This document shows, in pieces, positions 1-64,000 of a DNA stretch of 64,000 bases. The notes beneath the pieces are model-generated. The model was not told the origin of the DNA and ran no database searches. It saw only the letters and a program-made list of their open reading frames with translations. Position numbers and translations under genes: made by a program. This DNA comes from Mustelus asterias (Eukaryota), in NCBI RefSeq assembly GCF_964213995.1, contig NW_027590198.1, positions 434,001 through 498,000 of the forward strand, read 5' to 3'. Position 1 is the stretch's first letter. Each line of letters opens with the position of its first letter.

Positions 1-149
1 TTTACTGTTAACCCCATATTACTCCTGTCCTGTGAATTTTTGATGGGGCAGTAGGCCGTCTCTCCAAATTTCATGGAGATTGAACCAGTCTCTTTATTAG
101 ACAGTCAGTTTACCTCGTGTCAGCTTCTATTATATAAGGTCATGCCTCG

Positions 150-1720
150 GTTTATGCTGCACGAGACCCTATCTCTTCACATATTAAACGAGATGCTTTC
201 TCTGACTATACTAAATTAGACCTTGTCCCTGTTTATATTATGCATCAACATGTTTCGGTTTATATCAAACTAGACGCTGTATCGGTTTGTATTAATTTAG
301 ACCTGTCTGTTTGTATTAAACTAGATGGAGTCTTATTTCTGCACTTGACCCTATCCATGTTTATATTGCATTGGACATGGTCTCAGTTTTTACTGCACTG
401 GACAATGCCAGTAATGAGGAAAGTGTTTAGGGGGACACAATTCTCTGCATCCTCTTAAACAAGGAAAAGAAGCAGTGTTATCTGAAATCTACTTCTGCTG
501 ACTGCATTGAAAATGGTTACTAAGACCTGTATAGCATGCACTGTCAACACAGAACAAAGAACAAGAAAATTACTGCAGAGGAACAGGCCCTTCGGCACTG
601 GAAGCCCGCACCGACCAAATACTGTCGATCCAATACTGCCTGTTTCAGAATCCTGCCAGAGACCACTGTTTTTCATCCAACATAATATCTCTTCTTCTCG
701 TAGAACCGCGGAGAAATGCAGACATCATTCAAATAGAGGCAACGTTAAGTGCAGGCATAACACTAACACAGTCTAGTGAAATATGTACAGGGTCAGGATC
801 AAATACTACTGAACCAGAGAGTGTGGCTATAAACTGATTTCTAGTCTAGCAGTGTATTAACAGAGACAGACTCTAATTTAACATAAACTGGGTCCTGATC
901 CAGCAAAATAGAAATGGGTTTCTTTCCGACTTTTCTTTCCGTTCTTTCCAAAGATGTGCGGGTTAGGTTGATTGGCCAGGTTAAAAAAAAAAATTGCCCC
1001 TTAGAGTCCTGGGATGTGTAGGTTAGAGGGATTAGCGGATAAAATATGTGGGGGTAGGGCCTGGGTGGGATTGTGGTCGGTGCAGACTCGATGGACCGAA
1101 TGGCCTCCTTCTGCACTGTAGGGTTTCTATGATTTCTATGATTTCTATGACTGCCATGTGGGGATGGTCAAAGGCCAAATGCTGATCTTTTCAGTGACAC
1201 CCTCATCCCATGAAACAAACATTACAAATATATATGACAATGTCGAGGAAAATAAAACTGAGACAGTGTCTAGTGCAGTTTTACTGGACATAGGAGCTTA
1301 TATATATAAACTGAGACAGAGCCCAGTAATTAATGATACAGGACCTAAATTTCTTTCGAGTGAGATGGAGTCAAGTGCATTAGTAATAATTACTAATAGA
1401 TACAGGACAGTGACAGATGTAAACTGAGACAGAGTCCAGTGTATTAGTAATGATTACTGATACAGTACCGAGACTGATGTAAACTGAGACAGAGCCCAGT
1501 TTATTTGTAATAATTACTGGTACAGGGCCTAGACTGATATACAATGAGATACGGACAATGCAGCAATTAGGAGGTATTGCAAAATGCAATTATAGCTGAG
1601 ACGTGACATTGTCTTAAATAAATAAATGCATGGACTGGTGCAGCATTAACGCAAACAGGATCGAGTTTCTCAAAATCTAATGAACTATTAGCATAATAAC
1701 TGTGACAGAACCATGTGTCA
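150..1720. repeat. Ancient degenerate ~28-30 bp tandem repeat in two orientations
   Basis: Units like tatattaaactagaccctgtctctgttta (about 150-400) and reverse-complement-like taaactgagacagagtccagt (about 770-900 and 1250-1720). Confidence 0.5.
945..1150 (+). mobile_element. HE1-type shark SINE, 5'-truncated
   Basis: HE1 3' body (tccaaagatgtgcgggttagg..gactcgatggaccgaatggcctcc) with (TTTCTATGA)n tail. Related copies at 15745-16060 (-), 26040-26375 (+), 63855-64000 (-). Confidence 0.8.
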
Positions 1721-1938
1721 TGTATGAAGCAGTTGCTCCAGTTTAGTATGCAGTGGCAAATGTTCTGAGGCAGTAAGAATCGAGACACGGCCTCTTGTCA
1801 GATCAGCAGAAGCTTGGCTCAGTACAGCCATAACTTAGAAATTATAATATAAACAGGGCCTGTGTCTCATATACGAACACCTGATATTGAGCCAAGCGCA
1901 GGAAATAGCTTAGACATGACCTCCTGGAATATGATCCA

Positions 1939-2631
1939 CGTAAGAAGTCTCACAACACCAGGTTAAAGTCCAACACGTTTATTTGGTAGCAAATACCATA
2001 AGCTTTCGGAGCACTGCTCCTTCGTCGGATGGAGTGGAAATGTGCTCTCAAACAGTGCACAGACACAGAAATCACGTTACAGAATACTAGTTAGAATTTG
2101 GCTATCAGTTTCTGCTCAGCGACTCTGCGCTGTCGTGTGTCGTGAAGGCCGCCTTCGAGAACGCTTACCTGAAGATCCAAGGCTGAATGCCCGTGACTGC
2201 TGAAGTGCTCCCCCACAGGAAGAAACTGATAGCCAAATTCTGCACACATGAGGACGGCCTAAACCGGGATGTTGGATTTCTGTCACACTATCAGTAACCC
2301 CCATAGCTTGCCTCCTGGGCTTGCAGAATCTCACTAGCTGTTCTGTCTGGAGACAATACACATCTCTTTAACCTGTGTTTAATGCTCCCTCCACCACATT
2401 GCCTGTACCTTTAAGACCTGGCTGGCTTTAGGGATTCGCATTCTAATTAGTATTCTGTAACTTGATTTCTGTGTCTGTGCACTGTTTGAGAGCAAATTTC
2501 CCCTTCATCTGACGAAGGAGCAGTGCTCCGAAAGCTTATGGTATTTTCTACCAAATAAACCTGTTGAACTTTAACCTGGTGTTGTGAGACTTCTTACTGT
2601 GTTCACCCCAGTCCAACGCCGGCATCTCCAC
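1939..2631. mobile_element. Penelope-like element, truncated and inverted, with TSD
   Basis: About 155-bp inverted terminal copies (1940-2097, 2440-2597); internal GIY-YIG C-terminus-like KLIAKFCTHEDGLNRDVGFLSHYQ*; 10-bp TSD ATATGATCCA at 1929-38 and 2632-41. Confidence 0.8.
2505..2541 (+). ncRNA. Minimal type I hammerhead ribozyme motif in Penelope repeat
   Basis: TCAT-CTGACGA-A-GGAGC agt GCTCC-GAAA-GCTT-ATGG: intact CUGANGA and GAAA core, 5-bp stem II, palindromic AAGCTT helix III. Confidence 0.7.
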
Positions 2632-2719
2632 ATATGATCCAGGCACAGCCTACTGTAATACAGACAGAGGCAGAGGCTAGCTGAATATAGGCAGAGATAT
2701 GGTATGTTTAAAATTGTTG

Positions 2720-3680
2720 TGATTTTGATGTCACTGGGAAAGTCAGCTTTTGTTGCCAAACCATGAATTCCTTTGAGAATGTGGTGGCAAGCTTTGGGAA
2801 GCTGGTGGGTGGGGTGTTCTTCGAGCCAGCTACTTTCTCCAGAATGACATTGAGCTTTTGAGTGGCACACGTCAGGCAAGTAGAGAATATTCAATCATTT
2901 GTGTCGGCACAGACTTGGTGGGCCGAAGGGCCTGTTCCTGTGCTTGACTGTACTGTGATACTTGTTCATGCTCCTGTCTTTTGCCTTGTAGATGATGGAT
3001 AGGAGTTGGGAATTCAGGAGGTGCGTTGTTCACAGCAGAACTCCGAGCGTCTGACCTGCTCCTGTGGCCACATGATTTAAACGTCTGTCTCCGCTCAGAT
3101 TTTCACGAATTATAATTCCCAGGATGTTGATAGTGGGCGAATTCAGCGATGGGTAATGCCATTTAATGTCATGGGGGGTGGTTTGGAATCTCCCTCATTG
3201 GAGACTGTCATTGCTTGCCACTTGTTGTGCATTAATGTTCCTTGTCATTCATTAGCCAAACACTAAATGTTTTCGAAGTCTTACTGCATATGGACACAGA
3301 CTGTTTCAGTATCTGAGGAGCCGCGACTGGTGCTGAACTATGTGCAAGCATCAGTGAAAATCCCACTTCTGAAATTTGATGAAGGCTGAAGCTTGGGGCT
3401 AGGTCACTAACCTGAAGAATTCCTGCAGCAATGCGTGTGACTGGCAAGATTGGCCATCAACAATCATCTTCCTTTGTGCTCAGCATGACTCAGGCAGTGG
3501 ACTCTGTTCTCCCTGATTCCCATTGACTGCAGTTTCGCTCGGGCTCCTTGATGCCACAAGCGGTCAGACGCTGCGTCCATGTCAAGGGCAGGCACTCTCT
3601 ATTCACCTTTTTAATTTATTTTTTAAATTCCATATTTGGACTCTTTCCAAATCATTTCTGGAATCGAGTGCTCCTTGCGG
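2720..3680 (-). mobile_element. Decayed LINE (CR1/L2 group) 3' fragment
   Basis: Degenerate RT and 3' sequence shared with about 4760-4980, 13370-13800 and 16085-16330. Confidence 0.5.
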
Positions 3681-4287
3681 GACCCAAATTGAGCATCTTG
3701 GTGTGTGTGTGTGTTGTGTGAAATACACCGTGTTTGATACAAATTAATTCCACAATGATCACTTGCATCCTTCAATTTACACTACATGACGGACAAACAA
3801 TAAACACATCCAATTCAGATTGGCTTCCTTTACATATGTCACCTTTCCTAATGATTGAGGAGGCCAATTTTTGAAAAGTTAGTTCTGCCACAAGTGCTGC
3901 CATTCGTCATTGTGTGTTATCGTTTTTGTATCATGAATGGATATTAGGAGCTTTGGTGTAGAGCCAGTTATCACCAAAATCCTGTATTCCTTGCCCTGCT
4001 GACGGTGTTCAATGTCTTCGCGAGATTGGCCGAAGTACGTTAAAGCTATGGACATATTTGGAACATGGAGAAGTTGTTGGCTGGAGTAAATCTTCCAACA
4101 CAATCACTACACTGCACATCAGGAACACCCGGTCTGCAAGCAGATGATGTATTTCAAGTGTGACCCCAGCAAAGATCTTTCCCGTGATGTTATGACTGAG
4201 ATATGTCTGTAGTTGTAACAGGCTCTTCCATCGGTTTACTTTGCAAAAAGTGTGATGAATTTGAATCATGCCTGCATTATGGAATGA

Positions 4288-4595
4288 TGGGTGCCATGGT
4301 GGCACAGTGGTTAGCTCTGTTGCCTCACTGTGCCAGGGCCACTGGTTTGGTTCCCGGCTTGGGTTGGTGTCTGTGCGGAGTCTGTACTTTCTCCCCGTTT
4401 ATGCGTGGATTTCTGCTGGGTGGTCCAGTTTCCTGCACAGTCCGAAAAGGCATGCTGGTAATGTGCGCTGGCCAGGATAAATTCTCCCTCAGTGTACCCG
4501 AACAGACGCTACAGTGTGGCGACTCAGGGATTTTATAGTGACTTCATTGCAGTGTTAATGTAAGCCTACTTGTGACACTAATAAATAAACTACAA
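4288..4595 (+). mobile_element. tRNA-derived V-SINE
   Basis: GGTGGCACAGTGGTTAGC head, V-domain-like core, 3' taagcctacttgtgacactaataaataaac. Similar copies at 23598-23900 (+) and 45240-45485 (-). Confidence 0.75.
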
Positions 4596-5044
4596 ACCTT
4601 AAATCTTCCAGCAAATAAGGAGAACGTCATAAATGTTCAGAAAGATAGTAATTATTTTCACCAATGACCATCCATTCGCAATTTAATAAATGCATTCACC
4701 AATTCTCATTCATTCACAAAGGTTAGTCTATTTAAAATTACTTTATGGAAGGTGGGCGACTGTCTAAGCTATAATTTGTTTCACATTGCTAGTTGCTGGA
4801 GGTTAGCCGCCTTCTTGAACCGCTGCACAACCTGCAGTGTCGGTACACCCACAGTGCTGTTGGGAAGGGTTCTCATGGATTCCGACCCAGCGACAGTAAA
4901 GGAGCGGTAATATATGTCCAAGTCAGGTTTATAAGCGTCTTGGAGGGGAATATCCAGGCGGGGTTGTTCCAATTCACCAATTAACATCAATTCATACAGA
5001 TAAACAATTATTTCATCAATTGTATTCAGCATTTTGATAAATGG

Positions 5045-5550
5045 AAAATACTGCGGATTCTAGAAACTGAAACAAAAGCAATAAATTCCGAAAATCTCAA
5101 CAGGTCTGATAGCATCTGTGGAAAGAGAACAGAGTCAAAGTTTCGAGTCGGGATCACCCTTTTTTTTTATTTGGGGGAAATTGAAGAGGGTGATGACATT
5201 GGGAAATGATGAGGTGGAAAGGGATTGGGATATAGTTAGCGATTGAGATGTTGATTAGGTTAGTTAGCATGGAGAAGTTGATGATTTTTGGGATCGGTAT
5301 GTAAATTGATGCAACTTGTGTGTGGCTCGAAATAGTGCATATAATTAAACAGTATCTATTTGAATTATTCCCATTTCACAGGGAAAGTTATGCAGCTTCT
5401 CTGACACCTTGTTAGAAACAATGATGATCTCTCCAACGCATCAGGAATACTCTGCCGAAGCGTCATCCAGACTCGAAACGTTGGCTCTATTCTGTCTCCG
5501 CAGATGCTGTCAGACCTGCTGAGATTTTCCAGCATTTTCTGTTTGTTTCC
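5045..5550. mobile_element. Second family of Penelope-like terminal-repeat remnants (inverted pair)
   Basis: '..gaaacgttggctctattctgtctccgcagatgctgtcagacctgctgagattttccagcattt' and its reverse complement. Related copies at about 39400-39590, 40580-41005, 44340-44460, 45770-45880 and 51665-51790. Confidence 0.55.
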
Positions 5551-6389
5551 AATATTTCCTTCTATACAACTTTGCTTTGAATAATTTATTGATATTAACA
5601 TTTATTGACACCTTTTTGTCACCAAGGATAAAATCTATCCCAGAATTCAGTTCGAAATTGAATGAATACAGACCGAGGATCATGCGTAGCTACCCAGCAG
5701 TCTCTGCGCTTTAAACTCCTGAATCATAACTGGTGTGATGATTTCCAAAGTAATCATACAAATTAAACCACCTGCACCAAATATGATTTTACTGAATCTT
5801 TAAATCACGATTCATTATTACACAGTTTTGGGAAATAATGTAACACTTGTAGTTATCCAGTGAGTTTCACAATATATCTGTTGCCACATTATTTATTTTA
5901 CAGCCTGTTACCTTCATTTATTTGGGTGAGGGCATGGTGAATGATTTGCTACACATGTTTCAAATATTACAAACCTCCCTCCTCAGCCAAATCATGTTCC
6001 CTCTTTCGATCTTGGATATGAATATTCAGCATCAGCAGAGAAATGAACCATCCGTGCTGCAGGAAAATCCCCTCTTCTTTTCGTGAGGATCAGCTTGCTA
6101 ACTCCCTCGAAACTAGGGTTGGATTTCTCCCAGAACCTCTGGAAGTATTGACGTTATTAGACTGACAGAAATGGGATAAAGGAGTTGTTTCAATTTTTGG
6201 ACCAGTCAAGTACAAATATGGGAATGTAGAACAACATCTTTCAGTACCATTTAACAATGCATCTTTCAATCCATTCACTGATTCCTCAATCAAAATATTC
6301 AGGCATCCAACTGTCATTCATCCAACTATCATTCATTCAACTGTCATTCATTCCTGCATCAAGACAGTCATTCATTTATTGTTTGCGCA

Positions 6390-6672
6390 GATGGTGACGT
6401 AATATTAACTTAATTGGCCCAGTGATCCAGAGGCCCAGGACAATGATGGGACAGGGATTTAAATCGGAGGAAGCTGGTGGAATTTGAATTCAATTAATAA
6501 ATATGGAATACATTCTAATGGCAACCATAGAACCCTCTCTGATCCCCCAATGAGGGAAATCTGCCATCGCTACCTGGTCTCACAAGAATGTGACTCCAGA
6601 CGGACACAAAATGGTTGACTCTTCAGAAGTGGCCTAGAAAACCATTCAGTTCAAGGGAATTTGGGACAGGCA
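6390..6672 (+). mobile_element. Deu-domain SINE (SacSINE1-like) remnant
   Basis: Motifs gctggtggaatttgaattcaattaataaa and gaaatctgccatcgctacctggtct..gtgactccagac..tggttgactctt. A possibly related copy lies at about 21520-21800 (-). Confidence 0.55.
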
Positions 6673-8511
6673 TTATGTACTCGTCGTTCCAACAACTCAA
6701 ACATCTCATGGAACTATATAGGGAAAGAATACACAAGCATACATGTTTATGTATTACAACATGTATCGTCTCCCTGAGTCATCTCTCAGTCTGCCTGTAA
6801 TTATTTCGATCCATCCATGACAACATCCTGATGTGTTGGAAAAATCATCATTGTTGCTAACAGGGTGTCAGAGAAGCTGCATAAGTTGTCATTCTTGAGA
6901 GATGGGTAAAATCCATATCGACTTACAACTTAAAATATTAAATTGCCTCCAGTACTGTTGCTGGGTAGATTTCTTTATAAATAGGGCTCATTGACAATGT
7001 GAAGGGTTTGAAGTTGGCTTGCAGCCAAGCGGTCAGTACTGAGGAAACAGATCTACTGCACAAACACCCCCAGATGCTTCCTGTCAATAACTTTGAGCAT
7101 TTGACAGCAGGCTGGATTGCTGTCAAATACTGTGTGGGTCAGATTAGTGTGAACCTGAATGGACAAAATGGGATTCAGCCATTTAAACAATAAACGTTTC
7201 ATTCCCACAAGAAAGACACATTTTAAATCGTAATCATTCTAATCAAATATTTTCATTCAATGTCCTGTTCATTATGTGAGTAAATAGCATCGCAAAACAG
7301 TAAAGTGACCAGATGATTTTTCATTTGTATAACTTCCAAGTAAATGCCATTCCAATAATTAAAGTCTGTTTGCTAACCACTTCATGAAATGTGAGGGAGA
7401 GATGTTGATGGTCCCAATTCCCCAGTCAATTGAGATCAGAGCAATGGCAAAAATGCATCGAAATAATATTAAAAGAACATCATCAAACTGACATGAACAA
7501 CAGGGATTCCTGGAATATTCTGAAAGTTTTGCCCCCTATTTAAACAGCAGCGTCTCTTGTACCTGATTTACACCGTGTTCTATTGTACAGTATAATCTGA
7601 TTCCTCTTATTGAAGAGTTCCTCTCATAGCTGCCAATGAGTGGAGAAATGATCAGTTCATAACCTGATTCAATGGAAGGTAAAACATTTATTCTTGTGAT
7701 ATTGTGCAATGTGCAGCAAAGCCCTGATATCTTGTGTTCCCAATACCAATGAATATTAGACAGCCGGTGGCCAATAGAGTGAGTTGCCACGATTTGGATG
7801 CTGAAGGAGAACTTTAATGATCTCCGTGTCCGTTCCGATTCATTAACTTCTCTGTCAAAAGTCGATGTTAAATTTATGTTTCTCTGTCAACTCACTACTT
7901 AATTATCAGGAAGGCGGGATTCTTATTATTTTCAAAGGGCTGTCTTCGAGATTGTGCAGTTTGACAAATATAAGGAGAAACATTGTATTGTGTGAGAGTT
8001 TCTTCTCATCTCCAAACCCAAATTGTACAGTGATAGCCATCCACACTGTAAATAGAATCACTTTGTTCATACTCCGCATTCAGTTACAGAAATCGATAAC
8101 AATTCTTCTGATAAATGATGCTTTATTATTGTAATGTGACAGAGACCCGGGATTGTCGCAACACAGACTGACGGTCTCTTTATTTTCCAAAAACGTTATT
8201 TCATCATTTTCAGATTTGTGTTCTTCTTGTGGGTGTGGTAATAAAATCACCATATTTACAATGGAATCAGTTATTTCAATAAAGAAATGATGAACTGCAA
8301 TATCACCATCAGAAATAATGGAGACAATACAATGAACATATTCAGCCAAACAAATATCCCGACACAGATAAAATGTCCATTTTAATATTAACCCATTGTA
8401 AATCTGGGACTCCATTCTGTTGGGGGTGTGGAAGGTAGGACCTGGATCCAGTCGCCGCCTCCAGCAGGGAATCAACAGGCGGCTCCTGGAAAGCCGCCCC
8501 CTTCTGCCGGG

Positions 8512-8520
8512 TATTTAAAT
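8512..8520 (+). promoter_or_regulatory. TATA-like box of the IgH V promoter
   Basis: TATTTAAAT about 100 nt upstream of the leader ATG (8611), preceded by a GC-rich element (GCCGCCCC 8493-8500). No perfect octamer seen in 8220-8610. Confidence 0.55.
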
Positions 8521-8610
8521 GCCGCTCACTGGGACCGGAATCCAACAGTCCGGGAGGTGGTTTGTTCACTGAGTTTCTGACACAACCATTTCCCCCAATT
8601 TACCAGGAGG

Positions 8611-8656
8611 ATGAGGTCGGCAATTTCTCTCAGTTTGTTGCTGACTTTCTTATCCG
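8611..8656 (+). CDS. IGHV: IgM heavy chain leader exon (MRSAISLSLLLTFLS+G)
   Basis: ATG at 8611, hydrophobic signal peptide, 46 nt ending in phase 1, donor GTGAGT at 8657; intron 8657-8789 ends in tttttacAG. Confidence 0.95.
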
Positions 8657-8789
8657 GTGAGTAGTTTTTTTTTCATTGTCTAAGTCTCCCACAGTTCCTG
8701 TCTCAGTTTTTGTCCATCTCTGTAATATTCCAGAGTCAAAAATCATTACACCAGGATTAATCCTCGGGTTTTTTTATCTATTTTTACAG

Positions 8790-9152
8790 GTGTCCAGTCG
8801 GAGGTTGTGTTGACTCAGCCAGAGGCAGAGACCGGGCGTCCTGGAGGCTCCCTGAAACTGACCTGTAAAACCAGCGGCTTCGATCTTAGCAGCTATGACA
8901 TGTACTGGATCCGACAGGTTCCCGGGCAGGGGCTGGAGTGGCTGGTTTACTACTATACTTCATCTTACAACAGCTACGCCCCAGCAATTAAGGATCGATT
9001 TAGTGCGTCTAAAGACACTTCAACCAAAATCTTCTCTTTGGAGATGACAAGGCTGAAGACCGAAGACACCGCCATCTATTACTGTGCAAGACACGTACAA
9101 CAGTGGGGTATGGGCTACTGGGGACAAGGGACCATGGTGACGGTGACTGCAG
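8790..9152 (+). CDS. IGHV: Pre-joined VH-D-JH exon of shark IgM
   Basis: Reads (G)[68 protein letters not shown]. Both Cys, the FR2 Trp and the J WGQG motif are in one open frame. Donor GTAAG at 9153. No heptamer/nonamer between V and J. Confidence 0.97.
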
Positions 9153-9399
9153 GTAAGAACCATGCATTTATTTAGTCAGTGTTTTATTTGAGTTTTTGTT
9201 TTATACTTTTTCTCGATTTTATTAATTCATTCGTTCAATGTAATGTAGTTTGGTGGATTCTGTGCTGAAAATCTTTACAATGTTTCATGTGATCCAGCTT
9301 AAAATGGGGGTTATAGAATTCTACTGTTAATTAAAAAAAGGCGATACTGAGTGATTCAGTCTCTTGTTGTGATTTAGTGTTTATCTGCTGAGGACATTG

Positions 9400-11240
9400 T
9401 GTGGCTGTGTTACTTTAAATGCCTTTCTTTTGTTAAACAGTTCGGCGTTTCTTCAATGTTTAATCTCGGTGACATCTAGTGGTTGCGAGTTGCACCATCT
9501 ACTGCACAAGTGTTTGAAATCTAACCCAATATTGACAAAATGTGTTAACGTTTCTGCTTTAATGTTGCGAACATGTTCCGCTTAATCATAATCTGATTTT
9601 GTTATCTCATTGTTGTGCTTATTTTAATTATTAGTTGCTTTGGCGATGGTCAGATTGGCTGGATTTTAAATTGAGATTTTCTGCCAATGTGAAATTTGAT
9701 TCTGTTTCAACTGTTTGTAGAATTGAGCTGCTTCTGCATGAACCGGGGTTCAGTCCCTCAGTGCTGCGTGTTTCTGGTGAGGAGGTTGTCTGTCTGGGTG
9801 ACTTTGAATAAGTAAAATTTGTGAAATGGTTCGGAGATTCTGCATTGTTTACACTCGGTGACACTGAGCTGTTACACACTTTGTGATTGAATACAAACAG
9901 TCTGCGGGTTTTAAACTACTTGCCGCGTGCCTGCAGACAGAAATCAGGCAGGCTTTATTGTATTTGTATTTTTTTAAATCGTAGCTGATAATTGCAGGTT
10001 AAACCAAACCATGGTTTATGCCACTCGTCCAAAACATAGTTTACCACTGCATTCACAATTTGGGATACATGCCATGTTTAACCTCGGTGGCATCTGACGG
10101 CTGCAGCTTTTACCCACCCAATATTTAAATATGTTTGAAATCTGTTTGAAATATGACCCAATATGAATAGAATGTGGTAAAATTTCAATTTTAATTTGTT
10201 GGACATATTCCACCTCCTCGCAATGCTCTTATTCCAAATTTCTGTTTAGTTCAATCATTCATATATTTGGTGACGAGCTGGTTTGCCGGATTGAATATTG
10301 AGATTTCCTTGCAATCATATTTTTGATTTTGTTGAATGGATAATTGAGTTGCGTCCCCGTGAAACGGATTCATTCCCTCAATGATGTGTTTTGGTGTGTT
10401 TCTGTTGAGGAGGTTCTGTTGTTGGGTCACTAAGAATGTTTAAAATGTGTGAAATGTTTTGGTGTTTCTGCACTGTTTAAACTCGGTGGCACTGAGCGGT
10501 TACACGTTTTCTGGTTAAATGCAAAAAATCTATGAGTTTGAAAATCTTGTAGGGAGAAAATAAGTAGGTTGAGAAAGAAATAAAATAAAGGTATTACAGC
10601 ATTTTTATAAATTTTAACAAACTCTTAGAAATTAAAATATGTCATGTCTTACAACGCTCAATCGGACACTAAGTAGTTGCTGCAAAAAGAAACTTCTCGT
10701 TAACAAGTTTGATAGTAAAATTAATATAAATCAAACTGTTATTAATCGGTAACGTAACTACATATTCACAAAAGATTATTTTCTATTTATATCATTTCGC
10801 ATTAATCGGCTTTAATACAATTAACATGACCAAAAAAGTTTATCGGCTGGAAATATTTTGTGATAATTCCAGAAACGATTTCAATGATAACATGCTGTTT
10901 CCACAGCAGCGCTCAGTTCAACAAGATACTTTGCATTAATTGTTATATCCCCGATGAAGTTCGCATTCACTTAAATATGAGTTTTGGAGAATAATTGGCG
11001 ATAAAACGCTATTTGGCAATTTTTGTGCCCGATTATTGCATTGTTTCTGTGCAGGCGCAGCATTCCTTCCAAGTAATTTGTAGTTGGATGCCGAGCTAAT
11101 TAATTACTAATCTCATCTCAAAATTTGTGAAATGGTTTGGTGTTTCTCAATTGTTTCTGTATTGTTCCAACTCGGTGATCCTGAGCGGTTGCACTTTTTC
11201 CAGCTAAATGAAAAAAACAAACTGCGTTTAAACATCCTTG
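9400..11240 (+). repeat. Degenerate ~620-690 bp tandem duplication in the 5' J-C intron
   Basis: CTCGGTG core at 9465, 9854, 10083, 10482 and 11171 with homologous flanks (e.g. gtgaaatg..ttgg..ttct). Confidence 0.75.
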
Positions 11241-11347
11241 TCAGGATAAAACAAACTGGTATCGGAAAAAATAAAATAAATATATATTTGAGCATTTTAT
11301 TCATGTTAACTGATGCTTGCAGATTAAAGTAAATCATGAATTACAAT

Positions 11348-12918
11348 TCTTACTGCGTCACTGTATCTCTGTTAGGGACATTACACTATCCTGGATCTGT
11401 TATATCTGATGTGCACATTTTCAGAAAAAAAAATATTTTTTGCCTAGTTTTCGAGATTTGAGATAGACAGGGAGAAATAGTTAAAAGTCGAAGGGAATTT
11501 TGAAATGAATATCAGTTTAATTTAAAAGAAGTTATTGATTTTTGTTGTTGTAGTTTGAAAATTGATCAATTAGAATCCCACAGTTTGAATAAATGTGACA
11601 GAGTGAACACAGTTTTCTGACAGGTGGAATTCGCTAACACTAAACAATTGTTCATATAATGGTGTTTGAATTGTCGTAAGGTGTCAACAGAAACTGGCTA
11701 GAGATTTACAATTTAATACTTGAAATTCAAATAATTAATTTTTTATAATATTATAATATTTTTATATTAGTAATATTTGCTCTGTATTTAATAATAACAT
11801 CCTGTCTCCCATTACTGCTGAACATAGAATAGAATTATTGGATGAATAAATGACAGAATGGAAGAATTGATTCTATTTGAGCATTATGTTTAATTAGTAT
11901 TAAATATTATACTGAAGAAAAAGTCTCGACTTATTTTGTGCATCATGTTTCAGTGTTGCAGAGGATTTGAATCAATTGTCCTCATTGTGTTTTTCATTGT
12001 TTAATTCAGAACTTCTTAATTTAAACAATATGTTCAGTAATTAAATTATATGGATGGTCCAAATTATTAAATCTAGGAAGCAGCTTCGTTGACCTCAAAC
12101 TGCCAGGCCGTTACAGTATATACAAATTCAGAAACATGCATTCTTAACACGTTTGCAGGTTATAATAAGGCATTTGGAGTAAAAGTGGAAATGAAAAAAC
12201 ATGACAATGTTATTCGATTGAAGCAAATGAATTACAGATGTCTGAATCTTTCCATTCAGTAATTTGAAGTTTATTGTTTAAGATTTAATTGGAACCTAAT
12301 TACTTCACAATGTTCGAGGCAGGGAAAATTTTGAATGATTGAAAACTGATTTTATTATGGAGTACAAATCAGCTAACAGGAAAAGTAACCGGCAATTAAC
12401 AAAACAAAATATAATTTTGGTGCTAATTAATTCAAAACAAAATACCTTGAATAATGCACGGGCGTGCAAAGTATCATCCGTTTTAGAGAACATTTAATTG
12501 TATCGAAAATGAATTCAGAGACAAAACCTTTCTTTCATTAGCTATGCTTAGCTCGGTAAGGTGTTTTACCTTGAATATTTTGTTGATTGCATTTAATTGA
12601 GAAATTAGATCGAATCAGGCAATGATTTTCAATGTAAATGTTTCTTGGTTTATTTTAATCCTTACTGTGTCACTGTATCTCTGTTAGGGACATTGAACTG
12701 TCCTGATTCTGTTATTTTTGATGCCTCATTTTCAGCGCAACTCCATTTTTACATCGTTTTCGAGAAGTGAGACAGACAGAGAGACATAATTAAAAATCGA
12801 CAGGAGTTTTGAAATGAATTTCAGTTTTATTCAAAAGAGGTTACTGATTTTCTGTTGTAAATTGATAATTGATCAATTAGATTCAAACAGTTTGAATTAA
12901 ATTGACAGATTGATCATA
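11348..12918 (+). repeat. ~260-bp direct duplication (11348-11610 and 12661-12918)
   Basis: Both copies begin cttactg(c/t)gtcactgtatctctgttagggacatt and stay collinear to attgatcaattaga..acagtttgaat. Confidence 0.85.
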
Positions 12919-13994
12919 CCTACCTGCTGGGAAATCGATTGTTGCACCGTTTGTGTCTGTTCTGTTTCTGCGCGCGTGGTCACCGTGTTGGGGCCAGGAA
13001 ACTGCCTGACTGGCTGTAAATCTTCTGGTTCATTCTCCTGTATGTCAGGGAGTTAAATTTGATTTATTTCTTCATACACTTGTATCTGTGAGAAAGGTGA
13101 TAGTTTGACTTGATGTTTGGCTCGGCGCCTCAGAAATGAGATCCCGAAAGCATATTGTGACCATCAGAGAGAGCAGAAACGTCAGATTGTAGAGGGAGAT
13201 TTGGATGATTTTTAACCAGTGATGAACCGGCCTTGGGAATGTTCGATGAGCAAATGCAAAGTGAGATTTACGATATTGTGCTCCGTAGTAAAGCAGTCCC
13301 TGATCTGTTTAGTATGACAGTTGAAGGGTCAAATTCATTTGCATTTTATTTTTAATCTTCTCAAGGCATTTTAGAGTCATTTGCTCGGCCAGAATTTTTA
13401 ATCATCAATAATTGTTCCTTGAGAAAGTGTTGATATGAAGCATCCTTGAATAACTGCAATCCATATGCTGCAGGCATCCGCCGTGCTGTTAGGCGGAAGT
13501 TCCAGGATTTTGACCCAGAAGGAACTGAGGTATTGTTTCAAGTCAGGATGGTGTGTGTCTTGGAGGGGAGCTTGCAGGTGGTAGTGTTCATATGTGGCTG
13601 CTGCCCTTATCCTGTTAGGATATAAAGGCAACGGGTTTGGACAGTGTTTACTATGGAGCCTTGGTGAGTTGCTGCAGTGCATCTTGTATATAATACACAC
13701 TGCTGTCACTGCTTGTTCGTGATGGAGAGAGCGAATAGGGTGAATGAGGGGGCGGATAATCTTGTGGGTGGCTTTGCCCTAGATTGTGTCAAATCTCTTG
13801 AGTTTTTACAGGTTTCCCTCATTGAGGAAAGAGGAAATTATTCAATTGCGACAGATTGCGAAAGATTTAAATGTTTTTCCAACCCTTGGCCAGCGCTCCG
13901 TATTGTGCTCACTTGTCACTCCCACTTACTGTGTGAATGGGTGAGTATGTGTGGAGTGAGTGCGCTTTTCCAGACTGAATCAGCCAAATAGAGA

Positions 13995-15545
13995 CTTATA
14001 CACATCACACACTCTCACACACATAAATACTCTCATATTCTCTCACACATGCACACACACACACACACACACAGATACTCACACTTACTTTCTCTCTCAT
14101 ACGGTCTCTCTTACACACCCATACACATTCTCTCTCTCACGTTACACATACACTCTCTCAATACAAATACATACATCGTCTCGCTCTATCCATCAATCTC
14201 TCACATCCCCATACACAAAAGCGCTCACATCCCCACACACCCACCCATTCTCTCTTACACACATACACACACTCTCACATAAGCACACTCTCACACTCTC
14301 GCACACGCTCTCTCTCATGGACTCTCTCTCTTCCACTCTGTCACACACGCTCAAGCTGTCTCACATTTCTTCACACGCTCTCTCACAATTCCTATTGCAC
14401 ACGCATCTCTCTCTCTCTCACACACACACGCACATATTTCTTTTTCTCTTGCGCACACTATCTCATACCTCTACATTCTTGCTCTCACACACTGGCTTTC
14501 TCACAATCACTCTCTCACAAACATAGAACATGCACACACTCTAACACACACTCTTACACACAGACACGGTCTCTCACATAAGCACAGTCTCGCGCACACA
14601 TTCGCTCTCTCACATACACACATGCACTATGCCTCTCACATTCCCTCTTCCGTACACTCTCACTTCGTCTCACACACATTCCGATGCTCTCTCTCACTCA
14701 TACGAACACTTGCACATGTATTCTCTCACACAGGCACATATTTCTCTCTCTTTCACACGCTCACTCCCTTACACATTGTCTCACACACGCACAATCTTGC
14801 TCTCAAACACTGTCTCTCACAAACATCCTCTCTTTCACACGCACACAATCTCGCACACAGTCTCTCCTTCTCTTACACACGAACACACATGTATATACAA
14901 TGTATCTCTCTTTAAACACTCCACCTACCACAGACACATGTTCTCTCAACAGTCATTTCACTCACACACACTCACGCATCCACTCTGTCTAAGTTTCACA
15001 CTTTTTCTCGCTCACACACACTCTCACCGCCCCTCCACACACACACACACACACATACACCCCTCATTGCTTCTATCTCCCACACACATTGTACATATCT
15101 TTCTCACTCACACGCCATCCCATGCACAGTTTCACACACTGAAGAACATATTATTTTGCTTTCCAATAGGCACTCCCTCTCACACACACTGTCTTTCACA
15201 TGAACACAACACTCTCCACACACATACCCTCCCTCTCAGGCACACACACTCTCTTTCACAGACATCGTGTATCTCAAATAGACACACTCCCTTTCACATC
15301 AACATACACACAATCACACACAGAAGTACTCTTTCACACAGACTCCCCACACACACACTCTCCCCGCCCCTCCACACACACACATTTTCAAGAACAGACA
15401 AACTCTCACACACAAAGAATAACTCTTCAAACACACATTCTGTCTCTCACACACACATTATCTCACTCACCCTTTCTCTCACACACGCTCTCCCCTCTTG
15501 CACGCACAGCCCACTGTCTCACACACGTGCAAACGCATTCTATCA
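13995..15545. repeat. Degenerate (CA)n/(CT)n low-complexity tract
   Basis: About 1.5 kb of interleaved CA and CT microsatellite, almost G-free on the + strand. Confidence 0.9.
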
Positions 15546-15719
15546 NNNNNNNNNNNNNNNNNNNNNNNNNNNNNNNNNNNNNNNNNNNNNNNNNNNNNNN
15601 NNNNNNNNNNNNNNNNNNNNNNNNNNNNNNNNNNNNNNNNNNNNNNNNNNNNNNNNNNNNNNNNNNNNNNNNNNNNNNNNNNNNNNNNNNNNNNNNNNNN
15701 NNNNNNNNNNNNNNNNNNN
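15546..15719. other. Assembly gap (174 N) in the J-C intron
   Basis: Run of N. Confidence 1.
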
Positions 15720-16639
15720 CAGAGTGTCTGTCCTTGACACCATAGAGTAGAATCATAGGATGCTACAGTGCAGAAGGAGGCCATTCAGCCCATCGAGTCT
15801 GCACCAACAGCAAACCCACCAACGCCCTATCCCCATAACCACATGTATTTAACGGAACGAGTCCCCCTGACACTAAGGGGCAATTTAGCACGGCCAATCC
15901 ACCGACCCCACACATCTTTGGACTGTGGGAGGAAACAGGAGCACCCGAAGGAAACCCAAACAGACACGGGGGGAACTTGCAAACTCCACACAGACAGTGA
16001 CCCAAGTCGGGGATCCAACTCTGAGGCAGCAGCGCTAATAACTGTGCCACCATGCCACCGCCACCGCCCCCCCCCCGCCCACCCTGGTAGCATTTGAATG
16101 AGGGTGGGATCAAGGGGCCCGAGTAAAACTCGTCAATAAGAATCGGCGGGAAATTCTTCTCTGTTTGGAGTCATACTTAGCACAAAGCAACATGGTATTG
16201 GTGGTTGGAGGTCAAACATCTAAGTTCAGATTTCACTGCAGGATTTCGGCAGGGGAGTGTTCTGGGAGCAACAATCTTCTACTGCTTCAACAGTGACATT
16301 CCCTCCAACATGAGGTCAGAAGTAGGAATTTCCATGAGTTAAACCGGACACAAACACCCAAAAAATAAGAAGGGAATTGGCTGAGACCAAGGCCGCCTGG
16401 GTCCTCAATACTGGTGTAAACTTGGTGTTTGATTCCTGTGCGACCCATCCTAGTTTTGCTGTCAGCTTCCCTGCAGCTCCCTCAGTCTGACTATTTGTTC
16501 ACTGGTACGTGTTTCTTAAAGAAAGACACCGACATTAAAGCAGCTGCCCGGTGATTTACACATCCCTGCTACTGAAAGCTGATCAATGTGGAGAATCAGG
16601 AAAAGATCGATGGAGAGGAAGAGGTGGAGGTGGCCCACT

Positions 16640-18090
16640 GACTCTGTCACCGTCAACCACATTTACTCACTCACCCTCAATCTCTCATCCTCACTCAAAG
16701 AACTTGACTCACTCACCCTCACTTACCCACCTTCCCTCGCTGACACACTCTCACTCATTCATCCCCACTCACAAATCCCAACTCACTCATCCCAACTCAC
16801 TCATCCCAACTCACTCACCCTTGCTCACTCATCCACCCTCACACACTCAATTTCACGCACTCAATCTCATACACTCAACTTCACACACTCAATCTCACGC
16901 ACTCAACCTCAGAAACTCACTGATCCTCTTCACCCTGAGTCATTCGCCCTCACTCACTCAAAATCACTCACACACATTCGCTCTCTCACTCTCACCCATC
17001 CTCACTCACTCACCCTCATTCACACCCTCATTCACTCACCAGCACTCACTCACTCACACTCACTCGCCCTCACACACCCTCATTCACTCACTGTCACTCA
17101 GTCACCCACACTCACACGCTATCACTCACTCAACCTCACTCACTAACCCTCAGTCACTCACTCAGAGCCTCAGTCACTCACCAACACTCATAGTCACCTT
17201 CGTTCACTCATCCCACTAACCCACCCTCACTCACCCAGTCTCACTCACTCTCACTCACTCAGTCCACTTATCCACCCTCACTTATTCAGTCTCACTCACT
17301 CTCACTCACCCTCACTCACCCCACTTACCCACCTTCACGCATCCAGTCTCAATCACTCTCAGTCACTCACCGCACTTACCCTCCCTCACTCATCCAGTCT
17401 CAATCACTCTCACTCACCCTCACTCACTCTCCCCACTTACCCACCCCCACACACTCAAGCTCAATTACCCTCTCTCTCTCACGTACGCCACCTGACCCAT
17501 TCAAACTCACTGAGACTCACGCACCTACATTCACTCACACACCCTCACATATTCACCATCACTCACGTTCACCCACCCTAACTCACAGATCCTCAATCAC
17601 TCATCCTCAGTCAAACACCTTCACTCACTCACCTTCACTCATCCACCCATCCGCATTCATTCTCCCTCACACACTCTCACACACCACCCTCAATAACACA
17701 CCCTGACTCACTCACTCTCTCACCCTCACTTACTAAGTCACATTCACTCCTCACCCTCATTCACTCGCTCTCACTCACCCACCTTCACTAACCTTCACGC
17801 ATCCTCACTCACTCACCCTCATTCATTCTCTCTTACCGACACTCACTCACCCACCTTCACTCACACATTAAGCTACCTTCACTCACCCACCCTCTCTCAC
17901 ACACCATCATTTACTCATGCTCTCTCACCCTCACCCACTCACTCACCCTCAATCACTCATCCTCACTGAAAGAACTTCACTCACTCACCCTCACTTACCC
18001 ACCTTCCGTCACTCACACACCATCACTCATCCACTCTCACTCCTTCAATCACTCACCCGCACGCACTCACATTCTCTCACTCACACTCGC
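16640..18090. repeat. Degenerate (CACT/CACCCT)n low-complexity tract
   Basis: About 1.45 kb of ctcactcaccctcact-type repeats. Confidence 0.9.
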
Positions 18091-18180
18091 TAAACCTGTG
18101 TGTGGAGGTCTGCGATGAGAGAGAAGAAAGATCTCAAGCGGCAGTTTGGAGTTCAAATGTGGGAGCTGCCCTGCGAATGT

Positions 18181-18820
18181 GGAGAGCTGGGGGGAATCCC
18201 TGGGGGCTCAGGGCCAAGGACAATGGGAAAGAGCCGGGGAGAACAGGAGGCGTGCTAAAGGGCAGAGAGCCGGGGGGGGGGGGTGGGGGGGGGAGGGCAG
18301 AGAGCCTGGGGAATGGGCCCACAGCCGGGCAACAGGGCTGAGAGCCGGGAAAGGGCAGAGAGTCAGGAGAAAGCGCAGAGAGCCAGAAGAAAGGGCAGAG
18401 AGCTAATAGAAAGGGCAGGGAGCCAGGTGAAAGGGCAGAGAACCAGGGAAAGAGGAGAGAGCCAGGATAAAGGGCAGGGAGGCCGGGGAAAGGACAGAGA
18501 GCCGAGGAAAAGGACAAGATAGCCCAGAGGAAAGGGTAGAGAGTCAAGGGGAAAGGCAGAGAGTCAGGGGGAAAGGGCAGAGAGCCAGGGGGAAGGGGAA
18601 AGTGGATAGGGAGCAGGGACACCGGGCAAAGAGCCGGGGGAAAGGGTAGGGAGCTGAGGGAAAGGGCAGGGAGCCGGGGGAGAGGGGACAGAGCTGGAGG
18701 GAAGTGTAGAGAGCCAGGTGGAAGTGCGGAGAGCCGGGTGAAAGGGGAAAGGAGCCACAGAGAATAGCAGAGAGCCAGGGGAAAGCGCAGAGAGTCGGGG
18801 AAAATGGGCAGAGAGTGGGT
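18181..18820 (+). repeat. G-rich ~20-bp minisatellite (consensus AAAGGGCAGAGAGCCRGGGG)
   Basis: About 30 degenerate units, strongly purine/G-biased on the + strand. Confidence 0.9.
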
Positions 18821-19793
18821 GATCGACGGGCGGAGTGAGGATGTGCAAAATAGAGCTAGCACCACAACCAGATCATCTGTAATCTCAGTGAATAATGGAG
18901 GAGACTTCAGGGCCCGAATGGCCAACTCTTGCTATTAATGTATGGCCCTTCAATTAGTCAATGTTGCAACTATTTGAATTTGTAATCACATTGAGAGTTT
19001 CCTGGTCATTCAGTAAGTATTCATTCCGAAGGTATTTTTGAAGCAAAGTCACTAATCTTCGTTTTGTGGAGTGAGAGGCAGTGAGTCGGAGAGAGGAAGG
19101 GGCATCAGTTAGTTTGAACACAGGCAATAGCCAAAACTACAATGTGGATATGCCGACGCTAGGTTGGGGTGGGCACAGTAAGGAGTCTCACAACACCAGG
19201 TTGAACTCCAACAGGATTATTTGGAATCGTGAGCTTTTGGAGCTCTTTCATCAGGCGAGTGGCTGATATGAATGAAGAGACATCTTCTTCATCACAAAGT
19301 GCTGTTGTTTGAGAAATAGCTAGTGCCTGAAGTAATGGAGAAACTCTTTACACTTTTCTGTTAATCTAATGAATGGTATGTCATTACAATGACATCAAAA
19401 TGTTTTTGTCTTTCCAATCTGATAGAGGTCGAGACATTGATGTGAGTTTCTACAAAGATGGCGATTCTCAAATGATAGGAGTAACAGAAGCTGAAAGGTG
19501 TATGTAGGTCTTAATCGGGAAATATTAAGTTAAGTTCATAATTCTGGACAAATCGTGATGTAGAAACATAGAAAATAGAAGCAGGAGTAAGCCATTCGGC
19601 CCTTTGACCCTGCTCTACCATTCACTTTGATCACAGCTCATCAATATCCTGACCCCGTCTACTACCCATATCCATTGATCCCTTTAGCCCCAAGAGCTAT
19701 ACCTAATATAGAAACTTCCTTGTATAAATATGTTTGATTAATTAATAAACGCAAGTAAGAGTCTAACTTGTTGAATCGACTATTCTTTCCCAG

Positions 19794-20093
19794 CGACACC
19801 GTCTCCGCCCACTCTCTACAGCCTCGTCTCTTCCTGTCAGCAACACAACTCCGCTGGCTCCATCACCTACGGCTGTTTGGCGATGGACTACTCTCCAGAT
19901 GTCTCCAAACTGACCTGGAAGAAAAATGGGCAGCTGATCGCCACTGGATTTAAGACTTATCCATCAGTGAGAAACACGAAGGGAACCTATACCCTGAGCA
20001 GCCAGTTAACCATCACCCAGTCAGAGGGAGAGTGCAGCAAAATCGACTGTGAGGTTCGACACAGCGACTCCGTCAAGAGCATTGGAATGCAAT
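19794..20093 (+). CDS. IGHM: IgM Cmu1 exon
   Basis: Acceptor ttcccAG at 19792-93; 300 nt, phase 1-1; [42 protein letters not shown]; keeps the light-chain-linking Cys; donor GTAAG at 20094. Confidence 0.95.
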
Positions 20094-20239
20094 GTAAGTG
20101 TTGTGGAACTTGGGCAAGACAGGAACGCTGTGATTGAACTGTATAAGGCTTTAGTTATAACTGATCTGGAGCATTCTGAAAAATAATGAATTATTCAAAA
20201 TCCAGGTAAGTGTCTACTGACTGAAAAGTTGTTCAGAAC

Positions 20240-20990
20240 CAAAGAACAACAGGACTGTTACTGTGCAGAATGAGGCCATTGAGCCCATCATATCTGTGCT
20301 GGCCAAAAGGGAGAACAAAGAAACTAGCCAGACATTTGGAGCCCATTTTCCAGCCCTTGCTCCGTAGCCGTGCAGGTTAAAGCACCTGAGATGCAGACGT
20401 AATGACCTTTAAAATGACCATGCTTCCTGGTAATTGAGCCCTCGACTTGGGGAATGAATTATTTCTGCCTACGTCCCTTCTAATTTTGTGAACCACAATT
20501 ATGTCACGCCTCAGCCTCCTCTTTTTCGAAGGAGAAAAACTCCTGCCTATCCAATCTCGCCTCATGGCGGGAATTTTCAGTCCCTGGCAACATTCTTGTC
20601 AGCGTCATCTCTCTCTAGAGCCATTACGTCATTCCTGCAACGTGGTGACCAGAACTGTACAGCAAACTCCAAACGTGGCCCAACTAGCGTTTTACACAGC
20701 TCCATCACTGTTTTTGCATTCAATATCTCACATAATAGAGGAACTAATCCGATATGCTTTCTTGATCAACGCGTCCAGCTGCCCTACCATCTACAAGGAC
20801 ATGTGGACATGCACGCCATTGTCTTGCATTTCCTCAATCCCTCGAAATCTTCCATTTTATCGACTATTCCCTTGCTTTGTTTGCCCTCCCAAATTCATTG
20901 CGTGGTACTGCTGACGGTTGAATTCCATTCGCTATTTCCCTACCAATTCAAGCAAACCATGGATATAATTCTCAAATTGGCAGCTCCGGT
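20240..20990 (-). mobile_element. CR1 LINE 3' fragment in the Cmu1-Cmu2 intron
   Basis: Minus-strand CR1 RT C-terminal residues (..KKRRLRRDII..) and CR1 3' tail. Confidence 0.75.
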
Positions 20991-21065
20991 GCGAAAATAA
21001 AAGCATTAATTTTAATTGTTGTCAGTTGAACCTTGAAGTAACGTCTCAACGTGTGTTTGTTGAAG

Positions 21066-21371
21066 GCGACATCCCCCCAACCGTTATCCTCACCGTGAGT
21101 TCCAGTGAAGAAATCACAAGCAGGAAATTTGCAACCATCGTCTGTTCAATCATCGATTTCCAGCCAAAGTCAATGACGGTGGAGTGGCTGAAGAATGGGC
21201 AACCCATGGATTCAGGAATTGTCACCTCTCCTGCCTGTGAAGTGAACGGAAACTTCTCGGCGAGCAGTCGGCTGACAGTCTCCGCTGGGGAATGGTCCAG
21301 CAAAACGGTCTATACCTGTCAGGTCACTCATCAAGGGCTCACTCAGAGTCAGAACATCACCGGATCTCTGG
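21066..21371 (+). CDS. IGHM: IgM Cmu2 exon
   Basis: (C)[42 protein letters not shown]; 306 nt, phase 1-1; acceptor gttgaAG (weak); donor GTAAG at 21372. Confidence 0.92.
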
Positions 21372-22261
21372 GTAAGGGATGCAAACCGAGGGAAAACAAA
21401 TCATTCATCTGGTAATCGGAATTAGAGATTTATTGAAGTTCGTGCGAAGCATAGAGCTGTCATGTAGTTTGCTGCAGTCGGATAGCGCTTCATACAGAAT
21501 TTCATCACATCAGCAATTATTTTTATTCTGTCATGACATGTTCTTCATGGCCCTTCCCTGAGAGCACTTAAGAGTCGACGACGTTGCTGTGGATCTGGAG
21601 TCACATGCATGCCAGAGCAGATAAGACAGCAGATTTACATTTTAAAAGGGCATTCGTGAACCATTTACAGCAATGGCTTCATAATGATCGTTAGACTTTT
21701 AAATATCGTTTTTTAATAAAATCAAATTTGACCATTTGTGGTGGTGAGATTCGAATCTATGACCCCAGACTTTTGCCCTAGGTTACAAACCCATTGATAA
21801 CACCACCATGCCACTGCCTCTCCTTGAAACAATGCGCCCTTCTAATTTGAAGTAATATAGTGACCGAGGCGGACTTGATGTCAGCTTCTCCTGACACAGC
21901 TGGTAAAATTTGGAGAGACAGTAGGTGTCAGACTGTTTCACAGGTCACAGCGTAGGGGTAAAATGTTGGAAAGTGCATCCACCCTATTTATAAACCAACG
22001 GCCATTAATTTTCCCTGAGTTCAGGATGGTCTATTTGTGTGGGAATGCTGCAATGCTGATTCATGAGAATGATACCGCTGCTACAATACTTTAATAAAGA
22101 GAATAATTTCACAGAGCAACCTGGTTTTCCATTCACCATAGAAGTTGAAAGGCGATAGTTAGAGTTTGATAACTCGAAGGCGACTTCGTCTCCTTTAGGC
22201 TGAATACTGCTGTCCTGCTTCTGAAGGAGAACTCGAGTTGGTTTTCATTTTTCATTCACAG

Positions 22262-22570
22262 GTCCTTCCCAGTGCCCGGATTCCACAGTCACAATACAAC
22301 CACCACCAATAGAACAAGTCTTACTCGAGGTGACTGTGACCTTAACCTGTATCATTTTCAATTCTCCTTCTGGAGTCAACGTGTCCTGGATCCGAGACAG
22401 GAATTATTTGAAATCAGAGATTGCAGAAAAGCCTGGAGAGGATCCTGACAGCGTGGTCAGCAACTTAAACATCTCGACACAAGCCTGGCTGAGTGGGGCT
22501 GTGTTTGACTGCGTGGTGAGCCATCAGGATCTGCCGACTCCTTTAAGAAAATCCATCCACAAGGAAAGAG
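22262..22570 (+). CDS. IGHM: IgM Cmu3 exon
   Basis: Acceptor ttcattcacAG; [55 protein letters not shown]; 309 nt; donor GTGAG at 22571. Confidence 0.95.
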
Positions 22571-23045
22571 GTGAGCTGAGAGATTGAAGCAACAAATGCG
22601 TCACTGTGTCTATTTCCAGTGTAAGTGTAATGGTCAATACTTAGTATTCAGTGCATTACCACTCCTCTGAGTGGTAACTCTGCTAACTAAACGCTCTGGG
22701 CCTGTAGATATTTTTGCGTGGGATGTTGATGAATGAAAAGTGATCTGAAGAGAATGGTATTGGTTTATGATCGAATAAGTAGGGAGTAGTCTGGTGTGGT
22801 GCACAAAACCCAACGCAGAACAGTTGGGCCGAATAGCCTGTTTCTGTGTTGTAATCTTTCTGAAACTTTCCAGTCTAGCCCCAGTTATTTGACAAAGCGA
22901 TTGTGTTCCCCTCTCCTCGAAGCAGGAAGTCAAAAATGGAAACATTTAAATTCGAAAGCAAAGCACAATTTTCTGATATCTAACCAGTGTTTTCATTGTT
23001 TGCAGAGTTCTCCAGTTTATTGACATTTATTGCAATTTTCTGCAG

Positions 23046-23437
23046 ATCCAAATCCGCGGAGACCGTCCGTCTCTGTCCTCCTGCCCTCGGCAGAACAAAT
23101 ATCCGCTCAGAAATTCGTCTCCCTCAGCTGCTTAGTGAGAGGTTTCTCCCCCCGAGAGGTCTTCGTCAAGTGGACCGTCAATGACCAGCCCGTGAATCCC
23201 GGGAACTACAGGAACACCGAGGTGGTGGCGGAGAACGGGAATGGCTCCTTCTTCATGTACAGCCTGTTATCCATTGCAGCGGAGGAGTGGGCCAGCGGCA
23301 CTTCTTACTCCTGCGTGGTGGGACATGAAGCCATCCCCTTGAAGATCATCAACAAAACAGTTGACAAATCCAGCGGTAAACCCAGTTTTGTGAACATTTC
23401 TCCTGTACTGGTGGACCCCGTTAGTTCATGTCAATGA
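23046..23437 (+). CDS. IGHM: IgM Cmu4 exon plus secretory tailpiece
   Basis: Acceptor ttttctgcAG; [75 protein letters not shown]. Internal donor G|GTAAA (23375/23376) for the membrane form. Confidence 0.96.
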
Positions 23438-23473
23438 GAATCTATTGGTTATATTTCGAGCTGCAAGAAAAAT

Positions 23474-23479
23474 AATAAA
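23474..23479 (+). terminator. Poly(A) signal for secreted mu mRNA
   Basis: AATAAA 36 nt after the secretory stop codon. Confidence 0.75.
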
Positions 23480-26399
23480 GCTTTTTTCATCTGCTTATGA
23501 GTTAAACATCCAACCTGCTAATTCATTTTGATTCCTCTGTTTGCTATGGGCATAAATGCTCCTCCGACAGCAGATACTTACCAGTGTCTTGCCTCCCTAT
23601 GGCACAGTGGTTAGCATTACTACTTCACAACACCAAGGACCTGAGTTGGATTCCTGGCTTGGGTGACTATCTGTGTGGAGTTTACACATTCTCCCCGTGT
23701 CTTCGTGGGTTTCCTCTGACTGTTTCGGTTTCCTCCCATAGTTTGAAAGACGTGCTTTTTAGATGCATTGGCCACGCTAGGTTATTCCCCAGTGTACCCG
23801 AACAGGCAACGGTATGTAGCGACTAGGGAATTTACACAGTAAATTTATCACAGTGTTAACGTAAGCCTACTGTGACACTAATTAAAAAAGCCATAAAAAA
23901 TAAACCTCAATCTTAGAGATCCAGCGCTCCAAATTGAGATAGAGTACAGAATTAAGGTGGATTGGCGCTAATTAATTCAGTGATTACCCTGAGTAAGTTC
24001 AGCAAATTTCATCCAGTTACTGGTTGATGCGAAAACGTTCTAATTCCGAGCAACAAATGATTCACTTTTAAATATAGACGACTCGTCAATCCCATCAAAG
24101 TTTTGATCATTTCTTCGTTGCAGAATCGCACCCAGTGGGGACTGGAGTCAGAGCGACACAAGAATAACAACGGAAACTCTCATCCCCAGTCGCAGATAGG
24201 GCACTAGGCTGTTCAATCAATCCTCCATCAACTCGCCTGATAGAGAGGCGAGAAAATTGATTTTTTAACTCACTGTCCCCACTCACCTACCCGACAGAGG
24301 GGGAAAAGAGCAATTGTTTACCCATTAAACTCACTGTGCCAACAGAGAGAGGGGAAAGGGCGATGGTTAACCCATTATACTCCGCCTCGCCAAGGAGACA
24401 GAGTGGAAAGGCACCGCTCCCTATTTCTGTGGACTCAGTTTATATTGGTTCAAAGTCGCTAATGGTAGGATGTATTAAATACTAACAGCCCAAAACTTCA
24501 CTGGTGTTTGAATTCTTCTGGCTTTTACCCGTTCTATCCCTGATGTTCTGAGGACTGCTAATTGAATTGCTTCTTTCATTCAGCTTGTTGTCACATTGCA
24601 GCTCACATTACACCACATGAATTCCCAGAAAGAGGCGAATATTCCATTAATATCCTCTGACAGGGACAGTTCCGGTTCGGTTTAATCAGTAAAACTTGGA
24701 GCAATAACAATGATGTTCACGTACTGTCTCACACACACAGAAACAGAGATAAACATGCACATATACATCTCCACAAACACAGCACAGACCAGAAGAAAAT
24801 ACAAACATAAACATTAGTAACCCATGCCCCCTCGCAAATTAAAACTAAAGCATTCCAATTAAGACTATCATAAACATTGACACGGGTGACCACTCATACA
24901 CATGCATTAACAAACTCTAACATTCTTCCATAAACACAGGTCAACGGATTCTCTGACCCATCACATAAACTCACCAATAAATATTCACTCCCTCACAGTG
25001 AAAAGGGGTACACACAGAAGCAGGCACATTAACACACACATTAATTCATAGAGATGGATAAACACTAAAATACACACATGGTCAATATATCCACATGATA
25101 GACTTAATTTCCAAATAAAACATACTTTAATTTATATATATATATGGCAGAACAGAAATTGAATATCGCTGAAAAAAGAAAGATGTTTAAGCTTTTCATC
25201 TTGCATTCCCCAGGCTCTTCACAGGAATAATAACTATCACGGGAACAGCAATTTATAATTCTTAGGGAGAGTGTGGCGAATGCAATGCATCTAACTGTGC
25301 GAGAAGCTGCATGCATTAAAGCACAGCACCCTATTCTTTGCAGAGATAAATAACACATACAGACATTGTGTTTGTATCATCTGAACAAAATAGGAGACAG
25401 CCAAGATCTGATTCCTTTCTCAGGGCAATAACTTGACCAATTACTGTGAATGTGTCTGCTCTGAACTTAAACAAAGCTTGGCAGTTCACTTTCAGTCAAC
25501 GTTTAACTGGTACATTCATCATGGAATGTCTCCACTAATCACAGTCCACTTGTCAACCAACATGTACTGTTTTCTCGTGAAGTATTAATTCTTGCTCCAT
25601 TTGCGTTTGATGTTTGTGCCATTGCCCTCTGACTACAAGACAAAAAACGTCAACATATCTCTTTCAAATATATTTATATCGACACCACGGTAACGTAACA
25701 CATTCTCACACACAGGGGCACACAAACAAAGATTAAAACAGATCAGTACATCCCCATGTGCACATATACAGAGGCTAAAGCACAAACAAAAATGGAAGGC
25801 TTTCAGGAAAATTAAAATTCAGTTGTTTTTACTAAGGGGTCCGTGCTGCTGTTTCAAATCCTAAAACCATGTTCTCCTTTCGAAACTGACGTGAATAAAT
25901 TAACTGCCAAATCCAAACAAACAAAGAGTATAATTCTTTCCATCTGTTATCGATCATCATTTACAGTACCTCAATGAATAACTGTCTGAAGTTATCTCTA
26001 AAATCATCCAGGACGATTCGAAGAGCAAAATAAATAGTATCAGGGCAGCTTTGTGGCTCAATCGTTAGCATTGCTGCCTCACAGCTCCAGGGACCCAAGT
26101 TGAATTCGATTCTTGGGTGGCTGCCTGTGCGGAGTTTGCGTGCCTGCATGGGTTTCCTCCAGGAGCTCCCGTTTAATCCCACAGTCCAAAAATGTACAAG
26201 TTAATTAGATTGGCCATGCCAAATTGCCCCTTGGCGTCCCAAGATGTGAAGGGTATGTGGATTAGCCATGGGACTATTGTGCAGTTATGGAGATAGGGTG
26301 GCTAGGTCCAATTTCGGTGAAGACTCGATGGACCGAATGGCCTCTTCAGCACTGTAGTAATTCCATAATTCTACGACTTGACCAGAGGTCCAATGTGCG

Positions 26400-27495
26400 T
26401 TACTTCAATATTCAAATAGCTGATGTCTGATATTGCCTCTTACTCCAGTTCCCACTTACTTCTCATATCCTTTATTACCCGATAAACCAAAACTATATCT
26501 GCCCCAGCCTTAAAAATATTCAATGATGGGGCATCCACAGTCCTCTAGGGCAGGCAACTCAGAAGAGTCATATCCCTAAGTGAAGGAATGTCTCCTCATC
26601 TCAGCCCTAAACGAGAGCACACCTATTCAAACGCCCGTTATTTTAAATTCCCCATCCAGAGGTAACAGCATCTCAGTGTCCAACTTGTGAAACCCATTCG
26701 GATTATTTTGTCTCAATGTTATCGCCTCCCATTCTTCTAAACTAAAGAGAATGTAGACCCAAGTTGCTCAGTCCGCGTCAGTTATCTTCAGTCGTTTGGT
26801 CTTCATAATATTAGTTACTGATAGTTGGTACAAAATTAAACAAGACTAAACGATCGCCTAAGATTAAATAATAAAATATATGTTCAAATACATCTGTTCA
26901 AATCCAGTATGAGGAACATATTGGAAGGACGGGTGCGGAATTTGTAACACAGAAACTAGAAACGGGAGTACGCCTTCGAGCTGCTCCGCCATTCATTTTG
27001 AAAATGGCTGATCAACGAATTCAATATCCTGATTCTCGCCCCACCCCATATACCTTGATCCATTTAGCCCTAAGGGCTTGAATTCATACATTGTTTTGGC
27101 CTCAACTATTTTCTGTGGTAGTGAATTCCATACATTCACCATCTTCTGGGTGAAGAAATTTCTCCTCACCTCAGTTCAAAAAGGTTTACCTCTTATCCTC
27201 AAGCCATGACCGCTAGTTCTGGACTTATCCACCATCCTTCCTGAATCTACCCTGTCTCACTCTGTTAGAATTTGATAAGTTGCTATGAGATCCCCTCTCA
27301 TTCTTCTAAACTCCGGTGAATATAATCTTAACCGACTTAATTTCTCCTCATATGACAGAACTGCATCCCAGCAATCAGCCTTGTAAAATTTCGCTTTACT
27401 CTCTCTATAGCAAGGACATTGTTCGTCAGATAAGAACACCAAAGCTGCACACAATACTCCAGGTGCGGACCCACCAACGTCCTATATAATTGTAG
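26400..27495 (-). mobile_element. CR1 LINE fragments in the Cmu4-TM1 intron
   Basis: LSYEEKLSRLRLYSPEFRRMRGDLIATYQIL, a CR1 ORF2 C-terminal motif. Confidence 0.8.
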
Positions 27496-27685
27496 ATTAT
27501 ATTACTGAGAGAGATTAATTTAATAATATATGCATTGACAATTTTATTAAGCGTTTAAGTTAATAACACATAGGCTTTGAAAAGTATATCAGAGAACAAA
27601 ATAATACCTTAAGAAGGGAAAATGAATAACCAAAATAATATCCATGACGAGAAAAAAAATCTGAAAGTATTCCCTCTCCCCGCAG

Positions 27686-27810
27686 ATTCCACAGAATCCA
27701 CCTGGATTGAAGACCAGGATGATAACAGCAATATCTGGACAACTGCTTCGACTTTCATAGTCCTGTTCTTCCTGAGCATGTCCTACAGCGCTGCCGTCAC
27801 TCTGGTGAAG
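27686..27810 (+). CDS. IGHM: IgM TM1 exon
   Basis: Acceptor cccgcAG; DSTESTWIEDQDDNSNIWTTASTFIVLFFLSMSYSAAVTLVK with the conserved antigen-receptor TM motif (WTTASTF..LF..S..YS..VT); donor GTGAG at 27811. Confidence 0.95.
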
Positions 27811-27952
27811 GTGAGATGATTCAATCCACCCACATCTGAATCAGATAGGAGAGGTTTGAAAAATATCCAGAAGTCTCAATTTAGAAGAGCCTTTAGATAA
27901 ATGTCTCAAACACATAAAATGGCTGTTGAATTATTTTATTTCTCTTTTGCAG

Positions 27953-27961
27953 GTCGGGTGA
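27953..27961 (+). CDS. IGHM: IgM TM2 exon (VG-stop)
   Basis: Strong acceptor tttctcttttgcAG then GTC GGG TGA; AATAAA follows at 28013-28018. Confidence 0.85.
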   Translation, partial: VG

Positions 27962-28012
27962 TTGAATTTAGGAAATCTTGTGGTTTTCGCCGTTCACAGT
28001 GTGGTGCTGTGG

Positions 28013-28018
28013 AATAAA
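28013..28018 (+). terminator. Poly(A) signal candidate for membrane mu mRNA
   Basis: AATAAA about 50 nt after the TM2 stop. Confidence 0.55.
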
Positions 28019-28669
28019 AAATACGTTATCATTGTGATCCTCAAAGTTAATGTGCCTTCAGCGGACAGATTCGAATCCATAACTGAGATAGCAATATCAG
28101 CTGGATTTCGTTTTTGTTTCAGTTTAAAATGAATGAGATAATCGTGTCGACAATATAATTGTAACTTGGAGTTTCACCATTGTTCAAATTAATGTGTAAG
28201 TTAGTGGTTATTTCTTATTGAGAATTATTCACCGCCTTTTATGTGGAGGCCCTGATTTCTTGATTTGATTTGATTTATAGTTGTCACAAGTATTAGCATA
28301 CAGTGCAAAGTGTTGTTTCTTTCTTTAGTTAATTACAGTTATAGACAATTGTCAGTTTAGGCGACAATGTTATGTTCTCACTGTGACGCTCAGTTTGTGT
28401 ATTCACCTGGGGTCAACTTTAAACTGTATCTTATTGTAAAATGTTCTCTGTGAAATTTTAAATAAATCTTGAATGACAAATTAAATGACTTAGAAGTTGC
28501 TACATGCTGAGCTCCACGGCATAACCTTATCACTCGATTTTCCAATCCGAACGCTCCCTCACTCACGACGCCCCTTTCAACCGATAGGGCTTTGTAATTA
28601 ATCCTGTTTGGATTTTGATCAACCCGACAACACTTCAGTGAAGGAGCCGCTGCGCCATCCAGTGTCCCA

Positions 28670-29425
28670 AAAAACAAAGAACAAAGAAAATTACAGCACA
28701 GGAACAGACCCTTCGGCCATCCAAGCCTGCACCGACCATGCTGCCCGAATGAACTAAAACCCCCTACCCTTCCGGGGACTATATCCCTCTATTCTCATCC
28801 TATTCATGTATTTGACAAGCCCCTAAAAAGTCACGATCGTATCTGCTTCCACTACCTCCCGGTAGCAAGTTCCAGGCACCCACAACCCTCTGTGTAAAAA
28901 ACTTGCCTCGTACATCTCCTATACACTTTGCCCCTCGCGCTTTAAACCGATGCCCCCTACTAATTGACTCTTCCACCCTGGGAGAAAGCTTCTGACTATC
29001 CACTCTGTCCATGCTCCTCATAATCTTGTCGACTTCTACCAGTTCGCTCCTCAACATCCGTCGTTCTAGTGAGATTAAACCAAGTTTTTCCAACTTGTCC
29101 TCATAGCTAATGCCCTTCATATCAGGCAACATCCTGGTAAATCTTTTCTGCACCCTCTTCAAAGCCCCCATACCTTCTGGCATCGTGGCGACCAGAATTG
29201 AATACTATATTCCAAGTACGGCCTAACTAAGGTCCTATAAAGCTGCAATATGACTTGCCAATTTTTAAACTCAATGGCCCGGACAATGAAGACAATCATG
29301 CTTTATGCCTTCTTGACTACATTCTCCACCTGCGTTGCCACTTTCAGTGACCTGTGTACCTATGCACCCAGATCCCTCTGCCTATCAATATTCTTAAGGG
29401 TTCTGCCAGTTACTGTATAAATCCC
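28670..29425 (-). mobile_element. CR1 LINE 3' fragment
   Basis: [40 protein letters not shown], with an (AAAGAAC)n tail on the + strand. Confidence 0.85.
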
Positions 29426-29569
29426 ATTTGTGTAAAGACACCTCTACATCTGCCTTTTCATATTAAGTGGCAGAAGCAATTGACGAAACAGTCAGCGGGA
29501 ACACGTTGCTGACTTTATTCAATTATTAATCCGTTACGTTCACATATGGGTTTCCATTACAGAGCAGGA

Positions 29570-29902
29570 CAGTGCTGCCTCATAGCCTAACACAATGGAG
29601 TATAATGAAGCATCTGGTCTTCAGGCTCTGGAAGCAGATGATCACAGAACAGTCGATAGTGAAAGCTACCGTCAGCCAAACTGACCCATCCTGTGTTGCA
29701 AAGACCAGTATGATGCCCACTGCACTCGTCAGGGTGGTGGACAGAACATTGTTAGAAAAGTAGATGCGGCCGACATGGTTGAGGGTGACGGCAATGATGA
29801 TGATCGGGAAATTGCTCATCGCTATCGGCACCAGGTAGTCGGTGATGCACCGGGAGATTCCGTAACGTCCTCGGGATACGATTATAATCACCAACATGTT
29901 GG
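29570..29902 (-). pseudogene. Truncated GPR139/142-like GPCR exon 2 fragment (end of TM1 to TM3)
   Basis: Acceptor ctcacAG, then ANMLVIIIVSRGRYGISRCITDYLVP..SVWLTVAFTIDCSVIIC, clearly paralogous to the GPCR at 56305. The DRF motif has decayed to DCS and the frame ends after TM3. Confidence 0.85.
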
Positions 29903-30518
29903 CTGTGAGCGATAAAAACATGGAGAGATATCACCGCGCAAACTCCAAACACCAGCTACTGCCCCATCTAATCTGAATACTTGCTGACAATTCCCTTTGC
30001 CAGCTCCAGGTTACAAATCTTCCAAAGCTATTGGTGTTTGTTCTATACCCACTGGTGGGTGAAACGTGTCAATATAGTCACCATTCCAATCAGTCCCCGT
30101 CACACACAATGCTCTCTGGTTCCTGAATCAATCCAAGGGGCTCACTGTGCAGCGGAAGATTATCCGAAACATTTGGTCCCACTGCCTTTATGCAAGCCCA
30201 TATCAAGCCCCTACTCGCTGATGTGCATTGGCTCCCAGTCTGGCAACGTCTGCGTTTTAATATCCTGATCCTTTGAATTGTCAATCACCTTCACTGTCTC
30301 ACCCCTTCCCTCGCTGTTACTTCCTATAACTACCTGAGATCTCAGCGTATCCACAATCCTGCTCTACTGAGCATCTTTGATATTAATGTCTAGCGATTAT
30401 GTCTAGTTTTTGAGTATTTCATCTCTGAAATGCTCTCCCTCAAAACCTCTGAATTTTCTTCTTGCTTTTGGATGTTTCGTACATGGAAACATAGAAACTA
30501 GAAGCAGGAATAGGACAG

Positions 30519-30804
30519 GGACAATTGCTAAAGATTCAGTGTTTGAAGTTTCTGGAAGGACAGAACATAACATTGGACTTTAAATACCCGACTGCTGCTC
30601 TTCAAACTCTGTACAGGTACATCCAATATCCCCGGCAAGCTCTGAGATTTTTGATGAAGACATGTAGCTTGGCAATACCGATATGACTCCACATTTCCCA
30701 GATAGATTGTCGGCTAATTTACACAAAGGGAACAACACTTTTCCTTTAAATGTCACTAGAGCTCTTCTTTCTGACACCGTGGTGTATTTCTGTGTCATGG
30801 AGCC
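30519..30804 (+). pseudogene. TCR alpha/delta-type V pseudogene
   Basis: After cAG at 30516-18: GTIAKDSVF / LEGQNITLD(F)KYPTAALQTLY(R)YIQYPRQALRFLMK / GNTDMTPHFPDRLSANLHKGNNTFPLNVTRALLSDTVVYFCVMEP. Matches the V-domain framework with Cys23->Phe (TTT 30579), Trp41->Arg (AGG 30615) and two frameshifts. The YFC..P ending followed by CAC is typical of TRAV/TRDV. Confidence 0.8.
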
Positions 30805-30836
30805 CACACGGATTTAACGAACCGCGCACAGAGACC
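30805..30836 (+). other. Degenerate recombination signal sequence of the TCR V pseudogene
   Basis: Heptamer-like CACACGG (30805-11), 16-nt spacer, nonamer-like ACAGAGACC (30828-36; 7/9 match to ACAAAAACC). Confidence 0.55.
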
Positions 30837-31194
30837 CCAGACTGGGAGTTCCAGTTAATGATCAGCAGAGGGCGCGCTCAACATGATAAACAGAAACAAC
30901 AATTCAGTCTCAACAACGAGTGTCACCGAATCATAAAAAAATCAAAACAAAATATGACACTCAAGAACAGCTGAGCCGCAGTTGGTTTTTAACTTGCAAC
31001 TATATTAAAAATGCATTGATGCTTAGTTAACAACCCACCTTTAGTCTTTGCTGATAGTTCGTTGCATGTGTGAATTATTCTCCATCTTCACTCTCCACTT
31101 CGAGGTCACTTTGATCAATGGGTCTATTTAGTCAGAGTATTTTGCTGGCTAAGAGACAAGTTATGTAAAATATACACTTCACAAATGTGTCATA

Positions 31195-32577
31195 GAACCA
31201 TAGGACCTGTTTGGGGACTATCAAGCACTTGGAACTAAATTAAAGAACAGGTCCTCAAGGTTAATAATCTCAGGATTCCGACCCGAGCCACATGCAAATT
31301 GGCATAGGATTGAGAGAATTCCGGAAGTTAACACGTTACTAAAGGAATGGTGCGGGAAAGAGAGGTTCCAATTCATGAGGTATTGGCATCAGTATTGGAA
31401 CAGGAGGGATCTGTACCGTTGGGACTGTCTTCACCTGAACTGATCTGGGACAAGTTTTCTAGCGAACTGGATAAATTCGGTGGTCACAAGGACTTCAAAC
31501 TAACAACGTGGGGGGAAGGGAAGAGTAAAACTACGGGAAATATAACGGCTAACAGAAAGAAAGCAGCAGGTTAGCATGTGGAGAGAAGGTTCCAACTACA
31601 TCGGAAATCAGGGGAAAAAAGTTAATAGAGAGGAGACATGATTGCTGGATGGACATGACTGAGAATTAAATATCCAGGGGTATCCGGCTGTTTGGAGGGA
31701 CAGGAAGTTAACAGAAACAGTATCCACGCATCTCTTCAAGAGTATTTAAGGATGACGTCAGGGTGGTAATGAGAGATGATATAGGTTCCATGGAAAAAAG
31801 GTTGAATCCATTTGGGTGGAAATTAGAAATAGTAAGGAGAAAAAGGTCACGGATAGGCGTACTCTATAGGCCATCAAATTATAACATCACGGTGGGACGA
31901 GAAATAAACAACATATAAACAGCATATAAAACTGGTACAGCAATTATCATGAGGGATTTTAATCTACATGTCAATTGGTCAGACCGGGAAATGAGGAAAT
32001 GCCTGAGGATTTGAACAGGTGTTTAGTGTCGGTCTTCACAGTGGAAGACACAAAAGGCATGTCAAAAATTGATGACAAGAAGGCTATGGCAGGTGAGGAC
32101 ATAGAAACTAACATTATCACGAAAGAGATAGTGTTGGTCAAGCTAATGGGGGCTAAAGGTAGACAAGTCTCCTGGCCCTGATGGAATGCAACCCAGGGGA
32201 CTAAAGGAGATGGTGGGAGGAATAACAAATGCACTCGTGGTAATTTACCAAAATTCGGTGGATTCTGGGGTGGTTTCCGCAGGTTGGAAAAGAGCAAATG
32301 TGATGCCACTGTTTAAAAGAGGAGGTAAACAAAAGGCAGGTAACAATAGGCCGGTTAGCTTAACTTCTGTAGTAGGGAAAATGCTTGAATCTATCATCAA
32401 GGAAGAAATAGCGAGACATCTGGATAGAAATTGTCCCATTGGTAAGTTGCAGCATGGGTTCATGAAGGGCAGGTCATGTTTGACTAATTTGGTAGAATTC
32501 TTTGAGAACATTACGTGCAAAGTGGACAATGGGGAACCCCGTGGATGTGGTGTATCTGGATTTCCAGAAGGCATTTG
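31195..32577 (+). mobile_element. Internally deleted CR1 LINE (ORF1 esterase end, endonuclease and RT fragments)
   Basis: WKRANVMPLFKRG..NNRPVSLTSVVGKMLESIIK..QHGFMKGRSCLTNLVEFFE, followed by DVVYLDFQKAF in a shifted frame. Confidence 0.85.
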
Positions 32578-32579
32578 CC

Positions 32580-33649
32580 TCCGTAACCAACACAGGCAAA
32601 TGCAAAATCAAATCAACTGTGTGCCAAAATAGTTAACTCTCCTTACAACTTTTCAGACGTAACAAAACACCCATCTTGAAATTGATTTTCCTTTCCCAAC
32701 ATGGCAGAGGTCAAATCTCTGTCGGATTCCTATTCTTGAAAATGACCATGAATCGCACAATTACATCCTCTCTCTCTCTGTGCCAAACACAGAAAGTCCG
32801 TGCTGCTTTTAAATCTTTACTCCCCGCTTTGGTCCAGGATGCTTGAGACCAACCAATTTAACCCGTCTCTCTCTCTCACACAAGTGTCTCACAGGAGACC
32901 TGTGCTCCTGGGACCTCTCCCTGCTGGTTCTCTCACACGGCCTTGTCCCTTCCTCTGGAACTCCTCCCTGTGAGTTCCTTGCGCCCGCGCCAGCCGCCGT
33001 CTGTACGCACGGTCCAGCCACTTGATGCTTCTGTAGCTACGTGGCAATTTCAGCTCCGCTGCATAGGAGTGTCCGAGAGTCCACCCCCGGACCCTATGTT
33101 TAAGCATAGCATCTCTGCAAACTCCCCTTCTACCACGCGGCTTTTCGCTCCACTACGTAGGAGATCCGAGAGTCCGTCCCTGGCCTCTCTACATTAAGTG
33201 TGGGCTCTTTACATATACACCACTTTTGCACGTCTCCCCCAGTCCGAGATACTCAACTTACAGCTTACGGCTGCCAGATGCATAGCACCCTAACTGGTGG
33301 TATTTAAACAAAGTACTCACCCACCTTTTGGGAACACGTCTTGCCAGCGGTCACCGGTGAGTACCCTGCTGTCGCAGCGCCAAATTGTAAGAGGATTTTT
33401 CTCAGGTATCCCCTGAGGTGCTCTGTACTTGTTGAACCTCACTCAATACACAGACTGCAAAAGACAGTATATAGTTCAAGAACGAAAATGAATTTATTTG
33501 CTAATGCATGCATCAGGAGAGAGACAGTCAATGAGGGTTGACTGTCCTCTCTGACCTAATATTGCCTGGTTAAATTATTATATTTTTCTGAACATTTCAA
33601 TATCCCGCCGACTCTCAACAATCAGAGGGCCCAATCACAATATTCAACA
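32580..33649 (-). mobile_element. LTR retroelement/ERV 5' fragment: LTR, PBS and leader
   Basis: Minus strand TGT (33649) to ACA (33386) with CCAAT, TATA-like and AATAAA in U3-R-U5 order. Then ATT and PBS TGGCGCTGCGACAGCAGG (33382-33365), and a donor-like GGTGAGTA near 33320. Confidence 0.65.
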
Positions 33650-34300
33650 TTATATCAATGATAGAGCTGTATAAAACGCTAGGTCGGTCACGGTTGGAAT
33701 TTGCTGTACAGTTCTCGTCACCACGTTGCAGGAAAGACGTAATAAGTTTCCCAAGCCCCATTCCGGGATAGCTGATATGTTAGACAAAATATAGTAACTG
33801 CAACTCTGAGAAAAGTTTAAAATTGAAGGAGAAACAATGAAATCCGACAGTGTGTCAGGTAAATGTGAGCTAGGAGTCAAATTTACATCCTGTCAATGTG
33901 TGGACCGAACTTTACTGAGGGTTTGAATCTTATCACTATTGCTGTGGCTTCAAATTGTGTAACACGAATATAGTTTATCAGAAAGGCCTGGAACATTCAA
34001 AACAGATAAAGCAATTGATGAGGATTCAAACTGAAATTCATATTAGTTCCGTGCATGGGCCCTTCTGAATTTAATTACATTGTAATAAGAATAATAGGAA
34101 CAAGTAAAAATACAGCAGCATAATCCTGCAACAAGATTCTTCAGTAATCTGAAATTCATTGACCTCGCAAACAGAGGCCATTTACCTTGCATCACCACCA
34201 GGGGGAGCTCCCTCACCGTGTTTGTGTGTTCACTGTTTTAGGAGTTGGTTCCATTACACACTGATATAGGGAGACATAAATCAGGAGAATTGGATTCATT

Positions 34301-47040: not shown

Positions 47041-48199
47041 GCAACACACAGCTACAGGCTGAAAATGGTCGTTCAATACCTGTGCCAATTTGAACAGTAG
47101 AGTGAAATATCAGCCCCAAATGCACAATCCCATCAAAAACCCACAGCAATTCATATTTACTTTACCCTTGCTGGTTCCTCCTGAAAAAAATGAGTAAGCT
47201 ATCTTCAATAAGCTATCTTCAACTGCATTAAATTTCACTGTAGCTCACCACGTTCGAGGAATGTTGGCATCGAAGTGTTATAAACCTGAGTGTGGTAAAA
47301 ATTCTGAACAACATCAGCTTGTCACAGCTCTGCTTTGGTCATACTGGAAGCTAGTGTGAAAATATGAACAATTTCATATCTTAACAGACTGGAAGGAGTG
47401 GGTGACTGTGTTTAATTGGCACTGTGCACATTCCTGTAATCCGTGACTGCGAGATTCAGGAAAATTACATCCTGCTGGTCTCGTGGCTAGTGTTCGGTGC
47501 TTTCGGGGTCACAGGCTGGCTTCGATACACTAAGATTTAATGTTTTTGATAAACAAACTGTAATACTTCCTGGTCCAAAGCCGCTCTGCCAGAAACGGTG
47601 GAGTGAGGTTTGTAGTTTTGCTTCCGAGTTGGAAATGTCACATGGACAAAAGGTCAAAAAGAAACACAGATAGTGAAGGACAGATATAGGATGAAAAGCG
47701 CTGACGATGGAGATGGTGACACTCGGTAAAATCTGGTTGATAATGGGTCAGAATTAACCGTTTGCATTGACACAAATTTCACTCATTTCTGGATAAAAAT
47801 ATCGGGCTAAATGATAAGAAAACTTCTCGCTGAATGAAGCACAAAACTATTTGACTTCGACTGATTGCAAGCAGTTTTCATTCAGAAAGAAGTAACTGTG
47901 GGATTAACAAAGCGGGATGGAGAAAGTCTCAGTTTGAGCGGTGAAATTGCCGGAGGAATGGAGAGCTGGAGTTCACCCATAAAAGCAGCAAAGTATAAAA
48001 ATATTGGGAACCACTCAATGTTGCCCTTGTCCATCATTCCTTGTGTCAGTTAACCCATCCTGTTATGCTCTCTATCACAGACCTTCCCTTTTAATCTCTT
48101 TATTGAGTGACTCCCATTTTAAATGCCACAAGACCTCAATCAATGTTTCGCGAAAAGCAAGAATAAATCTGAATCATTTGAAATTAACCCATTTCGAAA

Positions 48200-48273
48200 T
48201 GTTTTTGCTCGGTCTTGACCCGGGGATCTGTGCACATGTGAGGCAAACATGGTAACGACTGCACTACAGAAAC
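48200..48273 (-). pseudogene. tRNA-Val(CAC) pseudogene
   Basis: Reverse complement GTTTCTGTAGTGCAGTCGTTACCATGTTTGCCTCACATG..CCCCGGGTCAAGACCGAGCAAAAACA, consistent with CpG decay. Confidence 0.7.
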
Positions 48274-48874
48274 TTTGCGATGCATGATTTGAAGCAGATC
48301 CGGTTTACTTGTGGAGCAACTAAACTCGTTCCACAAGCCCGTCAGTAGCTCACTTTATATTCTCTCTGCTGGTTTCTCTAATCAAAATGAATGGTGACAC
48401 ATTCTACTGCATTCAATTTTAATAATCACATGTTTGATCAAAGTTCGTAACGTTTAAAGTAATTTCAATAAAAATCTGACATTGGGAGAATTTGATCACA
48501 CTCCTCCACAAATGTCGCTATCCTAAATTTAATGCCTTAAACTTCCGATCAACGACACCAACAGAAGTCATTGCTGTCGGAACTAGTATTGGCAGTGAAC
48601 AGAATCATTGGAGATGGATTAGATCACATGTCCCATTGAGTCTCCTCCGCCATTAAAATCAACCCCAGCTCAACAACCGCCTCATTTCAGGAGTCAATTC
48701 AATTAAACTTGATTCCACCCAGACAGGGAGAGAATAGGAGGAACAAAAACAAAAGAGGGAAATGAATAGTTAGACTGAGAGAGGGAAGGACTGAGGCAGA
48801 TCTATCGACAGAAAGAAAGAAAAAGCCAGAGTGGGTAGATACCGAATGGAACAGGTACACTTCACTATTGAAGT

Positions 48875-50570
48875 GGTGAGATTCTTTCCACTTAGAAAGG
48901 AAACCAGAACTAGAGGGCACAGCCTCAAAATAAAGGGGGTTCAGTTTCGGATAGAGTTGGGGAGGAACTTCTTCTCTCAGAGGGTGGTGAATCTCTGGAA
49001 TTCTCTGCCCACTGAAGTGGTGGGGGTACCTCGTTGAATATTTTTACGTTACGGATAGATGGATTTCTGATCGGTAAGGGAATTAAGGGTTATGGGGAGC
49101 AGGCGGGTAAGTGGAACTGATTCACTTCAGATCAGCCATGATCTTATTGAATGGCGGGGGAGGCTCGAGGCGCTAGATGGCCTACTCCTGCTCCTATTTC
49201 TTATGTTCTGATGTATATGGCTCCCTCATGCCAAAAATAAACTATTTTTCCGAAACGATATAGATGAGAAGGTGGGCGGATGATAAGTAAGTTTAAGAGT
49301 GACAGAAAAAAATGCTGGTGTGGCTATTAGCGAACATTTTCTAGATTGCAGGAAGATAGAGATGACAGATTCTGTTGGGGAGATATCAAATTGTAAAATG
49401 GATTGATGAGATAAATGTAGAGCAATTGCTTTCTCTTCTGCGGCAATCCAGAAAAAGAGGTCACATATATAGGTTGAGAGGTTGTAGATTAAAATCTGAG
49501 CTCAGGAGGAACTACCTCTCGCAAACGGTGATGGATTTGTGGAACTCGTTGTCCCACAGCACGGTGGAGTCTGAATCGTTGAATGGTTTCGAGAGTGAGA
49601 CAGATACATTTCCAGTATCAAAAGAGAAAGAGGGATATTGGGAGCATTTGGGATGATGCATTTGAGACCAAGAATCGATCAACAATGATCTGATTGCATG
49701 GGGGAGCATGATAGCAGGGCTGAATTTACCGACATTTGCGCATAATTCCTATGTTCCTATCTTTCTGTGAGTTGCTCAGATGCGGCCGATCAGGGGCATA
49801 GCCCTGTGAAGTGTTGAATGACACACTTAGGAAGGAGGAAAATGACAAGGGAGAATGCAATGGATGGAAGGACAAAATGAAGTTCAGAGGAGCAGAATTA
49901 TCTTAGGATGTTTGTCCACTGATCCTTGAAAGCGGCAGAACAGAGTAATATGATAGTTAAGAAGGCATACAGAACTTCACTATCCCTCGTGGTATAGATT
50001 ACTTGAGCAGGGAGTTTATGTTGGAACTGTATGAAACTTTGGATAGGCAAAAGCTGGAAGTACTGGATGCAGTTCTTGTCGCCCAATTATAGGAAGCATG
50101 TGATTTCATTGGCGAGGCTGAAGAGAATATTCACAAGGATGGCGCCTGAGATGAATAATTTTAGATATGGAGAGATGCTGGATAGGATTAATATATTTAG
50201 AACAGAGGAGAAAGGAAGGGTACCTGATTGGATTGGATAAGGTTAAGAGGTTTACGGACAGGATGGGGAGGACATCGTTGAAGGATGAGTAGCAAAGGGG
50301 CATAATTTTCAGGTGAGGAGCAGGAGGTTTAGAGGGCTTTTAAGGAAACATTTTTCACAGAGAGAGTTAGAAGTCTGGACTGCACTGCCTGGGAGGATTG
50401 TAGAGGTGGGAATCCAACAGAGTTTTTTTTGATGAGCACATGAAATGCCACAGCATTCAAGACTATGGGCCAAATGCTGTAAAGGGGGATTAGTTTACAT
50501 TTAGTGTATTTTTGTTGGTGCGGAATCGATGTGCCGAAGGGTCTCTTCTGCACTGCATGATATTATGACT
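48875..50570 (+). mobile_element. Three tandem CR1 3' fragments
   Basis: TRTRGHSLKIKG..NFFSQRVVNLWNSLP; RGHIYRLRG..LWNSL; YWMQFLSPNYRKHV..; each ends in a CR1-type tail. Confidence 0.75.
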
Positions 50571-51105
50571 CTACGTTATGGAGCCTGCGGTCATAGTTAT
50601 AGAAGGATCGACTAGTTTGAGGTTCCTTTGATTTTCATGTCATTTGTACAAGTTTCATGTCGATAGGCCTCCTTTTGTTTTTATACCGCTATTCAATTCC
50701 AGAACATTGATATAGATGGAATTGTTACTGTCCTAATTAGGATATAGGTGAGCAATAAAAATCGTTATTGTTTAATTGAAGGTCCATTTAAGCGGTAAGC
50801 CATCAGGTCACCTTTGTTAAAAGATATACATTTTAATTTAAAATCGCACATTTGTAATTGTGTTCAATCTATGATATTAACAACGAAGCTAAAAACAGAC
50901 CATATCAAAGTGCTTGCTCATAGGCTACAATCCGCCATTGTAATTGTTTAATTAACGGTGTTTGTTCAGTGAGTGCAAGCAACATTATTGGTAATATAAC
51001 CTAATTGTGTCTACGGGGGATAACATGAGGTATAATAGAATGTTCTTTGAAAGTCGAGCAGAGCACAAATCATTCTCAGAAAGACATCGCCGCCCCTCAC
51101 AGAAG

Positions 51106-51175
51106 ATGCATGCTCCACCTACTGGACTACCATATGCTATTTACTACACTACACTTGCTGTCATTGCAGTCCCAG
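51106..51175 (+). CDS. GPR139/142-like GPCR exon 1 (MHAPPTGLPYAIYYTTLAVIAVP)
   Basis: ATG at 51106, start of TM1, 70 nt ending in phase 1 at donor GTAATG; joins in frame to the exon at 56305 to give ..AVP-A-NLVAIVIL. Confidence 0.8.
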
Positions 51176-52952
51176 GTAATGCTTCAAAATAAGTTATTCG
51201 TTGTCTAATTGAATGCGTCTCAAGGATACCATGAAACAAAAGGGTTGAAGTTATCCGACGTTTGAATACCAGGAGCAATATACTCATTTTCTTCCATGTC
51301 ACCTCACGAAGGATAGACTTTTCATTCAAAAATGGTGCAATGTCGATTTGCTATAACGATACCAAGTCTTCGAGAGTGAATTCTCAGGAACGGTTTCATA
51401 AATCTCATATGTTGTACATTCCGTATATAAGATTAAATAACTAGTTAGCCGCTTTGATTAAAATTAGTAAAGGGGTTCAAAGATCTGTGGGCAACAAACA
51501 TATTTTTCTGGTCGGGATGCGCAAGGCAAGGGCAGAAGTGGTGAAATAACTCAGGATATGGTTTTCTAAATCCTCGACGAACCAGATTTGACTTAATAAA
51601 GCAGTGATCAAAGTACTGGACATGGGAATATCTATCGGTGTAGAATTTGCTTTGACAAAGAAGTTTGACAAAGGGCCTTCTGAACTCGAAACGTCAGCTT
51701 TTTTCTCTCCGACAGATGCTGCCAGACCTGCTGAAATTTTCCAGCATTTTCTCTTTCTGATTTCAGATTCCAGCATCCGCAGTAATGTGCTTTTAATATC
51801 TATCGGTGTCATTTGTAACAGAGTTCACAAAACATTTGATTAGAGACTCCACAGGGCCACGTTACTTCACGGTGAAGATACTGGAATAGAAATAAACGCA
51901 TATAAATATTTGGGACTAAATATCAATGTCAAAAGAGTTCTGGACTTACTGGATGTGGAGAGGCTGTTTCCACCAGTGAAAATATCGTACACTAAAGGGA
52001 ACAGTATGAAAGTAACTCGTGAAATCAGCAAAATTCATTTAAGGACATGGGTTGTACGCTGCGAGTGGCGAGTGTTTGTGATACACTGCATGAGATTGTG
52101 GTTGAGAGAGATCCTTTTGAACAATTCAGAAACTAACTGCATATTTATCTGGATGGATGAACGTGGAATGTTAGGAGGATAGGACGGTGGATGACCTTCG
52201 GTGAGACGTGCATTCAGAGAAACGATGCAATCACAATTGCTCAAATGGCACCGTGCTGATCTGTAATAATTGTCCCATTCTGTGAAATTGGCTAAGCTAC
52301 ATAACAGAATGCAAAGATAAGAGAAACCATTCGAACTCACAGGATATGACTGGTCGTTTCTTGCTAGGATTCTGTTGGCACTTCAATGATTAATCCGAAC
52401 TATAATTGGCTGAGAAGATGCGATGTAAAAGGTCACACATCAAAATGTCCCGATAAACTTAAGTTACATCCTAATCAGTGTAGATGGAAAAATAAAATTC
52501 GAAAGATTATTGAACAGTTAAATTAAGTGGGCTAAACTGTGAAAAATGCTCATCATGGTAGACAGGTATGATATCATCCATGTTGTGCCGATTTACGATA
52601 TAATAAATGTTTCTCTATGTTTTAATTCCAATTATTGCTATATCATCTGTGCTTTCTGTTCAAGTTTCTAATCTTTCAGTGCATGGAATATTCGAATTGT
52701 CGCAGCATAGACGTTTGCTCGGCAAGATCAGTTCAGTTTCTCCAGTTTCCCCCTTCGTTTCCCTGTCACCACACACGTTTCCTATTCAGATGATAAGTCA
52801 ATGCCCTCTTGAATGTCGCTACGAATACTATCACAACCTCATTCTCATGCAGCAAATTTGCATGCGCCAAAAGTTTGTCCTGACGTCACTTTTTCTTCCC
52901 TTATATATAACATTAAATCAATCCCCTCTTCGGTTTAATCCTTCCTCTGAGG

Positions 52953-55745
52953 TTTTGATTTGATTTGATTTATTATTGTCCCCTGTACTAACATACAGTG
53001 AAAAGTATTGCTTCTTGCGTGCTATACAGACAAAACATATCGTTCATAGAGAAGGAAACGAGAGAGTACAAAATGTAGTGTTGCAGTCATGGCTATGGTG
53101 TAGACAAATATCAACTTCATGCAAGGTAAGTCCATTCAACAATCTGAGAGCAGCAGGGAAGAAGCTGTTTTTGAGTCGGTTGGTACGTGACCTCACACTT
53201 TTGTATCTATCTCCTGAAGGAAGAAGGTGGAAGAGAAAATGTCCGAGGTGCATGGGGTCCTTAATTATGCTGGTTGCCTTGCCGGGGCAGTGGGAAGTGT
53301 AGACAGAGTCAATGGATGGGAGGCTGGTTTGCGTGATGGATTGGGCTACATTTACAAACTTTTGCAGTTCCTTGCAATCTTGGGGAGAGCAGGAGCCATA
53401 CCAAGCTGTGATACAACCAGAAATAATGCTTTCTATGGTGCATCTGCAAAAATTGGTGAGAGTCATAGCTGACATGCCATATTTCATTCGTCTTCTGAGA
53501 AATTTGGTGGGCTTTCTCAACTCCAGTTCCGTCCATTGGGGGGCGGGGGGGGGCGGTTAACAGGACAGATTGTTTGTGATCTGGAGAACTAAAAACTTGA
53601 AGCTCTCGACCCTTTCTACTTCGGCACCATTGATGTAGACAGGGGCATGTTCTCCTTTACGATTCCTGATGTTGATGGCAATCTCCTTCGTTTTGTTGAC
53701 AGTGAGAGAGAGATTATTTTTGCCGCACCAGTTCACCAGATTCCTGTACTCGTCATTGTTTGAGATCCGACCCACTAGGTGGTGTTATCAGCAAAATTGA
53801 AAATCGACATGGAGCGGAATTTGGCCACACAGTCATAGGTGTATAAGGATTATAGTAGGGGGCTGTGAACACAGTCTTGTGGGGCACGGGGGTTGAGGAT
53901 TATCGTGGAAGAGGTGTTGTTGAATTAACTTACTGATTGTGGACTATGAGTGAGGAAGTTCAGGATCCAGTCGCAGAGGGAGGTGCCGAGGCACAGGCCA
54001 CGGAGTTTGGAGATGAGTTTCGTGGGAATCATAGTGTTGAAGGCTGAGCTGTAGTCAATAAATAGGAATCTGGCATAGGTGTCCTTATTATCTAGGTGTT
54101 CTAAGGTTGAGTGCAGGGCCAGGGAAACGGCGTCTGCTGTGGATCTGTTGCGGTGGTAGTCAAATTGTGGTAGATCCAGGTCGTGCGGGAGGCTGGAATT
54201 GATTCATGCCATGACTAACCTTTCGAAGAACTTCATGATGATATTTGTCAGAGCCACTGGCTGATAGTCATTAAAGCACGCTGCTTGGTTTTTCTTCGGT
54301 ACCGGGATGATGGTCGTCTTATTGAAGTAGATAGGGATCTCAGATTGTTGTAAAGAGAGGTTGAAGATGTCTGTGAATACGCCCGCCAGCTGATCCTCGC
54401 AGGTTCTGAATGCTCGTCCGGGTACCCCATCTGGGCCAGTCCCTTTCAGTGGGTTAACCTTCAAGAAAGCTGCTCTGACATCTGCAATGGTGACCCCAGA
54501 TATAGGTTCATCCTGTGCTTCCAGGGTAGAGGCCATGTGCTGGCTGACCTCTTGCTCAAAACCGGCATAGGATGTATTGAGATCATCAGGGAGAGGTGCG
54601 TTGGAGCCGGCGATTGAACATGCCTTCATCTTGTAGCCTGTTATGTCTTGCAGACAAGCGGGGCTCCGTGTGGCTAGCCTAGGACTCTAGCTTGGTCCGG
54701 TACTGTCTTTTGGCATCTTTGATGGATCTCTTTAGATCGTATCTGGCTTTCTTGTATAGGTCAGTGTCGCTTGACTTGAATGCCTCAGACCTGGACTTCA
54801 GCAAGCAGTGGATATCCCTGTTAATCCATTGTTTCCGGTTGGAAACACACGATTTGCTTCGTTGGCACATTGCCTTCTACACACTTATTAATGATGTCAG
54901 TTCCTGTCGTGGCGTACTCTTTCAGGCTGGTTACAGAGTTTTTAAATACTAACCTCAGACTAACATTGCACGACTTTCTTTGATGGATTCTCCCGCTTCA
55001 GTTCTTGCTAGTAAGCCGAAGCAAGAGTACTGTCCTGTGGTTTGATTGGCAAAAGTCTGGGCAACGATAGAGCATGTTTGATATTTGTGCAGCAGTGGTT
55101 TAGGATGTTTGGGCCTGTGTTGGAATAGGAAACGTGTTGGTGGTATCTTGGTAGTATGCTCTTGAGTTTGGCCTGATTGAAGTCCACAGCAACGATGAAC
55201 AAAGCCTCGTCTCAAGGCTAATCGTAGTGATGTATATTTCGTCTGGCGTAATCTTCACGTGTGCATTGGGTGGAAGGTGAACTACCATCAGGATAACGGC
55301 GGTGAACTCCCGCGGAAGGGAGTAGGGGTGGCATTTTAGCATGAGATATTCCAGGTCTGGGGAGCAGAAAGTTGCTGTGTCGCTACGCCGAGGCACCACA
55401 AGGTGTTGATAAAGAAGCAGGCCCACCACCCCTAGCCATGGCTAAGGCCGCTGTACGGTCTATTCGATGGATTGAGAAGCCCACTGGTTTTAGGGCACTG
55501 TCCGGTGAAGCAAGAGTCTCTGTGAAACAGAGTACACAGCAACCCCTCAGTTCCCTTTGGAAAGTGAGTCTCGTTCTAAGTTCGTCTAGCTTGTTTTCCA
55601 GAGACTGGAGATTTGTAAGGAATAAGCTGGGGGTGGGGGCCTTGGGGCCGCGTTGTTTCACTCTCACTTACACTTTTTCCACGCTTCCTGGAGTGTCTGC
55701 CTTTTTCGAGCCTGGGAGACGGTGAGAATGTTTTGCGGTTTTAAG
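52953..55745 (-). mobile_element. Rex1/Babar-like non-LTR retrotransposon, near full-length but decayed, in the GPCR intron
   Basis: Minus-strand pieces: PTPSLFLTNLQSLENKLDELR (endonuclease), GPDGVPGR..DQLAGVFTDIFNLSL..IIPVPKK..NDYQPVALT (RT), FCRCTIESIISGCITAWYG, RTNRLKNSFFP; (GATTT)n tail at 52955-72. Confidence 0.85.
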
Positions 55746-56304
55746 GGTATGGTTTTGTCCAATGAGGTTCTTCACTCTGGTCGGTGTGCGGATGGAGGAT
55801 TTGTTGCCTTGCTTGCCGTTCCTGTGTCGTGAGCAGTTTTCTCCCGATCGTCTCTCCGAAGAACCCGAATGAATTTTTGACATTTGACAAATATTTCGAC
55901 ACGTTTCTCCAATCAACCCTCGTAAGCGAATTACTCCATTCATGGAAACATCAACACCAATATTTTCCATACCCGTTGAAATGTCATCAGACTCCACTAA
56001 TTGGTTGATTTCGGAAATAGAAACTTTATTAATTCATTACCGTGCACGGTAAAATGTAATGGTAATTGAGAAGTCAATGCTTGATAAACAGATAATCCAT
56101 TTTGATGATTAAGAATATACTTCTTCCATCCGTGATGTCTGCCTCCATCTAACGTCCATCTTCATATTATTAAATCAGCTGTTGTTTCTTCAGACCCAGA
56201 AAATCGCTTCAGATGCAGAAAATAAGAGTCCATGCATTTTGGTCAATGTGATGATATTATTGTGGTTTTTGCATGTAAGTTAATTCTCCTTCTGTTTAAT
56301 GCAG

Positions 56305-57215
56305 CTAATTTAGTGGCGATTGTGATCCTGTCAAGAGGAAAGTGTGGTCTTTCGAGATGTATCACTCGATACCTTATCTCCATGAATGTGACAGATCTAC
56401 TGGTCATTATCACCGCTGTGATATTAAATCGTATCAGTGCCATTTATTTTCCAGGCAGCTTCTTGTCCATCACCCCGCTGTGTAGTGTGAGCACAGTCGT
56501 AACTTACGCAGCCAGAGTGAGTGCTGTCTGGTTAACAGTCACGTTTACCTTTGATCGCTTTGTGGCAATATGCTGCCAGAAATTGAAAATAAAATACTGC
56601 ACCGAGAAAACTGCGGCTGTTGTGATAGGAACAGTCTGTGCCCTGGGCTTTTTAACCAATATCCCCTGGTACTTTATTCACGAGCCTATTTACATGGTTG
56701 ACAATGTGCCCTGGTATTGCAAACTGAAGGATATCCGGTATACTTCACTGCTATGGACAGCATATGACTGGTTTGATTGTATATTGACCCCGTGTGCTCC
56801 GTTCCTTCTAATTCTCCTGTTCAACGCTCTGACAGTCAGACATATTCTAGCAGCCAGTAGAGCCAGGAGGAGACTTCGTACAGACAATGACGGAAAGAAT
56901 CAGACTGACCCTGAGATGGAGAGCCGGAGAAAGTCCATCATTTTACTCTTCACAATCTCTGGCAGTTTCATCCTGTTGTGGATGACATATGTTATACAGT
57001 TCTTGAATGTGCGAATCACAAACGATTATAACATTAAAAGCTTCAGTGATCCCAAATTCATTCTCCAGGAATCTGGGAACATGCTGCAGCTTCTTAGTTC
57101 CTGCACCAACACCTTTATTTACGCAGCCATCCAGAAGAAATTCAGAGAAGAATTGAAAAATGCTCTCCAATGTCCACTGAACCGAATTAGTAAACTAACT
57201 ATTCCGAGAAAATAA
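56305..57215 (+). CDS. GPR139/142-like rhodopsin-family GPCR exon 2 (about 326 aa spliced protein)
   Basis: Acceptor tttaatgcAG; open frame with the remaining TM helices and class A motifs: TM2 DLL, TM3 FTFDRFVAICC, TM4 NIPW, TM6 FILLW, TM7 SCTNTFIY; AATAAA at 57287. Confidence 0.92.
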
Positions 57216-57387
57216 TGCAGTCCAATAGTTATAATTCTTTACTAAAATTAGTCAATTGTTTCACCTCTTAACAGCACAGGCTTGAAAATAAAAATGGATA
57301 CTCTCCAATTCATGTCAATGTCTGAGAATTATTATCTCTAATGTAATCACAACCTTTCAAAGTTCATCAGGTGATCGCAAGTTTCTT

Positions 57388-57603
57388 GATGTGGAGATGT
57401 TGTCGTTGGACTGGAGTGGGCACAGTAAGAACTCTCACAACACCAGCTTAAAGTCCAACAGATCTTTTGTTTGCACGAGGTTTCGGAGCTCTGATCCTTC
57501 AACAGGTGAGAGGCTGATGAAGGAGCAGTGCTCCGAAAGCTCGTGCTACCAAATAATCATGTTCTACGTTAACCTGGTGTTGTGAGAATTCTTACTGTGC
57601 CCA
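57388..57603. mobile_element. Palindromic mini Penelope-derived element with TSD
   Basis: Head-to-head inverted terminal repeats; TSD CAAGTTTCTT at 57378-87 and 57604-13; hammerhead core at 57514-57542. Confidence 0.75.
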
Positions 57604-58969
57604 CAAGTTTCTTTTTTATAACATAGATATAAGGACCCCAAGTCTCTAACAAGTGTCCTTCTTGTATTAATGAGGCTAGCCTTCCACGTTGAAGACTATT
57701 CGTCCTTTACTTTAGTTCCAACTATCCCAATTTTCTGATGGGTCTCTTCCTTGTACCCATGTTACAAACATCCCAATATAATGACAGCTGTCCTTAATGT
57801 GACCATGAATTAAGTAGTATCATTTGCTGGCAGATCAGTTTCAATTTTACCGTCACTGTCCAGGAATTTCAGCTTTGAGTTCTCCCGCTAATAACATTAT
57901 AGCGTCAACTCCACTTCTGTTCTACTTCATCAATCAAGTGTCCTGCGACCATGCAAAGTTTGTGGTTATCTTTCTTTCCACGAGCGACCTCGTAACTCTT
58001 ACTGAATGTCGATTGCTTGTGATTACTGTGATACTCGGTTGTCTATGTCACAATTGGTCCCTGGGATGAGAGTTTTCTCCTGGGATTGGAGGCTGTGTAA
58101 ATTGGGCTGAAATTCCCTGGAGTTAATAAAAATGAGAGGCGATCTCACTGAAACCAGCAGTATTCTCAGGTATTGTTTCCACTGGTCGGGAAATCTAAAA
58201 GACTGGGGTCCAATCTCAGGATGAGGACCCCCTCGGAGGACTGACACACAACCACATTCAGCCAGCGTTCTTATTTGATTGGATTTCTTAACATTAACAG
58301 CATATTTGAAATAAACATATTATTGCATGTAATATGTATGAATGAATATTCATTAGCTAAATAATGTTGGTAAGACCAGATATCAGTCGAGCCGGTAACA
58401 CTTGAGAAACATTTTTATTGTTGCCCAAGGACCCAAGCGAAACTGTGCGACAATCAACGGTAATTGTTTTTAAAAAGTGAAACGCCTTGTGTGGATGGTT
58501 TTGAACGACCACTTTTTCGGTGAACAGCCAAACGCACTGACAAATTAGGCCACAGAGAATAACATAACTCGAACCCACCCTATATCAGCGTATCAGCGGG
58601 TGCTGTTTATATCCAACGCCTATTCTCTTCTCGTAAAACATAATCCAGAACTCCCGCATGACCACACAAAATCTAAATAAGCTCCTTTGCCTATTGCACC
58701 ACCACAATTTTGCTGTGGTGTCGTGGTTATTCCCCTTCTCCTAATATGGAAAAAAAGACCATTTGATCGGGCAGATAGGGACAAACTCTTTCCACTGACT
58801 GAAGTCAATAACCGAAGATTGGGATTGAAGATCGTTAAAGAAAGACTGACTTCCATTTACATAGCGCTTTTCCCAATCATTGTACGTCACAACGCGCTTT
58901 CCAGGCAACGAAAGGAACGAAAACGTGGGAAAAAAGTGGCAATAAATGAATGAATGGGTCATGCGGATT

Positions 58970-59700
58970 TGAAACATAGAACATCGAACATTACAGCGCA
59001 GTACAGGCCCTTCGGCCCTCGATGTTGCGCCGACCAGTGGTACCAATCTAAAGCCCCTCTAATCTACACTATTCCAATATCATCCATATGTTTATCCAAT
59101 AACCACTTGAACGCTCTCAAAGTTGACGAGTCCACCACTGCTGCAGGCAGGGCATTCCACGCCCTTACTACTGTCTGAGTAAAGAACCTACCTCTAACAT
59201 CTGTCCTATATCTCTCACCCCTCAATTTAAAGCTATGTCCCCTCGTGCTAGCGAACACCATCCGAGGAAAAAGGCTCTCACTATCCACCCTATCTAATCC
59301 TTTGATCATCTTGTATGCCTCTATTAAGTCACCTCTTAACCTTCTTCTCTCTAACGAAAACAACCTCAAGCCCCTCAGCCTTTCCGCATACGATCTTCCC
59401 ACCATACCAGGCAACATCCTGGTAAATCTCTTCTGCACCCTTTCCAACACTTCCACATCTTTCCTATAATACGGCGATCAGAACTGTATGCAATACTCCA
59501 AAAGCGGCCGCACCAAAGTTTTGTACAGTTGCAGCATGCGCTCCTGGCTCCGAAACTCAATTCCTCTACCAATAAAAGCTAACACACCGTACGCCTTCTT
59601 AACAACCCTATCAACCTGGGTGCCAACTTTCAGGGATCTATGCACGTGGACACTCAGCTCCCTCTGTTCATCCACACTACCAAGTATGTTACCATTACCA
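58970..59700 (-). mobile_element. Young CR1 LINE 3' fragment
   Basis: KKAYGVLAFIGRGIEFRS..LLEYCIQF; LERVQKRFTRMLPGM..RGDLIEAYKMIKG..VVRAWNALP. Confidence 0.9.
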
Positions 59701-61329
59701 TTACCAAACGGGGATCGCTTGATCGTCAGTCAGATGTTCGACCACTGAGCTCTTAGTTAAGAGTCTAAGGCTCCTCAGTTAGCAGTCTGCGCTTAGGTCC
59801 GTCATGTTCTTGGTCCACCGTGGAGGAAGCTCGAGGGGATAGTTTCTATCCCGCATTCTCTCACAATTACTGGTTTCTCTATGGAGTCGGAGAGTTTAGT
59901 GTTTCATTCACCGAGAAGTTTTCTTATCATTTGGCTGAGACTTGAATCCACATCTAGGTGATATTTAAGGAAGAACAAGGTGATATTTAAGGAAGAACAA
60001 AGAAAACTAGAGGACAGGAACAGTCTCTTCGGCCTTTCAAGCCTACCAACAATGCTGCCCGTCTGAACTAAAGCCCCCTGCCCTTCTGGGGAACATATCC
60101 CTCTATTCCCATGCTATTCATGTGTTTGTCAAGGCATCCCTTAAAAGTCACTAGCGTATCTGCTTCCGCTACCTCCCCCGGTGGCAAGTTCCAGACAACC
60201 ACCACCCTCTCTATTTGTGAGTTTGCACCATTGCCACCCAGATTTTACCAAGCATTACCATCTTTACCATCAGCTTTTTGAAGTCTATAACTGTCCTTCT
60301 CTTTCCCTGCTTGTTAATGACCTGTGTCCCAAGTGGCGAAATGCCACTCAGACACGAAACTACAAATCTCACATCACTGAATCGGGCAGAGCTGTTTTCA
60401 CTCAGGAACCAATTCACTTTTGATTAACAGGTTATCCAAAACATTAAATCTTAGTATATCGAAGCCAATCTTTGACCCTGAAAGCACTGAACCCTAATCA
60501 TTCGACCAGCAGAATCTCATCTTCCTGATTCTCCAAGACACTGATTACAGGAACGTGCACAGTGCCAATTATACACAATCACACACTCCTTCCAGTCTTG
60601 TGCACGTTGTTACAATTTGATCTTGTTCATCTTTTGACATTACGCCCAGTGTGACGAAAACAGAGAAGTGAAAATCTAATGTTGTTCAACAGATGCATCA
60701 CAATAAACTTTCCAACAGGTTGATGCTAACATTGCTCCTTGAATATGGTCAGCTCCAGTTACAGTTAATGCAGCAGAAGGCAACATACTTATTTTGAAAG
60801 GAGGAAGCAACAAGGACAATAGCAATATGAATTGCTGTGGGTAATTGAGAAATGGGGCTAACTTTTCTCCCTGCTGTTCAAACTAGCACAAAGATCTCTC
60901 CTGGTATCGATCGGATGTAATTTCAGCTCTTCTAAATTCCTGTGCTGCATGAGACCAGTCAATTGTTAGCCCCTGACTGGGAATCGAACGCGGGCCTCGG
61001 GTCTGGCGATTATTGAGCCAATGTGTGTTTGTATGTATGGATGTATTTTGCGAGAAAGATCTTGCTGCCTTGTTCCTGACCTCCATCAGTTCCATGATGT
61101 AACGGTGAGATCACTGCACATTGATTGCAGGCAGTGTTGTTCTCGTCTTCGCACCTCTTGTTTAAATTGGAATAGACGAGTGATTGAAAGACAGCTGTAA
61201 GAGGACCCACTGCCATCTGTGGCTTCTCTACCTCTGAGCATTTTTAACGAATTAGCCATTGTCCTCTTGGGCTGATGCAGAGATGCCAGGAGAGTCATTA
61301 GCTGCATCGCCTGCAATGTGATTCACAGA

Positions 61330-62270
61330 TTCACGGAATCACAGGATATTACAGTGTCGAAGTGGCCTTTCGGCTCATCGAGTCTGCAGCGACGCATGAA
61401 AGGCCCTGACCTGCCCACCTAATCCCATTTGCCAGCAATTGTCCCATAGACTTGGATGTTTTGGCTTGCCGAGAAAAAAAATCCAGCTCTTTTTAAAGGA
61501 TGTGAGGGATCCCACCTCTATCACCCTCCCAGGCAGTGCATTCCACACTGTTACCACACTCTGAATAAGAAAAATGTTTTTCCTCACATCCCTCCCCCCA
61601 AACCTCCCGCTCCTCACTTTTAGATTGTATCCCCTCGTTACTGACCCTTCAACAAAGGGGAATAGCTGCTCCCTATCCATCCTGCCCATGCCCCTCATAA
61701 TCTTGAACATCCCAATCAGGTCGCCCATATTCTCTGCTCCACTGAAAACAATCCAAACCGATCCGATCTTCTTTTGAACTTAAATGTTCCATCCCAGACA
61801 ACATCCTGATGAATCTACTGCACACCTTCCAGTGCGTTCACGTCCTTCGTATAATGTAGCGACCAGAACAGCAGATGGTACTCCAGATGTGGCCTCGCCA
61901 AAGCTCTATACAACTCCATCATGACCTCTCTGCTTTTGTAATCGAAACCCCGACTGATAAAGGCGAGTGTGTCTCCTACTTTTTCGCCACCTATTAACCT
62001 GCCTTTCTGCCTTCAGAGATCTGTGGACAAACACGCCAAGGTCCCTTTGTTCTTCCGAACTTCCTGGCGGCATTTCTTTCATAGCATACTTCCTTGTCAA
62101 ATCACTCCTCCCAAAGTATATCACCTTACACTTTTCAGTGTTAAATTCCATCTTCCACTTATCTGAGCATTTGACCACCTCGTCTATATCTTCCTGTAAC
62201 TCAAGACACTCAAACACACTGTTAATCACTGGCCAAATCTTTCTGTAGTCGGCAAACCGACTGATTCTAC
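61330..62270 (-). mobile_element. CR1 LINE 3' fragment
   Basis: LQEDIDEVVKCSDKWKMEFNTEKCKVIYFGR..QRDLGVFVHRSLK; GDLIGMFKIMRG..VWNALP. Confidence 0.85.
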
Positions 62271-62445
62271 ACGTACCGCCCCCCCCCCCCCGCCCCCCCC
62301 CCCGACCACATCACATAGTCATCTATGTCATTTCGATAAATGACGAACAATAGAGGAATTTCCTGAAGTTTCCTGAGTGCTTATATTTCTACTTTCTGAG
62401 GATTGAAAAAAACCTTGAGCAAACAAATTTAGCAAAGAAAACCAA

Positions 62446-62516
62446 AGTTGAATGGGAATTTGAAGTCGGATCGTTGGATTCCGAGGTAAGACTGCTTACC
62501 AATTCACCGCAGAACC
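62446..62516 (-). pseudogene. Degenerate tRNA-Gln pseudogene
   Basis: Residual match to Gln (atttgaagtcggatcgttggattc..gcttacc..caccgcagaacc). Confidence 0.5.
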
Positions 62517-63099
62517 CAAAACGCAGGAGCCAGCTGGAAATGGGGAATCAAACAATTTGACCTCTTTCATTCAATGTTGCAGCAACAGCAAGTGCGGCAA
62601 CATGTCGTTATGCGCCACCATTGACATGCGCAAAAAACTCTCAAGAAACTGCCCCCCAAATCCACAGCAAATCATTTCTTCCCAAGCCGTATCGGGAGAT
62701 ATCAGAAGAAATAGCCATGTCTCAAAGGGTCAAATGCCGTGCATTAGTGTCATACAGATGCGGCCCATCGGCCCTTCGCGTCTGCACCGGCCAAGCAACC
62801 AGCTCGCCAATATTTGTATCATCTGCAAACTTACTGATGAAGCCTCCTGCAATAAAAATCTAAACCATTCATATAACTCACAGATGCAAGGGCCCCAGCA
62901 GTCATCCCTTTGTGACCATCTGGACATTGGCTTCCAGTCTGAAAAACTGCCCTGGAATATCACCCTCTGTTCCCTGTCACTCAACCAATTTTGGATCAAT
63001 CATAGCAAAATTCCTGGGATCCATCAATGTTGTCACACTTACTGTTTCTGCCACATTGAATGAAAGAGGTAAAATGCTTTGAGTGGTCATTTGCTGTTG

Positions 63100-63171
63100 G
63101 GTTCTGTGATGTAACTGTGAGCATTCTGAACTTTGAATCTAGTGATCCGTGTTTAAGTCTCCGCGGAACCT
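63100..63171 (+). pseudogene. tRNA-Gln(TTG) pseudogene
   Basis: GGTTCTGTGATGTAACTGTGAGCATTCTGAACTTTGAATCTAGTGATCCGTGTTTAAGTCTCCGCGGAACCT followed by a T-run. Confidence 0.65.
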
Positions 63172-63498
63172 TGTTTTTTTTTGCCAATGTTGATGTCTGA
63201 TTTGCTGATGAAGATTTCGTCTAATTTTCTCACACAGTACAAATAGAGAGGACAATTTGTCAGCCAGTTCAATTGCCTTTACAATTTACATTGCTGAGCC
63301 TCTGGTGCCAGATACCTGCAATATCAATGATTCTCCAACTTTTCACTACACGTTAACACCTCTGTTGAAAGAAATAAGCAGTTGGTGTCAAACAACAACA
63401 ACCACTCGACAGGAGCCTGGCTATAATTGAGCATGTGTGCGTGTGTGTGTGTGCATGTTTTGGGAGAAATGCCTCGTGGTTTAGGCACGGGCCATGTC

Positions 63499-63570
63499 GA
63501 TTCCATTCTGTAACGGTTAGCACTCTGCACTTTGTATCCAGCAATCCGAGTTTGAATCTCGGTGGAACTA
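63499..63570 (+). pseudogene. tRNA-Gln(TTG) pseudogene
   Basis: GATTCCATTCTGTAACGGTTAGCACTCTGCACTTTGTATCCAGCAATCCGAGTTTGAATCTCGGTGGAACT. Confidence 0.65.
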
Positions 63571-64000
63571 GGATTATTATCGTCCCAACTCTTGTTTAAA
63601 TTGGGAAATGTGACTCAGTGAATGACACCAGTAGGGTCAACTCCCACCCTCTCTCGCTTTTCTGGCATTGTGGCACAATGGTTAGCACCGCTGCCTCACA
63701 GTGTCAGGCACCGCGGTTCAATTCTGGTTTCGGGTGAAACCACTATCCTCATCGTTCCATCGCTTATTGAGATTGGGACACCAGTCGGGGACCCCTGCTC
63801 TCTGTGGTTTCTCTGCCGTGGAGCTCTTTTATTCTTGAGCAATCATCCTCCAGAAACCGTACAGTGCAGGAAGAGGCCATTTGGCCCATCGAGCCTGCAC
63901 CGACCACAATCCCACCCAGGCCCTACCCCCATAAATTTACCCACTAACCCCTCTAACCTACGCATCTCAGGACACTAAGGGGCAATTTTTGAATGGCAAA

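Follow-up and report, generated by a model that had tools for sequence, protein, structure and literature searches.

The segment at positions 30515-31201 of the window (the whole 64,000-nt stretch analysed here, C166:434001-498000; C166, C71, C546 and the like denote contigs of the source assembly) is a real, decayed TCR alpha/delta V segment behind an IgM cluster. It is ~84% identical in nucleotides to an intact TCR alpha/delta V family of the same genome, a match far above chance (BLAST E down to 5e-89). BLASTX gives 71% amino-acid identity to this array V family, with VH and NAR V matches absent, so that the V class proposed in the first-pass annotation is borne out. We consider it probable that this dead V arrived behind one IgM cluster by local deletion and was then copied with that cluster.

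The window holds one IgM cluster on the forward strand, comprising a leader (8611-8656) and an already joined VDJ exon (8790-9152; together 8611-9152), Cmu1-Cmu4 with the secretory tail (19799-23434), a TM1 exon (27686-27810) and the coding part of TM2 (27953-27961, VG-stop), with an AATAAA at 28013. The V pseudogene lies on the IgM strand, 2.56 kb past the TM2 stop (27961), as had been noted on first reading. Alignment to intact family members places its exon at 30519-30804 (+). The translated pieces DSV, EGQNITLDFKY..LYRYIQYP..LRFLMK and FPDRLSA..TFPLNVTRALLSDTVVYFCVMEP can be read across two frameshifts, again as first described. Family homology is confined to 30515-31201; it starts at an ACAG splice acceptor (30515-30518, +) retained at the 5' breakpoint, where pyrimidine tract, intron and leader are gone, right after a 36-nt dispersed-repeat stub (30480-30514) that has 97-100% matches on many large contigs and high depth. 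At the other end, the 3' flank (30837-31201, +) aligns with what follows intact V genes in the arrays, and a repeat stands where homology ends.

The segment is dead, through Cys23Phe, Trp41Arg and frameshifts. The Cys23 codon is TTT (30579-30581), the Trp41 codon is AGG (30615-30617), one nucleotide is deleted after 30669, and a 17-nt deletion after 30547 occurs only in the window copy and its counterpart on C437 (two of seven copies). Among the hallmarks of a functional V (split leader, open frame, Cys23, Trp41, Cys104, intact heptamer), only Cys104 is kept. The pseudogene would therefore have no function, as neither efficient RAG cutting nor a folded domain should be possible. Such lesions are familiar: V pseudogenes and orphons of antigen-receptor loci show frameshifts, loss of Cys23 and Trp41, broken RSSs and lost leaders. 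The window pseudogene shares these lesions with V orphons but adjoins an IgH minicluster rather than occupying an unrelated chromosomal site.

The recombination signal (30805-30836, +) descends from the family's CACACTG-22-ACAAAAACC, with a 6-nt deletion through the heptamer, spanning the heptamer/spacer border, and the nonamer ACAGAGACC remaining. Hence the motif first read as CACACGG-16-ACAGAGACC is present and homologous to the signals of intact TCR alpha/delta V genes, but its 16-nt spacer is not genuine: alignment to the family shows a 22-RSS lacking 6 nt, so that the 3' RSS with a 22/23-nt spacer exists by descent in the family and is destroyed in the window copy. The leader formerly proposed at 30430-30478 (+) does not survive comparison. 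It is unlike the family's 46-nt leader and 192-nt intron, its sequence is confined to pseudogene copies, its GT is kept in only two of the seven, and the 40-nt "intron" behind it is the dispersed-repeat stub, without a pyrimidine tract. The true leader and intron have been lost, and the DNA at 30430-30478 is unrelated.

A search of the shark's own genome with the pseudogene, in which 40 of 178 candidates were scored, returned seven full-length copies at 94-100% identity and 33 matches at 78-83%. Intact genes of the family have a 46-nt leader (MCSLLCLLIIMVLLP), a 192-nt intron, an open exon and the 22-spacer signal. Open exon and signal occur together in 20 of the 23 non-pseudogene matches fetched, the other three being open in a separate check, and the leader is present in all five members tested. 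An intact member yields a V-set domain score, and its best single-domain PDB matches are TCR V-alpha; a representative homologue search with it gave no named shark TCR family among the 10 named of 150 matches, and two other homologue searches yielded a single match each. The nearest named protein to the V family is from the smooth-hound Mustelus asterias (94%). Identity of the parent family to the window VH is only 32-35%, which places it outside the IgHV/TAILV class, defined by VH-like sequence. Its members belong to densely packed arrays in which numerous V families, with 22/23-RSSs, occur in both orientations. One, at C546:35411 (+), lies upstream of a J array (from 138.9 kb) and TRAC (240 kb), a V-to-TRAJ stretch that includes one 200-N gap.

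All seven pseudogene copies follow Cmu2-4, TM1 and TM2 at 97-100% identity and at constant distance, and have in common Cys23Phe, Trp41Arg, the 1-nt deletion, the RSS deletion and the loss of leader and intron. They form one clade with 100/100 support, in a tree that omitted four of 47 rows (two shortened duplicates, one partial sequence and one long outgroup) and in which several array rows represent one locus fetched twice. The idea that other IgM clusters carry the same 3' passenger therefore holds for all seven copies of one young subfamily but for none of 20 others: the pseudogene was not found within 10 kb of 20 other IgM TM loci (20 of the 33 other scored matches, from 115 candidates). 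Two copies are convergent on a single contig (C127), so the seven are not all alleles. C166 and C437 are 99.4-99.9% identical over 50 kb; this pair, as well as C1457/C127, looks allelic, which would bring the number of loci probably nearer to five. On C108 an additional, incomplete copy stands in tandem. Two of the 20 other IgM TM loci, on C132 (8285-8575 of the fetched piece) and at C71:9.058 Mb, have an open V exon from a different TCR family 8 kb behind IgM TM1, in the same orientation and with CACAGTG-23-ACAAAAACT.

Sister IgM clusters offer a model for the arrangement before the V came to adjoin IgM. Both of the two compared (over 12 kb) read IgM, whole GPCR gene, decayed V of another family; tracked over 18 kb, they show the TM exons, a whole GPCR gene on the opposite strand and a decayed TCR-type V. 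The window lacks ~5.9 kb found in these clusters and keeps only the 5' part of the rhodopsin-family GPCR gene (29606-30132, -). The corresponding place in the sister clusters yielded no direct orthologue of the pseudogene; the V there is inverted and of another family. We envision a starting region of alternating IgM genes, GPCR genes and TCR V patches, in which deletions would have collapsed one IgM-GPCR-V patch and placed the V beside IgM, in what may have been one arrival event. Arrival by deletion seems to us about twice as likely as the other route considered, insertion of a 0.7-kb fragment. Because the lesions are common to the copies, the V would have been inactivated before the duplications, and the IgM block and the dead V were then likely duplicated together.

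Rhodopsin-family GPCR genes, which we take to be GPR139-like, recur beside IgM clusters and are duplicated along with them. An intact paralogue lies in the window at 56226-57212 (+; Pfam 7tm_1), and C166 has four more in addition to this gene and the remnant; five GPCR genes were counted in 264 kb of C166.

The main competitor to this deletion history is that the pseudogene is the remnant of an old unit of IgM, TCR V and perhaps TCRdelta D-J-C, in which a V of the same clan had long lain ~3 kb behind the IgM TM exons and the rest was lost. Two IgM clusters on C71 (11.015 and 4.712 Mb) indeed have a same-clan V 3.2 kb behind TM1, in DNA that aligns collinearly with window positions from Cmu3 to ~29500 (67-88%), and the V patch at C71 11.02-11.05 Mb runs into a D, three J and a TCRdelta-type C gene. 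Shared ancestry of the pseudogene and the IgM-adjacent C71 V is not rejected by an AU test (p = 0.187). Yet the pseudogene is closer to the array genes (82-85% identity) than to the same-clan C71 V (74-75%), and the unconstrained tree groups it with the former (97/92); being nested in a family of 82-85% identity, it is younger than the family's origin. Moreover, the GPCR remnant ahead of the pseudogene is missing on C71, TCRdelta C matches are absent from the six contigs that carry the pseudogene, and the 264 kb of C166 lack TCRdelta-type J and C alike. The C71 adjacency, for its part, arose through a V-D coding joint of possibly somatic origin. We therefore regard such an old unit as unlikely, while giving it more weight than either of the two accounts that follow.

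NAR-TCR supporting V-delta segments are leaderless V exons downstream of another V(D)J, with a CDR1 cysteine. That the window V was such a segment, whose splicing to the joined VH upstream once produced a two-V chain, is suggested by its missing leader, its retained acceptor AG and the joined VDJ 21 kb upstream. Genuine supporting V genes in this genome, however, belong to another family (32% identity over 31 aa), and the pseudogene lacks the CDR1 cysteine, a NAR V-D-J before it and a D-J-Cdelta behind it. The parent family carries its own leader, which the pseudogene lost by breakage, along with the pyrimidine tract. Between the joined VDJ and the V stand the complete set of Cmu exons and a poly(A) signal, VH is unjoined in other copies, and every copy is broken. 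This proposal is largely refuted, and we hold it to be very improbable. We give slightly less credence still to an assembly artefact, that is, frameshifts from long-read error or a chimeric join. The region is repeat-rich and fragmented, and short-read contigs from four runs (three samples of one study) carry the V segment with the 17 nt present. Against this, the 17-nt deletion occurs in two contigs and the other lesions are common to seven assembly copies, and short-read contigs span the whole V and flank the junction on both sides as far as the repeat stub. Where the assembly has the 1-nt and 6-nt deletions, short-read contigs from three samples agree with it, so the pseudogene is not a product of long-read error.

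The wider surroundings of the pseudogene hold further TCR V segments. Four TCR-type V, mostly broken, lie 41-52 kb upstream of the window (C166:381521-393102), as does a broken orphan VH closer to it (C166:430898-431131), and C108 has four more V 20-28 kb downstream of its pseudogene copy. On C71 (20.4 Mb), IgM clusters occupy 4.7-13.5 Mb and TRAJ-TRAC 18.37-18.43 Mb. The suggestion that the IgM cluster sits in a TCR alpha/delta neighbourhood is thus supported by the four V on C166 and by IgM, TRAJ and TRAC sharing C71. As to position relative to TRAC or TRDC, a family member does lie upstream of TRAJ and TRAC on C546, but 264 kb of C166 contain no TCR J or C, and C166 itself is presumed to be linked to TRAC. 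What does not hold is the description of the segment as a fossil of ancestral linkage: the linkage of IgH and TCR alpha/delta is present-day and published (PMC12227049), and the segment postdates its family. It is likely a passenger of one event, not a relic of ancestral linkage.

TCR V exons and pseudogenes between elasmobranch IgM clusters have been reported (Flajnik et al. 2025, PMC12227049, text and Table S1), and the window pseudogene is a new instance of these published relics in the shark antigen-receptor complex. It shares with them the interleaving of TCR alpha/delta V, pseudogenes included, with IgM on the TRAC chromosome; it differs in lying only 2.6 kb from TM2 and in having been co-duplicated with one IgM subfamily, whereas the gene models of Table S1 are tens of kb from IgM. 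As it lacks a leader, gene models would miss it. Taken alone the pseudogene is of minor weight; it marks IgM clusters that duplicate together with their 3' flank. The multi-copy TCRdelta context is more surprising.

TRAC was located with a fish TCR alpha C query (a genome search with Pfam PF09291 matched nothing, controls included, and a strict J pattern gave zero matches), and during this search a second TCR TM exon surfaced in many places. By DNA searches, all 19 candidates, on 17 contigs, carry both this TM exon and its C exon: three on C71 (7138060, 11043378 and 12270523, that is 7.14, 11.04 and 12.27 Mb) and the others on C123, C115, C138, C106, C3311, C111, C110, C90, C181, C154, C850, C401, C173, C436, C96 and C119. 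The C exons are open in all 19, with AG/GT borders in the 18 checked together, which encode 13 different proteins. Identities among the C units over 3.4 kb are 83-100%, with eight groups at 98.9% or above, a spread for which allelic duplicates alone are an insufficient explanation. CLASDFSP is present in all 19, in keeping with the CLxxxFxP signature of TCRdelta C given in part of PMC10322711. The upstream regions of six of the 19 units were examined; each has its own J (1-4 segments with 12-RSS), and five have a free or joined D. The units are headed by a VH-like V at C71 7.1 and 12.2 Mb and on C110, by NAR V plus supporting V on C436, and by a TCR V directly behind an IgM cluster at C71 11.0 Mb. 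NAR V, supporting V and this C type are combined in protein models P0154, P0155, P0159 and P0161, while NCBI names the proteins "alpha chain-like". With the CLxxxFxP signature, D segments with 12/23 RSS and own J, an alpha/delta-type TM and use in NAR-TCR models, the 19 copies are likely TCR delta constant genes; the delta label follows from the signature, the D segments and the NAR-TCR models.

IgM TM or VH matches, among the 40 best of each search, fall on six of the 17 contigs as well. In the canonical TRA/TRD order, TRDC precedes the TRAJ segments and TRAC. The 224 kb of N-free sequence that precede TRAJ on C71 contain no TRDC, nor was one found between V and J on C546 apart from the 200-N gap, 9 kb before the first J. 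We tentatively propose, at somewhat less than an even chance, that TCRdelta has become immunoglobulin-like, with D-J-C in at least eight groups interspersed with IgM clusters, led by TCR V, VH-like V or NAR V and no longer nested upstream of TRAJ; the V patches, the pseudogene included, would be relics of local V pools. If true, allelic exclusion would pose the same problem for a multicluster TCRdelta as it does for multicluster IgH, and IgH-TCRdelta chimeras would gain a physical basis, relic V pools beside IgM explaining frequent trans-rearrangement through plain proximity. Duplicated D-J-Cdelta units and TCRmu clusters are described for tetrapods in sections of PMC3457774 (two Cdelta in frogs and birds, tandem TCRmu in marsupials), and separated TRA and TRD for newts in a portion of PMC12698447. 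As far as these sections go, such units were likewise duplicated or moved from TRA; the shark differs in having 19 assembly copies among IgM clusters. Excerpts of reviews assign a translocon organisation to shark TCR genes (PMC6795676), and one delta constant model per species, where any is named, stands in Table S1 of PMC12227049. The literature searched, whose coverage of key work is incomplete so that novelty is unproven, holds no report of multiple shark Cdelta genes.

Several smaller observations concern these loci. There are two different TRAJ-TRAC units, at C71:18374550-18431907 (~30 J segments detected; no V within 224 kb upstream) and C546:138887-242101 (more than 100 J), and their TM exons differ. 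The VG-stop of the window TM2 gives a KVG tail; the usual IgM tail ends in KVK. The window VDJ (8790-9152) is in-frame and the sole joined one among 40 scored VH matches; in the C437 cluster, which is otherwise nearly identical, the V region differs and is unjoined (95% identity, against 99.5% in the C region), and among the short-read records listed (69 further records exist) no contig bridges the VDJ junction. The joined VDJ may be somatic or come from another cluster. V-D coding joints also occur in two TCRdelta-type units, at C71:11023767 and C436:213728; the former uses a stop-containing V, and its paralogue at C71:4704257 is unjoined. These joints may be germline or somatic. In several IgM clusters, the V ends with D-like sequence and a 12-RSS, or the V-J distance is shortened, which suggests partial V-D joins.
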